DNA of 64,000 nucleotides from Fibrobacteria bacterium (GCA_037447435.1 JBBIGR010000004.1:139415-203414); one strand, 5' to 3'. Shown: positions 1 to 64,000, numbered from the stretch's first letter. Made by a program: numbers and translations. Notes: generated by a model not told the origin, from the letters alone.

Positions 1-1
1 C

Positions 2-457
2 ATGTCCATAGCAACCGATGCCATGAAACTGGGAGCAAGGGCCGTGGTCGATAAAGATCCTTTGGGATTAAGAAGATTATATACGGAAGTATGCCAAACC
101 GCTGCGTTGGCATTTGTGTTGCATGGAAAACAAACGCCTTTTTTAAATTCATTTCTCCATTTACAAAATAAAAACGTGGTTTCATTGGAAGATTGGGCCG
201 AAATTTCGGCAACGCCGGTACGGCAAATCCAAAGAATGTGCGGTCTTCACAATTCATTGACACCTCATTATGCCATAGCATTATACCGGACAATCTTCTT
301 TTTATTATGGCATTCGGATTTTCAGGAAGAAATCATATTGAACCCGATCGATAGTCAAGACAACGAACCTCAATTTAAAGATTATCAGCAGGCCATCGAC
401 TATATCATGAGGAAACTGCCTCATAAGCAACTTCGAGAGATACAGCGTACCGTATGA
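2..457 (+). CDS. Response regulator, 5'-truncated by the window edge (end of a receiver domain plus a possible HTH output)
   Basis: Begins ATDAMKLGARAVVDK, resembling the A-x-x-x-G-A...K end of a REC domain. A helix-rich segment follows (LEDWAEISATPVRQIQRMC). It lies directly upstream of a histidine kinase. Confidence 0.5.
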   Translation: MSIATDAMKLGARAVVDKDPLGLRRLYTEVCQTAALAFVLHGKQTPFLNSFLHLQNKNVVSLEDWAEISATPVRQIQRMCGLHNSLTPHYAIALYRTIFFLLWHSDFQEEIILNPIDSQDNEPQFKDYQQAIDYIMRKLPHKQLREIQRTV

Positions 458-485
458 ACGGCTTAAAAAAAAGTTTTTTTTCCGC

Positions 486-1379
486 ATGCATATTGTTACA
501 ATTGTCATATTTGTATTGAACATTGTTCTTTTTTATACAATCTCACATTTTAAATTACCCCCTTTTATCCCCTATCTATTGGTCGGCGGCTTTTTCATTT
601 CATATTATATGGTATTTCTGCACTTGTTGCGCGCAAAAGAACAAACCATTCAAGACCAGCTGGACACGTTAAAAAACAATCACGGCATGATACGCGGGCA
701 AATGCATGATATTTCCAATTTCGTCGGCACTGCATACGGGTGGTGTCAATCGACATTCAAAACATCGGACCTTGAAAAAAAACGGGAGCATTGGCAAAAA
801 GCAACTTATTCGTTCAATAAGGTTTCAGAACAGTTGCGAACGATTTCGACACTTTTGTCGGACACTGATACTATGGTGCAATTATCATCGATGGCCCCGT
901 CTACATTTATCAACGAACTTCGTTCTTTTGTAAGCCAATCATTTGCATTTGAAACGAAATTGGACGATTCGACCGCCCCGGTATTCCTTCCCCAAAGGAT
1001 TTCCTTTGCAATCCCCCGTCACTTTACCGGCAAGCGACTTGCAATAGATCTGCGAGCGTTCAAAGACGTTCTACGACATCTCGTATCGAATGCGGAAAAA
1101 GCCGATGCAACGTCCATGATCATTCTGTTCAACGAAAACATCGAAAAACAAGAATTGAACATCATCGTTAAGGACAACGGCACGGGTATTCCGCAAAGTA
1201 TGCGCGGCGTTTTATTCAGGGAGAAAATCAATAGTGCCGGCGGCTCGGGAACAGGGCTGTTGCACGTACGGATGATTATAGAAAGTCATGGGGCAAAAAT
1301 ACGGCTCGGCTTGCCGCCTGCCGATTTGCAAGCAAAACAATGCACCGAATTTGTGATTTCGGGTTTGAAACTGGTATAG
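486..1379 (+). CDS. Membrane-bound sensor histidine kinase
   Basis: Two N-terminal TM helices, H-box MHDISN, N-box LVSNAEK, G1 DNGTGIP, G2 GSGTGL. Confidence 0.85.
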   Translation: MHIVTIVIFVLNIVLFYTISHFKLPPFIPYLLVGGFFISYYMVFLHLLRAKEQTIQDQLDTLKNNHGMIRGQMHDISNFVGTAYGWCQSTFKTSDLEKKREHWQKATYSFNKVSEQLRTISTLLSDTDTMVQLSSMAPSTFINELRSFVSQSFAFETKLDDSTAPVFLPQRISFAIPRHFTGKRLAIDLRAFKDVLRHLVSNAEKADATSMIILFNENIEKQELNIIVKDNGTGIPQSMRGVLFREKINSAGGSGTGLLHVRMIIESHGAKIRLGLPPADLQAKQCTEFVISGLKLV

Positions 1380-1430
1380 AAAAGCAAGTAAAAAACAAAC
1401 AACAATCAATTCGGCACATTGCAATTACAA

Positions 1431-1471
1431 ATAAAAAAAGGAGCGATGATCGTTATCGTCCCTTTTTTTAT
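1431..1471. terminator. Bidirectional intrinsic terminator between convergent genes
   Basis: ataaaaaaaggagcgat...atcgtcccttttttta: a hairpin flanked by A and T tracts. Confidence 0.7.
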
Positions 1472-1495
1472 TTAATGCCAATCGCAGACTAAAGG

Positions 1496-3313
1496 TCAAT
1501 CGACATAAAACTGGCTGACATTGTCAATAATTTTTGCACGGTTTTTAATATCCAGATACCAGTCATAATAATTCTTCTGTGCAACATCGTTGAGAATTTT
1601 TCTTTGCATTTCGGTTATTTCTGGGCTGCCCCACGGTATATCGGTAACCTTTTTATGCCACAAAGGCTTTACAATATAAAAAGAACCGCTCGCTTCGATA
1701 AGGCCGGATACCTTGTTATCGGGCAATGCAAATGCCGCAGCAACAGGTTTATTGTTAAATCCGACTCCGGCAATATATTGTTCACGACCGACGGTGTCTG
1801 TGGTACCGCTGACAAACAGCTGATCGAATTTGGAATATTGCGCAACTGCATTTTTATCGGGTATTGATTTCATTACTTCCTCAACATGCGCTTTCGCTTT
1901 TGCTTTCCGCGACGCATCATTAAGGATCGTGGCGATTTTATCTCGTGCTGCAGGGAGAGGCAATATGCCCTTTTTGACTTTGAGCTTCACCTGAACGATA
2001 TAATACCCATTGTCATTTTCCAAGAGATCGGAAACTTCTTTTTCCTCACGCTGGAATGCAAAGGTCGCCGCTCCCGGAACATAACCGAGTTTCGGCATCA
2101 TTTCACCGCGTTTGAACAATCCGGTGGAGTCAACGATAACGGTGGTATCCCGCGGCGTCACGGATTTGATTCCGGATGCGACTATTTTCGCATGCAGGCT
2201 ATCGGCCAAGCTGCTCAATTTATCTATTGTTTCCCCGGAAGGAACAATCTTCCGCAATATATGGCGAGCGCGTACCTGCTCTTTGCCGTCCTTTACCTGA
2301 CGTTCATCGACGAAAATAATATGATAACCGAATCTGGTTTTCACCGGCATTGAAACCGTTTTGGGCTGAATCGAAAACGCAATTTGTTCGAATTCCGGAA
2401 CCATCATGCCTTTGGAAATCCAACCAAGCTCTCCGCCTTGCGCACCGCTTCCCTCATCATCGGATTCCACGCGCGCTTCTTGGGCAAAATTCGAATCGTT
2501 ATTATTGATTTTAGTTCTCAAAGCAACCAATTCGTCGTAAGTGGCTTTTTCATCTGCAGCGGTCGGCGATTTGGGAATGCGCACAAAATACAAATCCGCC
2601 TGATCGGGGGTCGTAAAAGAATCCTGATGCGCTTGATAATATTCGGATATTTTCGCATCGGTCACAGGGTCCGGTGAAAACCGGTCGCTGTTAAGAGCGG
2701 CATATTCGAAAACCGCTTTTTCTTTTTGTACTTTGTAATCGTAGGCGAGTTCCGCATTCGATTGGAAATTCTGCATAGACAATAGAAAACGAAGCGATTG
2801 CATGGGCACAAGGAAATCCCTCGTGTATTTTTCGAGCGATTGCATTCCTTCATTTTCGTAAATTGCGGGATTGTTTAAAAAAGCAATGAATTTCGTGGTA
2901 TCGAAGACGCTGTCGGTTTGGAATTGTTTTGCCTGATACACTTCCGGCGGAGGATTGCGTTTGATATATTCGAATATTTCGTCGGCAGAGGCACCGATGT
3001 TCATCTTCGCAAAAACGTCCTTGAGCAACAAGCGGCTTACTTCGGTTTCCCAGACTTGTTTCGGTACCATTCTGCTTTGTGCCGCAGGAACTTCCGCACC
3101 CTGGTATTGTTCGCGTTGCTTTTCACGTTCCGCACTCACCATTTTATCGAAATAGCGAAGGGATATATCTTTTCCATTTACCTTGCCGACGGCATCCTTC
3201 ACCCGGTCGCGGCTCGAGAGGTCCATTCCCCAGGCAAAAACGATTGTCGCGACAAACGCGACAATAACGATCCACATGATAACCGCAGCATTTTTCCTCA
3301 TCGACTGAATCAT
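1496..3313 (-). CDS. PpiD/SurA-family periplasmic chaperone and parvulin peptidyl-prolyl isomerase
   Basis: N-terminal anchor (VIMWIVIVAFVATIVFAWG), SurA_N-like region, rotamase motifs SDDEGSGAQGGELGW and PVKTRFGYHII. Start placed at MIQSMRK. Confidence 0.85.
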   Translation of the reverse strand: MIQSMRKNAAVIMWIVIVAFVATIVFAWGMDLSSRDRVKDAVGKVNGKDISLRYFDKMVSAEREKQREQYQGAEVPAAQSRMVPKQVWETEVSRLLLKDVFAKMNIGASADEIFEYIKRNPPPEVYQAKQFQTDSVFDTTKFIAFLNNPAIYENEGMQSLEKYTRDFLVPMQSLRFLLSMQNFQSNAELAYDYKVQKEKAVFEYAALNSDRFSPDPVTDAKISEYYQAHQDSFTTPDQADLYFVRIPKSPTAADEKATYDELVALRTKINNNDSNFAQEARVESDDEGSGAQGGELGWISKGMMVPEFEQIAFSIQPKTVSMPVKTRFGYHIIFVDERQVKDGKEQVRARHILRKIVPSGETIDKLSSLADSLHAKIVASGIKSVTPRDTTVIVDSTGLFKRGEMMPKLGYVPGAATFAFQREEKEVSDLLENDNGYYIVQVKLKVKKGILPLPAARDKIATILNDASRKAKAKAHVEEVMKSIPDKNAVAQYSKFDQLFVSGTTDTVGREQYIAGVGFNNKPVAAAFALPDNKVSGLIEASGSFYIVKPLWHKKVTDIPWGSPEITEMQRKILNDVAQKNYYDWYLDIKNRAKIIDNVSQFYVD

Positions 3314-3369
3314 AGCTTTTCTCCAGAACAAATGGTGTTAAATCGGGTGACACATGTAATACAAACAAA

Positions 3370-5217
3370 TCATTTCGTTTTTAATTTGAGCAAACTTTCG
3401 TACACGGCTTTATTACTGATAATCGCCAAGGCGCTTTTGAATTGCGAATCATCAAGCAGCTTCTGACGATTCACAAAATCGTTATCCTGTCCCAACTCCC
3501 GGACTAAAAACGCGTCGCGAAGATATGTTTTGATTTCCGTCTCATTTTTTGTAAACTCGCGCTTGTTTTCATCTGCCAAAATAGCTGCCAGCTGCGCACT
3601 GATTTTCTTTAAATGGTCCTGTTCCTCTTTAGTCCAATCGGGTTTGTTGCGCATTTTATTCAACGAATCGGCAACCGCTTTCTTCGTCGAATCTTTTACG
3701 GACGCCTCGTCGATGATGCCGGCACGGACCTTGAATTCGTCGAATACGATTTGCGCATAGCTTTGATAATTGAACTTTATTGAATCCAAATACGTATAGA
3801 AGTCCTTAAGTACGGCATTGTCTATTGCAAATGAATTGTCGATTTTGAGCTTCTTGGCTTTTAATTTCGGGTATTCGACATTTGCAAAGCCGAAGAACGC
3901 ATCTTTAAGGAATAAAGCACGAATTAAAATTTCCGGGTATTTCTGTTGTACGACAGTGTCGGGAATGATTCCGCCTCCGCCGTGAACAATGCGACCTTTG
4001 TTTGTTTTATACGTTGTCGTATCGGTCTTCGAAGCGCTCTTGCCCGTACTGTCTTTTTTAACAGAGTCTTTCGTCGCACCGTCTTCGGAATCCTCATCGT
4101 CCGATTTTTTCTTTCCGCGAATACCGTTTTCCGGTTTATTGATGCAACGGCCCGAAGGGGTGTAGTAAAAAGCCGTGGTTATTTTCATATGGTTGACGTC
4201 GTCGATAGGCAGGATACTTTGCACCGAGCCTTTACCGAACGTCGTATCGCCCACGATCACTCCTCTATCCCAGTCTTGAATGGCTCCGGATACGATTTCC
4301 GAGGCGCTGGCGCTGCCGTTATTGACCAAAACGACCAACGGAATTTCGGGCGGAAGTATCGGATTGGTTGTCACATAGGATTCCTTATTCTGGTTGGCGA
4401 TTCTTCCCCGAGTATACACAACCAGCGATTTTTTTGGCAGAAATTTTTCCGAAACTTCAATTGCCTGCGGCAATAACCCGCCCGGATTGTAGCGAAGGTC
4501 CAATATCACGCCTTTGATGTTCTTTTTAAGCAATTCTTTGAGCGCTTTTTCAACTTCGCTGCCGGCTTCTTCGGAAAATTGTTTCAAAGCGACATAACCG
4601 ATACCGTTATCAAACACGCCCGAATACGGAACCGATTTGATATGAATTATTTCCCGGGTTATCGTATAATCGAGGTCTTTGGGTTCACCGCGCCGGCGGA
4701 TGGTGATGGAAACATCGGTGCCGGGTTCGCCGCGAAGTTTGCCTACTGCCTGATCGATGGTTATGCCGTCTGTTGATTTTCCGGAAATCTTGAGGATTTG
4801 ATCACCCGATTGTATTCCGGACCGTTCGGCTGGAGTACCGGGGATAGGCGTCATGACCGTCAGCACTTTGTCGCGAATGGAAATCTGAATGCCCAAGCCG
4901 CCGAATTTTCCTTCGGTTTGGATCATTAATTCTTCGTACTGTTTTTTCTCAAAGTAATTAGTGTGCGGATCGAGGATTTGCAGCATTCCGTCTATTGCAT
5001 TGTCAACCAGTTTTTTGGAATCGATGCTTTCAACGTAATTTTGATGAATTTTCGTGGCAACCCGTTCGAGTCGCATTATGTCGGCGTAAAAATTATCGTT
5101 TTCCGCTTTGGTAACGTCAAAAGCCAAGCCGGCAATAATAACGATAAGAATTGCCAGGCCAACCAAAGGTATCCGCGGGGACATGGGTTTGGGTCCGTTT
5201 CCATTTGTGCTATTCAT
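3370..5217 (-). CDS. ctpA: S41 family carboxyl-terminal processing protease
   Basis: LDPHT, PDZ motif GKFGGLGI, DLRYNPGGLL, SASASEIV, TFGKGSVQ, GGGIIPD. Confidence 0.92.
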   Translation of the reverse strand: MNSTNGNGPKPMSPRIPLVGLAILIVIIAGLAFDVTKAENDNFYADIMRLERVATKIHQNYVESIDSKKLVDNAIDGMLQILDPHTNYFEKKQYEELMIQTEGKFGGLGIQISIRDKVLTVMTPIPGTPAERSGIQSGDQILKISGKSTDGITIDQAVGKLRGEPGTDVSITIRRRGEPKDLDYTITREIIHIKSVPYSGVFDNGIGYVALKQFSEEAGSEVEKALKELLKKNIKGVILDLRYNPGGLLPQAIEVSEKFLPKKSLVVYTRGRIANQNKESYVTTNPILPPEIPLVVLVNNGSASASEIVSGAIQDWDRGVIVGDTTFGKGSVQSILPIDDVNHMKITTAFYYTPSGRCINKPENGIRGKKKSDDEDSEDGATKDSVKKDSTGKSASKTDTTTYKTNKGRIVHGGGGIIPDTVVQQKYPEILIRALFLKDAFFGFANVEYPKLKAKKLKIDNSFAIDNAVLKDFYTYLDSIKFNYQSYAQIVFDEFKVRAGIIDEASVKDSTKKAVADSLNKMRNKPDWTKEEQDHLKKISAQLAAILADENKREFTKNETEIKTYLRDAFLVRELGQDNDFVNRQKLLDDSQFKSALAIISNKAVYESLLKLKTK

Positions 5218-5354
5218 TCGTCTGCTTCCTTTAAGCCTTGTTCAAAAGGCCTTAAAAATGTTACGCTGGGCAGCTATTCGTACCTATAAAAGTGCAAAGT
5301 TTTTAAAATACATCAGAAACGATAAATTCCATACTATTTATTCTCATACGGGTA

Positions 5355-5978
5355 TTATTGCAAACGTCCCATGATCGAATCCAAAACTTTTTTAGACAAA
5401 CCATCCATGGTTTCACTGCCTTGCAAAAGTACGATTCTCTGCGGATTTTTTCTGGCCAAAGCCAAATATCCTTCCCTGACCCTCATAAAAAAATCCCTGC
5501 CGCTCGACTCAAGCCGGTCGGGTAATTTATCGGACTTTTTCAACCTTTCGATCGAAACATCGACATCGACATCAAAAATAAAGGTGAGCGCCGGCTCGAT
5601 ACCGGACGTGGAAAACGCATTGAGTTGCAACAGCGTATCCATGGAAAATCCGCGCCCAAACCCTTGATAGGCAAATGTCGCCTCCTGAAACCGGTCGCAC
5701 AGTACCACCTCGCCGCGAGCCAATGCCGGTCCGATCACTTCGCGACAATGCTGCGCACGAGCCGCAAAATACAACAGCGCTTCGCATTCATTGCTCATTT
5801 GTGAATTGTCGGGAGATAACAGCACGGTACGGATCTGTTCGGCGATATTCGTCCCGCCCGGTTCCCGGGTGACAAGATACGGCAGTTTTTTGTTTTTTAA
5901 TGCGGTTGCGGCCATTGCAACTTGCGTGCTTTTGCCGCAGCCGTCGATGCCTTCGAAGGTTACAAACAATCCGCTCAT
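5355..5978 (-). CDS. tmk: Thymidylate kinase
   Basis: [16 protein letters not shown]-loop, TREPGGT, CDRF, AYQG. The ATG overlaps the secA stop (ATGA). Confidence 0.95.
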
Positions 5979-8900
5979 GTCGCACCGTGACATTTTTTGT
6001 ATTTTTTCCCGCTTCCGCACGGGCACGGATCGTTTCTCCCAACCGCCAGCGCAACATTGACTACAGGGGCACGCTTGGCAGGGCCGTCACCCTGCGGCGC
6101 CCGGTTTGTCGAGGTTTGCTGCGGTTGCGGCATGGGTTGCGCCTCTCCTGCCGACGAAAATATGTCAAATGCCCCGTGAATCGTCTGGCTGCGCTGCAAG
6201 CCCATCCGGTCTTCCTCGGCAGAAACAGCTTCCAGTCTGAAAACCATGGATGCGACCTCTCGCGCAATACCGTCACGAAGCTCCTCAAACATTTTCACGC
6301 CTTCGCGTTGATATTCGTAAAGCGGGTTTTTCTGGCCAAACGCACGATATTGGACGCCGCCTTTCAAATGGTCCATTTCGTACAGATGGTCTTTCCATAA
6401 ATTGTCGATCACCATAAGGAAAACACCGCGCTCGAATTGACGCATGACATCGGCGCCAAGACGCGATTCTTTTTCTTCATACCGCGCCTTGACAAGTTTC
6501 CATATGTCGTCGAACAGTTCATCGATGGTCGACACTTTACTTTCCGGATAAATAACCCCGTACAACATCTGCAATTCTTTTTGCAGGTCTTTGAGGTTCC
6601 ATGATTCCGCGGTCTTGTTCGCTCCTGCATATTTGTAAATGAGCGACTCCAGAATGGCGGCAAGTTGATCTAAAATTTCGTCCTTGATGTCCTCGCCTTT
6701 TAATATCCTTTGGCGCAAGCCGTAAATTTCCTTGCGCTGCAAATTCATGACATCATCGTATTCTTTGAGGTGCTTGCGTATTTCGAAGTTGCGGGCCTCG
6801 ACGCGTTTCTGCGCATTACCGATCGCGCCGGTCACAAAACGATGCGAAATGACTTCGCCTTCCTGCGCCCCAAGCCTGTCCATGATACCTGCAATGCGTT
6901 CGGACCCGAAAATGCGCATGAGGTCGTCGTCGAGCGAAAGGAAAAACTTTGACGACCCGGGGTCGCCCTGTCGTCCGGCTCGGCCGCGTAACTGATTATC
7001 GATACGGCGGGCCTCGTGACGTTCGGTACCGATGATGTGCAATCCGCCCAAACCGACGACGGTCTGGTGTTCTTCGTCGAGCTGCTTGAACAATTTTGCA
7101 AACCGTTTGCGTTTTTCATCGAGCGTCAAGTCTTCGGGCTCAATGCCTTCCTTGACAAGTTCGTTGTTTGCATGGGCTTCGAAATTTCCGCCCAAAACGA
7201 TATCGGTACCGCGACCGGCCATATTGGTCGCTATGGTAACGGATTTGAGACGTCCTGCCTGCGAAATGATTTGCGCTTCCCGCGCATGTTGTTTCGCATT
7301 AAGCACTTCGTGCTGTATTCCCGCACGCAGCAACAATTTGCTTAAGATTTCCGATTTTTCAATCGAGGTCGTCCCCACCAGCACCGGCCTGCCCTTTTCG
7401 TTCATCTCGCCGATTTCCTTGACAACGGCGGCATACTTTTCCTTGTTGGTACGGTATATTTCGTCTTCGAAATCGTTGCGGTTGAGGGGGCGATGCGAGG
7501 GAATGGTGACGACGTCTAATTTGTAAATCTCGTGAAATTCGCCCGCTTCCGTGATCGCAGTCCCGGTCATGCCCGAAAGTTTGTTATACATCTTGAAAAA
7601 ATTCTGAAATGTAATGGTGGCCAGGGTTTGATTTTCGCCGGCGACCTTGACGCCTTCCTTTGCTTCGACGGCCTGGTGCAACCCCTCGCTCCAGCGTCTC
7701 CCGTGCAAAATACGGCCGGTAAATTCGTCGACAATGAGGATTTGACCTTCTTGCACGACGTAGTCGACGTCTTTTTCGAACAGCGAATATGCCCGCAAAA
7801 GCTGCGATACGCTATGTATACGTTCCGACCGCTCCGAATGAGCCCGATGCGCTTCTTCGCGTTTTTCGGATTTTTCAATTGGCGACAGGGATTCGTCGGC
7901 ATCGATTTTCCCGATCAGGTCGGACAAATCGGGCACCACGAAAAAATCGGGGTTCGAACCGCCGATGAGTTCCCGGCCTTTTTCGGTCATTTCGGCGCTG
8001 TGTCCCGATTCATCGATGGAATAGAACAATTCCTCATCTATTTCATGCAGTTTCCGTTCGCGCAGAAAATCGGTTTCAACCTGTTTCATGTACTGCGACA
8101 CGCCCTGTTCCTTAAGGAAATTGATAAGCTTTGGATTTTTAGGCGATCCTCGTTTGACAATAAGGAGTTTTAGCCCCAGTTCGTATTCTTTTCCTTCTTT
8201 TCCGACAAGTTGCTCTATTTCGCCGAGTACCTTTTGAATGAGTTGGACCTGGGCGTTGACCAGACGTTCGACACGCGGTTTGAGTTCTTCGTATTCCCGG
8301 TTCGATTTTGTGACCGGGCCCGAAATAATAAGCGGCGTACGCGCCTCATCGATGAGAATATTGTCGACCTCGTCGATGACGGCGAAATTGAGTTCTCGCT
8401 GCACGAGCTGAGACGGCGACGAAGCCATATTGTCGCGCAGGTAATCGAAGCCGTATTCGTTGTTCGTGCCGTACGTAATATCGCATAAATAGGCGTCGCG
8501 GCGTTCCTGCGTCCCGGGCTCGGTCGTGTCCAAACACCCGACGGTAAGCCCTAAAAAGGAATGAATACGGCCCATCCATTCGCTGTCGCGCCTGGAAAGA
8601 TAATCGTTGACCGTAACCACATGGACACCTTTGCCCGACAACGCATTTAAATACGCGGCCATGGCGGCAACCTGGGTTTTTCCTTCCCCGGTTTTCATCT
8701 CGGAAATATTTCCCTGATGCAAGGTAATCGCACCCATGACCTGGACGTCGAAGTGGTACATGTATGGAATTTCGGTTTTGAAAACCGGATCGAAAACAGT
8801 GCGTTTTTCGCCAAGGACTCGATGCGTTGCTTCCCGAAAAACAGCAAACGCCTCGGGCAAAACGTCATCGAGCGTTGAACCGGCCGAAAGCCGTTGCTTA

Positions 8901-9052
8901 AATTCGTCCGTTTTTGCCTTGAGCTGATCATCCGTCAATGCACGGATACTGTCTTTGAAACTATTGACCGCATCGACTATGGGTTTGATGCGTTTCATGT
9001 CGCGGTCCTGCTTCGAGCCGAACATTGCACCTAAAATTTTCAACATCAGCAT
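5975..9052 (-). CDS. secA: Preprotein translocase ATPase SecA
   Basis: [53 protein letters not shown]-terminal SEC-C motif [13 protein letters not shown]. Confidence 0.99.
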
Positions 9053-9065
9053 AAAAAATTCCGCC

Positions 9066-9752
9066 TTATCTTTCTTGTTGCAACGTAAATTCCGTAAATT
9101 CTATATCTGCGATTTGACCTTTTTCGAGTAAAGAATTGAGTCCCGACCTAAGGCCTATGCGCAGCGAATCGACGACGATATCGTCGAGTGATTTTCCAGA
9201 CAGTGATTTTTGAACCATGACTTTCAAATTATCGCGTTTTACAAGGATTTCCTTTTTTAAATCTTTATTGGCCGAAAACGACAGCTTAAGCGACACCTTC
9301 AACTTGGGTTGTGTTTTATCAATTAACTTACACAATATTCCCGCGAGTGCGACGGAATCTTTCGGCAAATCGGCCACAACGGGAAGGGATTCCTGTACAA
9401 TTTTTTGCGTCGGTTCAACCGCTTTTTGAATCGGTTGGGGTTCGGCTTTTTTTGGCACAACCGCATTGTCTTTGGGCCTTTGTTCAATTTTCTCCTGCGG
9501 TGCCTTGACTTCTTCGACAGCCGGTTTTTCAACGGTTGAAAAAACAGCGTCATTTTGCGGTTGAGCAGACTGTGCCGATTCCCGGGCAGCCTGTACCGGC
9601 GATTCATTTTTCTTGTTTTTCGAAAGCAATAAATCACTGTTATTGCGGATAAAAAGTCCTATTGCGAAACCGACGGCTAAGATGCCGACAATTATCCAGA
9701 GGATATTTTTAGATTGTCCGCGTTTTTTATCCGCCCATGAAGATTCAGCCAT
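9066..9752 (-). CDS. FliL-like single-pass membrane protein
   Basis: N-terminal TM, Pro/Glu/Lys-rich linker, C-terminal domain resembling FliL (LKVSLKL...[21 protein letters not shown]). Confidence 0.6.
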
Positions 9753-9841
9753 TACACACCATAAAAAACGCCGGCATCACAATTCGCAGGCAGAATAAAG
9801 GGTTATCCGAGAAATAGTTTTGAGAATACTGCCGCACAGGT

Positions 9842-10156
9842 TCATGCTTCCTCAACTTTGCAAGAAAGAGGCACGCCACGGGAAAACTTATCAACTAAAT
9901 CGCCCAAAAGCTTTTGCTGTTCGGCGTTTAGCGATTCAAAATGCATCCCGAGCCTAAAGCCTTGAACACGTTCCTGGCAATACACGACACGTGCACTTAA
10001 TTTCAGGGAATTAATCGTAATGGAAAGAACAGCGTCCTTTTCTTTTTTCTTATCGTGATGGCAGCAAACGCCTGTTTTGCTCAAATCAAAAAGCACAGGT
10101 TCATTTTCACCGTTAAGATTAAGAAACTCAATGCGTTCGCTGGCTCTGTCCTTCAT
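9842..10156 (-). CDS. Stand-alone PilZ domain protein (c-di-GMP receptor)
   Basis: RxxxR (RASER), DxSxxG (DLSKTG), ARVVY and GMHF strands. SD sequence aggag upstream. Confidence 0.8.
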   Translation of the reverse strand: MKDRASERIEFLNLNGENEPVLFDLSKTGVCCHHDKKKEKDAVLSITINSLKLSARVVYCQERVQGFRLGMHFESLNAEQQKLLGDLVDKFSRGVPLSCKVEEA

Positions 10157-10389
10157 ACGTTTCTCCTGGTAATGGGATTAGAAGGAACCCATAGCAAATG
10201 CTGTGGGGACCACGGCCCGGATATAAAGATATTATTATAGATATGGCTTTGTAAAAATAATTATCGTTATATGCGCATTTGGGATTTTTTTCAAAAAAAG
10301 AAGTTTTCCTCAATCCTGGCCATATCCGGCCCTTGGACATTGTTAACCCCGAGATTGTTTCTTTGTTATCGGTCCGAGAATATGCGGTT

Positions 10390-12381
10390 TTATTCGGAAG
10401 GAACGGATTGTCCGGAAAAGAGTATCCCTTTTTTTGCATCATAGGTTATTGTGAATTCACGTATTGCGGATTTTAATGTCGATACGGAGTCGCCAATTCT
10501 AACGCATAAATCCGGAAACGCCTGCTTTCGAATCACTATTTTGCACAGTTGAGGAGTTTCGCTATATGTTTTTTTTATCAATTGCGGCAATTTAGCCATA
10601 AGCGATTCCTGTTGCGAAGCGATTTCCTTAAGCGACGACAATAACGTTTTCAATTGTTGTCTATTCGGCATTGTTTTAAGTTTTTCCAGCGCATCGGGTT
10701 GCTTTAAATCAACACCGATTTCTTTTTGGATACGAATGGCTTTTTTATTGAGTATCGCAACAGATTCCTTGGTAGTCTTTAATACTTCCAAGGCATCGGG
10801 ATCTACGCCGCAAAACAACCAGGTAACGTTTGCCGGAGAACCGACGGATTTTAAATCCATACCTTTCATGGACACGAGTTTACCGCCGATAACACATCCC
10901 TTTTCGTCGCTGTTGACACCGTCGCCTTTCACCGTTACCGTACCGTTGCACCATATTTTCGAATCGCTGACGAAACTTTTTACAGCCAGATTCCCCTCTA
11001 CATGCAAGCATCCGTTTTGAATAAAACGAATATCGGCATTCCCTTTAACGACAATGTCCGACGTTTCGCCGAAAAGACCGTGACCGACAGTAAGCCCTCG
11101 TCCGCATCTGATAATCGCACCGTTTTCAATGCTTCCCTTGACAACAAGGTCTTTGCCGCATTCCACTTTAAAACCCGAACGTATGTCACCGTCGACCAAA
11201 ATGGAATTGCTCGAATACAAATTTCCGGTTTCCGGCCCGACATTCCCTTTTATGTGAAGCGTCTCGGTCAGGGAAACGGTATGGTCGGAAAGTGACAGTA
11301 TCCCGGTTTTCTGTGCGACATATTTGGTTTTCCCGTTTTCATTCTCAACCGCAATATTGTCTCCAGCCGTAAAATCAACGTCCTTTACCGGTATCGGAGG
11401 AATCGGTCTGCCGAAAACGTCGACGCCGGGATTTCCACAAACCGCATTGATTTTTTCCGCGACAACAGTGCCGACCTCGATTTCAATAAAGGGCGATATT
11501 TCGTGCAAATCAATATGGCCGGTCTTGTCTTCGACGCCGCTTCGCTTTGCTTGTAAGAATACGGTGATCGTCGCATCGGTGCCGGATGTCGGCGGTAATC
11601 CGGCCGCGATTACGTATGTCATCATAGTGCCGGCGTTCAATTTGCCGGCAATCGCGGCTTCATCATGCGGGGCATCGACGTTTTTTACCGGCAGCGATGT
11701 CACGGCCGATGCGTAATCCTTTATCAGGAGTTCGGCGTTGTTCGACACCAGCGGAACAAACACAAAACATTTGCGCATGGAATCGGCGCTTGCGATTACG
11801 GGATCGCGTATGTCCAATCGATCGTCGGCATCGACGGTCACATACCCGTTTTTTGTTGCAATGTAGGAAACAGATACGGGTGTAGATTCGATATGGATAT
11901 TGTTTGTCGCGACAAAATGCTGCATCATCTTGGACCCGGCGCCGATTTCTTTTCCGTAAACATCAAGCGCTTTTCCGGAAATGCTTTCGCAGCATATTTT
12001 TTGTCCTTTCACCGCATAAAAGGCTTTTATACTCACGGGGGATTCGAAATTTTTATCGCAATCCTTCAATACGGTCCGAACCGACACGAGCGACGAAAGT
12101 ATTTTCCGTATATTGGCGTCCGAACCAGGCAGTGTTTCATCACCAAAAGTAATCAGGGGAACCGGAAGGAAGGCCTCTGCGGCAGGAACGTTGTTTTGTA
12201 TATCACCGGTCAACACGGCCCGTTTTAAGGCGTCTTGAATTTCGTTCCATTTGATTCCGCTGACAATCCCTTGTGCCTGAAGTTCGCGGCGTACATCCTC
12301 TTCCGTCACCATACCGGTCGCAATGGTAATTGTGGCATTTTTACCGTCGGGTGAAATCCAAAATCGGATATCGTCGGCCAT
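10390..12381 (-). CDS. FapA/DUF342 family protein
   Basis: GIVSGI, GNPGVDVFGRPI, GNVGPETGNL followed by beta-helix repeats (GDIRSGFKVECGKDLVVKG), GGKLVS and a coiled coil. Confidence 0.85.
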   Translation of the reverse strand: MADDIRFWISPDGKNATITIATGMVTEEDVRRELQAQGIVSGIKWNEIQDALKRAVLTGDIQNNVPAAEAFLPVPLITFGDETLPGSDANIRKILSSLVSVRTVLKDCDKNFESPVSIKAFYAVKGQKICCESISGKALDVYGKEIGAGSKMMQHFVATNNIHIESTPVSVSYIATKNGYVTVDADDRLDIRDPVIASADSMRKCFVFVPLVSNNAELLIKDYASAVTSLPVKNVDAPHDEAAIAGKLNAGTMMTYVIAAGLPPTSGTDATITVFLQAKRSGVEDKTGHIDLHEISPFIEIEVGTVVAEKINAVCGNPGVDVFGRPIPPIPVKDVDFTAGDNIAVENENGKTKYVAQKTGILSLSDHTVSLTETLHIKGNVGPETGNLYSSNSILVDGDIRSGFKVECGKDLVVKGSIENGAIIRCGRGLTVGHGLFGETSDIVVKGNADIRFIQNGCLHVEGNLAVKSFVSDSKIWCNGTVTVKGDGVNSDEKGCVIGGKLVSMKGMDLKSVGSPANVTWLFCGVDPDALEVLKTTKESVAILNKKAIRIQKEIGVDLKQPDALEKLKTMPNRQQLKTLLSSLKEIASQQESLMAKLPQLIKKTYSETPQLCKIVIRKQAFPDLCVRIGDSVSTLKSAIREFTITYDAKKGILFSGQSVPSE

Positions 12382-13292
12382 TATAATCCCTCGACAAGGC
12401 TGTCGATTTTTTGCGCAAGTCCCGGTGTCTGATGCATGTTATAAGCTTGGATAAGACAAAGGGTTGCTATGGATATATAGCTTCCCATAGAATCCGCAAA
12501 TCTAAAACCGCTGATGCTTCTGGTATCGGGAATCAGGATCGAACCGAGCACCGTTTCTCCCCGCGACAAGAGCAATACGGTCCCTTCGTCGCCGACTATT
12601 TCTTTTTTATCTACCATTGCTTTGGCGCCGAGCGACAATAATGCCTCAGACGGCCGTGCCCCGCAATCCGACGCGACGAGGTCAATAAACGGTACATTGA
12701 TGAAGACCGGCGAAACCTGTAACTGTTCGGCGATGGAAACGCAGATTTTTTCAACGATATGCGTATTTTCAACATCCTCGATGAGCATTTGCAATATTTC
12801 ATTTTTATTCTGCAATTGTATCGTCCGCTCACGGACCTTATCTTCCAGGAGCGCGTTTACTTCAGAGAGTTGTTTGTTTTTAACTTCCAACTTTTCCAAC
12901 AAGTCTCTTTTCACTTCTCTGTATTCGTACATTTCAAGCGCATTTTGGATCGACATCCGCAAATCCTCTTTTTGCCAGGGTTTGGCAATGTATCGCCATA
13001 CATGACGTTCGTTGATTGCTTGCATGATTTTTTCAATATCCGAATAAGCGGACAATACCATATACACGGAATTCGGGGAGATTTTTTGCGCTTCGGTCAA
13101 AAACGCTATTCCATCCATTTCGGGCATTCGCATGTCCGAAATAACCACGGCAGGTGCATGCAATTTCATTTTGCGCAACGCCTCTTCACCGCTCGATGCG
13201 GTTTCGATGAAAAAAGGTTCACGATGCAGTGTCCTTCGCAGCGAATCGAGCACCATGGGCTCGTCATCGACAAACAAAACAGAATATTTCAT
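12381..13292 (-). CDS. Response regulator (REC, coiled coil, unassigned C-terminal domain)
   Basis: VLFVDDE, SDMRMPEMDG, YIAKPW. Start at MKYSV, preceded by SD ggagg. Confidence 0.85.
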   Translation of the reverse strand: MKYSVLFVDDEPMVLDSLRRTLHREPFFIETASSGEEALRKMKLHAPAVVISDMRMPEMDGIAFLTEAQKISPNSVYMVLSAYSDIEKIMQAINERHVWRYIAKPWQKEDLRMSIQNALEMYEYREVKRDLLEKLEVKNKQLSEVNALLEDKVRERTIQLQNKNEILQMLIEDVENTHIVEKICVSIAEQLQVSPVFINVPFIDLVASDCGARPSEALLSLGAKAMVDKKEIVGDEGTVLLLSRGETVLGSILIPDTRSISGFRFADSMGSYISIATLCLIQAYNMHQTPGLAQKIDSLVEGL

Positions 13293-13320
13293 AGTAGCCT
13301 CCGGTAAAACTTTCCCGACA

Positions 13321-14511
13321 TTAATTTCGCTCGACATGTTCCTTCGACAATTCCACAGCAAGTCCGTCGATGTGCGCTTTTTCGGCTTTGATAATTTCGA
13401 AAACGCCTTCGCACAGCAGTGTCGATTCGACCCGTCCCACTATTTTCCAGGAATAATAATCCGCAATATGGACCAAGCAAAGTATTTCCATATTCGAAAC
13501 CGAGGGATTAAGCGGTTCATGATGATACATGCATGTTTCTATTATCGATTGCGGAAGATTCCACCAATCAAGCAAATACGCACCCATTGCCATATGCGTA
13601 ACACCCAGTATTCGGGTTTCAGCTTGCTCAATGCTGCATTGCCCGGATTTGATTCGTTTCTGAATCTCCTTGTATTTATCCGGGAAATTCCGTATGACCA
13701 ACAATGTCCCCGTATCATGAAGGAGTCCGCAACACGCGTACTCGTCCGGAACGGCCGCATTATGAATGTTGCGGTACAATCCGTGGAAAATTCTGTTTGC
13801 TATACGCGAATGTTCCCATAACTGTTCCACATCCTGCTGGTTTGGACCAATTGCCGCAAACGATCTGAAAAGCTCGGTGCCGAATATCAAATTCTTTATG
13901 GTTTCCAAGCCCAAATAAACGAGGGCCTGGGTAATCGCCCCGATTTTAATGCCGTACATCGACGAATTTGCAATATGCAATATCTTGACCGCGTATTCCG
14001 GGTCATTGGAAATGAACTGGGCGATTTCTTCCATAGACTTGTTTTGGTTTATTAAGGTGCACAAATCCTGATACATGACGGGAATGACGGGAATGGTCTC
14101 CAAGCCATCGATAATTGCGGCGACGGTATTGGTATGTATGGAATCGTACATCATGAACAATCTATCCAAATGCGACTTTAACATATCGTTTGAAATCGGC
14201 TTGGTCAGATACGATCGTGCGGTCCCGTTTGCTACCGCTTTTATTATGGTGTTTCTGTCGGAATCGCCGCTTAAAATGATCCGGATGATATGCGGATACG
14301 TTTGTTTTACATACGATAACAACTCGAACCCGCTCATTTCGGGCATTCTCATATCCGAAATAATGAGGTCGAAATGCTGTTGTGCCAAGATGGTTTTAGC
14401 TTCGGCACCGCTCATGGCAATAGAGGCCGTGTAATTGCAATTTCGCAAAACCCGTCCCAAATAGCGCGTTATGCCCTCTTCGTCGTCCACCACAAGAATT
14501 CGCTTGCTCAT
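13321..14511 (-). CDS. REC-HDOD response regulator
   Basis: ILVVDDE, SDMRMP; HDOD motifs DPEYAVKILHIANS, LWEHS, GLLHDTG, WWNLP, MYHHEP. Confidence 0.9.
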   Translation of the reverse strand: MSKRILVVDDEEGITRYLGRVLRNCNYTASIAMSGAEAKTILAQQHFDLIISDMRMPEMSGFELLSYVKQTYPHIIRIILSGDSDRNTIIKAVANGTARSYLTKPISNDMLKSHLDRLFMMYDSIHTNTVAAIIDGLETIPVIPVMYQDLCTLINQNKSMEEIAQFISNDPEYAVKILHIANSSMYGIKIGAITQALVYLGLETIKNLIFGTELFRSFAAIGPNQQDVEQLWEHSRIANRIFHGLYRNIHNAAVPDEYACCGLLHDTGTLLVIRNFPDKYKEIQKRIKSGQCSIEQAETRILGVTHMAMGAYLLDWWNLPQSIIETCMYHHEPLNPSVSNMEILCLVHIADYYSWKIVGRVESTLLCEGVFEIIKAEKAHIDGLAVELSKEHVERN

Positions 14512-16221
14512 CTATTGCCTCCGCTTAGGAAGTTTAATGGTAAAACAAGTGCCCTTGCCAAGCTCGGTGTCGACCCCTATTTCACCCTTATGACGATTCA
14601 CAATAATATCCCAGGCAATGTTCAACCCCAGCCCCGTGCCTTTTCCAACCGGTTTTGTCGTAAAAAAGGGTTCAAATATCTTTTTTACATTTTCTTCCTT
14701 AATTCCCGGCCCGTCATCCGCAATGGAGCAATATACCGAATCGTCATCTTCCAGGGTGGCGACCGTGATAAGGCCTTTACTCGCCCGGTGCTGCTCAGCG
14801 ATCGCTTGGGCGGCATTGACGATAATATTCAGAAAAACCTGGTTCATTTCTCCAATATTGCAATAGACGGGGGAAACATGCGAAAAGTCGGTCTTAATAT
14901 CAGCATAATATTTGATTTCGTTTTTTGCAACCATAAGCGTGCTTTTGAGATGCTCTTCGATATCGGCCTCTACCTGATCGTTTTTCTGCCCCACCCTCGC
15001 AAAGTCCTTTAAATTCGCAACGATATCGACGACACGCCTAAGCCCGCCGATATTATCTTTGAGCAACCCGCCGACATCGCCGAGAATATATTCGATATCC
15101 AATCGTTTTTTTATATCGTCAATTTGATCCGGCGTCAATTTGCTTTCATAAAATCCGATCAATTCCTTGATCGATTCAAAATATTCGGCCAACGTCTCCG
15201 AATTGCCGAGGACGTAACCGACAGGATTGTTTATTTCATGGGCAACGCCGGCGGCCAGTTGGCCGATACCTGCAAGTTTTTCGGACTGTATCAATTGAAG
15301 ATGCGCGCTTTTAACTTCCTGCTCGGCCTGTTCGCGTACCATGATTTCATACTGCATCTGCACGTTTACTTTACCGAGTTCCTCAGCGCGTTCCTCAATT
15401 TCCTGCTGGGACTTTGCCAATTTTTCCGTCATCTCGTTAAACCCTTTGGCAAGTTCGCCGATTTCATCATTCGATGAAACCGCCACCTTCTGATCAAGTT
15501 TCCCCTCGGCAATTTCGTAGACATGATTGGTAAGCGACTTGAGCGGCTTCACAATAGTTTGCAACAAATAAATTCCGAAAAACAGAAGAATGGCCGAAAC
15601 GGTCAGGATTACGATAACCGCCAATCGCAGGGAATGATGGGCAATATCGGCGGTTTCCTTGGCAGCCATCCGGATCGTATATACCGACGATTCGAAAGCT
15701 TTATCGTATTGCATGCCCCTGCCCGAAAAATATTGACGAAGCGAAAACTGATATTTTGCCTTTTCATCGGCATAGAGTTTGCCGTCCAATATTGAAATTG
15801 CCTTTTGCGATTCTCCGTTTTTAACGCAATCAATGGACTGATGCTCAAGTTTGCATAACAGGTCGTTGCTGTTTTTTAATATCACAAAAAACGGTTTGAT
15901 TTCTATTGTGCTTTCGTCAACCCCCTGGGCGATGGCATCATCGAGTTCCGCTTCATGTTCATAATACTGCTGCACCCATGCCTTATTTCCGGTAAAGGCG
16001 TAATTTCGTGCACATTGAGTCAGAATTTCGTCGTTTAACCGGATAAGGCTTGCTAATCCGTCAATACGGAGCATTTTGCTCACAGTATCGATGCTTTGCG
16101 GTATATCGTTTTCTATAGGATCGGATATTTTTTTAATGAGCCCGACGAAAAAAAACGTCATGCCAAGGACATTCACCAATGCCGCAAAAAAAACGATAAT
16201 GAATTTTGTACGGATTTTCAT
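14512..16221 (-). CDS. HAMP-domain sensor histidine kinase (NtrB-like transmitter)
   Basis: Two TMs around a helical periplasmic domain, HAMP (DEIGELAKGFNEM), AGVAHEINNP, NAAQA, DDGPGI, FEPFFTTK, GTGLGL. Confidence 0.93.
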   Translation of the reverse strand: MKIRTKFIIVFFAALVNVLGMTFFFVGLIKKISDPIENDIPQSIDTVSKMLRIDGLASLIRLNDEILTQCARNYAFTGNKAWVQQYYEHEAELDDAIAQGVDESTIEIKPFFVILKNSNDLLCKLEHQSIDCVKNGESQKAISILDGKLYADEKAKYQFSLRQYFSGRGMQYDKAFESSVYTIRMAAKETADIAHHSLRLAVIVILTVSAILLFFGIYLLQTIVKPLKSLTNHVYEIAEGKLDQKVAVSSNDEIGELAKGFNEMTEKLAKSQQEIEERAEELGKVNVQMQYEIMVREQAEQEVKSAHLQLIQSEKLAGIGQLAAGVAHEINNPVGYVLGNSETLAEYFESIKELIGFYESKLTPDQIDDIKKRLDIEYILGDVGGLLKDNIGGLRRVVDIVANLKDFARVGQKNDQVEADIEEHLKSTLMVAKNEIKYYADIKTDFSHVSPVYCNIGEMNQVFLNIIVNAAQAIAEQHRASKGLITVATLEDDDSVYCSIADDGPGIKEENVKKIFEPFFTTKPVGKGTGLGLNIAWDIIVNRHKGEIGVDTELGKGTCFTIKLPKRRQ

Positions 16222-16271
16222 ACGATTCCCATGTTCACTCTCATCGGTGCCGACACGTTTAAATAATTCGT

Positions 16272-17270
16272 TTACCTGATTATTTCTTTGGCTTGACCAA
16301 TAATATCGTCCGGTACAGGAACATTGAGTCGTGATGCGGTTTGAAGATTGACAATGATATAATCGTCGCGCGGACTTTCGGTTTGAAGCCAGGTCGGGTC
16401 TGCGCCGGAAAGTATCATTGCCGCTTTTTCACCGGAGATCTTGCCGAGCGAATAAAAATCCGCCACATTGCCCACTAAGGCGCCTTTTTGCACGCCGGCC
16501 TTATTACATGAAAAGGAAGGCATTGCATTTCTCCGGCAAAAGGCGATTATGATTTCTTCCCCGCCCGATTGAATTAACGTATCGCAGGCGGCATAGATCG
16601 CATCAACCTTATTTTTAATTTTACCGAGTTGTTGCGTGAGGTCGGCAGTATCCGACGCCGCGATTTCAATAATATTTATATTTCGACCTTTTAAAAGTTT
16701 TTTAAATTCTTCGAATTGAATAGCGGAATTCGGTTCACCCTTGCGATGGACAAAGGCTATAGATTTTACATTCGGATAAATGCGTTCAAACGCATAAAAT
16801 TGACGAGAAGGCGGAACGTAATTTCTGGTGCCGACGCAATTACACCCGGAGTTGGAAATCGAGGCAATAACCCCGGTTTCGACGGGGTAAGTGACAATGG
16901 AAAAAACTATGGGAATTTTTGTCACGATCTTTTTGGCAACCAAGGTGCCGGGAGTCGTTAGAGAGTATATCAAATCAACTTTTTGGTCCTTGAATTGTTT
17001 TATTACGGTTTCCTGCCTAAGCTTGTCGGCATTGCTGATCTGAATGATATATTTGACGTTATCGAATTCTTTATAGCCTCGAGCAGCCATTTCGTCCTTG
17101 AATCCGGACACATTTCTGGAATATTCATTGCTTTGAACCCATTGCGCAATGCCAATTGTATATTTTTTTTTCGAATGCCCGCACTGGCTTATTCCCGCAA
17201 CAATGACGATTAAAATGACGGCAACAAATGCCAAGCCGGCTTTTTGCATTATTCTTTTGCATGCATCCAT
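16272..17270 (-). CDS. ABC-type substrate-binding protein (ABC_sub_bind-like), with no permease or ATPase nearby
   Basis: N-terminal anchor or lipobox, IPIVFSIVTYPV, EPNSAIQ, GALVG...YSLG, NLQTASRL. Confidence 0.8.
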   Translation of the reverse strand: MDACKRIMQKAGLAFVAVILIVIVAGISQCGHSKKKYTIGIAQWVQSNEYSRNVSGFKDEMAARGYKEFDNVKYIIQISNADKLRQETVIKQFKDQKVDLIYSLTTPGTLVAKKIVTKIPIVFSIVTYPVETGVIASISNSGCNCVGTRNYVPPSRQFYAFERIYPNVKSIAFVHRKGEPNSAIQFEEFKKLLKGRNINIIEIAASDTADLTQQLGKIKNKVDAIYAACDTLIQSGGEEIIIAFCRRNAMPSFSCNKAGVQKGALVGNVADFYSLGKISGEKAAMILSGADPTWLQTESPRDDYIIVNLQTASRLNVPVPDDIIGQAKEIIR

Positions 17271-17290
17271 AACAGCATCCTTTGCGTCGC

Positions 17291-17860
17291 CTATTCGCCT
17301 ATCAATGTATGAACATGTGCAAGAAATTCATCTTGCGAAACACCTTTCATACACGCGTCGTCGGCACCGATTTTCATTGCATCGTCTATTTCCGATTTTC
17401 CAAGGGCCGATAATAAAAGAATTTTTGTATCGGTAAAATCGGGATTTTCACGTATAAACCTGACAACGTCTTTTCCGCTCATTGCCGGCATATTCAAATC
17501 CAACGTCACCAAGTCGGGTTTGAAACTTCCAAGTATTGCTCCTGCGGAAAACCCATCGGATGCGATTTTCGTTTCATACCCTTTCATTCGAAAAGTCCTT
17601 TGAATTGATTTTGCGAATTCGATTTCGTCGTCAACGATTAATACCCGTTTTTTACCCGGTTTTAATTCTTGCGGGATTGGGAGATTATTTGATTTTAAAA
17701 ACAATAGAAAATCATTTAGTTCTATTCTGTTATCGCCTCTGGCTCCCGGTAGTTTAAACGCCTTAAGTTCTCCCCGCTCTATCCATCGTAAAACGGTTTT
17801 CAGCGTTACGCCGCAAAATTTGGCGATTTCCCCGGTAGTAAGATTTTTTTTATTGTCCAT
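17291..17860 (-). CDS. Response regulator with an N-terminal excisionase/MerR-type HTH (HTH_17)
   Basis: LTTGEIAKFCGVTLKTVLRWIERGELKAFKLPG followed by REC (VLIVDDE, LDLNMP). Confidence 0.88.
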   Translation of the reverse strand: MDNKKNLTTGEIAKFCGVTLKTVLRWIERGELKAFKLPGARGDNRIELNDFLLFLKSNNLPIPQELKPGKKRVLIVDDEIEFAKSIQRTFRMKGYETKIASDGFSAGAILGSFKPDLVTLDLNMPAMSGKDVVRFIRENPDFTDTKILLLSALGKSEIDDAMKIGADDACMKGVSQDEFLAHVHTLIGE

Positions 17861-17906
17861 TTTAACACCTTGATTTGCAACAAGTCACAATGTGAATAAT
17901 GCGTAC

Positions 17907-17933
17907 TTCGTGACTTTCATGACTTTCGTGACT
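17907..17933. repeat. Three tandem 9-bp direct repeats (TTCRTGACT) upstream of the HTH-REC gene
   Basis: ttcgtgact ttcatgact ttcgtgact. Inverted AGTCAC cores occur at 17883 and 17992. Confidence 0.8.
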
Positions 17934-18153
17934 AACATAATTGTATCCATTATCCTATAAAAAGTCAAGGGTTTTCCATTCAGAACCAAGAAGTCACACC
18001 ACCTCAAACCGATTCAGCCGTTATCGTGGCTTTGCAATGAATTGAAAGAAAGGGATGGCTATTGATTATTTTACCCATTCCCCAAAAGGTAAAAGGCATT
18101 TTTACTGCCGTAGCTTTCATATCATTGTCCATAGCAAAGGTATTCTATCGAAG

Positions 18154-18591
18154 ATGGCAAAAATTACCACAAAAAAAAAGCATGATTGTCCTCAGTGCAA
18201 ATCGCAATGCTGCAAAAGCGTGACCATAGAAATCGACACGCCCCGCAGCAAAAAGGATTTTGACGAAATCAAATGGTTTGTCCTGCATGAAAATGTCATC
18301 GTGTACATCGATTTCGACAGAAAATGGAATCTCGAATTTATTTCTCCATGCAAGTCACTTGACAAAAACGGCTTATGCACCATATACAAAGACCGGCCGA
18401 TCATTTGTCGCTTATATCCCAAAGACGACGAATCTTGTGTGTTCGAAGATAATCCGTGCAAGAAAATATTTACAAAAGTGGAAGAGGTAACCGCCTATTT
18501 CGATAAAAAAGTGGAGCGCCGAAGAAAAAAAAGGGCGGCAAAAAAAGAAAATGCAAAACCGGGGGTTTTACATAAGCATGCGAAAAAATAA
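18154..18591 (+). CDS. YkgJ/FliB-like cysteine cluster protein (CxxCxxCC family)
   Basis: CPQCKSQCC, CKSLDKNGLCTIYKDRPIICRLYP, and a basic C-terminal tail. Start is uncertain (ORF opens at 18055). Confidence 0.8.
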   Translation: MAKITTKKKHDCPQCKSQCCKSVTIEIDTPRSKKDFDEIKWFVLHENVIVYIDFDRKWNLEFISPCKSLDKNGLCTIYKDRPIICRLYPKDDESCVFEDNPCKKIFTKVEEVTAYFDKKVERRRKKRAAKKENAKPGVLHKHAKK

Positions 18592-18611
18592 TCTCACCGA
18601 TTACGGTGCAA

Positions 18612-20273
18612 TTATTTGATTAAAACATTATTCTGCTTTTGGTTCATATAGCAGAGTTTTATCCATGCTTTGCTTCTGGCAATACTGCTTATGCAGAGTT
18701 CGTCGATAGCGCCGCGAAAATAGCAAAATCCTTCATTCGCACTTGCGGTTATCGATTGAATATACCTGCCGACTGTCACATCGTTGCCTACCTCGCGCGG
18801 AAGTACGCCGTTCATTACCGTAACACCGGAATCGGCAAGCGTTCCGTCGACATACAGATATTGCTTATCGTTGCTTCGAACGCCAACGACATAATGCCAG
18901 TCTCCGTTCGAAGCAGGAGCTTGAGAGAACTCCCAAATCTGTGATGAATTGTATTGAGCGAATTGCCAAAACGGAGTCTTTAAAAGCGAATCATATTTGA
19001 CCTTGAGGAAATACTGTTCATTTCCTTTCGACATGACCACATGGTTTGTCGTATCAAGCGAATCGATTCGTACCCAGGCTGAAACCGAATAATTTCCGTT
19101 TTGAGGAAAATTTAATGTGCTGGATGCAGATCCGTGCATCTGGAAATAACTGGAAATCCCGTCGTAGATCCTGCATTTACCAATAATACCTTGTTGTGAA
19201 TTGGCAGTAGCCATACCATAGCAAGTTCCCGAATGATTATTGATTGTCGCGTCGATACAAGGAGCGTCGCCGGCTTCCTCAAAATGCCATACGCCCTGAA
19301 ATCCGGTTGCGGTATCGAATACCTTTTCCGAGGAATTTTCACCCGGAACGGCACTGTTTCCCCAGAGCATTCTCAGCACTTGCGAATTACTGTTCCCCAG
19401 GATTGTGTCGAGCCGTACCCAAATCTGGGCTTGTTGCTTTTGAACGTCCCACTGGTCGATGGCGTAAGCGAGCCGACGATTTCCGCGGACAAAAACAATA
19501 TCGGAGCCGCTTGCGCTTGCGGTAGTAAAATCAAAATCCGGGGCAGTCAACCTGATAAGCAACGGAAAATCAAGCACCGCTTCGCCGACATCTGCTCCGG
19601 CTGGCGTCGTATTAAGGGTAAACATCTTGCTGTATGTAAAAACGGCGATATCGGACAATACGGTCGTATCGCCCGAAATGATTTCAAAGCTGTCGATCAA
19701 ACTAGACACGGATGCAAGCGAATCCGTTGCAAAACTCAAGGCGAATTTTCCCGTAGGCAAATCGTTGAAAATGAAACTGCCGCTATCGACCAGGGCAATA
19801 CGCTCAAGGCCTTTTATTTGAGCAAACAGCAAAGTCTTGGAAGTTCCGGGAACAATCCCCCGCAAAACGCCCGATTTCCGGATAGTGCAGGCCCCCAAAG
19901 GAATCGTATCGTTTTCATTCTTCACAACGACCGGCAATGCCGAAACATTTCCGCGATTATCGTTTACTTCAATAAAATAGCTGCCGGTGTCCAATGTTGT
20001 TATATGGAAATAGCCGTTATTGTCCGTGAGCGAGTCAAGCCTTCGCACTGCGGTTTTTTCGGCATTTTTTGGAGGCATAGCGACATAATCCTGACGCCTG
20101 ATTCGTACCGTTGCGCCGCCACAGGCCGAACTGTCGGAATAAACAATTCGAGCGGTAATCCCGTTGGTTGTTTCCGAGGCACCGCCGTCGGCAATCCTTG
20201 ACTTTGAACAAAAACAAAAAATGCTTACGCAACCAAGAATTGCCGATCCAAACAATCGAATCAGAGGTTTCAT
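18612..20273 (-). CDS. Lipoprotein with carboxypeptidase-regulatory-like, DUF2341 and LamG domains
   Basis: Signal ending at a Cys, then GGASETTNG. DFPLLIRL...DIVF...IDQWD...IWVRL (DUF2341), GVWHF, WHYVVGV, GAIDEL (LamG). Confidence 0.8.
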   Translation of the reverse strand: MKPLIRLFGSAILGCVSIFCFCSKSRIADGGASETTNGITARIVYSDSSACGGATVRIRRQDYVAMPPKNAEKTAVRRLDSLTDNNGYFHITTLDTGSYFIEVNDNRGNVSALPVVVKNENDTIPLGACTIRKSGVLRGIVPGTSKTLLFAQIKGLERIALVDSGSFIFNDLPTGKFALSFATDSLASVSSLIDSFEIISGDTTVLSDIAVFTYSKMFTLNTTPAGADVGEAVLDFPLLIRLTAPDFDFTTASASGSDIVFVRGNRRLAYAIDQWDVQKQQAQIWVRLDTILGNSNSQVLRMLWGNSAVPGENSSEKVFDTATGFQGVWHFEEAGDAPCIDATINNHSGTCYGMATANSQQGIIGKCRIYDGISSYFQMHGSASSTLNFPQNGNYSVSAWVRIDSLDTTNHVVMSKGNEQYFLKVKYDSLLKTPFWQFAQYNSSQIWEFSQAPASNGDWHYVVGVRSNDKQYLYVDGTLADSGVTVMNGVLPREVGNDVTVGRYIQSITASANEGFCYFRGAIDELCISSIARSKAWIKLCYMNQKQNNVLIK

Positions 20274-21100
20274 TACTCGCGTTCCTTGTTTGAAAGCGGG
20301 AATAATGCAAGAGCAAGTTGATAGACGCCGGTAGGTTCGGTATCGGACGTCGCCAAGGAAATCAGTTCGTTTCTAAACTGTTTTATTCGTTGACATATCT
20401 GATTAAACCGCTCCTCGGAAATACTCATGGTGATTGTGGAAATATCCCGTTGCTTTGCATCAACGCTGTTGAGCGCTCCTTTAGCAAGGTCAAGAGAATC
20501 CATCTGGAATTGCCGTACGGCAACAGAATGCCATATATCGCCGGTGGAAATCGCCTGCTTTACTTGTTTGTATAAGCCGTCCTTGTTTTTTTCAATAAGA
20601 CCAAGCCGGCATAAAAGCTCTATTGACTGTTGAGCCTCTTTAGGCGTTATCGCGGGCTGCAGCAAATGCGCTATTCTGCGGAAATCGTCGTTTATTTTTT
20701 TGACAGCCACAAGTTCGCGAATAGCGGAATGATACCATTTTGAATAAAATTCATACGATGCAGGCTGGACAATTGCTTTTTGAGGTTCTTGAAGACGCAC
20801 CAAGGCATCAAGAAACTGCTTCTTTTCAACATGGGTTTTGGCCTGATTGAAATGGACAAGTCCTATGAAAAACTCGGTTTCTTTAGCATCGAGGCCAATT
20901 ATTTGGGCAAAAAGCGGTATTTTCTTTTTGGAAAGATTTCGTTTGCCCTGAATAATCCAGGTGATATGCCCCGGCGATTTCATGCCGACACGTTCTGCAA
21001 TATAACGGTAGGTAAAACAAGGTTTTTTCGCTTTTATCGCTTTTTGTGCATCGGCAATAAAAACCCGGAAATCCAGATAATCAAATACGCTTGGTGTCAT
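20273..21100 (-). CDS. TIGR02147 family protein (N-terminal HTH plus DUF4423-like domain)
   Basis: VFDYLDFR, FTYRYIAERVG, QGKRNLS, FNQAKT, FYSKWYHSAIREL, RDISTIT, VYQLALALFPLS. The stop overlaps the next ATG (TAATG). Confidence 0.88.
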   Translation of the reverse strand: MTPSVFDYLDFRVFIADAQKAIKAKKPCFTYRYIAERVGMKSPGHITWIIQGKRNLSKKKIPLFAQIIGLDAKETEFFIGLVHFNQAKTHVEKKQFLDALVRLQEPQKAIVQPASYEFYSKWYHSAIRELVAVKKINDDFRRIAHLLQPAITPKEAQQSIELLCRLGLIEKNKDGLYKQVKQAISTGDIWHSVAVRQFQMDSLDLAKGALNSVDAKQRDISTITMSISEERFNQICQRIKQFRNELISLATSDTEPTGVYQLALALFPLSNKERE

Positions 21101-21269
21101 ATGCGTCCTTATGCTTTGGCCCCAACCTATAATATACCACAATCTCTACAATAATTCATCAACTATTTCAATAAAAATGTAAACAAATATTAGGTTTTTT
21201 AGGGTAAAAAACCGATTTTTTCCAATTCAAAACGGTAGTAATTTTGTGAACAATAAAATACAGGGAGGA

Positions 21270-21295
21270 GTAGAGACGCAGCATGCTGCGTCTCT
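21270..21295. repeat. GTAG-type REP-like palindrome
   Basis: GTAG overlapping a perfect 24-bp palindrome AGAGACGCAGCATGCTGCGTCTCT, just downstream of galM. Confidence 0.65.
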
Positions 21296-21324
21296 CGAAA
21301 ACCCGCGCAGTGTAAATACAACAA

Positions 21325-22491
<1,167 letters not shown>

Positions 22492-22510
22492 GGGAACACT
22501 TCCTTTTACG

Positions 22511-23953
22511 TTAGAAGCCATATGCCAATTTGATCATAAAATACCAATCTTTATCCGATGTCAAGTTGTCACCGTAATCGCCGTAACGCGGATCCGACAA
22601 ATTGATAATCGCATGCCGGTGATCGCGGGCAACCTGGGCGATTACCTGGACATTGTTTCCAATTGATTTTTTGGCATAAACCGACCATTTCACATAATGG
22701 ACATAGGAGCTGTCCATACCGGTACGCTCGCCGACAGCCGGAGAATACGGAATGGGTAAACGACTCCCCTTACCGAGAATTTGATTATAATAATCGTTAT
22801 AGTAGCGGTTTTTGAAATATTCAAACTCCAGCGACAAAACGTCGAGGAACTTGAAGGTCGGAACATTGAAACCGAGCATAATGGGCATTCGCTCAAAGAA
22901 AAGATCGTAGCGAATGGTCGAGTCTTTATATATAGGATAATCTTTTAATCCAAGAACAGCCAGTTCACCGTATACCTTGCAATCCTCGGAACCGAACAGG
23001 TGAAACGGAATCAACGGCTTCGGATCAAAAGTACCGTGCACCATGATTTTTGTCCCGGCAAAAGAATAAAAGGTCGTGTCCCCCACGGTGATTGGAATGC
23101 CATTTTTGTCAACGCCATCCCTGATGTTTTTAATTTCGGATATGGTTCTGCTGTCATGGGGCGTCGTATTGTTTTCATCGACCGAAAACATCCGTTGCCC
23201 GCTTATCCCGCCGCCCAATGTAAAAACGGATTTCCAAATGTTCATAGAAAACAGATAAGATAGAGATATGTCCTCATAAGGAAAGATTTCGGTTTCGCTG
23301 GTCAACAGCAAATTATGGGTGAAAGAAAAATCGGCGTTATTTTTCAAAATGGAATTTTCAATATTGAAACCGAGCAACCGATTCATCGGGAAATCGAAAT
23401 TATTCGTTATGATTGTGGGGTAACATTGACTTCGGAACATATATTCGCCAAGGTTCATTGCCTCCTGATTGTATTTGAACTTAAAATACCCGGCTTGTAA
23501 AGTCAGGGGAAATGCGCCTTTCAACGGATTATACGTCAAATCCGCCCGGTCGATAATCATATTGATACCGGGTAAATACGAAGGACCGTTGTTCTGAGCT
23601 ACCGTTGTCGAATATTGATACCAAATCTCGGTCCCGACATCGATATGAAGCCGATCATTGACAGGCGCGCTCAAATCGAGCCGGGTTTCGAATCGTTCCT
23701 GCCACCGGTGGTCGAGTTCTTCCGGACCGTAATACCCGTGCATTATTTCTCCGAATTCCATCCAGCCGAATCCGGAAATCTTCAGGTCGCTTAACGATAC
23801 CGGTTTTTCTATATTTGGTTTGACCGTGTCGGCAATATCAACGCGGCTATAAGAAGGTTTGACCGTGTCGACAGTATCGGACTGGGCAAATGATCTCAAA
23901 GAAAATAAAAGAATGAGACTTGCGGACAGGGTGATGAAAAACGTTTTCTTCAT
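22511..23953 (-). CDS. Putative outer-membrane beta-barrel protein of unknown function
   Basis: Signal peptide (...SFA/Q), alternating aromatic beta strands, C-terminal WYFMIKLAYGF (BAM beta-signal). Confidence 0.65.
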   Translation of the reverse strand: MKKTFFITLSASLILLFSLRSFAQSDTVDTVKPSYSRVDIADTVKPNIEKPVSLSDLKISGFGWMEFGEIMHGYYGPEELDHRWQERFETRLDLSAPVNDRLHIDVGTEIWYQYSTTVAQNNGPSYLPGINMIIDRADLTYNPLKGAFPLTLQAGYFKFKYNQEAMNLGEYMFRSQCYPTIITNNFDFPMNRLLGFNIENSILKNNADFSFTHNLLLTSETEIFPYEDISLSYLFSMNIWKSVFTLGGGISGQRMFSVDENNTTPHDSRTISEIKNIRDGVDKNGIPITVGDTTFYSFAGTKIMVHGTFDPKPLIPFHLFGSEDCKVYGELAVLGLKDYPIYKDSTIRYDLFFERMPIMLGFNVPTFKFLDVLSLEFEYFKNRYYNDYYNQILGKGSRLPIPYSPAVGERTGMDSSYVHYVKWSVYAKKSIGNNVQVIAQVARDHRHAIINLSDPRYGDYGDNLTSDKDWYFMIKLAYGF

Positions 23954-24023
23954 GTAAGCGCCTCCTCAGCAGAGATTTTTTAAATTCATGGAATTCAACA
24001 AAATGCAAACCGGTTTAGAGATC

Positions 24024-24064
24024 CGGAATTACATGTTTTCCTGTTGGCAAAGCATGTAATTCCG
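24024..24064. terminator. Intergenic stem-loop between the GH31 and beta-barrel genes
   Basis: cggaattacatg...catgtaattccg with 12-bp arms. The T tract is on the + strand, antisense to the genes. Confidence 0.5.
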
Positions 24065-24083
24065 TTTTTTGATCGGATCGGTA

Positions 24084-26807
24084 CTATCTCACGACAAGGA
24101 TTTTTTTCAAAACCGTACAATCGCCGCTCGAAAGACGGACAAAACAAACACCCTGCGCAAGATTACCCGTAGTCAATGAAAGTGTCTGTTCGCCCTGGGA
24201 AAGCGCCGACAATTTGAATTCCTTTACGACAGCACCTGAACCTGCAATCAATTTGACCGACAGCCCGTTATTTCCGGAAAAGGAAATGGGAATGAGCAGA
24301 CGCCCCGCATTCAACCGTATATTGGTCGATTTAAGAAAAACAGAGGACGGTCTCCGGACAACGCCGGTTGTTGAGGAAATTCTGACCGTACCGGCGGCAA
24401 AAGGAGACACGACCTTGACAAGCACCTGTTTTGCGACGTTGTCCCAGGCCCAGGCCGGTGCAGCCGCAGATGCCAACGCCGAAACGACAACTTTATTAGG
24501 AGAAATGTCGCCCGATTGCACGGACACCGACACAGGAGTCCATGAAATAGTATGGAATACGAAGGTACCGTTGCTGTCGGCAGCCGGCGTATAGGATCCT
24601 TGTTTGGCACCTACGGTTACTTGTTCGTCGGCATTTGTAGACATATGCGTATACACGATGTCGCGGTATTGGCCTTTTTCGTAATCATACGTCACACCGT
24701 CGTCGTCGAAATATTCAAAGGTTCCGTTTGCGCCGCCATAGACATGAAACGACACGGGAACAATGGCATTATTCGTGTTTTGAGTTATCGGATAATTATT
24801 CAGGTACGACACGACTTTCTGGGTCGGAATGATCGCACCTTGCTTTACCAGCACCGGAATCGTATCGGTATTGACCCCAATCGCAGTGGCCGCGCCGCCG
24901 ACGTATGTTGCATCAGTCCAGTAATTCACCCAATTTCCCTGGGGCAAATATACCGATTTTGTTGTCGCGGTATAACCGGATACTACCGGGCTGACAAGAA
25001 AATTATCGCCGAACATCCAAGAGTCTATGCTTTGGGCAACGGTATTATCCGCCGGATAATCCATGACAAGCGGCCGGACAAGGGGAATGCCGTCGCGATG
25101 AAGTTTCCAATATGCCGAATAGATATAGGGAATCAAGGCATATCTGAGTTTTATGTATTTGGTCGCCACCCGTTCGGCGACGCCGCCGTCGGCAGGATTA
25201 TTGGAATATTTCGACGTATATCCGCTCGTGTAAACCCAAGGTTGTCTCTGACAACCTTCGTTACCATGAACGCGGTATATGGGCGTGAAGGCCCCGAATT
25301 GCATCCAATGGAGGTAATCGGCAGAAGACGGATCGGTTTTGAACCCGCCGATATCCTGTCCCCACCAAGCTCCGCCGACATTGACACTCGACAGCATGAA
25401 CAAACGGTTATCCTGCAATGACTGGTTTGAGCATTCGATATCGCCGGACCAATTGCCAAACGCGTATTTTTGGGCTCCGGCAAAATACGATCTGTTAAGG
25501 GACCAAACCCGGTTATTATGGTATTGCGGCAAACCGGCAGTCGAATCGTACCGTTGACCCATATAGAGACTTTTTTGCATATTCAAGGGCTCGAACGGAT
25601 CGCTTATATTATTGCAGGCTTCAGCCTCGTCGTTCCAATACGCAATCATACCTCTGCCGTAAGAATCCCAGGCAGGATTGACAAATTTTTCCCAATACGT
25701 TTTACGAATCGCAGGATCGGCAAAATTGCCGCAATTTCCCCATTGTTTACTTCCGGCCCAAATACCGTGCGGTTTTCTGATTCCGATGAATTTTACGCCT
25801 TGCCCATCCGCCCACCGCTTAAGATCGCCACCTGTCGAAGCATTGTAATTGGCAGACGCGGAAGGAAAAGCCTTGGTCACTTCCCATTGAAAATCACCGT
25901 CTGTCCCGCCAAGGGCATTATTATAATTAAACCAGTCGTAATCAAAAATGAAACCGTCGAGCGGAATATTTTTAGATCGATATGTTTGAACAATTGTTTT
26001 TAATTCTGTTTCGTCGAGTCCCCATTCCGAATTCATAAATCCGCATGTCCAACGGGGCGGAACCGGATACGAACCCGAGGCTTTATAATAACCGGACATG
26101 ATCTGAAGCGGAGTTCCTGCCATAAGGAAGAAAAGGCAGTTTGTGTTTGCGCATGCAGGGCTCGTACTGCTTCTTGTTATATTTAAAGTCGTCGCATTTG
26201 CAAAATTAAAGTCGCCGCGTTCCGCATCAACAAAAATTCCGAAACCTTTCGTCGTCCAGGTAAACGGAGACGTACCTCGTCCTTCATTTGTCGCGGTACT
26301 GTTAAACAACGTAACGTCGCCCGACTGAACAAGTCCTTTACTTGGGTCGTAATCATCGTCGTAGGTGACATTGTTAAGTCCATAATAATTTCCCGCTATT
26401 ATTGTTCCTTTCAGGGAATATTGACCTATCGAGGTCGAACTGAACAAAATTGTTCCGGCATTATTTTTGAAAACAATACCAAAAGCAGCTTTTGCGATAG
26501 TTACCGAATAATTCGGTCCCGTCAATATTATAGGGTCGCCAGCCTGATTAATATTAGTAAATGATAAGGTTGAACTGTAATTGGCATCCATGATATCGCT
26601 GACATTCGAACCGGCGTTGGATTGGCGATATTCCACCCGCACCATATTCTCGGTAGCAGGCGAAAAATCCACGGCACTCCCATTAGACAACATGCAACGC
26701 ACGGTATTGCCGGTAACGGTTACCGTTGATACGGATTGTGCATGTACCCAACCGGCACAAACACCAAAAAGAAATGCAAAAAGCATTATTCGATTCAGCT
26801 TCATCAT
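24084..26807 (-). CDS. Secreted GH31 alpha-glucosidase or alpha-glucosyltransferase with a DUF5110-like domain and a C-terminal sorting-like tail
   Basis: PPRW, IPLDGFIFDYDW, nucleophile motif YWNDE, WSGDI, acid/base region GQDIGGF, WMQFGAFTPIYRVHG, RPLVMDYP, YLPQGNW, DDDGVTYDY. Confidence 0.93.
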   Translation of the reverse strand: MMKLNRIMLFAFLFGVCAGWVHAQSVSTVTVTGNTVRCMLSNGSAVDFSPATENMVRVEYRQSNAGSNVSDIMDANYSSTLSFTNINQAGDPIILTGPNYSVTIAKAAFGIVFKNNAGTILFSSTSIGQYSLKGTIIAGNYYGLNNVTYDDDYDPSKGLVQSGDVTLFNSTATNEGRGTSPFTWTTKGFGIFVDAERGDFNFANATTLNITRSSTSPACANTNCLFFLMAGTPLQIMSGYYKASGSYPVPPRWTCGFMNSEWGLDETELKTIVQTYRSKNIPLDGFIFDYDWFNYNNALGGTDGDFQWEVTKAFPSASANYNASTGGDLKRWADGQGVKFIGIRKPHGIWAGSKQWGNCGNFADPAIRKTYWEKFVNPAWDSYGRGMIAYWNDEAEACNNISDPFEPLNMQKSLYMGQRYDSTAGLPQYHNNRVWSLNRSYFAGAQKYAFGNWSGDIECSNQSLQDNRLFMLSSVNVGGAWWGQDIGGFKTDPSSADYLHWMQFGAFTPIYRVHGNEGCQRQPWVYTSGYTSKYSNNPADGGVAERVATKYIKLRYALIPYIYSAYWKLHRDGIPLVRPLVMDYPADNTVAQSIDSWMFGDNFLVSPVVSGYTATTKSVYLPQGNWVNYWTDATYVGGAATAIGVNTDTIPVLVKQGAIIPTQKVVSYLNNYPITQNTNNAIVPVSFHVYGGANGTFEYFDDDGVTYDYEKGQYRDIVYTHMSTNADEQVTVGAKQGSYTPAADSNGTFVFHTISWTPVSVSVQSGDISPNKVVVSALASAAAPAWAWDNVAKQVLVKVVSPFAAGTVRISSTTGVVRRPSSVFLKSTNIRLNAGRLLIPISFSGNNGLSVKLIAGSGAVVKEFKLSALSQGEQTLSLTTGNLAQGVCFVRLSSGDCTVLKKILVVR

Positions 26808-27325
26808 ATACCACCTCTCTTGAATTGGTTGAATCTGTAAAAAGATTGGCTAATAGATTTATGGCTTTCCAAGGGTATCGATTGCCATTCAATGGAAACA
26901 GCTTTGAAAAATATACGAATTTTTTTTTAACAAACCATCATTTTTTGACTAATTATGTGAACAGAATTTTCATTTAAACCTTAAAATGACAGATATTATC
27001 GATTTTTAAACATTTTAAACATTTCATTTTGTGAACAAAAAGTGAAAACAGGAAATATCGAGACGGAATTGCGATTAATTTGTTCACTTATTTTAATTGG
27101 ATTATCATAATAACAAACTTAAAAAACGATATATTAGCATATTAATCGGTATATTAGTTCACATTTTTTTATAATTATTAATGCTTTATTTATTTTTTTT
27201 TGGTATATTTACCAGTATCTCATTGAAAGTTTGGAAGATTGCGGTTATCATAATACAGCACAAGGATGTTTACGCGATTAAATGAGGTAGGTTTAAAGTT
27301 TGATTTTTGAAAGGATGGCTTCCGT
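26808..27325. promoter_or_regulatory. AT-rich divergent promoter region carrying four GTGAAC/GTTCAC motifs
   Basis: atgtgaacag at 26955, ttgtgaacaa at 27029, ttgttcactt at 27080, tagttcacat at 27155. Confidence 0.55.
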
Positions 27326-28642
27326 ATGAAGCTTACAAAAAGTATTAAAAAAATTAGTATAATTCAATTTTTTCTGCTTATAACTGCAGTCTCAGTTCCG
27401 GCAAAATCCCTTTATGTCCACTATATGCCCTGGTTTCAAAGCAAAGGCATAAGTGGCAATTGGACTCATTGGGGTGACACGATTCCAAATCAAACATCCC
27501 ATCTTACTCCATTAATTGGACTATATGATTCTCGAGACCCTGATGTTTTGGAATATCAGGTTCTTTTAATGAAATATGCCGGTTTAGACGGCTTATTTAT
27601 GGACTGGTATGGTTCAACCGGCAATGGCCCCGAATATGGAACGCAACCAATATTTCAAATTTTAGCAAAGGCAGGATTGAAATATGCAATTGTATGGGAA
27701 GACAGGTGGGTGAACAATCAGGGTGGGGCAACTCCGGTATTACAATTTATGGAAAACAATTTTTTCAAAACAGCCAATTACGTAAAGATTTCAAACCGGC
27801 CCCTCTTGCTTGTTTGGCAAATAACCTACACAACTGGCGCACAATGGACATCGAACATGAATTCCACTTCATTTCAAAACAAACCAATTCTTATTACCCG
27901 AGATAATCCATTGACACCTGCGGCTGAAGGTGCATATAGTTGGATAGATGCCGGCGGCGGTACGGCAAAAGCAGTATCCAACCTTGACGCCTTCATAGGA
28001 AATACCTGGACCTATGTAATACCGACTGCACTTCCCCGCTTTTGGGATGATTATGCCGGATTTTCCTACGGCACCATTGATGATCAGTCTGGTAAAATGT
28101 TCGTGAATACCCTCACCGATTGCATGGAAAGCGGCAAAGATATATCCCAAATAGCAACATGGAACGACTGGCAGGAAGGAACTGTCATAGAACCTTCAAC
28201 TTTGTATGGATATCGCGACCTTGAAGTGATTCAAACAATGCGAAAAAAATATATCGACCCCAACTTTTCTTTTCTGCCAACCGATTTGCGTTTGCCCGAT
28301 ACGCTTTTCCGATTGCGAAGGCAATTCAAGGGAAATGCTGGAAAAACAGCCCATTTGGACAGCGCTGCAAATGCCCTTTTTCAGGGTAACCCTGTGAATG
28401 GGCGGAAAATCCTCCAAAATTTGCCCCCGGTTTCTGCAATAGAAAACAGTGGTTCTCATACAAAAATTCCGATTGGTTCTTCTACGGCAACCGTTTTTGA
28501 TATACAAGGAAGAAAAATCTTAAGCCCCGATTTGCAGCAAGCGAATGCAGGGCTTTTAATAAAGCGGTTACCCTCCGGCGTATACATAATGAAAAAAAAC
28601 CAAAATGCGTCTATGAGGAGATTTATAACAGCCGATCGATAA
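27326..28642 (+). CDS. Secreted GH99/GH71-like glycoside hydrolase with a C-terminal sorting-like tail
   Basis: YVHYMPWF, PLIGLYDSRDPDVLEYQVLLMKYAGLDG..DWYG, QIATWNDWQEGTVIEP. Tail VFDIQGRK...LPSGVY. Confidence 0.85.
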   Translation: MKLTKSIKKISIIQFFLLITAVSVPAKSLYVHYMPWFQSKGISGNWTHWGDTIPNQTSHLTPLIGLYDSRDPDVLEYQVLLMKYAGLDGLFMDWYGSTGNGPEYGTQPIFQILAKAGLKYAIVWEDRWVNNQGGATPVLQFMENNFFKTANYVKISNRPLLLVWQITYTTGAQWTSNMNSTSFQNKPILITRDNPLTPAAEGAYSWIDAGGGTAKAVSNLDAFIGNTWTYVIPTALPRFWDDYAGFSYGTIDDQSGKMFVNTLTDCMESGKDISQIATWNDWQEGTVIEPSTLYGYRDLEVIQTMRKKYIDPNFSFLPTDLRLPDTLFRLRRQFKGNAGKTAHLDSAANALFQGNPVNGRKILQNLPPVSAIENSGSHTKIPIGSSTATVFDIQGRKILSPDLQQANAGLLIKRLPSGVYIMKKNQNASMRRFITADR

Positions 28643-28696
28643 TTGAAAACGTATGTTCCGATTTCACACGCTAACCGATATTCATGGGAGATAAAA

Positions 28697-31600
28697 ATGA
28701 GAATCAATTTCCGGATTAAGCCTTTGGCCTTTGCCGCAGCGACATTCGTTTCCCTCTTTGTCTATGGTCAAATTATGGCCGCAACGGATTATGAAGCTGA
28801 AAATGCCGTCCTCGCGGGTGGGGCAAACGTGAGCACCGAACATACGGGTTTTAGCGGAACCGGATATGTTCAGGGCTATGACCTTGGAAACGTCAGTGCC
28901 TCCACTGTCTTTTCGGTCAATGCCGATGCCGCCGGATATTACGACATCACGCTTCGCTATGGAAACGGCTATGGCGCAAGCTCCCTTTCGGTGTATGTTA
29001 ATAACGTAAAAGCTGTTGTCACCCAACTCGCCTCAACCGGATCATGGACGGATTGGAGCACAAAAAAAGAAACGTTTCTATTAAAAAGCGGCGCAAATAC
29101 GATTACCTATAAATACGATACCGGCGATCTGGCCCGGATCAATCTTGACAAAATTACAGTGCAACCGACAACGGATCTAAAGCCGGACTTGTTGATCAGC
29201 GATATTTCATGGACGCCCTCAGCTCCCAAGGAAGGCGATGCAGTAACCTTTACGGCAACAATTCAAAACAGCGGGAACGCGCCTTCACCCGCAATCTTGC
29301 ATAAGGTCCTTTTCAAAATCAATAATCAGAACATAGCGACGGCAACCGATCAAACTAAAGCGATAGCAGTTGGCACCAGCGCAACGGCAACGGCAACAAC
29401 CACGTGGACAGCCGCCCATGGAAGTTATTCCGTCATGGCCATTGCCGATCCCGATACGACAATCGCCGAGTTCAATGAAAGCAATAATTCATTTACCAAG
29501 ATAATTACCCTTAGTCAACTCCAAGGGCCCGACCTTTTGATCCAGTCGATTTCCTGGTCCCCGTCAAATCCCGCTGCCGGAAGTCCGGTGAGCTTTAAAG
29601 TTATCATTCAAAATCAAGGTCTCGACGCAACTTCAGCCAATGCCGTATCCGTAAACCTGAGTATCAATTCATCCCAAACGCTGACCGGTACGTTAACCGG
29701 CCAGCTCGCCGCCGGCGCAAGCGCAACGGTCGCTATGACAGGGACTTGGACTGCGGTAAAAGGAACCGTTGTTCTCGTCGCCACCGTTGACCCGCAAAAC
29801 GCAATTTCCGAATCATTTGAAGGGAACAATTCCCTTACCCAGAAATTTTTCATCGGACGCGGAGCTCAAGTGCCCTGGATAGAATATCAAGCGGAAGACG
29901 GAATATTGGCCGGAGGCGCCAAAGTTGTCGGACCGTCACGCGTCTATGGAACGCCGGCAGGAGAAGCTTCCGGGCGTAAAGCAGTATTGCTAGACCAAAC
30001 CAATGCTTCGGTTTCCTGGATAGCAAGCGCCTCTGCGAACTCCATCGTGATTCGCAACTGCATTCCGGACGCTCACGGCGGCGGGGGCATCACGACGCCG
30101 ATAGGCTTGTATATCAACGGGCAACATAAGGCCGATATAACACTTTCGTCCGAGCACAGTTGGCTTTACGGGAAAGATAATGATCCGCAAACCGAGAACC
30201 CCTCAAACGGCCAGGCCAGAAAAATTTATGATGAATCCCGGATGCTGTTCAAGGATTTCAGTATCTCGGTCGGGGATACCGTGATGCTTCGGAAAGACGC
30301 CTCGGACAACGCGGCGTACAACTACATTGATTTTATAGATCTTGAGCAGGTTGCCCCGCCCATTCCTATTCCAACGGGCTACATTTCGATCACCGATGCA
30401 AACCAGACATGGAAACCCGCGGTCCCCGACGACAGCAGCGGCTGCGACAATGCGCTATACATGTGCATGACCCAGGCGCAAAACGGTAAATATGCCGGCG
30501 TGTACATTCCGCCAGGCACGTTTATCCAAAAGCAAAAACAGCAGGCTGCCGGCGTGAAGATCCAGGGAGCGGGAATGTGGTATTCAATGCTGTATTGTCC
30601 GGACAAAAATGAGGGAGATTGGGGTACGACTGGATTTATCATTACCGGTGACAATAACGAATTCCGCGACTTTTCTCTTTACGGTTGGGGCGGCGCCCGT
30701 ACCGTAGGCGGTAAGGCGTTTTGCAGCAATTCCCATAAAAATATGGTCCTGGAACGGATGTGGATTGAGCACGTAACCTGCGCCTACTGGGTCGGCGGCG
30801 GCGGCGAATCGACCAACCTGCATGTCAAGGACTGTCGAATCCGGAACACCGGTGCAGACGGCATCAACCTGTGCAACGGCAGCCTGAATTGCCTGATTGA
30901 AAATTGTCATGCAAGAAACACCGGGGACGATGGATTTGCAATATGGTCGGCCACGGATGGTTATGGACACCCTTGCACCAATAACATTATTCGAAATTGC
31001 ACCGTCGAATTTCCATGGCGAGCTGCCTGTTTTGCGATTTACGGCGGCGACGGAAACCGCATTGAGAATTGCCTCGGCATTGACGCGCTTACCTATCCCG
31101 GTTTAACAGTCAGTAGTGAATTCAATCCGCATCCCATGGACTCGGCAACGGTAGACGGCATCACGCTGATCCGATGCGGAGCGCATTATTTCATCGGTTA
31201 CGATTACGAAGGATATTTCGGTGCAATTTGGCTGAGGGCCGATTTACCGAATACGAACGGAATAACGATCAGAAATGCCGACGTCATTGACCCGTCTTAT
31301 TCGGGAATCCAATTCCAAGGAGCAGGTACTTTTAGCAATTTACTTTTAGAAAACGTCACCGTTTCCAACCCAACTACCGACTGCATTGAAGTAAAAGCGG
31401 GAACAACCGGGAGCGCTACTCTGCGCAATGTGCAATTGGTAAGCGATGCGAATAATGTTCCGCGAACGGTCAATAATGCCAGTGCAACTTTTAAAATTAC
31501 CGAAGAGGGCGTCGGCGTTTTATCACCGTACGCATTTTCCAAATTTGCAAATCCGATAGTTTCCCAACGAGGAGCAAAAATAATTATAGAATTCACGGTT

Positions 31601-31807
31601 CCTCAGGGTGCTGCGATAGGAAAATCCGTAAAAATTTCCATGTTCCAGGTAAATGGGAAACGCCTCTGTCTGTACGACCAGCAATTCTCTTCCGGAAATC
31701 ACCGGTTGATCGTAGACCGCAACTCAATCGGTAAATCTGCGGGGTTTTATATTTTGAGCATCGAACAGAACGGAAACAAGCAATTGTTCCCGGTTATTTT
31801 CAAGTAA
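28697..31807 (+). CDS. Secreted GH87-like alpha-1,3-glucanase/mycodextranase (CBM35, 2x CARDB, beta-helix catalytic domain, C-terminal tail)
   Basis: YEAENA...GFSGTGYV (CBM6/35), two PDLLI...E..E.NN CARDB repeats, GEASGRKAV, IPDAHGGGG, IDFIDLEQV, IRNTGADGIN, RNTGDDGFAIW. Start at MRINF with SD ggag. Confidence 0.85.
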   Translation: MRINFRIKPLAFAAATFVSLFVYGQIMAATDYEAENAVLAGGANVSTEHTGFSGTGYVQGYDLGNVSASTVFSVNADAAGYYDITLRYGNGYGASSLSVYVNNVKAVVTQLASTGSWTDWSTKKETFLLKSGANTITYKYDTGDLARINLDKITVQPTTDLKPDLLISDISWTPSAPKEGDAVTFTATIQNSGNAPSPAILHKVLFKINNQNIATATDQTKAIAVGTSATATATTTWTAAHGSYSVMAIADPDTTIAEFNESNNSFTKIITLSQLQGPDLLIQSISWSPSNPAAGSPVSFKVIIQNQGLDATSANAVSVNLSINSSQTLTGTLTGQLAAGASATVAMTGTWTAVKGTVVLVATVDPQNAISESFEGNNSLTQKFFIGRGAQVPWIEYQAEDGILAGGAKVVGPSRVYGTPAGEASGRKAVLLDQTNASVSWIASASANSIVIRNCIPDAHGGGGITTPIGLYINGQHKADITLSSEHSWLYGKDNDPQTENPSNGQARKIYDESRMLFKDFSISVGDTVMLRKDASDNAAYNYIDFIDLEQVAPPIPIPTGYISITDANQTWKPAVPDDSSGCDNALYMCMTQAQNGKYAGVYIPPGTFIQKQKQQAAGVKIQGAGMWYSMLYCPDKNEGDWGTTGFIITGDNNEFRDFSLYGWGGARTVGGKAFCSNSHKNMVLERMWIEHVTCAYWVGGGGESTNLHVKDCRIRNTGADGINLCNGSLNCLIENCHARNTGDDGFAIWSATDGYGHPCTNNIIRNCTVEFPWRAACFAIYGGDGNRIENCLGIDALTYPGLTVSSEFNPHPMDSATVDGITLIRCGAHYFIGYDYEGYFGAIWLRADLPNTNGITIRNADVIDPSYSGIQFQGAGTFSNLLLENVTVSNPTTDCIEVKAGTTGSATLRNVQLVSDANNVPRTVNNASATFKITEEGVGVLSPYAFSKFANPIVSQRGAKIIIEFTVPQGAAIGKSVKISMFQVNGKRLCLYDQQFSSGNHRLIVDRNSIGKSAGFYILSIEQNGNKQLFPVIFK

Positions 31808-31823
31808 CGGTTCTTGTTTTACA

Positions 31824-31861
31824 AAAAGGAATATCCGCATCCAAAGCCGGATATTCCTTTT
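31824..31861 (+). terminator. Intrinsic terminator after the GH87-like gene
   Basis: aaaaggaatatccg...cggatattcctttt, a 14-bp inverted repeat. Confidence 0.75.
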
Positions 31862-32167
31862 ATATTATAAAAATACAATCTTTTTACTTCGCACTTTCTT
31901 GCCGACTCCCCCTCCTCAAGTTTGAGCCAATTCATTTCTAACCGAATCGAGGTAACGGCTCCAATCTTTTTGTTCACTTTAATTTACTATTACATTCTCT
32001 TTTTAATGCCTAATTTGGCTTTTTTTGTTTATTTACAGCTATTTTGTTCACTTTTTTTAAATATTTTTTCACAAATTAGCAAAATAATTTTTGTATATTA
32101 AAAATTGAATAACTGCACATTCTAAAAAAAGTCAATCAATTCACAACCATTATAAGGAGGAGAGGAT

Positions 32168-33100
32168 ATGAATAAGTTAGCGGTTTCATTGATGTCGGCA
32201 TCGGTACTTTTAACGAGTGCATTTCAGATTTCAGCAGCACCCCACGCAACGGTAGCAGGTAAATATCTTGACGATTTTTCAAGGAATTATGTGTTAACAA
32301 GTGATGCACCCAAAGATTCCACCGGCGCAGTTATGAGCACGCTTACCTCCGACGGAACGCAAATTTACTGGAATGCCATGAATGGCAATCTGACAATCAA
32401 CACAGACAGCATTTTAATTGCTAAATTCCCTGACGGCGGTTATTTGCGTTTTGCTACCAGCTCCACAAAAGCGTACAAATACTGCATTTTCCGTATGAAA
32501 GGCGATGCGACTGCTAAAAACGAGTTGATATACACCAGAATTGCACCTCAGCCGGGCAGCGATACGCTAGGCATATCCGATGCAAGTAAAGGAGGCAAAA
32601 GTGAACGGCGACTGGATTCCTTACTCGGTACCGATTCACTCCCATTGCCGAAAATTTCAAATCAATTCCAGGTTTACGTTGTCGATCTTGCAAAAAACGG
32701 ACTTCAGTTCGGAATGAGCATGGCTTCAGCTTTTCAAATAGGAACGCATGCCGCGATGGAACTTGATATAGATTACATTTTTGCCTCAAGCAATAATCCG
32801 CTTGCCCCCGACGCTATCATTGCCAACAAATCCGTCGGCAGTGATGCAAACACCAGCAATGTAAATGTAACGTTTTCCAAGGCTTTAAATTCCCTGAAAA
32901 TTAAAACCAATGCCCATTTTTCACAAGGAAAATTGAACCTCTATGATCTCCAGGGCAAAATGGTGCACTCGTTTGCCATCCATGGCCAGGAAAATACCCT
33001 GGCAGTTCCTGCAGGAAGTTTTACGCCGAATACGTATCTCTATACTGTTAACGAAACTTCCGGTTCCGTGTTTGCAAAAGGCAAAATTAGCCTTCGGTAA
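32168..33100 (+). CDS. Secreted protein of unknown function: beta-sandwich-like domain plus T9SS-type-A-like C-terminal tail
   Basis: Strong SD (aaggagg), signal peptide, tail LNLYDLQGKMV...TYLYTV...KGKISLR. Confidence 0.75.
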   Translation: MNKLAVSLMSASVLLTSAFQISAAPHATVAGKYLDDFSRNYVLTSDAPKDSTGAVMSTLTSDGTQIYWNAMNGNLTINTDSILIAKFPDGGYLRFATSSTKAYKYCIFRMKGDATAKNELIYTRIAPQPGSDTLGISDASKGGKSERRLDSLLGTDSLPLPKISNQFQVYVVDLAKNGLQFGMSMASAFQIGTHAAMELDIDYIFASSNNPLAPDAIIANKSVGSDANTSNVNVTFSKALNSLKIKTNAHFSQGKLNLYDLQGKMVHSFAIHGQENTLAVPAGSFTPNTYLYTVNETSGSVFAKGKISLR

Positions 33101-33139
33101 GTATGAGTAAAACCGGCAGTTCGAAACAATTCTTTGGTC

Positions 33140-33175
33140 AAGCGATGTTGCAATCTCACATCGGCAGCATCGCTT
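33140..33175. terminator. Stem-loop between convergent genes
   Basis: aagcgatgttgc...gcagcatcgctt inverted repeat. Confidence 0.5.
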
Positions 33176-33200
33176 CCCCCACGGCAAGGCTTGTTAATTT

Positions 33201-34994
33201 TCATATTGCATAATCCAGCAATATCTCCTGTTGCGACAACCTGCCAATAATAGCCACGACCATTGCGGATAAATTCAGTTTTTCGGATATGATTATTTTA
33301 TTTGCACTCGCCCCATCCTCATGGCCGCCTATTGACACATGAATAAATTCATTTGGAGAAGTCAAACCGGCAAGCAACTGCAAGTCATACGTGTCGGCGT
33401 CTCCCAAGGCGGTTATAAAGAGTAAACCAGCATCGGTAAGAATTCGTGCAAGCTCGCCGAGACGCCGCATCATTTCTTCGCGGTTGTCCGTCTCATTTAC
33501 AACATCAGAATCAAGGCCGTCGGCCAGACTCGATGGTCCGATGAAATATGCATTTTTAGCCGATTTAACGAGAGAACTTTCCAAATGCTTCGCCAGGGCA
33601 ATGCTTTGTTCTGCGCCGGTTATGACTATGAATTTCGCCTTATGCCCGAACACGCTCTGCCTGTCCGCAGGAGTGACGATTCCGGTGTCCCAGTGCAATT
33701 CTCTTTTATTAATTTGCCGATTTATTGCATTGTCGTTTTCATTGATTGCATGCGTTATTATTCCCCCACCGGCAATATCATAATTGTCTACTATCACAAA
33801 CCGACCGGTGAACTGAATATCGTCTATGGTATCAAACGCAATTGCCCTTGTTGTTTCCAAAATGCATTCCGCAACATCGTGACGGTCTATCTGTTGCCTA
33901 CCCTGAATACTGGAAAGGTCTGTTGCATCAATGCACGAAAGAACCTCTGCCAGACGAACTGTAACCCGTGCGGAGGCGATTTTAAGCTTATATTTTTTAT
34001 TTTTTATCATAGGCGCCCTGGCCATCCAAAAAATATTGGCTCTGAAACGCGACCCCACCATCGGATGTCTTTCCTTACTTTTGCACATTATTTCGCCGCG
34101 GGGAAGATATAATTCATTTGCCAGAGTAAAACCGGTTGCATGTCCTTTACCTATAGTTTTAACTTCAGGCGAATTAAAACCTTCGATCGTTGATATTTTT
34201 GATTTTTTGTACGACGGCAAAAAGGTTACGTCATCCCCCACAGCAACAGTCCCGGTTTCGATAGTGCCTGTAATGATACGACGTTCATCATCCTTTTCGG
34301 TAAACTTGTAAACATCCTGTACCGGCATTCGAAACGGTTTCGCGTCATCGTCCTGCTGTTTTACAAAAGCATCAACATGGTCGAGAACGGTTTTACCGTC
34401 GTACCATTTCATTTTATCGGATGCAAATGCCAGATTATCACCGTCCCTGGCGCTAATTGGAATGAACTCTTTTGCCGAAACGCCTAATTGTTTTAAGAAT
34501 GAGCCATAATCCGTCGCAATAGATTCGAATACTTTTTGATCGAATTTTACAAGGTCCATTTTATTGACAAGAACAACAACCTGAGGAATTCCCAACATGG
34601 CAATGAGATACCCGTGTCTCCGTGAATTTTCCCGAATCCCTTCATGTGCATCGATAACCAAAAGAGCGGCTTCCGCCCGGGCGGCCCCACTCACCATGTT
34701 TTTAAGAAATTCAACATGCCCCGGGGCATCTATGATGATATAATCGCGCTTCTTTGTTTTAAAAAAGCAACGGGCAGTGTCTATGGTTATGCCTTGTGCC
34801 TGCTCATCTTTCAACGCATCGAGTAAAAACGCATATTCGAACGGCCTCGCATTGCGCTCGCACGAAACCTTGACCTGCTCCAGCTTGCCGCTTGGCAATG
34901 AGCCGGTATCTGCAAGTAATCGGCCGATGACCGTACTTTTTCCATGATCGACATGGCCGACAACGACAATGTTCATCTGTTCACGTATTTTCAT
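33201..34994 (-). CDS. cysN: Sulfate adenylyltransferase subunit 1 with a degenerate C-terminal APS-kinase-like domain
   Basis: [48 protein letters not shown]. Confidence 0.92.
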
Positions 34995-35048
34995 ATTTAC
35001 ATTTCCAGTGTTTATTATTTTTGTACGCATGGCCCAAAGGCCCTGTAA

Positions 35049-35930
35049 TTACATATAGCCGTCTTTACGCAAAGTCTCTAAACCGCCGCCGTCGGCCTTG
35101 TCTTGTTCCCTGCCCGACCGCTCCGCAATATTTGCAAATTTTCCCGATCGAAGTTCTTCGATGATTTCCTGTACTGTCGAGGCTTCCGAATCGACCGGCG
35201 AGGTGCAGGGCCAGCAACCCAAAGACCGATATCGCTTTCCATTTCCCCGATTGTAATACAGAGAAACCGTGGGAATACTTTCTTTTTCGATATACTCCCA
35301 AATATTCAGTTCTGTCCAATCCAGAAGCGGGTGAATTCGTAAATGCGTTCCCGGAGCAAAATCTGTTTTAAACTGGTTCCACATCTCGGGCGGTTGATCG
35401 GCAACGTCCCATTCATTCTCCTTGTCGCGCGGAGAAAAATACCGTTCCTTCGACCTGCTGCCTTCCTCATCCGCCCGCACGCCGGCAATGACTCCGGTGT
35501 ACGGTTCCTTATTTGCATCCACATCATAATTACCGGTTGCATGATTCATCCGATACCGCGGCCAATCGCCTGCCAAAGTATGTTTGAGCGCATCGGTCTT
35601 GAGGTTCTTGCAGCACCCAAGACGGTCCACCTTTCCACTTTGATATGTCAATTGCTGTCTAATTGCTTCCGTATTTTCGCCGTATACCATATTCAAATGC
35701 CATTTCCGGGCCAAATCATCCCGGTATTGAATCATCTCAGGGATTTTGAAATGGGTGTCGATATGAACAAGAGGAATCGGCACATGCCCGAAAAAAGCTT
35801 TGCGGGCCAGCCATAACAGTACGGTGCTGTCTTTGCCGATAGACCACAGCATGCAAAGGTTTTTAAAATCGCGATATGCTTCTCTTAAAATGTAAACGCT
35901 TTTCGCTTCAAGTTTTTCAAGATGGTCCAT
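35049..35930 (-). CDS. cysD: Sulfate adenylyltransferase subunit 2
   Basis: [53 protein letters not shown] terminus. Confidence 0.95.
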
Positions 35931-35932
35931 TT

Positions 35933-36667
35933 TTAGTCCTTGCCAATGTTCGTATTGATATTTTTCGGCCTGTTATGCAATCCGCATTCCTTATGCTCGG
36001 GTTCCTCCCACCACCACCGTCCGGCCCGCACATCGTCATCGGGGCCAATAGCCCTTGTACAGGGCGCGCATCCGATGCTTCGAAATCCTTTTTCGTACAA
36101 TACGGACACGGGCAGAGATTTTTCACGCACATAAGAAAAAACGTCTGCTTCTTTCCAATTACATAAAGGACTTATCCGGTAGATTTTATTGACATCGTCC
36201 CATTCAACGGGCGAAAGATCCGTTCTGGTAACGGATTGTTCGCTACGCAAGCCAACGATCCACGCATCGACTGTAGACAATATCTTTTGAAGCGGCCGTG
36301 TTTTTCGCACAGCACAACAGGATTTGCGGGATTCTACATTGTCGTAAAAAAGGTTTGGACCATTTTTCCGGGTAAGTCGCCCAACATCCTCCGGATCCGG
36401 AAAGGCAACTTCATAGGAAATGTTAAAATGTTTTGTCGATTCATGCCATACATCATAGGTTTCCTGAAAATGACGCCCTGTATCAAGCGTAAATAAACGG
36501 GCACGGGGATTTTCGGAAACCAGCATATTCGTGAGAACCTGGTCTTCTGCGCTGAAACTTGAAGCCAGAGCAATATGCGTAAGCCCAAATTCATCCAAAG
36601 CCCAGGCAATTAAACAAGCAGCGCTCATATGCTGGGTTATCTCGCGATAGTCGATTGCTTTTTGCAT
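35933..36667 (-). CDS. cysH: APS reductase ([4Fe-4S]-type CysH)
   Basis: SSFSAED, LDTGR, CC pair in [28 protein letters not shown]. Start at MQKAID with SD ggaggt. Confidence 0.93.
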
Positions 36668-36686
36668 TATTATTACCTCCTTTTCC

Positions 36687-36917
36687 CTAGATCGTATATT
36701 CGGGAGCGGTGATTTCACTGCGACCGAATTTAATACGATTCCATAATCGCTCATGAAAGTAATAAAGAGTTATCTTTGTAAATAATTCGACAAACCCAAT
36801 CGAGAGAGCCACTCTAATTTTCCCGCTTATCAAATACGAAACAATGATAGTGTCGAAGGTCCCTGTCAGTCGCCAAGAAACGGCTTTGACAACACTGCGA
36901 TATTTTTTCTCAACCAT
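36687..36917 (-). CDS. DUF2061 small membrane protein
   Basis: RSVVKAVSWRLTGTFDT...LYYFHERLWNRI. Confidence 0.85.
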   Translation of the reverse strand: MVEKKYRSVVKAVSWRLTGTFDTIIVSYLISGKIRVALSIGFVELFTKITLYYFHERLWNRIKFGRSEITAPEYTI

Positions 36918-39280
36918 TAATTTCCCTTTCTGATGCGTACAATCCAATAATCATCGATTTTTACCTGTTCGAGAACCAAATGACCTTCTTCGGTTATTGA
37001 GCGTGGGACATTATCTATCGGCGCGCCGTCATCGAGCGTAATTTCGAGAATCTGGCCCAAGGACATTTTGGCCAATTCCATTTTGGTTTTAACAAAGTTC
37101 ATAGGACAGGCAACTCCGCGTAAATCCTTGACATAATCGATATTTATTTTTTCTTCGGACGTTTCTGCGGCAACAGTAACATTCACTTGCCCTTGGACCT
37201 TGAATTGAAGGGAATTGTCCATTCCCTCATAAAGTTTTTCAACGGCCGTCGACAGCTCAAGTACTTGCTCTTGCAAAGAGGATAAAACCGTATCCTTTCC
37301 CGCTATTGCCCTTTCAATCAGGTCCGCGAACCTTGCATCAATAAGATTTTCATTAATAAACAATGTTTTGAAAGAGCGTAATACATCAGCATCGGTCGCT
37401 GCCTCCACACCGCGGGTAATGAGCAGCATTCGAGAGCTCACCAGTACAAGATCGTACAATTCGCTCTGAATAGAGGCACTATTATAATTTTCGTTTATAA
37501 ACGACCTGAGTTCCCGAAGCTTTGCCAAATCGATTTCTATTAAATCAAATAATCCTGCGGAGCATTCGCCGGTGCCTTTGCCGGCAAGCGAGAAAATTTC
37601 GGAATCTCCCCAATCGCGATAATAGCTCTTATCAATTTCAAACTCAGGAATGTTCCTGAACTTATCGCATAATTTTCGTATTATTTCTTTTCCTTCGGCG
37701 TTTATATATTCGCTGAAGCGGGAATAAACCGATTTTCTTTTTCCATAATGCGCCAACAATTCTTCAACAAAAAACGGCAGATCCTTTGCATTTATTTCAT
37801 CTATTTTCTCCGCAAGCTGAAAAGCCCCTTCCGCATCGATACGCGCACCGGCCACAACAAAATATGAAGGAAAACTGTGCTGATTTTTACGACCGACTTT
37901 TCCGAAAAAGCCGAGATCAGCCACCGAATGCTGTCCGCAGGTATTTGAACAGCCCGAGACATGAATATGCAGATCATTGAAATCATCAAGATTAACATCA
38001 GCAAATTTCAATTGATCGACAATACCCTGCAGAGCACCGCGAGACCGGCAAATTCCAAGCTGGCAGGTACTCGCGCCTGCGCAGGCAACGGCATTTCCAA
38101 ACAATGGCGCATACGCCGATAGGTAGCTCACTTTTTTGACGAGACGGTATACGTTTGGAAGGAATGGCAAAGGAATATTCCGCAGCGCAATATTTTGATT
38201 ATGCGTAAACCGTATGGTGTTTTCGCCGAAAGGGATTAAAAATTCCGCAAGTGCCAATGCCTTTTGCGCATCAATAATACCAAAGAGCAATGGAATTTTA
38301 ACAAATCCCGATTCGCATTGTTTTTGTATTCCCGTATACCGTTGTTTCCAGGTTTCAAAATCAAGCGATGTGGCAGTATCCGGGGCAATTTCTTTTGGCA
38401 ATGCTTTTTCATTTTTATATTCCGTAATTGTCAATACCTGCAATCCTTCTTTTAAAAGGCCGGCTTTTTCTTCGTTGTATAAACTGACAAATTTGTCCCT
38501 GCCGAGGGAATTCCATAAAAACCTCAGTCTTGCAGCGTGCTTGTTTTTCCGGTTGCCGTATTTTGAGAAAACGCGTTTTATCGCTTCGGCAATAACGAGT
38601 ATTTCGGATGCGGGAACAAATTCGTGAAGCAAATGTCCTGCTTGAGAAAGACGCCCCATTCCTCCGGCCACAAGCACTTTAAATCCGGGCTTATTGTCTT
38701 TGATTGAGGCAATAAGGCCCAAATCATTGACTGTTGCAAAGGCAGTATCTTTTTCCGAATTCGAAAAAGCTATTTTGTATTTGCGCGGCAAAAGCCATGA
38801 ATCACTCCGCGCAATGAGCGATGTCGTCAATGCGGCAGCATAGGGTGTGACGTCAAATAGTTCGTCTTGGGTAATGCCGCTGTCCCAGGGCGCGGTGATG
38901 TTTCTTACCGTATTTCCACCGCCGCCCCGCGTCGACAATCCGACATCTGCCAGGCCGCGGATGATCGGCACCAAATCATCGATGCCAACGTCATGGATCT
39001 GAATCTCCTGACGCGTTGTCACGTGCAAAGATCCGGAGCCAAAGCGCTTGGAAAGCTGCGCGATAGTTTTGAGTTGAAATGGGGTTATAATGCCTGCGGT
39101 GCATCTCACCCGCACCATGTACGTGTCTTTTTTTCGCTGTTCGTAAACGCCGAAGGGAACCCTATGGGCCTTTAATTCGGTTGGCAAAACCGATCCTGCA
39201 TGGTAATTTTTTATCAGTACTTCTAATTCATCAATTTCGTTGTGTAGAGAAGCCGGTATCGAATAACCCTGTAATGACAT
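36917..39280 (-). CDS. Siroheme nitrite/sulfite reductase with a C-terminal TusA-like domain
   Basis: GVYEQR, HVTTRQEIQ, LPRKYKIA, cluster ligands ACAGASTCQLG and SGCSNTCGQH, C-terminal DLRGVACPMNFVKTK. Confidence 0.9.
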   Translation of the reverse strand: MSLQGYSIPASLHNEIDELEVLIKNYHAGSVLPTELKAHRVPFGVYEQRKKDTYMVRVRCTAGIITPFQLKTIAQLSKRFGSGSLHVTTRQEIQIHDVGIDDLVPIIRGLADVGLSTRGGGGNTVRNITAPWDSGITQDELFDVTPYAAALTTSLIARSDSWLLPRKYKIAFSNSEKDTAFATVNDLGLIASIKDNKPGFKVLVAGGMGRLSQAGHLLHEFVPASEILVIAEAIKRVFSKYGNRKNKHAARLRFLWNSLGRDKFVSLYNEEKAGLLKEGLQVLTITEYKNEKALPKEIAPDTATSLDFETWKQRYTGIQKQCESGFVKIPLLFGIIDAQKALALAEFLIPFGENTIRFTHNQNIALRNIPLPFLPNVYRLVKKVSYLSAYAPLFGNAVACAGASTCQLGICRSRGALQGIVDQLKFADVNLDDFNDLHIHVSGCSNTCGQHSVADLGFFGKVGRKNQHSFPSYFVVAGARIDAEGAFQLAEKIDEINAKDLPFFVEELLAHYGKRKSVYSRFSEYINAEGKEIIRKLCDKFRNIPEFEIDKSYYRDWGDSEIFSLAGKGTGECSAGLFDLIEIDLAKLRELRSFINENYNSASIQSELYDLVLVSSRMLLITRGVEAATDADVLRSFKTLFINENLIDARFADLIERAIAGKDTVLSSLQEQVLELSTAVEKLYEGMDNSLQFKVQGQVNVTVAAETSEEKINIDYVKDLRGVACPMNFVKTKMELAKMSLGQILEITLDDGAPIDNVPRSITEEGHLVLEQVKIDDYWIVRIRKGN

Positions 39281-39355
39281 TAATTTTCCTTCCTGACACT
39301 TATACCTCCCGCCGAGCCCCATCTCATCGCAGAGAGGGGAAGTTTGGAAAGCGGA

Positions 39356-39580
39356 TTAATTATTTTTCTCTATGAGGATACGGTAATGGCTGCCTTCGTT
39401 CTTAATTTCGAGTATGCGATGTCCCTGTTCTTTGGCCGCTTTTGGAACATTGACCAACGGTTCCTCTTCGGAAAGCAGCACGTCCAATATATCACCCGGT
39501 GAAATTTTCGAAAGCCCTAATTTGACTTTCACAAAAGTCATAGGGCAATGGTCTTTTGTTATATCGAGCGTATGTGTCAT
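39356..39580 (-). CDS. TusA family sulfurtransferase
   Basis: LDITKDHCPMTFVK...NVPKAAKEQGH. Confidence 0.88.
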   Translation of the reverse strand: MTHTLDITKDHCPMTFVKVKLGLSKISPGDILDVLLSEEEPLVNVPKAAKEQGHRILEIKNEGSHYRILIEKNN

Positions 39581-39623
39581 AATTATTCTCTTTTCCACTA
39601 TATGATTATCTCACTCATTAACT

Positions 39624-40109
39624 TCATGAAATGAATATAACCTGGCCATTTTTTGAATATTCCAAAAATGTCGGTACGCCGATGACCTCTTGTACGTCAT
39701 CAATTAAATCGGATTTTTGAATTCCAAGGATATGCATCGCCATTTCGCAGGCAACCAATTTGACCTTGAGCTGTTTGGCCGATTCTATAAGTTCGTCGAG
39801 TGTTGCGACATTGCGTTTTTTCATCATCCCGGTCATGAGTCCCGGGCTAATGCCCCCAAAATTCAAGCGGGACAGTGGTAAATTTTTACTGCCGCCCATA
39901 AGGAAATTGAAAAAACGAGCGAGAAATCCTTTACCGATAGTAGAACGCCCCTGTTTTTTCTTCAGGATATTAAGCCCCCAAAAAGTAAAGAACACATTCA
40001 CTTCCCAATTGACCGCAGCAGCACCGGTTGCAAGAGTAAAAGCGGCGACCGCTTTGTCGAAATCGCCTGAAAAGCATATGATCGATAATTTTTTTGTTTC
40101 GTTTTCCAT
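39624..40109 (-). CDS. DsrE2/DsrE-like sulfur transfer protein
   Basis: SGDFDKA, VFFTFWGL, LSRLNFGG, ACEMAM. Confidence 0.88.
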   Translation of the reverse strand: MENETKKLSIICFSGDFDKAVAAFTLATGAAAVNWEVNVFFTFWGLNILKKKQGRSTIGKGFLARFFNFLMGGSKNLPLSRLNFGGISPGLMTGMMKKRNVATLDELIESAKQLKVKLVACEMAMHILGIQKSDLIDDVQEVIGVPTFLEYSKNGQVIFIS

Positions 40110-40121
40110 AACGTCCTTCTT

Positions 40122-40517
40122 TCAAACAACAACTATTTTTTCCAGTACCACATTTCCATTTTTTATAATAAACGATTTTACGGTTTCCTGTCCGTTTTCA
40201 AGGGAAACTATGACGTAACTTATAGACGGATCATAGGCAAGCCGGATGTCTTCCTGCGAGGGCCGCGCTGGAGTCGCCGGATGGCTATGATATACCGCGC
40301 GAAGTTTCATACCAAATCCCCGTATCCTTTTGACCGTATCAAACTGTTGTTTAGGGTCCAAGGAAAAATGCTCGGCCGAGGCATCGGTATTTGTCAAAGG
40401 ATAATTTACGGTAACGACGTCATCTGTTGCAGCCAAATACCCGCACGCTTCGATCGGGGCATCTTTTTTCGCATGCGCAATCATCGAATCAATAACCTGT
40501 TTTTGAATCTTTAACAT
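40122..40517 (-). CDS. JAB/Mec (M67 family) metallopeptidase, sulfur-carrier processing
   Basis: PIEACG, JAMM motif YHSHP...PSQED. Confidence 0.92.
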   Translation of the reverse strand: MLKIQKQVIDSMIAHAKKDAPIEACGYLAATDDVVTVNYPLTNTDASAEHFSLDPKQQFDTVKRIRGFGMKLRAVYHSHPATPARPSQEDIRLAYDPSISYVIVSLENGQETVKSFIIKNGNVVLEKIVVV

Positions 40518-40543
40518 ATTGACCTCTTTGTACCTATATCTGA

Positions 40544-40570
40544 ATTATCTACGCATTTTGCGTAGATAAT
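40544..40570. other. Perfect 12-bp stem-loop between the MoeB-like and Mec genes
   Basis: attatctacgca-ttt-tgcgtagataat. Confidence 0.6.
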
Positions 40571-40605
40571 CGATAATATAAACTTATCCCATGGGAAGCA
40601 TGGGG

Positions 40606-41415
40606 TCAATGCTTAATATCGCAAACCGGCTGTTCCTCGTCGAAAAGTTCGGTTATGGTCGGCCTTTCTCCGCAAATCGCACAGTCTTTCCTTTTCCGCA
40701 AATTGACATTGCGAAATTCCATATCCATCGCGTTGAATGTCAGCAACTTATTGGTTAAGGGTTTGCCGACGTTGGTAACAAATTTGAGTGCTTCAGCTGC
40801 TTGTATGGTCCCCAGCATTCCGGCTATTGCCCCTAAAACCCCGGCCTGCGAACAAGTCGGCACAACATTTTTAGGAGGCGGAACAGAAAAAACGCATCGG
40901 TAGCAAGCCGAGGTTCCTGGAATTACAGTCATGGTTTGCCCGGTAAATCGCAATATGCCGCCGTGCGAATAAGGGATTTTCTCCAAAACACAGGCATCGT
41001 TTATAAGGAATTTTGCGGCAAAATTGTCTGTGCCGTCGATAATGAAATCATACCCTCTGATGATGTCCCGAATCGTGTCTGCAAATACATGTTCCGCAAT
41101 CGCATTGACTTTCACATCAGGATTAAGTTCGGCGATTTTTTCCTGTGCCGAAAGGACCTTCGGTTTTTTAATATCTTTTGTAAAATGTATGATCTGGCGC
41201 TGCAAATTCGAGAGATCGACACTGTCGCCGTCCACGATCCCCAACGTCCCTACTCCTGCGGCGGCAAGATAAAGCGCCGCAGGAGCTCCAAGCCCGCCGG
41301 CACCGATTATAAGGACTTTGCTTTTCATAATCTTCTCCTGGCCTTCGATGCCCACGTCCTTGAGAAGAATATGCCGGCTATACCGTTCGAGCTGGTCTTC
41401 AGTAAAGTCAATCAT
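40606..41415 (-). CDS. MoeB/ThiF family adenylyltransferase (no rhodanese domain)
   Basis: RYSRHI, GAGGLG, DLSNLQRQ, DGTDNF, CYRC, TCSQAGVLG, CAICG. Confidence 0.93.
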   Translation of the reverse strand: MIDFTEDQLERYSRHILLKDVGIEGQEKIMKSKVLIIGAGGLGAPAALYLAAAGVGTLGIVDGDSVDLSNLQRQIIHFTKDIKKPKVLSAQEKIAELNPDVKVNAIAEHVFADTIRDIIRGYDFIIDGTDNFAAKFLINDACVLEKIPYSHGGILRFTGQTMTVIPGTSACYRCVFSVPPPKNVVPTCSQAGVLGAIAGMLGTIQAAEALKFVTNVGKPLTNKLLTFNAMDMEFRNVNLRKRKDCAICGERPTITELFDEEQPVCDIKH

Positions 41416-41506
41416 AATTTATCCAATCCTTGCTCAAAATCCTCGACTGTTGGTATCCGAGAATAGGCATGAGGCGCCCCATGAATCGCCTTTAAAGCAA
41501 AGCCTT

Positions 41507-41716
41507 TCACCTGCCACCCCCCATAAAGTACAGAAACTCAATCTCGTCTTTTTCTTTAATAAGGGTAGAGTCAAAGTTTTTCCGGTCAACAAACTCACCG
41601 TTTAATTGAACCGAAACCATGTCCGGCGCTTCAACTTTAAACAATTTTAAGATTTCCGGAACAGCGATAGAATCGTTCGTTATTTGTTTTAGTTCACCAT
41701 TCACTTTGATTTCCAT
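41507..41716 (-). CDS. ThiS/HcyS-like sulfur carrier protein with a capped C-terminus (GGG-R)
   Basis: IKVNG, VSVQLNGEF, DEIEFLYFMGGGR-stop. Confidence 0.9.
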   Translation of the reverse strand: MEIKVNGELKQITNDSIAVPEILKLFKVEAPDMVSVQLNGEFVDRKNFDSTLIKEKDEIEFLYFMGGGR

Positions 41717-42056
41717 ATTTTGCCTCTTTTCGAAATTCTTATTCTCAGCCATAAGTCATTTAAAGCAACTAATCAGCCAATATATTTCGAGAATTAAACG
41801 AACTTTTTGTTTACTACATTTATCAACTATAAATAATATAAGCTGAAAACGAAAAAGAGTCAAGAACTTTTTTTAATTGTTTATAAACATTGTTAACTTT
41901 GCCATTGTTTATTAATTAGCTTTGGCTTTTACAAGTAAAACGAGATAATCTTTAAGTTGTTGATTACAAATTAAAAACGAAGAAAAAATTGAGGAATAAT
42001 ATGGCTAAATTAAACAATCGGAACATTAAATTTTAGAAGCGGAAAATCCGTAAAAA

Positions 42057-43124
42057 TTACGTCTGTGCTTCGAACACAAAGGGGAAAACGACTTCGACCG
42101 GGCTTCCCCCGTCTACTGCAGGGAAAGTCCAACGTTTGACATATCGCACGAGGGTTTCATCAAATTCGGAATTTTTAGTTGTGGAACTGACTATGGCGAC
42201 ATTTGAAACGCTGCCATCGGGCATGATGGTGAATTTTATCTTGATTTGACCGGCAAGCGATGGATCGCGTTTAAGCCACGTTTCATAAACACGTTTCAGC
42301 CTATTGCTTTCAAGGTCAATGACCTTTTTAATTGAGGTTTGCGAACGTTCTTCGGCATTACTGGTATTGCCGGTCACTTCCGGAGCGGAAGAAGAAATTG
42401 CAACACCGCCGCCAGTAGTTATTTTTTGCGTTTTGGCTTTTCCGACACTTTCCTTTGCGATGTCGACACCCGATGTAACAGCCCCGCGCTTTGCCTTTAG
42501 GTCTGCGACATCAACATTCTTTGTTGCAAACGTGCCTTTGGAAACAGTGATATTTCCTAAATCGCCAACTCCCTCTCCTGCCGCACCGAGCAAATCGGAA
42601 ACAGGACTGTTTGATCCGCCTCCGCCTCCGCCGCCCGTGGAAGTTATTGCAGCAAAAATTCCAGCGGATTGAATGGCAGCCTTAACCTTTTCCCTGGCAA
42701 CCTGACGCTGCTCTTTCGTTGCTTCCTGGCGTTGTTGTCGCTGAACAAACGTTTCCTTTTCCCTATCGACCTTGACTTCCTCTTCCTTGGTTTCCGTTGC
42801 GGTTTCCTGTGTCTTTTGCGTTGCTTCGACCGCTTTTTCCTCTTTTTTAACTTCGGGAGGTTTTGGTTTTGGCTGATTCAACACGAGCTGTGCGTAGCGC
42901 TCCTGAATCTTGACGATTTCCTGCTCGCTTACCGTCGTATTGATCTTTCGTTGTGAGAGAATAGATACGGTGACAAATGCAAATAAAAGCAAAGAGCCGA
43001 AAATTATGGCAAAGCGCGGTTCGATGCGCGAAAGCAGGTTCCGCTTATATTCTTTTGGGAAATTCCCAAGCGGCCCTGCTTCTGCAGGATGATGCATGAA
43101 AAATATGCCCGATTGCGCAGCCAC
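42057..43124 (-). CDS. TonB-like energy transducer with an AgmX/PglI (GltG-like) C-terminal domain
   Basis: Single TM, Pro/Lys/Glu-rich linker, Gly-rich segment, C-terminal YETWLKRDPSLAGQIKIKFTI...WTFP...FPFVF. GTG start after SD aagga. Confidence 0.8.
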   Translation of the reverse strand: MAAQSGIFFMHHPAEAGPLGNFPKEYKRNLLSRIEPRFAIIFGSLLLFAFVTVSILSQRKINTTVSEQEIVKIQERYAQLVLNQPKPKPPEVKKEEKAVEATQKTQETATETKEEEVKVDREKETFVQRQQRQEATKEQRQVAREKVKAAIQSAGIFAAITSTGGGGGGGSNSPVSDLLGAAGEGVGDLGNITVSKGTFATKNVDVADLKAKRGAVTSGVDIAKESVGKAKTQKITTGGGVAISSSAPEVTGNTSNAEERSQTSIKKVIDLESNRLKRVYETWLKRDPSLAGQIKIKFTIMPDGSVSNVAIVSSTTKNSEFDETLVRYVKRWTFPAVDGGSPVEVVFPFVFEAQT

Positions 43125-43128
43125 GTAC

Positions 43129-43632
43129 TTATCCTTTTCTGTAAACAACAAGATTCATGGACGGATAACCGGCCTGGCCGCAGGTGTACATAATTCTCGT
43201 AAGAACATTGTACGGAATTGCGACATCTCCCTGTATGGATATCTTGCCTGAGAATTCGGTTTTGAACATTGCGGAAGATTTTTTCGCCTCGTCGGAGTAT
43301 TTTTTCAAAACTTCATAGAGAGGCTGTATCATGAAATCCTTTTGCGCCATGAGATCGGAATAGGCTTTGGCATCGATGACGATTTTATTTTCCACCATAA
43401 TGGTGGATTTTGAAACCATGACATTCAGGGCCTGACCGGCATTTTTTTCAATCGACGATGTCGGCAATAGTAAATTTGTCGCAGGAGTAACGAGCTGTCC
43501 CTGCGCAGAATAATTCTGCAAAAGGAATACCACCATGAGCGTAAACATATCGATCATGGACGTGATATTGAGCCTAACGGTGCCGTCACCGCGTTTACGT
43601 CTGCGTCGTCGTATTGATTGTCCTGCCGGCAT
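43129..43632 (-). CDS. ExbD/TolR family protein (AglS-like)
   Basis: Basic N-terminus, LNITSMIDMFTLMVVFLL with the conserved TM Asp, IQGDVAIPY, TCGQAGY. Confidence 0.88.
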   Translation of the reverse strand: MPAGQSIRRRRRKRGDGTVRLNITSMIDMFTLMVVFLLQNYSAQGQLVTPATNLLLPTSSIEKNAGQALNVMVSKSTIMVENKIVIDAKAYSDLMAQKDFMIQPLYEVLKKYSDEAKKSSAMFKTEFSGKISIQGDVAIPYNVLTRIMYTCGQAGYPSMNLVVYRKG

Positions 43633-44942
43633 TATTGTATTATCCCTCCGGCAATGGAAACATTAGGGAACATGGTCACGTTTCCGTCGGGTGTCCGGGT
43701 GCCGCGTGCGGCATCCATGACAGCCACCACCGTTTTATAGGCGATTTTATCTTCGGCAACGATTTTTATCGCATCGTTATCGGGAAACATTTTGCCCGGA
43801 TCGATTTTTTTTGTTTCATAAGCTCTGCCCAATTGAAACAGACTTGCGTCCTGCGGAATGGAAGGATAATACGCCCGCATGATATCGTTCAGCACTTTTT
43901 TCTTTACATCAGCAAGTTTGGCATTAAGCCCGACATAATCGTATTCACCGTTTATCAATGGAATATCCGGCTGTTTTTGAGCCATGGTTGCGCCTTGCGC
44001 TGCAGATTTGTCTTCCTGCTTGAAATAATGGAATAAAGTAAATCCTTTTTGCGTGATCACGACGCCCAATTCCAATTTCGTTTCCGAAGTTGCGCCGGCT
44101 CCGCCGCCACCGCCGCCGCCTTGCGTCGCTTCAGGCAATTTCAATTCTATTGCCCCCATCTTTACGAATTCGGATGAGGTGAGCAAAAACGGGATAAGCA
44201 TAACCATGAGGTTCAACATGGGCGTGACATCGGTGTCCGCCGCTTCTTCTTCATTGCCGCTTCTCCTCACCAGTGAGTTTAAAGCTTTGCTGGTGACCGT
44301 CGGTGGATTAAGATTGTTGAGAATCGCAATTGCATACCGGTCGATTTCGACCAGTGCAGTGTCGACACGCGAACGCAGGAACGAATACATCATGACACAA
44401 GGAATACTGATTGACAATCCAACAAGCGTCGAATTCATTGCAGCGGAAATTCCCGCAGCAAGCAAAGCCGATTTTTCTATTGCGGCAACACCGGGACGCC
44501 CAACCGCGGCAAACGACATTATCAAGCCGAAAACAGTACCGAGCAATCCCAGCAACGTCGAAACGTTTCCAAAAGCAACAAGCAAGCTAAGCCTTTTTTC
44601 CATCGAAGCGGCCATGTGTGTGGATTCTTCCCCCATTGCTCCGGCAATGAGATGCGGCTCTACTTGCGCTTTTCGTATCCCGGCTCCGAGTATGCGGGGA
44701 AGAGCCCTATGCCCGCCCGAGGCGCAGATTCGATATGCTTCGTCAAGGTTTTTATCATCGATGAGTTTTTTTATTTTTTCAAAAAATCCGACCGCATCAT
44801 AGTCGGTACGGCGGTTTATCGCAAGCCATCGCTCAACGGTAATCAAAATGGCTGCGATGCCGAGTGCGGAAAGCAGCCACATGAAGAAAAACGCTTCATG
44901 CGCAGGAAGAAAACATTTTAATAATTCGCCGAAAATGCCCAT
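43632..44942 (-). CDS. MotA/TolQ/ExbB - ExbD/TolR in-frame fusion protein
   Basis: ExbB part: ITVER, TLLGLLGTVFGL, GISAAMNSTLVGL. ExbD part: DVTPMLNLMVMLIPFLL, IELKLP, IAYKTVVAVMDAAR, FPNVS. No stop codon between the two. Confidence 0.85.
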   Translation of the reverse strand: MGIFGELLKCFLPAHEAFFFMWLLSALGIAAILITVERWLAINRRTDYDAVGFFEKIKKLIDDKNLDEAYRICASGGHRALPRILGAGIRKAQVEPHLIAGAMGEESTHMAASMEKRLSLLVAFGNVSTLLGLLGTVFGLIMSFAAVGRPGVAAIEKSALLAAGISAAMNSTLVGLSISIPCVMMYSFLRSRVDTALVEIDRYAIAILNNLNPPTVTSKALNSLVRRSGNEEEAADTDVTPMLNLMVMLIPFLLTSSEFVKMGAIELKLPEATQGGGGGGGAGATSETKLELGVVITQKGFTLFHYFKQEDKSAAQGATMAQKQPDIPLINGEYDYVGLNAKLADVKKKVLNDIMRAYYPSIPQDASLFQLGRAYETKKIDPGKMFPDNDAIKIVAEDKIAYKTVVAVMDAARGTRTPDGNVTMFPNVSIAGGIIQ

Positions 44943-45710
44943 TTAGATATTGATCTCTTTTATCAATTTATTGTCGGTAAAAATTTTAATGTTGTTGTGC
45001 GTTACGTGCAGACCAACGCCTTCCTTAAGCTGCGATGCGCTGATATGATATTTATGCGTTTTAAAAGATTTTTCAATAAGCGCATTGAGCACACGAACAG
45101 AATATTCGTCCAATTCATCGATTATTTTTTGGGTTTTGGCTTTTAAAAACGCATAAATCATGATGGAGGTAATGGCAACCGACAACCCGGTAAACGTCGA
45201 GTTCATGGCTGTCGCGATACCAGAGGCAAGAAGTTCGGACTTTTGTGCGGCATCGATACCCGGACGACCGACCGCGGCAAACGACATGATAAGACCGTAC
45301 ACGGTTCCTAAAAGTCCTAACAATGTTGCGACATTACCGATGACTGCCAGGTAACCCGTGCGTTTTTCGAGCAGCGGAATTACCTTTAGCATAGACTCGT
45401 CTATAGCATTGCGGATACGTTCGGCACCGGTATTAGCCTCTTCAAGACCGGCCTTTACTACGCCGGCCAATGCCATTCTTTTTCCATTATCGCAAAGCTT
45501 GAGAGCGGAGGGCACATCGTCTTTTTGCAGCATTCCGAGAATTTCACGGATAAATTGGTTCGAACGGAAGCCGGACTTGCTTGTCAAGAACACAAAACGT
45601 TCTATGATTATTGCCAAGGCAAATACGCCGGTAACTAAAATTGCCCACATGAAAAGAAATGCATCTGATTGAGGGCTGAAAGCGTGAAGAAGTTTGAGAA
45701 TAAACTCCAT
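44943..45710 (-). CDS. MotA/TolQ/ExbB proton channel protein (AglR-like)
   Basis: IIIER, NVATLLGLLGTVYGL, GIATAMNSTFTGL. Confidence 0.9.
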   Translation of the reverse strand: MEFILKLLHAFSPQSDAFLFMWAILVTGVFALAIIIERFVFLTSKSGFRSNQFIREILGMLQKDDVPSALKLCDNGKRMALAGVVKAGLEEANTGAERIRNAIDESMLKVIPLLEKRTGYLAVIGNVATLLGLLGTVYGLIMSFAAVGRPGIDAAQKSELLASGIATAMNSTFTGLSVAITSIMIYAFLKAKTQKIIDELDEYSVRVLNALIEKSFKTHKYHISASQLKEGVGLHVTHNNIKIFTDNKLIKEINI

Positions 45711-45832
45711 GAAGTTTCCTCCGTTTAAATAGCGTAGACGAAATTGTTGATCAGCACTAATTCTAATCTATAAATAAAATATAATATTATTCAATAAAGA
45801 AAACGATTTTATGAAAATACCTGAATTTTTTA

Positions 45833-47266
45833 TCAATTGTCTGTAGACCGATTTTTCTCATATCCGACGTTTATTCGGCCGATGAATTTGGCCAATTCGG
45901 TCGCATGCGTTCCGTCGTCATCAATTATCAGCGGAATCCTGTCGTTCGAAACGGGAAATATGCCGAATGCCGGATCGCAAAACAACGGTTTATTATTAAC
46001 ATACACGAGTACCCAGGCATGCCCGACAAATGATTTTTTCGGGGCGTAATATACCAAACCGAGAACCACTCTGGCAGGTATTTTCGCCGCGCGAAGCAGT
46101 GCGGCACATAAAACGCTGTGCTCTCCGCAATCGCCGAATCCGGCATGCAAGGTTTCTACTGCGCTTGAAAACGTGGCCGTATTTCTTTTTATCAAAGTCT
46201 TATAAACATAGGTATTGCAAGCCTCAATAATCGCTAACCGGTTAGTTGCCGCTGATTTGATTCTTTTTGACAATGAGAGTATCGATGGGTGGTTCGATTG
46301 CATGGTCGTCGTAGGAACGGTATAACGAAGCAACTCCGATTCCGTTTTTGCTATTTTATCATGAACGGTATCCAAGACTAACTTATTGACCAAATAGATA
46401 TCGCTGCGACGGGTGTAAAACGCCAGAACCGAGGAATCAAGCCTTTCACGCCCGGGCAATTCCACGAGGATTCGGTCATCGATTTCCGGACTCCGGGCAA
46501 CGGGAGCCGCAAGCAGCTCTGTAAAATCAATATCTTTTTTCGCTTCGCCGATGTTGGCTACGGGGTACGGTTTCCGTTTTTTCGCAATAAACAAGCCTTC
46601 TATTTCCTGTTCAACGGTATTGCCGTTTGAATCCAAAATCCATTTTTGCGACCGCGCCATTCGATCGTCGACCATTTCAAAAACAAACTGTTTGGAAACG
46701 GGGTCCATTGAAACCGCGGAATATCGCGTTGCAACCGGTTTTCCGGTAACCAGGTCAAAGGACGTATCCGAAAAAGACATACCCGTATGATAATTCCGCT
46801 GGGCAACGGCGGCATATATGCGATCCATTGCGTTGAGATTCTCATTGACAACAACATTCTTTTTTTCCGTCTTAACGCCGCCGATGTTGAGTTCAAGATC
46901 CCATTGCGTGGCCTTTTTTTGCAAAACCCATTCGTTTGCACCGCTTTGGCTTTTTATGACTGAGGAAGCCGATACAAGATTGCCGCCGGAATCGTATTGC
47001 CTTTTTTCCTCTAAATCAACCGACATCCCCTGTTGGTTTTGCGCAACGGCAAGATGAATCGTATTATTTATCGCCCGCAAAGAATCGACAACGGTTTGGG
47101 TATGGTATAACGTTCCGACGATGCGGTCCTGGTAAAAAACATCCAAGGTTTCCGCCTTTTGGTATTGCTTCCATTGTTGCAAACCGGAAAAAGAGGTGCT
47201 GGAGTTGCCTGAAGAAAAAAACACAAGCGCCAAAAGGCAAAAAAAGATCCGACGGAAAAAAAACAT
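45833..47266 (-). CDS. Exported transglutaminase-like (Cys-His-Asp) protein
   Basis: Signal peptide, GDCGEHS, IPARVVLG, GHAW, CDP. Confidence 0.82.
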   Translation of the reverse strand: MFFFRRIFFCLLALVFFSSGNSSTSFSGLQQWKQYQKAETLDVFYQDRIVGTLYHTQTVVDSLRAINNTIHLAVAQNQQGMSVDLEEKRQYDSGGNLVSASSVIKSQSGANEWVLQKKATQWDLELNIGGVKTEKKNVVVNENLNAMDRIYAAVAQRNYHTGMSFSDTSFDLVTGKPVATRYSAVSMDPVSKQFVFEMVDDRMARSQKWILDSNGNTVEQEIEGLFIAKKRKPYPVANIGEAKKDIDFTELLAAPVARSPEIDDRILVELPGRERLDSSVLAFYTRRSDIYLVNKLVLDTVHDKIAKTESELLRYTVPTTTMQSNHPSILSLSKRIKSAATNRLAIIEACNTYVYKTLIKRNTATFSSAVETLHAGFGDCGEHSVLCAALLRAAKIPARVVLGLVYYAPKKSFVGHAWVLVYVNNKPLFCDPAFGIFPVSNDRIPLIIDDDGTHATELAKFIGRINVGYEKNRSTDN

Positions 47267-47296
47267 GTTTCTACAATATCCTTACCCGGAACTACT

Positions 47297-48238
47297 CTAT
47301 TGAACGGGATCTTTTGCGACTTGCGTTTGGAAAGAATCGAAGCGTGTACCGGTAATTCGGTGAAACGCCGCTTCAAAATCCGCTGTTTTTGCAAATCCGA
47401 TTTGTTGCGACATCGATTCGGCTGTCGTCGTACCGTTCAATTCCAAAAGACGTTTTGCATTATTGATTCTAACATGCGATATAAACTCGGAAACCGAGAC
47501 GCCCAAATCTCTTTGGATAAGGGATTCGAGAAACGCTTCACCAGTCACGAGTTCTTTGCAGATCGTTTCGGTATCCAAGCCCGGATTTGCATAATTTTTT
47601 TCTATAAACCTGCAAGCCATCTGAACCTCCTTATCCATGACGGAAAGGCGGGTCGTGGTCAGAAATCTGCCTGTCCCCTTTTGTTTCTTTAGAAATATCA
47701 GCGCTAGGGCGATACATCCCAAAGAAAAAAGCGTACCGAGCATAAGCCACAATTTCCAACCCGATTTTTGGGAACGGTTTTTAGAAGCCGGCTTTTGAAA
47801 AGATTGATTTTGAATAACGATCGGCTTTGCAATGCTGTCGGGAGCTTTTATCTGTAACTTTGAGGTGTCTTTAGCTACGACGGTATGCACGGTTTCTGTT
47901 TGTGCGGGCGTATTTTTCACCATTGCATTTTGAGCGTTCGCCGCTGAAAGCGAATCATGATGGCGGACCGTGTCGCGGCTTGGAACCGTTGCCGTGTCGG
48001 GTGCCAAAGCGACCGTATCGACGACGGTATCCTTTTTTACGATGTTTGCAGACGGCTTGGGTTTTGGTTTTTGCTTGGACGCAACGTCATTTGAAACAGA
48101 AAAAACCGGTTTGGCATTTTTTTTTATTGGTTTCTTTACGACAGCCGTCGAAGACGTGGCGACCGTACTTGCCAAACAAACGACTACCAGACATATGCGA
48201 ATAACGGAGTAATTGTTCTTTTTTGTTTCAAACAGCAT
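47297..48238 (-). CDS. Membrane-anchored AraC-family regulator
   Basis: Signal or TM, low-complexity linker, second TM (LWLMLGTLFSLGCIALALIFL), AraC HTH (FIEKNYANP, RINNAKRLL, QQIGF, FHRITG). Confidence 0.75.
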   Translation of the reverse strand: MLFETKKNNYSVIRICLVVVCLASTVATSSTAVVKKPIKKNAKPVFSVSNDVASKQKPKPKPSANIVKKDTVVDTVALAPDTATVPSRDTVRHHDSLSAANAQNAMVKNTPAQTETVHTVVAKDTSKLQIKAPDSIAKPIVIQNQSFQKPASKNRSQKSGWKLWLMLGTLFSLGCIALALIFLKKQKGTGRFLTTTRLSVMDKEVQMACRFIEKNYANPGLDTETICKELVTGEAFLESLIQRDLGVSVSEFISHVRINNAKRLLELNGTTTAESMSQQIGFAKTADFEAAFHRITGTRFDSFQTQVAKDPVQ

Positions 48239-49523
48239 ACCGTTCCATTTGCTCTTTAAGCATTGCATGATAATTCGATTTTAGAGCGCCGATTTTCGCG
48301 TTCAACCGTTTACAAAAATGTCCGGCCTCGACATAGTCCCTCGATTTCATATTCTGCCACAATTCACGCAGGGTCCGGTCGTTCAGGATTTCACTGGTCG
48401 ACACTTCAAAATGCATCATTTGATTTTCCGAAATCCTTTTATAGGTATCCTGAATCATTTGAAGCAACTCGGCGTACAGATTCTGGTCGGACCGGTTTTG
48501 CAACGAGGTAACGCCGAGTGATAGTTGTTCAAGGAAAAACTTGCTGTTGAAAATATAATGTCTTTTATTTTTATACGCTTTGGGGTCATAAAAATATTCT
48601 CCAATCACCCTGCCTTTCGTGGTTTTAACCACCGATTTCGGAAACGGCGGCGGCAGAGCGGGAACTTGCTGCGACTCTTTATAAATTGTCAACAATTCAT
48701 CGTCCGGATGCCCCTCCGCGGCAAGGTCTTTGATCGAATCAAGCTGCAGTACCGAAGTTTTATCTTTCGTGATATCCGGTGCCATGGATTGAATCGAGGC
48801 ATTCATGCTGCTTTGCACGGAAGCGAAAATTTCCTCCTGTTTTATATCGCCTTTCGTATCGGCGTCGGTATCCTTTGAAGCGGTTTCGTCGTGCGCATGC
48901 TCGGGAACCGCAACAGCGTCCGTTTGAGCCTGAGAAGCAAGGCGTTCGGTAAATGCAGTCACCGGATTATCGCCTTCCTGTTGCGATAGTATTATTTCGA
49001 ATAAACCGTTTATGATTTCGTTTTCGTTGACCAAAAGCTCCTTCTTAAGTTGCGTATCTATCAATGTGAGCTCTTGTTCCTTTACTTTTAGTTTATCCAA
49101 TTTCACCGTAAGTTCGGAAAGCTCGGAACTGCAATCGCTTATTTCCTGTTTGACTGTTGCTATTTCAGAATCACGGGTCCGTTTTTCCTCTAAAAGAGTC
49201 CGGGAATCCCTGCTAATTTTTTTTATCAATTCTTCCTTGGTACGTACGACGTCCATTTTTTTCTGGTAATACTGAATGAGCATATCGAGCGTCGAAGCTT
49301 CGCTGTTGTTTTTCTGCATGGTCCGCTTTAGCGACCATAGATGTTCCAATGCCGCTTTAGCATTTTCGGTTTCGCCCCGCAGCAGCCGTTCGGCTATATC
49401 GTAGGTGTTTTCCGAGACTGTTGTTGCCCGGGCATCCAATAAAATGGAATAAAATTTGTTCGAATCCTTCGTACTTTTCGAAAGATTCATCGTGCTTTCC
49501 GATAATTCTTGAATGCGGTTCAT
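48228..49523 (-). CDS. Hypothetical coiled-coil protein
   Basis: 431-aa ORF with long heptad repeats, an acidic linker and a C-terminal globular domain. Its stop overlaps the AraC gene start. Confidence 0.7.
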   Translation of the reverse strand: MNRIQELSESTMNLSKSTKDSNKFYSILLDARATTVSENTYDIAERLLRGETENAKAALEHLWSLKRTMQKNNSEASTLDMLIQYYQKKMDVVRTKEELIKKISRDSRTLLEEKRTRDSEIATVKQEISDCSSELSELTVKLDKLKVKEQELTLIDTQLKKELLVNENEIINGLFEIILSQQEGDNPVTAFTERLASQAQTDAVAVPEHAHDETASKDTDADTKGDIKQEEIFASVQSSMNASIQSMAPDITKDKTSVLQLDSIKDLAAEGHPDDELLTIYKESQQVPALPPPFPKSVVKTTKGRVIGEYFYDPKAYKNKRHYIFNSKFFLEQLSLGVTSLQNRSDQNLYAELLQMIQDTYKRISENQMMHFEVSTSEILNDRTLRELWQNMKSRDYVEAGHFCKRLNAKIGALKSNYHAMLKEQMERYAV

Positions 49524-49752
49524 ACCATGTCCTTTCTCAAAGGGAAAGACGCAACCGTTTCCCTACTAAGTCATTATACCGTTAAATATAATGTGGGTCA
49601 ATATAAAATCTACGTAACACCATGGGATAATAATGGGTTATCTATACAATGCGTATGCCCGGCAATTTATCGCAATGGGCTGTATCGGCAAAGCGGGTAC
49701 ATCCGTGGAAAAGCGAAGCGGCAAAGGAGTGCGGCGATTTTTATTTGTGTTA

Positions 49753-51201
49753 TTATAAAGGTTCCATACGCAAAGACAAAAATAGTTCCTGCAATTTTGG
49801 ATCTCTTCCGATCCTTTCGGTGTCGGAGTATCCGGCATCCAACGCTTTTGCCAAAAACGTTCTTGCCGCATCGGTTGCGCCTTTTTCCAATTTTATTTTA
49901 GCAAGTAAGAACCAAGCCTGCGGGCAATCGTCATGGTCATTACAATAGCGTTGAATTGCGGTTTCGGCATCGTCGATATTATTTGTAAGGATCAGGCCTT
50001 CCCATCGGATGATGTCCATCGAAATACTTTCTTGCCGGCAACGCTTGGCAAAAGCAATCGCCTCGTCAATCTGTTTATTGTCATAGGAGTATTGGGCAAG
50101 ACAGGATAATACATGGTCCGAGACATCGGCACTTGAGCGCAGCCTTTTAAACAACGACTTGCCGATCGGCTTGAACCGGTGAATAAGCATTCGCTCCGCA
50201 TCGAGTTCATCGCCTTTCATGTCCAGCTTCTCAGCGCGGCCCAGTAAATCCAACGCTTCTTTCGTATGGTCCAACTCACGTAAAATCATGATCGATTCCG
50301 CAACTGCCGCCGACGAAAGTCGCGTCAACACCGCGCGTGTCGACTTACAATAACTTTCGATATCGCCTTTCAAAAGCGCCAGATGCCTAAGTCCCATCCA
50401 GCCCGGCATTTCCCTTGGCGACAGGGTGACCGCTTTGGTATACCATAGTTTTGCCTGATCATAATCTTTTTGTTTCGTGGCGACATTTCCCAAATTGACA
50501 TATAATCCGGCATCGGCCTTGGCAAGTTGTACCGCCTTTGAATAGCAATCGAGCGCATTGGTCAAATCATTGATATTTTCATACGCAACGCCGATGTTTT
50601 TGAGCGCCGAAGGAAATTCGCGCTGAAGCCGAATCGCGCGCTTATAGGCTTCTATGGCCTTTTCATTGTTTTGAGACTGCAAATACGAATTCCCCAAATT
50701 AAACCAGGCGTCGGAAAAATCGGGCTTAACGGTCGTCGCTTTTGCGAATAATGCCATTGCCTCCTCCGCTTGCCCTTCTTTGTCGTAACAATTTCCAAGG
50801 TTAAGCAAGGCGCCCGGATTGTCCGGTTCAAGCTCCAGCACCTTTTTAAAAGATTGAATAGCGGCGGCATTATTATTGGATGCAAGTTGTACGATACCCA
50901 AATTATTCCATCCCTCAATTCTTCCGGGAGAAAGAACCGTTAATTTTTTAAAAGTGCTTTGCGCTTCTTCAAGATCCTGTCGCTTAAAACTGGTATTTCC
51001 TAAAGCAAGCAATATGGAAAAATTATTGGGATTTCGCTTTGCCAGATCTCTATATACTTCTATTGCCTCATTAAACCAACCAAGGTCGGAATATTGCTGG
51101 GCGAGTTTCGTTCCCGCATCAAGATCCTGCGGGTTTTGCGCATAGGTACGGCGCAAATCGTCGAGTATTTCCTGAGGATCCTTATCTTCGTCTTGCGCCA
51201 T
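49753..51201 (-). CDS. Tetratricopeptide repeat protein
   Basis: Repeated W/A-x-N-L-G...A...Y/F-x-K-A motifs. Start at MAQDED. Confidence 0.88.
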
Positions 51202-51215
51202 GATACTCTGTATCC

Positions 51216-52661
51216 TTATTTGGCAAGTATTTCTGCGGCCTTTGGCACATATTTCGAGTCCAACAACTCCTGAATATATTGCCATTGCGGATATTCACCC
51301 GACCGAGCCCAGTTCTTTTTTACGACAATATCGTACCACGCGTCAAGGTACACATTGCCGATTTCTTCGAAATGAACATCTCCGGGGATGACGGTATATT
51401 TGTTGTACATGAGCTGCCGGAACGATGTTTCGTAAATATTGGTTATCCATCCTCCGCCGAACATCATCGACATATCGCTGAGGATTTCTTTTCGGACAGG
51501 AATCATTCCGAATCTGCTGCAATCCTGTATTTGACTTTTTGTCCCCGTGACATACGATGCGAGTTCCCACGACAATCGGGGATTAGGCGTATTTACCGGA
51601 ATTCCCCACCACCAACCGCCGGTAGTTACCGATTTTTTTCCTTCCCGCAATATACTCCCGTTCGCATCAAGAATTATCGAGCATCCTTGCGGCATGGTCG
51701 CTACGGCCATATCGTTCGGATCGTTTAAAAATCCGTCAAGTCCATCCTGTCCTGTTCCATGAATAAAGAAGCAATCAACCTGAGTCATAAACGCGCAAAA
51801 AACCTCGCCCTCTTTGAATGCTTTCCATATTTCCATGCCGCCCCACGATTCTTCCCACATTCGTTTATTATAGACCGACGTCGCGTATGCCGCCTCCCAC
51901 ATAAATGCATCGGCTACCGCATTGCCCTTCATGCTCAACACCTGCGAACTGTCGCCGTTGCATTGAAAAACCCTATCGATAATACGGAGCGAAGTGCCCG
52001 AATACCGTTTTCCCCTATGCCCGATTCGAGGCAAAATTTTTCCGTCGTACGGTGTATGCGCCCAAATCCACCCGACCACATAGACATCGAAAAAGTCCCA
52101 TTTATTGGGATCTTCCTCCAAAACATAGGTAGAGGGCAAGCCATAGCCGTTGATCTTTTTCATATCGGCATCTATTGCGTCTTTGAAATTTGCCCATCTG
52201 CTTATGGCATCGGCGACCTTGCTTTTGCAGTAAACCATTATCCGTGTTTCGAATTTACGGGGAACAAGGTATTGCTTGTCGTCGTATGTTCCCAGCGACG
52301 TCAGCATATATTTGGCCCTGAAATTTTTAATTTCATCCGCGGTCAGAATGGAATCAAGAGGCATTAACAGGTGCTTTTTAATAAGCGCCTTACTTTTTTC
52401 GAACGGAATTTTTACAAGCGAAACATGCCCGGCCCGTTGGCCTAATTCGGTTTCCAGGTCCGAAGGATTTTCGTAATGGACAACCGTCGTTTTCGCATGG
52501 TTTTCGCGGTCGAACCCCGGAATAGCCTCTTTGGAGAAATAATCCTCCTGCGCTTTGATCATTTTTACAAGGACTATGGATTGTCGAGATGCGGAACACC
52601 CGGCAAAAAAAATGCAAGAAAAAACAAACAGGAGTAAAGGAAGTCTTATGTTGCGCATCAT
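51216..52661 (-). CDS. Extracellular solute-binding lipoprotein (SBP_bac_1/8-like)
   Basis: Lipobox FFAG-C, LMPLD, YLVP...[17 protein letters not shown], resembling the sugar-type SBP pattern. Confidence 0.65.
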
Positions 52662-52690
52662 TTTCGCACCCTTTTTATGAGTCTTTAGCG

Positions 52691-53194
52691 TCAATCTTTC
52701 GGTTGCTGTTTTCCGGCGCTTAAAGTCTCGATACGAACGTTTGACTTGCGCAATCGCTTGACGAATATTTTCAACAATTCGATTGCAATTGTCGGGTATT
52801 CCGAAATGACGTCTATGAGATCGTCGCGTTTGACCCTGATGACCACGCATTTGGTCAGGGCCGAGGCGCTTGCAGAACGGGCCTCATCATCGAAAAGGGC
52901 CATTTCGCCGAAACATTCTCCGGCGCAAAGCTCGGCCAATTCTATGACCCTGTTATCGATGGTCTTTTTGGTGATTTTGACTCTGCCTTCCTTGATGACG
53001 TACAAACAATCTCCGGCATCGCTTTCCTTGACAAGATCATCACCCGCTTCGACGGAAAAGTTTTCCACAATCGCGGCAATCGCCCGCAGCTCGCTTGTTT
53101 GCACTGCAGAAAACAGCGGCGTTTTCTTAAGGAAAATCACATTTTCCAGCATATCGAACGACTTTACCAATTTATCATTCATACCTTCCGCCAT
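52691..53194 (-). CDS. Stand-alone cyclic-nucleotide-binding domain protein
   Basis: LKKTPLFS, LYVIKEGRV, phosphate-binding cassette GECFGEMALFDDEARSASA. No HTH. Confidence 0.9.
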   Translation of the reverse strand: MAEGMNDKLVKSFDMLENVIFLKKTPLFSAVQTSELRAIAAIVENFSVEAGDDLVKESDAGDCLYVIKEGRVKITKKTIDNRVIELAELCAGECFGEMALFDDEARSASASALTKCVVIRVKRDDLIDVISEYPTIAIELLKIFVKRLRKSNVRIETLSAGKQQPKD

Positions 53195-55903
53195 TCATCG
53201 GATTGCTTGTTGAGCGTTCCCGAGGGACCGCTTTGAATCGCTCACTTTTTTCCAACGTTCGTCTTTGGTCGATACGAATAAGGCATGCGCGGCATATTCT
53301 GCGCATTCCGTCAACCATTGGTTGGGGTGAGAACAAAAGAACTCCACGGTTTCAAAGAGCGGACGAGACCGCTGCTTAAAAGTAAACGTAGCCTCCCGTC
53401 CGTGCGTAACGGCATCGTCGGTGTCGAGAAGGTTGATGAGCCACCGGTTTATCTTAACATTTCCGACATTGTCGAGGACTTCGAACGCGCGGGCGCGGAC
53501 ATGCCTGTTGGGATGATACAATCGCTGCATGATCGCGCCGATATGGCCGCTGGAATCGCAAAGCGCGGCAATCAAAATCAGATTCTTCAGTTTTTGCACT
53601 ATGCATACTTCATAAACCACTGTCCGCAAGAGGTTGACTTCTTTTAGCGAATCTTTCGTGTCAAGAACGCTGACGGCAAGCCAGTCGCCGTAAATCGAAG
53701 CGACCTGCGTTTTTGCCACCTCTTCCAAAATATCGCCGAATTCTTCGGTAAGCAGACTTGCACGTTGATAGAGCGCCAACAGGATTATTCGCTGCCGGAT
53801 ATAGTGTTCTTTTTGAAGTCTGGCAAGGCACCTGGCTACGGAATACTTTTTGTCAATAAGTTCGACGATGCCCTTGGCAAGGTCGGACTCGAGCCCAACA
53901 ACTGTTCCGTCGGAAAGCGACAGTATTATATCAAAAGCCTCGTCGTTTGCGGTCTGCGCACAGGCATTGATAAGCAGTCTCCGCAGCGAATGATTCTCTA
54001 TTATTCTGGATTTTTCCTTTGCGATAAAGGCGGTAAGCGCAGGTAAAAATTGGGGCATATGGATTTCACCGATTGCGTAGAGTGCGCTTGCTTTGTCGCT
54101 GTCATGAGTAGATTCAAGCAAACCGACGAGCATCTTCGACAGTTCGTCTTTTCGACGGACGCTTTTTGTTTGTCGCCAAACCAGAACTATGGTGTTGACT
54201 TTTATACGGGTATTCGAGTGATGCAGAAACGTTTCGAGTCCTTCCTGGGTTTCCGCATCTTCGAATTGCGCCAAAGCCAGGATGCTGTTGGCAACAACCC
54301 GTTCGCTTCCGTCGGTAAGCAGTTTTGAAAAAACAACCCGGAGTTCCTGCTTTTTAAGCGGCGCCAGACTCGAAATTATCGTTGCCCTGGTTTTATCATC
54401 TCCGCTTTCTAAATATTTTAGCAACACATCGATTGACTCCTTGGTATTCATTGCGGCCAAAATCTCAATGATGAATTTTTTGATTTCATATTCTTCTTTT
54501 TCTAAAATGATCGAAAGCATGGCCAGGTAATTTTCAGTATCCGGAATATCTACCAAGTTGAATAAGGCAGGAAGCTTTTTGGAGCGAAAACCGCTCAAAT
54601 ATGATGTCAAACTTTGGGCGTATCGTTTACGAATCCTAAAGGTTTGTACCATGACCAGCGCCGATAAAAGGAATAAAAGTAAGGTTGTTATACAAAAGGG
54701 AATTTTGGGCAAAACAAACAGCATCCAAAGGCTTGCAAAAATTATGGCCGCAGGTTTGATGACACCTTCTATCGACAGTTTCCCGCGTCCCCGGACATCC
54801 TGCGGCAAACTGGAAAAAAAGACTTGAAAATTAGGCGAGAAAAAAGAATCGAAAAATGCCACACGCAGTCCCATACCGCTTACGATACTCCAAAACAACC
54901 AATTCGCCATAGTCGTGCCGGGTTGCGGATTCCCGCCGGACAAGGCTCCGATGACGGTTTGCACCGCAAATACGCCGCATAAAACGGCAGGCAGAAAAAG
55001 CATGGAACGGGTAGAGCCGATTTTTTTAAGAATAAATCCGGCAACCCCAACCTGTAAAATCACCGTCGCAAACATGCTTGTTCCATTGAAATACCCTAAA
55101 AACGAACCGAGCGATTTTGCGTCGCATAAATATTTTTTAAGTTGGGAATAAAAAACATAATGCTGGTTAAGAAGAATAAAAAACAGGATAAAATAAAAAA
55201 TCGCCATATTCCGCAAGAGCGGTTCTTTTTGCAATAGCTTCAAATCGCCAAAAATGTTTTTAAGCGTCCGCTTTCCCTGTTGCGGCCGATCGGCCGACGG
55301 TATGAATGCGGCGCCGAAAACGATTTTAAACGGAATAAAAAGGATACCGAGAATTATGGATAAAACCGCCCAAACGACCAGCAGATTTTCGGCAGGTATG
55401 ACCTTTAAAAGGGATGGTATCGAAAACGAAATAAGAATGGCGCCTATGGTCCCGCCCGCTGCGATAAACGGAAACTCCTTGCTTGCTCTACGAGAATCAA
55501 CAAGATCGTTTGCCAAGGTCCAGAACATAAGAAACAAGAGAATTTTGGTAACGTATGCATAGGAAAATAACGGCAGGTAAAGAAACTGCGCATGCATCAT
55601 CACTAAAACCCTGATGAGAATGAGAACGCAGCCATGGCAAACGGCAAGAAGCAGGAAAAAGGTCCCTCTATTTACCCTGTCGATGACCGACATCATGAAA
55701 GCAGACATGAAAAATAAAAAAAACGCATTTACCAAAAACATATTCGGGATGAATTTGGCGTCAAAATGCGAAAGCAAAAGCGATTCCGCGGTACTGTCGC
55801 CAAGGATGGCGGCGCCAAAGCAAATAAAGAGTAAAATGAAAAGCGGCCACCGGCAGGAGGCAAAAACGGGCATCTTTTTTAGTTTTTCAGCAAGTTGATT
55901 CAT
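53195..55903 (-). CDS. NTT/TLC (Npt1-like) MFS transporter fused to HEAT repeats
   Basis: About 12 hydrophobic helices with FWTLANDL...KEFPFIAAGGTIG and RGRGK...KP. C-terminal HEAT-like repeats (D..VVANSILAL, KASALYAIGE, VRARAFEVLDN). Confidence 0.78.
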   Translation of the reverse strand: MNQLAEKLKKMPVFASCRWPLFILLFICFGAAILGDSTAESLLLSHFDAKFIPNMFLVNAFFLFFMSAFMMSVIDRVNRGTFFLLLAVCHGCVLILIRVLVMMHAQFLYLPLFSYAYVTKILLFLMFWTLANDLVDSRRASKEFPFIAAGGTIGAILISFSIPSLLKVIPAENLLVVWAVLSIILGILFIPFKIVFGAAFIPSADRPQQGKRTLKNIFGDLKLLQKEPLLRNMAIFYFILFFILLNQHYVFYSQLKKYLCDAKSLGSFLGYFNGTSMFATVILQVGVAGFILKKIGSTRSMLFLPAVLCGVFAVQTVIGALSGGNPQPGTTMANWLFWSIVSGMGLRVAFFDSFFSPNFQVFFSSLPQDVRGRGKLSIEGVIKPAAIIFASLWMLFVLPKIPFCITTLLLFLLSALVMVQTFRIRKRYAQSLTSYLSGFRSKKLPALFNLVDIPDTENYLAMLSIILEKEEYEIKKFIIEILAAMNTKESIDVLLKYLESGDDKTRATIISSLAPLKKQELRVVFSKLLTDGSERVVANSILALAQFEDAETQEGLETFLHHSNTRIKVNTIVLVWRQTKSVRRKDELSKMLVGLLESTHDSDKASALYAIGEIHMPQFLPALTAFIAKEKSRIIENHSLRRLLINACAQTANDEAFDIILSLSDGTVVGLESDLAKGIVELIDKKYSVARCLARLQKEHYIRQRIILLALYQRASLLTEEFGDILEEVAKTQVASIYGDWLAVSVLDTKDSLKEVNLLRTVVYEVCIVQKLKNLILIAALCDSSGHIGAIMQRLYHPNRHVRARAFEVLDNVGNVKINRWLINLLDTDDAVTHGREATFTFKQRSRPLFETVEFFCSHPNQWLTECAEYAAHALFVSTKDERWKKVSDSKRSLGNAQQAIR

Positions 55904-56082
55904 TGGCTTCCCTGAACGCCACGTGCAATTAGTTAAACCTTCAATGTATTATTTGAAAATATTATTATATAATTATGTACAAAATCGTGCCATGGGTTTA
56001 ACATTTTTTCCTCTTAAATAGATTAATGGTATATTTTCATAGAAACGGACTCTCATTCAAATGTAAAAAAAGGTTTGACGAA

Positions 56083-57426
56083 ATGGACAAGCAAAAACTT
56101 AAGGAACAGGTTGAGACCATACGGCAGGCATTCAGTTATATCAATCAATTTCAAGGGAAAACGTTCGTCATTAAAATAGAAGGCTCGCTGATCAGTCATC
56201 CCTATTTCCCGATCCTCATCAAAGACATTTCACTGCTTCACCAAATGGGAATTAGAATCGTTCTTGTCCCCGGTGCGAAGAACAGGATCGATGAAATATT
56301 GCGCACCTATGGAATGAGGTATGATGTTGTCAACGGCATCAGGATTTCCACGCCGGAATCCATCCCGTTCATTAAAATGGCGGCATTCGACGTTTCCAAC
56401 AAAATCATGACACTGCTTGCGGAAAACAATACCAATGCCGTGATAGGCAATTGGGTACGGGCGCGAAGCATCGGCGTCCGCAGCGGCGTGGATTTTCAGA
56501 GCTCGGGTACGGTGGAGAAACTCGATCTTGACATAATTCAAAACGTCCTTAACGACGGGCTCGTCCCCATTTTTCCGAATATCGGCTGGAACGCACAGGG
56601 CAAGCCGTATAACCTGTCGTCCAATGAACTGGCTTTTACCATATCTACCGAGCTGAAGGCCGCGAAATTGTTTTTCATTAATGAAACCGGCGGTATCAAG
56701 GTAAAAGACTTTTCTATCCCTAAAAGCGTCTATGTTTCAAGCGACGGTTCCATTTCACAATTTACCGTACAGGAAGCACAGGAATTCTTAAATAAAAACG
56801 ATCATGGTACGGCAAATGCCGATCTCGAACTTTTGTCGTTGGCATATCGGGCATGCAAGCATGGGGTCATGCGCGTCCACATCATCGACGGCCAGATGGA
56901 AGGAATGATACTCAAAGAAATCTTTTCCAATCGCGGCCTCGGCACAATGATTTACGCAAATCAACATGAGAATATAAGGACAATGAACCAGGCCGATGTT
57001 CCCGAAGTGCTTCAACTGATGAAACCATTCATCGCCAAAGGGACCCTGATCGAGCGAACGACAGCCGATTTGGAAGAGCATCTTGAGGATTATGCCGTTT
57101 ACGAAGTAGACGGAACGGTCCACGGATGCGCGGCATTGCATCTTTTTCCCGGTAATCAAGCTGAAATTGCGGGAATTGCCGTTGACGAATTATATGCCAG
57201 CATGGGAATCGGGAAGAAAATCGTTTCGTACCTTATGGAAAAAGCGATAAAACTTAAATTAAAACAGGTATTCGTCCTCACCACGCAGGCGATGGACTGG
57301 TTCTCCGCTTTCGGATTCAAAAAAGGCACGGTTGCCGACTTACCGAAAGGGAAACGTGAAAAATACGATAAAAACCGAAATTCGCTTATCCTTATTTATC
57401 GATTGAAAAAAGCGGCGGCCGACTGA
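56083..57426 (+). CDS. argA: Amino-acid N-acetyltransferase (AAK plus GNAT)
   Basis: YINQFQGKTFVIKI, RVHIIDG, EIFSNRGLGTMI, GCAAL, FVLTTQAMDWF, RNS. Confidence 0.92.
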   Translation: MDKQKLKEQVETIRQAFSYINQFQGKTFVIKIEGSLISHPYFPILIKDISLLHQMGIRIVLVPGAKNRIDEILRTYGMRYDVVNGIRISTPESIPFIKMAAFDVSNKIMTLLAENNTNAVIGNWVRARSIGVRSGVDFQSSGTVEKLDLDIIQNVLNDGLVPIFPNIGWNAQGKPYNLSSNELAFTISTELKAAKLFFINETGGIKVKDFSIPKSVYVSSDGSISQFTVQEAQEFLNKNDHGTANADLELLSLAYRACKHGVMRVHIIDGQMEGMILKEIFSNRGLGTMIYANQHENIRTMNQADVPEVLQLMKPFIAKGTLIERTTADLEEHLEDYAVYEVDGTVHGCAALHLFPGNQAEIAGIAVDELYASMGIGKKIVSYLMEKAIKLKLKQVFVLTTQAMDWFSAFGFKKGTVADLPKGKREKYDKNRNSLILIYRLKKAAAD

Positions 57427-57440
57427 CCGAAACAGTATTG

Positions 57441-57507
57441 GAAAAAGTCGCTGTCGAGCGGATTTTTTACCTCGTCGGAGCCATGCCGATACAAATCGAC
57501 ATGGCTC
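57441..57507. terminator. Two hairpins between the convergent argA and oxidoreductase genes
   Basis: aaaaagtcgct-gtcg-agcggattttt and gagccatgccgat-acaa-atcgacatggctc. Confidence 0.6.
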
Positions 57508-57525
57508 TAAAAACCACTTCGTTTC

Positions 57526-59418
57526 CTACGAGACCATTGCCTTTTCCACAAGGACCGACACGTCATTGAGCGCGATAGTGCTATCCGCCCCGGCATCTCC
57601 CCTTGCATCCTTGAGCATGGTGTAACAATATGGACACCCCACGGCAATGGTTTTTGCGCCGGTTGCCTGCAGTTGTGCGAAACGCATGCGATTAATGCGG
57701 GTCCCCTCATGCTCTTCCAGAAACGCCAATCCGCCGCCGCCGCCGCAACAAAAGGAGTTTTCTCCGTGCTGTTTTGCTTCGGTGATTGCATATCCGGCTT
57801 TGACAAGCAGGTTCCGGGGCTCGGATGTTGACTTGAGATAGCGACTGAGATAGCACGGGTCATGGAACACCGCGCTCCCGCCGGCACCTTGCTTAAGGGT
57901 AATTTTTCCCGTATCAATGAGTTCCTTGATGAAAACCGTATGATGAGTGACCTCAAACGCTGCGCCCAAGTCGTGCCAGTCGCGACCGATTGTGACGGCA
58001 CAATGCGGACAGGCGGTAATTACCTTCTTAACACCCAATTCCTGCATCTGCTTTATGCTTTTGCCGGCCATCTCCTGGTAAAGAAACTCGTTGCCCAGGC
58101 GGCGTGCGGGATCACCGCAGCAAATCTCGTTTTCAAGAATGCCAAAGGAAACTCCGGCCTTGCGAAGAAGTGCGGCAGTGGCAATAGCCGTCTGCCGGTA
58201 CCCCTGGTCATAGTTCGCGAAGCAGCCCATCCATAAAAGGTATTCCGTACCCTTTGTGAAGATCGGCGATTGGGTGTCCTTGATCGATCTGGCACGCTCG
58301 CCCGGATCAATACCGAATATGTTTTTCTTCGCCTCGAGATTCTGAAAAGCAACCTGCGCCTGTTCCGGACATTCTGTATCGACCTGCACGCTCCACCGTC
58401 GCATTCCGACAATTTTTGAGGGGTGTTCGATGCCGACGGGGCAGCTGTGTTCGCATGCCGTACAGGTTGTGCATTCCCAAAGCGCGGTCTCGCTAATAGC
58501 CGTCCCAATCGCCTTTTCATTCACCTTCCCCTCTTCAAGACCATGCTGAATGCCAAGAACCATATCGCGGGGTTTGAGAGACTTGTCGGTGGCGGCAGCC
58601 GGACAGGCATCGTTACAGCGACCGCACTGTATGCAGGTATAAGAATCCAGCAGGTCTTTCCAGCTGAAATTCTTGATGGTACCAATGCCAAAATCCTCCT
58701 TTTCTTCGTTTTCCAAATCCGTCGTTCGCAGCCGTCCTATATCAAAGTTTCGGATGAACTCATTGACAGGACAGAACAGAAGATGCAGGTGCTTCGATTT
58801 AGGTATATAGACAAGAAAAGTGAGGATCGTGATGTTCTGTATCCATTGGGATATGTTGACCAGGACCTGGTTACCGCCGAAAAAAGGCACCATAAAAGTG
58901 ATCATGATGACAGAAATCATGGTGAGGATATACCAGGCATCCGGTGTGCGGGTGAGAGTTTTAGGGCGTAAAATTCCGCGACGAACCATAAATCCCGCGA
59001 CAGCAGCCAGGATTGCCGCTCCGACAGCAAACAGAAATTTGCCGAGGAAAATATTGTAGAAGTCAATAATAATCCGAGGAAAAACGAAACCGAACGCATG
59101 GGGAAAGTGATAGGCTTTCTCTAAAAGAAACGCAAGAAACCCCAGGAATACAATACTGTGCATGGTTCCGACAATCGGTCTTCCCGCGATCACCCGATAC
59201 TGCAGAAACACATCGCGGATCACCCGCAGAAGTCTTTCCGGTATTCTGTCAAGTCGCCGAACGTCGACGCCACCCAGCCTAACTTTCGCCAATTTCTGGC
59301 CGAGGAAGACAAAAAAGAGCACCCACGCAAGGACGCACAGAAACGCGAGAATAACCTTTTCGGGCGTCGTGAGGGTAGGTTCAACCAACGTAAGCGGTGC
59401 AAGAAGGCTGAATGACAT
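57526..59418 (-). CDS. Membrane-bound Fe-S oxidoreductase (TM domain, 2x[4Fe-4S], CCG domains; FadF/HdrD/GlpC-like)
   Basis: SKHLH, CIQCGRCNDACP, CTTCTACEHSCP, CCGD, ACPHC, HDPCYL, CCGGGGG, GCPYC. Confidence 0.9.
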   Translation of the reverse strand: MSFSLLAPLTLVEPTLTTPEKVILAFLCVLAWVLFFVFLGQKLAKVRLGGVDVRRLDRIPERLLRVIRDVFLQYRVIAGRPIVGTMHSIVFLGFLAFLLEKAYHFPHAFGFVFPRIIIDFYNIFLGKFLFAVGAAILAAVAGFMVRRGILRPKTLTRTPDAWYILTMISVIMITFMVPFFGGNQVLVNISQWIQNITILTFLVYIPKSKHLHLLFCPVNEFIRNFDIGRLRTTDLENEEKEDFGIGTIKNFSWKDLLDSYTCIQCGRCNDACPAAATDKSLKPRDMVLGIQHGLEEGKVNEKAIGTAISETALWECTTCTACEHSCPVGIEHPSKIVGMRRWSVQVDTECPEQAQVAFQNLEAKKNIFGIDPGERARSIKDTQSPIFTKGTEYLLWMGCFANYDQGYRQTAIATAALLRKAGVSFGILENEICCGDPARRLGNEFLYQEMAGKSIKQMQELGVKKVITACPHCAVTIGRDWHDLGAAFEVTHHTVFIKELIDTGKITLKQGAGGSAVFHDPCYLSRYLKSTSEPRNLLVKAGYAITEAKQHGENSFCCGGGGGLAFLEEHEGTRINRMRFAQLQATGAKTIAVGCPYCYTMLKDARGDAGADSTIALNDVSVLVEKAMVS

Positions 59419-59457
59419 GATATACCTTTCTCTTTTACATTTAATAATTAATCGCCG

Positions 59458-60627
59458 TTAAATAACAGTACTGAGTTTACCGGGAAGTTGCTTTAACCGT
59501 TCGCCGGCGGCCAGCAGCATCGACTCGCTTTTAGCAAAATGGAATCGGATCAGATGATTGACTTTTTCCCTGAAAAAACTTGAACCTGGAACAGCTGCCA
59601 CGCCTACTGCCTTGGCCATCCATTCGCAGAATTTCACATCGCTGCCTGTATGATATCCAGATATATCAACTAATACATAATATGCGCCTTGTGGGACGGT
59701 ATAGGTAAGGTTTGCGTCATCAAGAGCATGGAGAAATACATTACGCTTGATCGTGTATTGTTCCAGTAGTTCCCGGTAATAATCGTCTGGAAATTCCAGC
59801 GCAGTCACACTCGCTTCCTGGAGCGGTGCAGCTGCACCGACAGTCAGAAAATCATGGACTTTTCTGGTGCCATCGATAACTGATGCAGGTCCAATAATAT
59901 AACCAAGACGCCAACCTGTTATCGAATAGGTTTTTGAAAGCGAGCTGCAGGAAATTGTCCGCTCAAACATGCCGGGCAACGAAGCAAAATAAACATGCTG
60001 CAAAGGGGCATAAACAATGTGCTCATATACCTCATCGGTAATCACAAAGGTATCGAATTCCTCTGCAAGCGCCGCAATTTGAAGCAATTCATCTCTTGTA
60101 AATACTTTGCCCGAAGGATTTGACGGATTGCATAAAATGAGCGCCTTGGGTTTCTGTTCAAAAGCCTTACGCAATTCCGCTGGATCAAAAGCAAACCTTG
60201 GTGGCCGGAGCGGAACGTAAATGGGATCAGCGCCGCAGAGGATAGTATCGGCCAGATAATTTTCATAAAACGGACTAAAGATAATGACCTTATCGCCCGG
60301 ATTGCACACCGTCATCATTGCGGCCATCATAGCCTCGGTGCTTCCACAGGTCACGGTAATATTTTCGTCAGCATCAACCGGTATTTTCATGAACCGGGAA
60401 ACCTTTTTAGCAAGAGCATTTCGAAAGTTTTGGGCGCCCCACGTTACTGCATATTGATGCGGCCCCTTAAATGCAGTATCTTTAAGGGCATTTAAAAGAC
60501 CTTGGGGCGGATCAAAATCCGGAAAGCCCTGAGACAGATTGATTGCATTATGCTCACGGGCGACTCTTGTCATTCTGCGAATGACCGATTCGGTAAAATG
60601 GGAAACACGGGTACTGGTTTTAGGCAT
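59458..60627 (-). CDS. PLP-dependent class I/II aminotransferase (YbdL/methionine aminotransferase-like)
   Basis: AINLSQGFPDF, NPSNPSGKVF, DEVYEH, SLSKTYSITGWRLG, RFHFAK. Confidence 0.9.
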   Translation of the reverse strand: MPKTSTRVSHFTESVIRRMTRVAREHNAINLSQGFPDFDPPQGLLNALKDTAFKGPHQYAVTWGAQNFRNALAKKVSRFMKIPVDADENITVTCGSTEAMMAAMMTVCNPGDKVIIFSPFYENYLADTILCGADPIYVPLRPPRFAFDPAELRKAFEQKPKALILCNPSNPSGKVFTRDELLQIAALAEEFDTFVITDEVYEHIVYAPLQHVYFASLPGMFERTISCSSLSKTYSITGWRLGYIIGPASVIDGTRKVHDFLTVGAAAPLQEASVTALEFPDDYYRELLEQYTIKRNVFLHALDDANLTYTVPQGAYYVLVDISGYHTGSDVKFCEWMAKAVGVAAVPGSSFFREKVNHLIRFHFAKSESMLLAAGERLKQLPGKLSTVI

Positions 60628-60688
60628 ATGTTTTTAAAATACATCAAAGAAAATTATGCCTGCAGGAGTTCGAACCGCTGAAATTGCA

Positions 60689-60720
60689 AGCCCCCTTGGA
60701 ATGCAAAAATCCAAGGGGCT
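60689..60720. terminator. Hairpin downstream of cydB
   Basis: agcccccttgga...tccaaggggct. Confidence 0.6.
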
Positions 60721-60732
60721 GTTGCCGCTATT

Positions 60733-61761
60733 TCAATACTCAATCTCTGCATCACTCACGTCGGCCTCGGTAACGGGGTCTCTAAATATCCGGTACACCC
60801 AAATTTTGTAAGCAATGACGATGGGGACAAAAATAAATGCCACGACGGTCATGATCGTAAGCGTATAGGTGCTGGACGATGAGTTGTAAATTGTCAGACT
60901 ATACAAAGGATTAATGGTCGACGGAATGAGGTTCGGGAACAGGCCGATGAATCCCGTAAACACCACAGACAGTATCGTAATGCATGAAGCGGCAAAACTC
61001 TTAAAAGGTTTTTGTTTCGCTAAAAAGAAACGTATTGCCGCTAAAGAAACCACGGCAATAAGCGGCACGATGAGTACTACCGGGGTTTTCAAATAATTGT
61101 CCCACAGTTTTGTTGCCCACGCTGCAGCCGCAAGAAAAAGAACCGTTACGACGAGTAACATCGGCCATATTTTTTTTGCAAGGCTTTGTGCCTGTTTGCC
61201 AAGATCTCCCTGGTTTTTTACAGAAGCATATAATGCGCCATGGACGGTGAACAGCCCCACAAAAAGTACACCGGTCAATAAGCCGAAGGGGTTAAGCAGC
61301 GAAAGAAAACTTCCGTGATATCCGCTTGCGTCCATGGGAAAACCTTCGAAAATATCCCCAAAAGCAACACCGAATAACAGCGCCGGTGAAATTCCGCCCA
61401 GAAAAATTCCGATGTCCCAAAACTTTTTCAAATTCTCATTTTGCTCCTTGGACCTGAATTCAAGAGACACGCCGCGAATAATAAGTGAAAACAAAAGAAG
61501 CAACAATGCGGTATACAAATAGCTAAAAAGTAAAGCATAGGTCGTAGGAAAAGCCGCAAAAGTAGCTCCACCGGCCGTAACCAACCAAACTTCATTGCCG
61601 TTCCAAACCGGTCCTACCGACGTTGTCAGCATCCGGCGTTGCGTTTCGGTTTTCCCCAGTGCAAAATGCAGAACGCCATTTCCCATGACAAAGCCGTCGA
61701 GCATGAAATACACAGCCCATAAAACCGCCCATAATACGAACCAAATGATTTGAAATACCAT
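60733..61761 (-). CDS. cydB: Cytochrome bd ubiquinol oxidase subunit II
   Basis: LDGF, GPVWNGNEVWLVTAGGATFAAFP, RGVSLEFR, SSSTYTL. Confidence 0.95.
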   Translation of the reverse strand: MVFQIIWFVLWAVLWAVYFMLDGFVMGNGVLHFALGKTETQRRMLTTSVGPVWNGNEVWLVTAGGATFAAFPTTYALLFSYLYTALLLLLFSLIIRGVSLEFRSKEQNENLKKFWDIGIFLGGISPALLFGVAFGDIFEGFPMDASGYHGSFLSLLNPFGLLTGVLFVGLFTVHGALYASVKNQGDLGKQAQSLAKKIWPMLLVVTVLFLAAAAWATKLWDNYLKTPVVLIVPLIAVVSLAAIRFFLAKQKPFKSFAASCITILSVVFTGFIGLFPNLIPSTINPLYSLTIYNSSSSTYTLTIMTVVAFIFVPIVIAYKIWVYRIFRDPVTEADVSDAEIEY

Positions 61762-61762
61762 T

Positions 61763-63105
61763 TCAAGCCTCCTTCAAGGACGGTGTAGCTGGATTGAGCG
61801 ATTGGGGCCCTTTTCTCGCATTCGAGGTCAGTAAAAAGATGTCAACAAAGCCCAAAAAGCCGTACAGTAAAGTAAACCCGACCAAAGAGCCGATTACCTG
61901 AGCGGAGCTTATTGACCGGGAAGCAGCATCGGAAGTCCTTAACACATTGTAAACTATCCAGGGCTGGCGACCTACCTCCGCAACAATCCAACCGGCCTGA
62001 GCGGCCAGATACGGCAAAGGAATCGCAAAAACCAGCAGCCGCAAAACCAACCCGTATTTCTCGGCAGTTCCTTTACTGGCAATAAACACGCTTATCAGGG
62101 ACAGAAGTGCCATTGCCATGCCAAAAGCAAGCATAAACCGGTACCCGATGAAAACCGGCCATACCGGCGGGCGGTTTTCTTTAGGGAACGATTTGAGACC
62201 TTTGACTTCCGCGGAAGCGTCGTGATACGCCAACAGACTCAGCAATTTCGGACCCCCCATCGTTTCGACACTGTTTCGCTCACGCGAAGGATCGGGTATC
62301 ACCCAAAGGTTATAGGACGCACCGGTAACGTTTTCCCATTGCGATTCCATGGCCGCAAGTTTTGCCGGCTGATATTGTGCAACAAGTTCCGCCGACCAGG
62401 CACCACTTGTCAACATAAGCGCCAGACCGAACAATGAGAAAAACGCAGAGGTGCGGAATGAACGGTTGAAAAATTCAATTTCATTTTTCCTGATCAGGTG
62501 CCAGGCGGAAATTCCCATGACAAAAAAGGCTGCAACAAGGTACCCTGAAGAAACCGTATGGAAAAACTTCAGCCAACCGTATACATTGCTGATCAATGCT
62601 CCGAAATCAATCATTTCAGCACGGTTATTCCTTACGATAAAGCCCACAGGCCGCTGCATCCATCCATTTGCCAACAATATCCACACGGCAGAAAGGTTGG
62701 TTGCGAATGCAACGATCCAGATGGTGGCGCATGCATACGTTTTGAGATTTTTTTCCAGCCGAATACCCAAAGACCTATGAAAACCGACTCAAGGAAAAAA
62801 GCCAGCGTCGCCTCTATGGCAAGCGGAGCACCGAATATGTCCCCTACGTAGCGTGAATATTCCGCCCAATTCATCCCGAATTGAAATTCCATGGTTATGC
62901 CGGTGACAATTCCCAATGCAAAATTGATGAGGAAAAGTTTTCCCCAGAATTTTGCCATCCGGAGCCACACGGCGTTTCCGGATCGGACATAGCACGTTTC
63001 CATCCATGCAACCAGAATAGAAAGGCCGAGTGTCAAGGGGACAAAAATGAAATGGAAAGCACTTGTTATTGCAAACTGCAAACGACTCAGGGCTACAACA
63101 TCCAT
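61763..63105 (-). pseudogene. cydA: Cytochrome bd oxidase subunit I, split by an apparent 1-nt deletion near 62728-62730 (pseudogene or sequencing error)
   Basis: Upstream frame: [33 protein letters not shown]. Downstream frame: [39 protein letters not shown]. Confidence 0.88.
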
Positions 63106-63173
63106 GAAACCTCCCTAGTGAAGTCCCTACGTTTTGACGAAATTATATCTCCTATGCAATGAAATGCCCATTT

Positions 63174-63575
63174 TTATTTTGCAAGGCTTGCAACCGTAAA
63201 GCCGGCCAGTGTCGCCCGCAATTGGTCTTGTACCTTCTGCCATGCACGGTGCGCCCGACAGGTCTCATCGTTTTTGCAAGTCTTGCTTCTTAATAAACAA
63301 TGGTTGACCAGAATTGATCCTTCAACAGACTCAACAATGTCCAACAAGGTTATTTCTTCCGAAGGTTTTGCAAGTGAAAAGCCTCCCCCCACTCCGCGCG
63401 ATGACTGCACAATACCGGATTGCGAAAATCGTTGCATGATTTTTGCGAGAAAATTCTGAGGAGCGTCTATTGCGACAGCCATTTCGGCAATAAGAGCCTT
63501 CTGGTCTTTTTTCTGTCGGGCCAAATAAATAATTCCTCTGACAGCATACTCACCTTTTCTGGTCAACCCCATCAT
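63174..63575 (-). CDS. Rrf2 family transcriptional regulator with three Cys (Fe-S type)
   Basis: YAVR, FLAKI, SSRGVGGGFSLAK, ITLLDIVESVEG, CLLRSKTCKNDETCRAH. Confidence 0.92.
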   Translation of the reverse strand: MMGLTRKGEYAVRGIIYLARQKKDQKALIAEMAVAIDAPQNFLAKIMQRFSQSGIVQSSRGVGGGFSLAKPSEEITLLDIVESVEGSILVNHCLLRSKTCKNDETCRAHRAWQKVQDQLRATLAGFTVASLAK

Positions 63576-63719
63576 ACCATGAAACCTTCTTCCAATTCAG
63601 GATAAAAAGCATCTTTTAAGTCTTAAATTTACAATATTAACCTGAAGGTGTCAATTGCAATAGTTCATTGTTTGAATATCAGCAGGAATGCAAGCCGCGC
63701 TGCATGAACAATGACATTA

Positions 63720-64000
63720 TTACCACCCGTAATTCAGGGTCACATAGGCACGACGCGCATAATCGCCCATGCCGCCCATGGTAGCCCAACCTTCGCGTGC
63801 GGCTTGCGAGGGTGCGGGTCCGTCGTCTTCGGTAATATTGGCAACACCCAGGGTCAGGCGGATTTGCTCGGAAAACATATATGACATAGCGACATTAAGG
63901 CGATGCCGGGGATTGTCACGCGCAAAAAGAATGGCACGTATGTCATTGCTGCATAATATTGCCCCATTCGGCACCTGATTATTGTTTGATCCGGCACCCT
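63720..64000 (-). CDS. C-terminal end of a probable TonB-dependent receptor or beta-barrel (5'-truncated by the window edge)
   Basis: Frame is open to the window edge. LTLGVANI and RRAYVTLNYGW resemble the final TBDR strands, with a terminal aromatic residue. Confidence 0.6.
   Translation of the reverse strand, partial: GAGSNNNQVPNGAILCSNDIRAILFARDNPRHRLNVAMSYMFSEQIRLTLGVANITEDDGPAPSQAAREGWATMGGMGDYARRAYVTLNYGW

Follow-up and report, generated by a model that had tools for sequence, protein, structure and literature searches.

The 64,000-nucleotide stretch of Fibrobacteria bacterium DNA analyzed here (GCA_037447435.1, JBBIGR010000004.1:139415-203414; referred to as the window) includes a gene that joins an ExbB/TolQ-type ring subunit to an ExbD/TolR-type axle subunit, the membrane helix of which has an asparagine at the position of the catalytic aspartate. 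This ExbB-ExbD fusion is real and not an accident of assembly. Judged by the sequences of its relatives it is also old, and together with a free ring gene located upstream it likely builds a lopsided motor that works on one aspartate.

Structure and occurrence of the fusion

The genes of the operon are located on the minus strand of the window. Upstream of the fusion is a gene for a free ExbB/TolQ-type ring subunit of 255 amino acids (44943..45710; PF01618, E 5e-26), a paralogue of the fused ExbB domain, which is preceded by the Shine-Dalgarno sequence GGAGG (45718..45722, -9.5 kcal/mol) and ends in a 44-amino acid C-terminal tail (44946..45077) recognized by its conservation and in a structural model (pLDDT 58-73). 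The fusion gene (43632..44942) is one uninterrupted ORF coding for a 436-amino acid, 46.9-kDa protein and is without a Shine-Dalgarno site (-2.9 kcal/mol). The protein consists of an ExbB domain (residues 1-211, 44310..44942) that includes the pore residues T136 and T172, a linker (residues 212-238, 44229..44309) made up of the former ExbB C terminus followed by the former ExbD N-terminal arm, an axle helix (44154..44228) with the codon of Asn244 at 44211-44213, the catalytic aspartate position, and an ExbD/TolR-type periplasmic domain (43635..44087; PF02472) that is folded in the model. The next gene encodes a free Asp-type ExbD of 167 amino acids (43129..43632; PF02472) with Asp28 at 43549-43551, and its start overlaps the stop of the fusion gene. 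It is followed by a gene for a GltG-like TonB-type transducer (42057..43151; NF033768, 86.6 bits for a cut-off of 40; PF03544), which is composed of a single membrane helix without histidine, a long linker, and an AgmX/PglI C-terminal domain.

The original prediction of a single 436-amino acid ORF including ExbB and ExbD domains with no intervening stop codon was borne out by translation and by Pfam, which assigned residues 82-200 to PF01618 (E 5e-23) and residues 231-415 to PF02472 (E 2e-12), both above cut-off; the linker, the fused helix DVTPMLNLMV (Asn244), and ITSMIDMF of the next gene (Asp28) all read as had been quoted. Hydropathy and an AlphaFold2 monomer model indicated three ExbB helices and a fourth helix at 235-263. 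The model, with a mean pLDDT of 73, consists of an ExbB domain, a disordered linker (pLDDT below 50 for residues 218-235), a helix, and a folded periplasmic domain. The best Foldseek matches of the fused ExbB domain were TolQ/ExbB chains, with target TM-scores up to 0.77, and the model of the free ExbB showed the TolQ/ExbB fold as well.

The linker region is unchanged in one public contig, which possibly comes from the source of this DNA and is hence not independent. A homologue search found 303 proteins, and both PF01618 and PF02472 are present in all 120 of those listed; the few of these 120 that have organism labels belong to Chitinispirillaceae, Chitinivibrionales or Fibrobacterota. Of 40 relatives, 21 have a full-length match to the fusion without a stop, at 49-75% identity, and with a 96-residue query across the junction 57 of the 296 phylum genomes, this one included, were matched in full and free of stops. 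Double-domain ExbB and ExbD proteins of the Asp type do exist singly (3 of the 120 listed homologues, each a cluster of one member), as an assembly error or the one-off loss of a stop codon might generate. The junction described here is free of stops in the 57 genomes, down to 34% identity, and forms a single group on the tree, which makes such an artifact or accident a vanishingly improbable source of the apparent fusion.

The distribution of the fusion is patchy, and the linked tail was found in none of the 151 genomes of the largest family. In the sole broken case (G069, the same as record L062), several operon genes contain indels. No intact fusion was found in the two neighboring phyla, with 151 genomes (a tally that includes the two unpublished genomes G444 and G387) and 33 genomes sampled, where every full-span match has a stop. 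A 436-codon frame in this neighboring-phylum sample was rejected as a fusion after it proved split. A search among longer proteins for fusions to an Asp-type ExbD returned one junk match, which is weak evidence on their occurrence. As a separate observation, some members of the fusion family already carry both domain names in databases.

Unfused relatives and the dedicated ring subunit

A scan covering 27 of 64 parts of a genome collection provided 79 loci (the best 80 of 568 matches). These are 19 with an intact fusion, one frameshifted, and 59 split loci, in other phyla, in which a single ExbB, an Asn-type ExbD, and an Asp-type ExbD are encoded by separate genes. As had been anticipated, the Asn-type ExbD thus exists as a separate gene, in 59 of 59 split loci of this sample of the best 80 of 568 and in three further Asn/Asp operons of this same genome, all of them unfused. 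By these comparisons the Asn/Asp pair, and with it an axle with a single aspartate, is older than the fusion. The nearest relatives are unfused ExbB, Asn-ExbD, and Asp-ExbD operons in records labelled KSB1, Calditrichota, Latescibacterota, and Electryoneota, no characterization of which was found in our searches. Like the operon in the window, they have the Asn/Asp pair and a GltG-like partner, and their ring subunit is 40-48% identical. Unlike the fusion loci, they have one untailed ExbB, a stop between ExbB and ExbD (59 of 59; best 80 of 568 matches), an invariant Asn, and the arm motif on both types of ExbD.

In the split loci, the end of ExbB and the arm of ExbD together have 37-39 residues (scored in 57 of 59 loci; best 80 of 568 matches). 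The span between D201 and P241 is 39-41 residues in 44 of 45 fusions, at 32% identity, a gain of about 2-3 residues over the ancestral span. The arm motif [YF]xPS is found in 57 of 59 free Asn-ExbD copies (best 80 of 568) but in only 6 of 45 fusions, where it was kept by deep-branching members. From the matching lengths of the spans and the arm motif in the deep-branching fusions we conclude that the linker is the ancestral ExbB end plus ExbD arm, fused through loss of the stop codon. As regards programmed read-through in the split relatives, 30 of 59 loci have an in-frame gap, but gap lengths vary from -4 to 87 bases (best 80 of 568).

A quick tree built from 150 ExbB domains shows the fused group (support 91) and the group of free tailed ExbB proteins (support 97) as sisters, and two long-branch outgroup rows adjoin the fused group. 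The fused ExbB domains form one group with support 91-94 across trees. When near-copies and one long row were removed to give a 92-row test set, a joint clade was not rejected (p-AU 0.52), a result that does not amount to proof of it.

The upstream free ExbB with its 44-amino acid tail accompanies the fusion in 19 of 19 intact fusion loci, and a second ExbB or a tail was found in none of the 59 split loci (both counts among the best 80 of 568 matches). Within the phylum the tail is present in 57 of 296 genomes and is found together with the junction in 55; the four mismatches are contig ends (G013, G079, G243) and the indel-bearing record G069. Judging from this pattern of co-occurrence, the free ExbB is a dedicated and obligate partner of the fusion. 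The tail, which is probably cytoplasmic, has a mean pairwise identity of 74% over 42 sequences, equal to the conservation of the pore helices, and is predicted to form a short helix followed by a three-stranded sheet (pLDDT 58-73 in the model). It has no match in Pfam or the ESM Atlas and belongs to no family known there. An origin as a relic of an ExbD periplasmic domain was rejected (profile-comparison probabilities 0.2-6%). Profile comparison of the start of the tail with the linker gave 1.4%, and an in-register test with an anchor chosen post hoc, by eye, gave p of about 1.5e-4 against the 28 fusions with a Tyr anchor, 7e-4 against all 45 fusions, and 0.23 against the free Asn-ExbD proteins; that the start of the tail is a copy of the fused linker is a lead only.

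Proposed subunit ratio, proton path, and mode of action

The reading that we favor, and to which we give an about even chance of being correct, is a ring of four free ExbB subunits and one fusion in which the Asn helix is a fixed dummy and a single aspartate drives a limited stroke. The fusion would be synthesized at the level of an axle rather than a ring subunit, so that most rings would receive one copy. The linker would make a U-turn at the cytoplasmic mouth and climb the cavity along the path of the former ExbD arm, and this path would put the proton-less helix into the pore of its own ring. By arithmetic, 28 residues with a contour of about 100 Å are available for a climb of about 52 Å, and therefore the chain is long enough, with a modest reserve, for the fused helix to enter the pore of its own ring. 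This arrangement would fix the Asn/Asp pair and exclude the helices of the three paralogous motors encoded in this genome. Protons would pass by way of Asp28 and the ring threonines only, and the Asp helix would rock or rotate partway against the held helix before resetting, rather than both helices stepping round the ring without limit. The stroke would pull the GltG-like protein and, through it, a large TPR/outer-membrane complex, candidates for the final output being secretion, adhesin handling or envelope upkeep.

Shine-Dalgarno pairing was scored in 33 loci of the 45 distinct fusions, those with contig-end cuts, uncertain starts or near-duplicates being left out; the fusion loci are related, so the counts are non-independent. 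The site of the free ExbB is stronger than that of the fusion in 33 of 33 loci, with medians of -9.5 and -2.6 kcal/mol and gaps that range from -1 to 163 bases; in 31 of the 33 loci the former is at -7.5 or below, and in 29 of 33 the latter is weaker than -4. The pairing energy is a crude proxy, as 40-44% of baseline genes are likewise weaker than -4; the genome baseline is -4.4, and 19% of 824 genes have sites of -7.5 or stronger. The ATP-synthase operon of this genome, the genes of which were named by motif and by recognition, gave values of -12.0 for c, -7.0 for beta, -4.2 for alpha, -5.8 for b, and -1.5 to -4.5 for the single-copy subunits. Values in the split loci were -11.4 for the single ExbB (53 scored), -5.7 for the Asn-ExbD (57), and -6.4 for the Asp-ExbD (56), among the best 80 of 568 matches. 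Since the ancestral single ExbB has a value of -11.4 and the free Asn-ExbD one of -5.7, the fused copy has lost a strong site of the kind seen in ring genes and now resembles a single-copy subunit. The stronger ribosome-binding site of the free ExbB fits a 4:1 ring. No terminator signal above that of shuffled sequences was found between the two ExbB genes, nor a hairpin common to the seven long gaps. As for the complex of four free ExbB, one fusion, and one free ExbD that had been proposed, the co-occurring dedicated free ExbB and its uniformly stronger site support it independently, and the stoichiometry itself is one that we infer.

The Shine-Dalgarno site of the Asp-ExbD gene, which sits inside the last codons of the fusion, has a median of -10.3 and is -7.5 or stronger in 25 of 33 loci. 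The glycine codon at this site is GGA in 24 of 26 cases vs 188 of 758 at other glycine codons, and the site looks to be under selection at the DNA level. It may allow translation to re-initiate where stop and start overlap, or it may yield surplus Asp-ExbD, which could form two-Asp axles in rings free of the fusion. This strong, apparently selected site together with the weak site of the fusion would also suit two populations, with five free ExbB and two Asp-ExbD subunits forming an ordinary motor and the scarce fusion acting as a brake, plug or targeting subunit that makes a fraction of the rings idle or specialized, and E. coli ExbD D25N, which is inactive, is dominant negative (bioRxiv 10.1101/2022.09.26.509584). 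However, in most loci the Asp-ExbD start overlaps or abuts the fusion stop, from which coupled and roughly equal synthesis would be expected, and the split ancestors already have ExbD sites of -5.7 and -6.4 under a strong ExbB, as for a 5:1:1 complex (best 80 of 568 matches). We regard the existence of two such populations as quite improbable.

The pore threonines T136 and T172, which by motif position on the E. coli sequence we take to be equivalent to Thr148 and Thr181 of ExbB, are invariant in 45 fusions, 42 free ExbB proteins, and 59 outgroup ExbB proteins (the last among the best 80 of 568 matches); the fused ExbB domain evolves faster than the free ExbB, yet it has both threonines in 45 of 45 cases. 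Thr148 and Thr181 are the residues described as pore threonines of E. coli ExbB (PMC12215075). Asp28 of the free Asp-ExbD is invariant in 52 of 52 aligned sequences, and the essential aspartate is found in the free ExbD only: the residue at this position of the fused helix is Asn in 37, Gly in 6, Ser in 2, and Asp in none of the 45 fusions, and it is Asn in 131 of 131 closer fusion homologues. Free Asn-ExbD copies have Asn in 59 of 59 cases and Ser or Gly in none (best 80 of 568), whereas 8 of the 45 fusions have one of these two residues, changes that correspond to some 3-4 events on the tree. The fused helix has thus relaxed since the fusion, and the dispensability of Asn afterwards suggests that this helix no longer engages the threonines. 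The [YF]xPS arm motif of the Asp-ExbD was lost in 19 of 19 fusion loci; of 57 split loci, 17 could not be scored, and the motif is kept in 35 of the other 40 (best 80 of 568 matches).

The solved Ton/Tol motors have five ring subunits and two helices, with the N-terminal arms in the cytoplasmic cavity, and the standard rotary model alternates between two Asp residues (PMC12215075); the two ExbD helices have also been argued to turn relative to each other (bioRxiv 10.1101/2022.09.26.509584). Because of this two-Asp alternation and the inactivity of D25N, a natural Asn/Asp axle does not fit the rotary model as written. In the original prediction, a covalent tether was also said to rule out unlimited rotation. 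This was too strong: a single chain can swivel about its backbone bonds, and F1-ATPase still rotates with a cross-link at the end of its gamma helix (PMC3536650), so that limited motion is what we infer and not a topological necessity.

The same 4:1:1 complex might instead rotate its whole Asn/Asp axle without limit, the fusion being of use only for assembly and specificity. The linker, which is variable in sequence (32% identity) and predicted to be disordered, would swivel about its backbone bonds. The unattached arm of the Asp-ExbD, with its motif lost in 19 of 19 fusion loci (best 80 of 568), would slip past it, and with each proton the one Asp would advance the axle by roughly one fifth of a turn. 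That none of the 45 fused domains has lost either threonine is expected if each subunit meets the Asp in turn, F1 turns despite a cross-link at a single helix end (PMC3536650), and rotation is the favored model for Ton/Tol systems (PMC12905483). On the other hand, the length of the linker is nearly fixed and near the ancestral span, two arms would occupy the cavity, with four conserved tails likely at its mouth according to the model, and Asn was lost in 8 of 45 fusions vs none of 59 free copies (best 80 of 568). On balance we find unlimited rotation somewhat unlikely, although the strong Asp-ExbD site, the threonines of the fused domain, the loss of the Asp-ExbD arm motif, and the F1 tether all count against the limited stroke of a single Asp helix.

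A working motor with unfused subunits, in which the protein is a polyprotein with a linker that is cut or an internal start that provides free Asn-ExbD, was weighed as well. The linker is predicted to be disordered and exposed, has a basic/acidic sequence, and includes some in-frame start codon in 17 of 33 loci. Against this, an in-frame ATG is found in 5 of 33 loci, only 3 of 33 have a start preceded by a site of at least -5 in strength, the positions of these starts are scattered, the linker has no conserved site (32% identity), and a separate free ExbB of fixed co-occurrence would be superfluous. Cleavage of the linker, which had been suggested, was therefore not borne out, there being neither a conserved site nor a conserved in-frame start in the linker, and the polyprotein is a very improbable reading.

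Returning to the ring of four free ExbB and one fusion, a broader extension, which we think unlikely as it stands, is that a whole branch of the 5:2 motors works with a single aspartate and does not rotate freely. In it, the Asn subunit would be a stator post, docked by its arm in several phyla and welded in Fibrobacterota, the tails of the four free subunits, the start of each being a copy of the fused linker, would help to cap the cytoplasmic mouth (five equivalent strands, four small sheet domains), and such a reciprocating puller could replace GldLM of type IX secretion. This genome has a gene for a SprA-type translocon and a weak PorV match; a search for GldM gave no match in this genome and is uninformative, since its control matched nowhere.

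Comparison with known motors

No publication on an ExbB-ExbD fusion was found in a literature search that covered largely the main texts of open-access papers. Term look-ups in PMC12905483, PMC12204202, PMC9389320, and PMC11658791 returned no such fusion, and PMC8986121 added nothing further on one. A figure legend of PMC12204202 mentions 'fusion genes' in tol-pal loci, and the supplements of PMC12204202 and PMC3169522 may bear on novelty. Rotation of the Ton/Tol type is still argued from static structures, and a 2026 review notes the lack of an in vitro assay of activity and describes the wrap-and-pull model as largely speculative (PMC12905483). A long-conserved natural motor that has a single aspartate and whose ring and axle are covalently joined would be a test of the need for free turning, for which the unfused relatives, some within the same genome, serve as controls. 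Whether pairs of the AglQ/AglS type form mixed dimers is an open question (PMC9389320), on which the fusion bears, as it would force a mixed dimer. The link also marks one ring subunit and one helix and so breaks the symmetry that hides rotational states in structures.

The system would work like a 5:2 ion motor, departing from the type in that ring and axle are not separate chains and, probably, in not having two aspartates. The TolQ/ExbB fold and the two pore threonines are those of the 5:2 motors, but ring and axle are encoded in one ORF, and none of the 45 fused helices carries Asp, so that the aspartate would be missing from one axle helix if the axle is mixed. The profiles TIGR02797 exbB (63 of 221 bits), TIGR02796 tolQ (50.8 of 206), and TIGR02801 tolR (23 of 127) all scored below cut-off. 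Canonical Ton/Tol partners have a SHLS motif in the membrane helix (PMC12905483), whereas the predicted helix of the GltG-like partner (47-65) is without histidine. The E. coli complexes TolQ5-TolR2-TolA and ExbB5-ExbD2-TonB (PDB 9ddm, 9ddn, 8odt, 6tyi, 9ddo) share with this operon the fold of the ring subunit, the pore threonines, the ExbD/TolR domain, and a TonB-type C-terminal domain in the partner. They are built from a homo-pentamer and a homo-dimer encoded by separate genes and have two aspartates, in contrast to the covalent ring-axle link, the predicted mixed ring and mixed axle, and the Thr at the TM2 Pro141 position found here.

Because its partner is GltG-like, the operon is best assigned, from its sequence, to an Agl/Glt-core-like motor that is neither canonical Ton nor Tol. 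NF033760 GltG matched the partner with E 5e-34 over the C-terminal half only, its 117.7 of 650 bits being below cut-off. Large TPR genes are located upstream in 55 of 59 split loci (best 80 of 568 matches) and 4 of 33 fusion loci, and the match of the linked TPR genes to GltC is weak (E 3e-7); TPR genes are unlinked in the window, and the best TPR match of this genome is on another contig (C24). The Agl-Glt core complex includes AglR, AglQ, AglS, GltG, and GltC/D/E (Luciano et al. 2011, PMC3169522); it has been reported in Fibrobacter succinogenes, and its function is described as unknown outside gliding myxobacteria (PMC3169522). As in this core, the GltG-like protein comes after one TolQ-type and two TolR-type subunits, in an operon that has an additional ring gene; unlike in the core, the ring gene is duplicated, one copy being fused to the first axle gene and the other tailed. 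AglQ and AglS are both described with Asp (PMC9389320), and here one axle helix is without it. Engineered rotor-stator cross-links of F1-ATPase likewise join the end of an axle covalently to a ring (PMC3536650); these are artificial and belong to an unrelated, ATP-driven motor, unlike the natural fusion in the operon described here.

Gene neighbourhood of the fusion operon

A SecA-containing cluster lies less than 10 kb from the fusion operon in 28 of the 33 fusion loci. In the window its genes occupy nucleotides 5975 to 10156, about 32 kb downstream of the operon end at 42057, and because of this distance and the presence of a sulfur-assimilation cluster among the intervening genes, an insertion or rearrangement between the two is suggested. 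The sulfur cluster (window 33201-41752, minus strand) has the order ThiS, ThiF, JAB protease, DsrE, TusA and sulfite reductase-TusA fusion, the last of which is followed by genes that we take, by eye, to resemble those for PAPS reductase and the sulfate adenylyltransferase subunits.

In three congeneric genomes, the gap between the free ExbB and fusion genes (L002:2812-2898, L003:1338-1500 and L004:2809-2912) contains short repeated 7-base units. Two further fusion loci, L034 and L038, are found under record titles naming Proteobacteria and Bifidobacteriales. The genes of L038 and their coordinates are identical to those of the Fibrobacterota genome G240; therefore such titles are unreliable.

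Candidate partners elsewhere in the genome

Contig C24 of the genome holding the window, G000, includes a gene pair (L120:4354-13226, equivalent to C24:48353-57225) coding for a repeat-rich, 1025-amino acid surface-type protein with CHB_HEX_C, PKD and FGE-sulfatase domains, and a 1935-amino acid TPR protein. In L039, homologues of both immediately precede the fusion operon. The C24 proteins are likely detached partners of the fusion-operon motor. Searches of G000 for type IX secretion genes gave a SprA_N match (E 4e-23, C8:60071-61354) and a weak PorV match (C11:32926-33363); the GldM search gave no match, its control search being uninformative.

Unfused operons and other double-domain proteins

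Proteins P0145, P0152 and P0161, which are unrelated and each form a one-member cluster, carry an ExbB and an Asp-type ExbD domain and resemble isolated cases of a lost stop codon or a frameshift.

Many split loci include, directly upstream of ExbB, a small exported-looking protein of 104-139 amino acids with no family match (e.g. L067:9500-9904 and L126:4030-4440), which is not present upstream of the fusion operon in the window. G000 itself harbors three unfused operons consisting of ExbB and separate Asn-type and Asp-type ExbD genes (C2:107638-109243, C8:29122-32243 and C39:3992-7329). Two of the three are preceded by large TPR genes, an AgmX/PglI-domain protein follows two of the three, and in all three the Shine-Dalgarno sequence of ExbB is stronger than that of the Asn-type ExbD.
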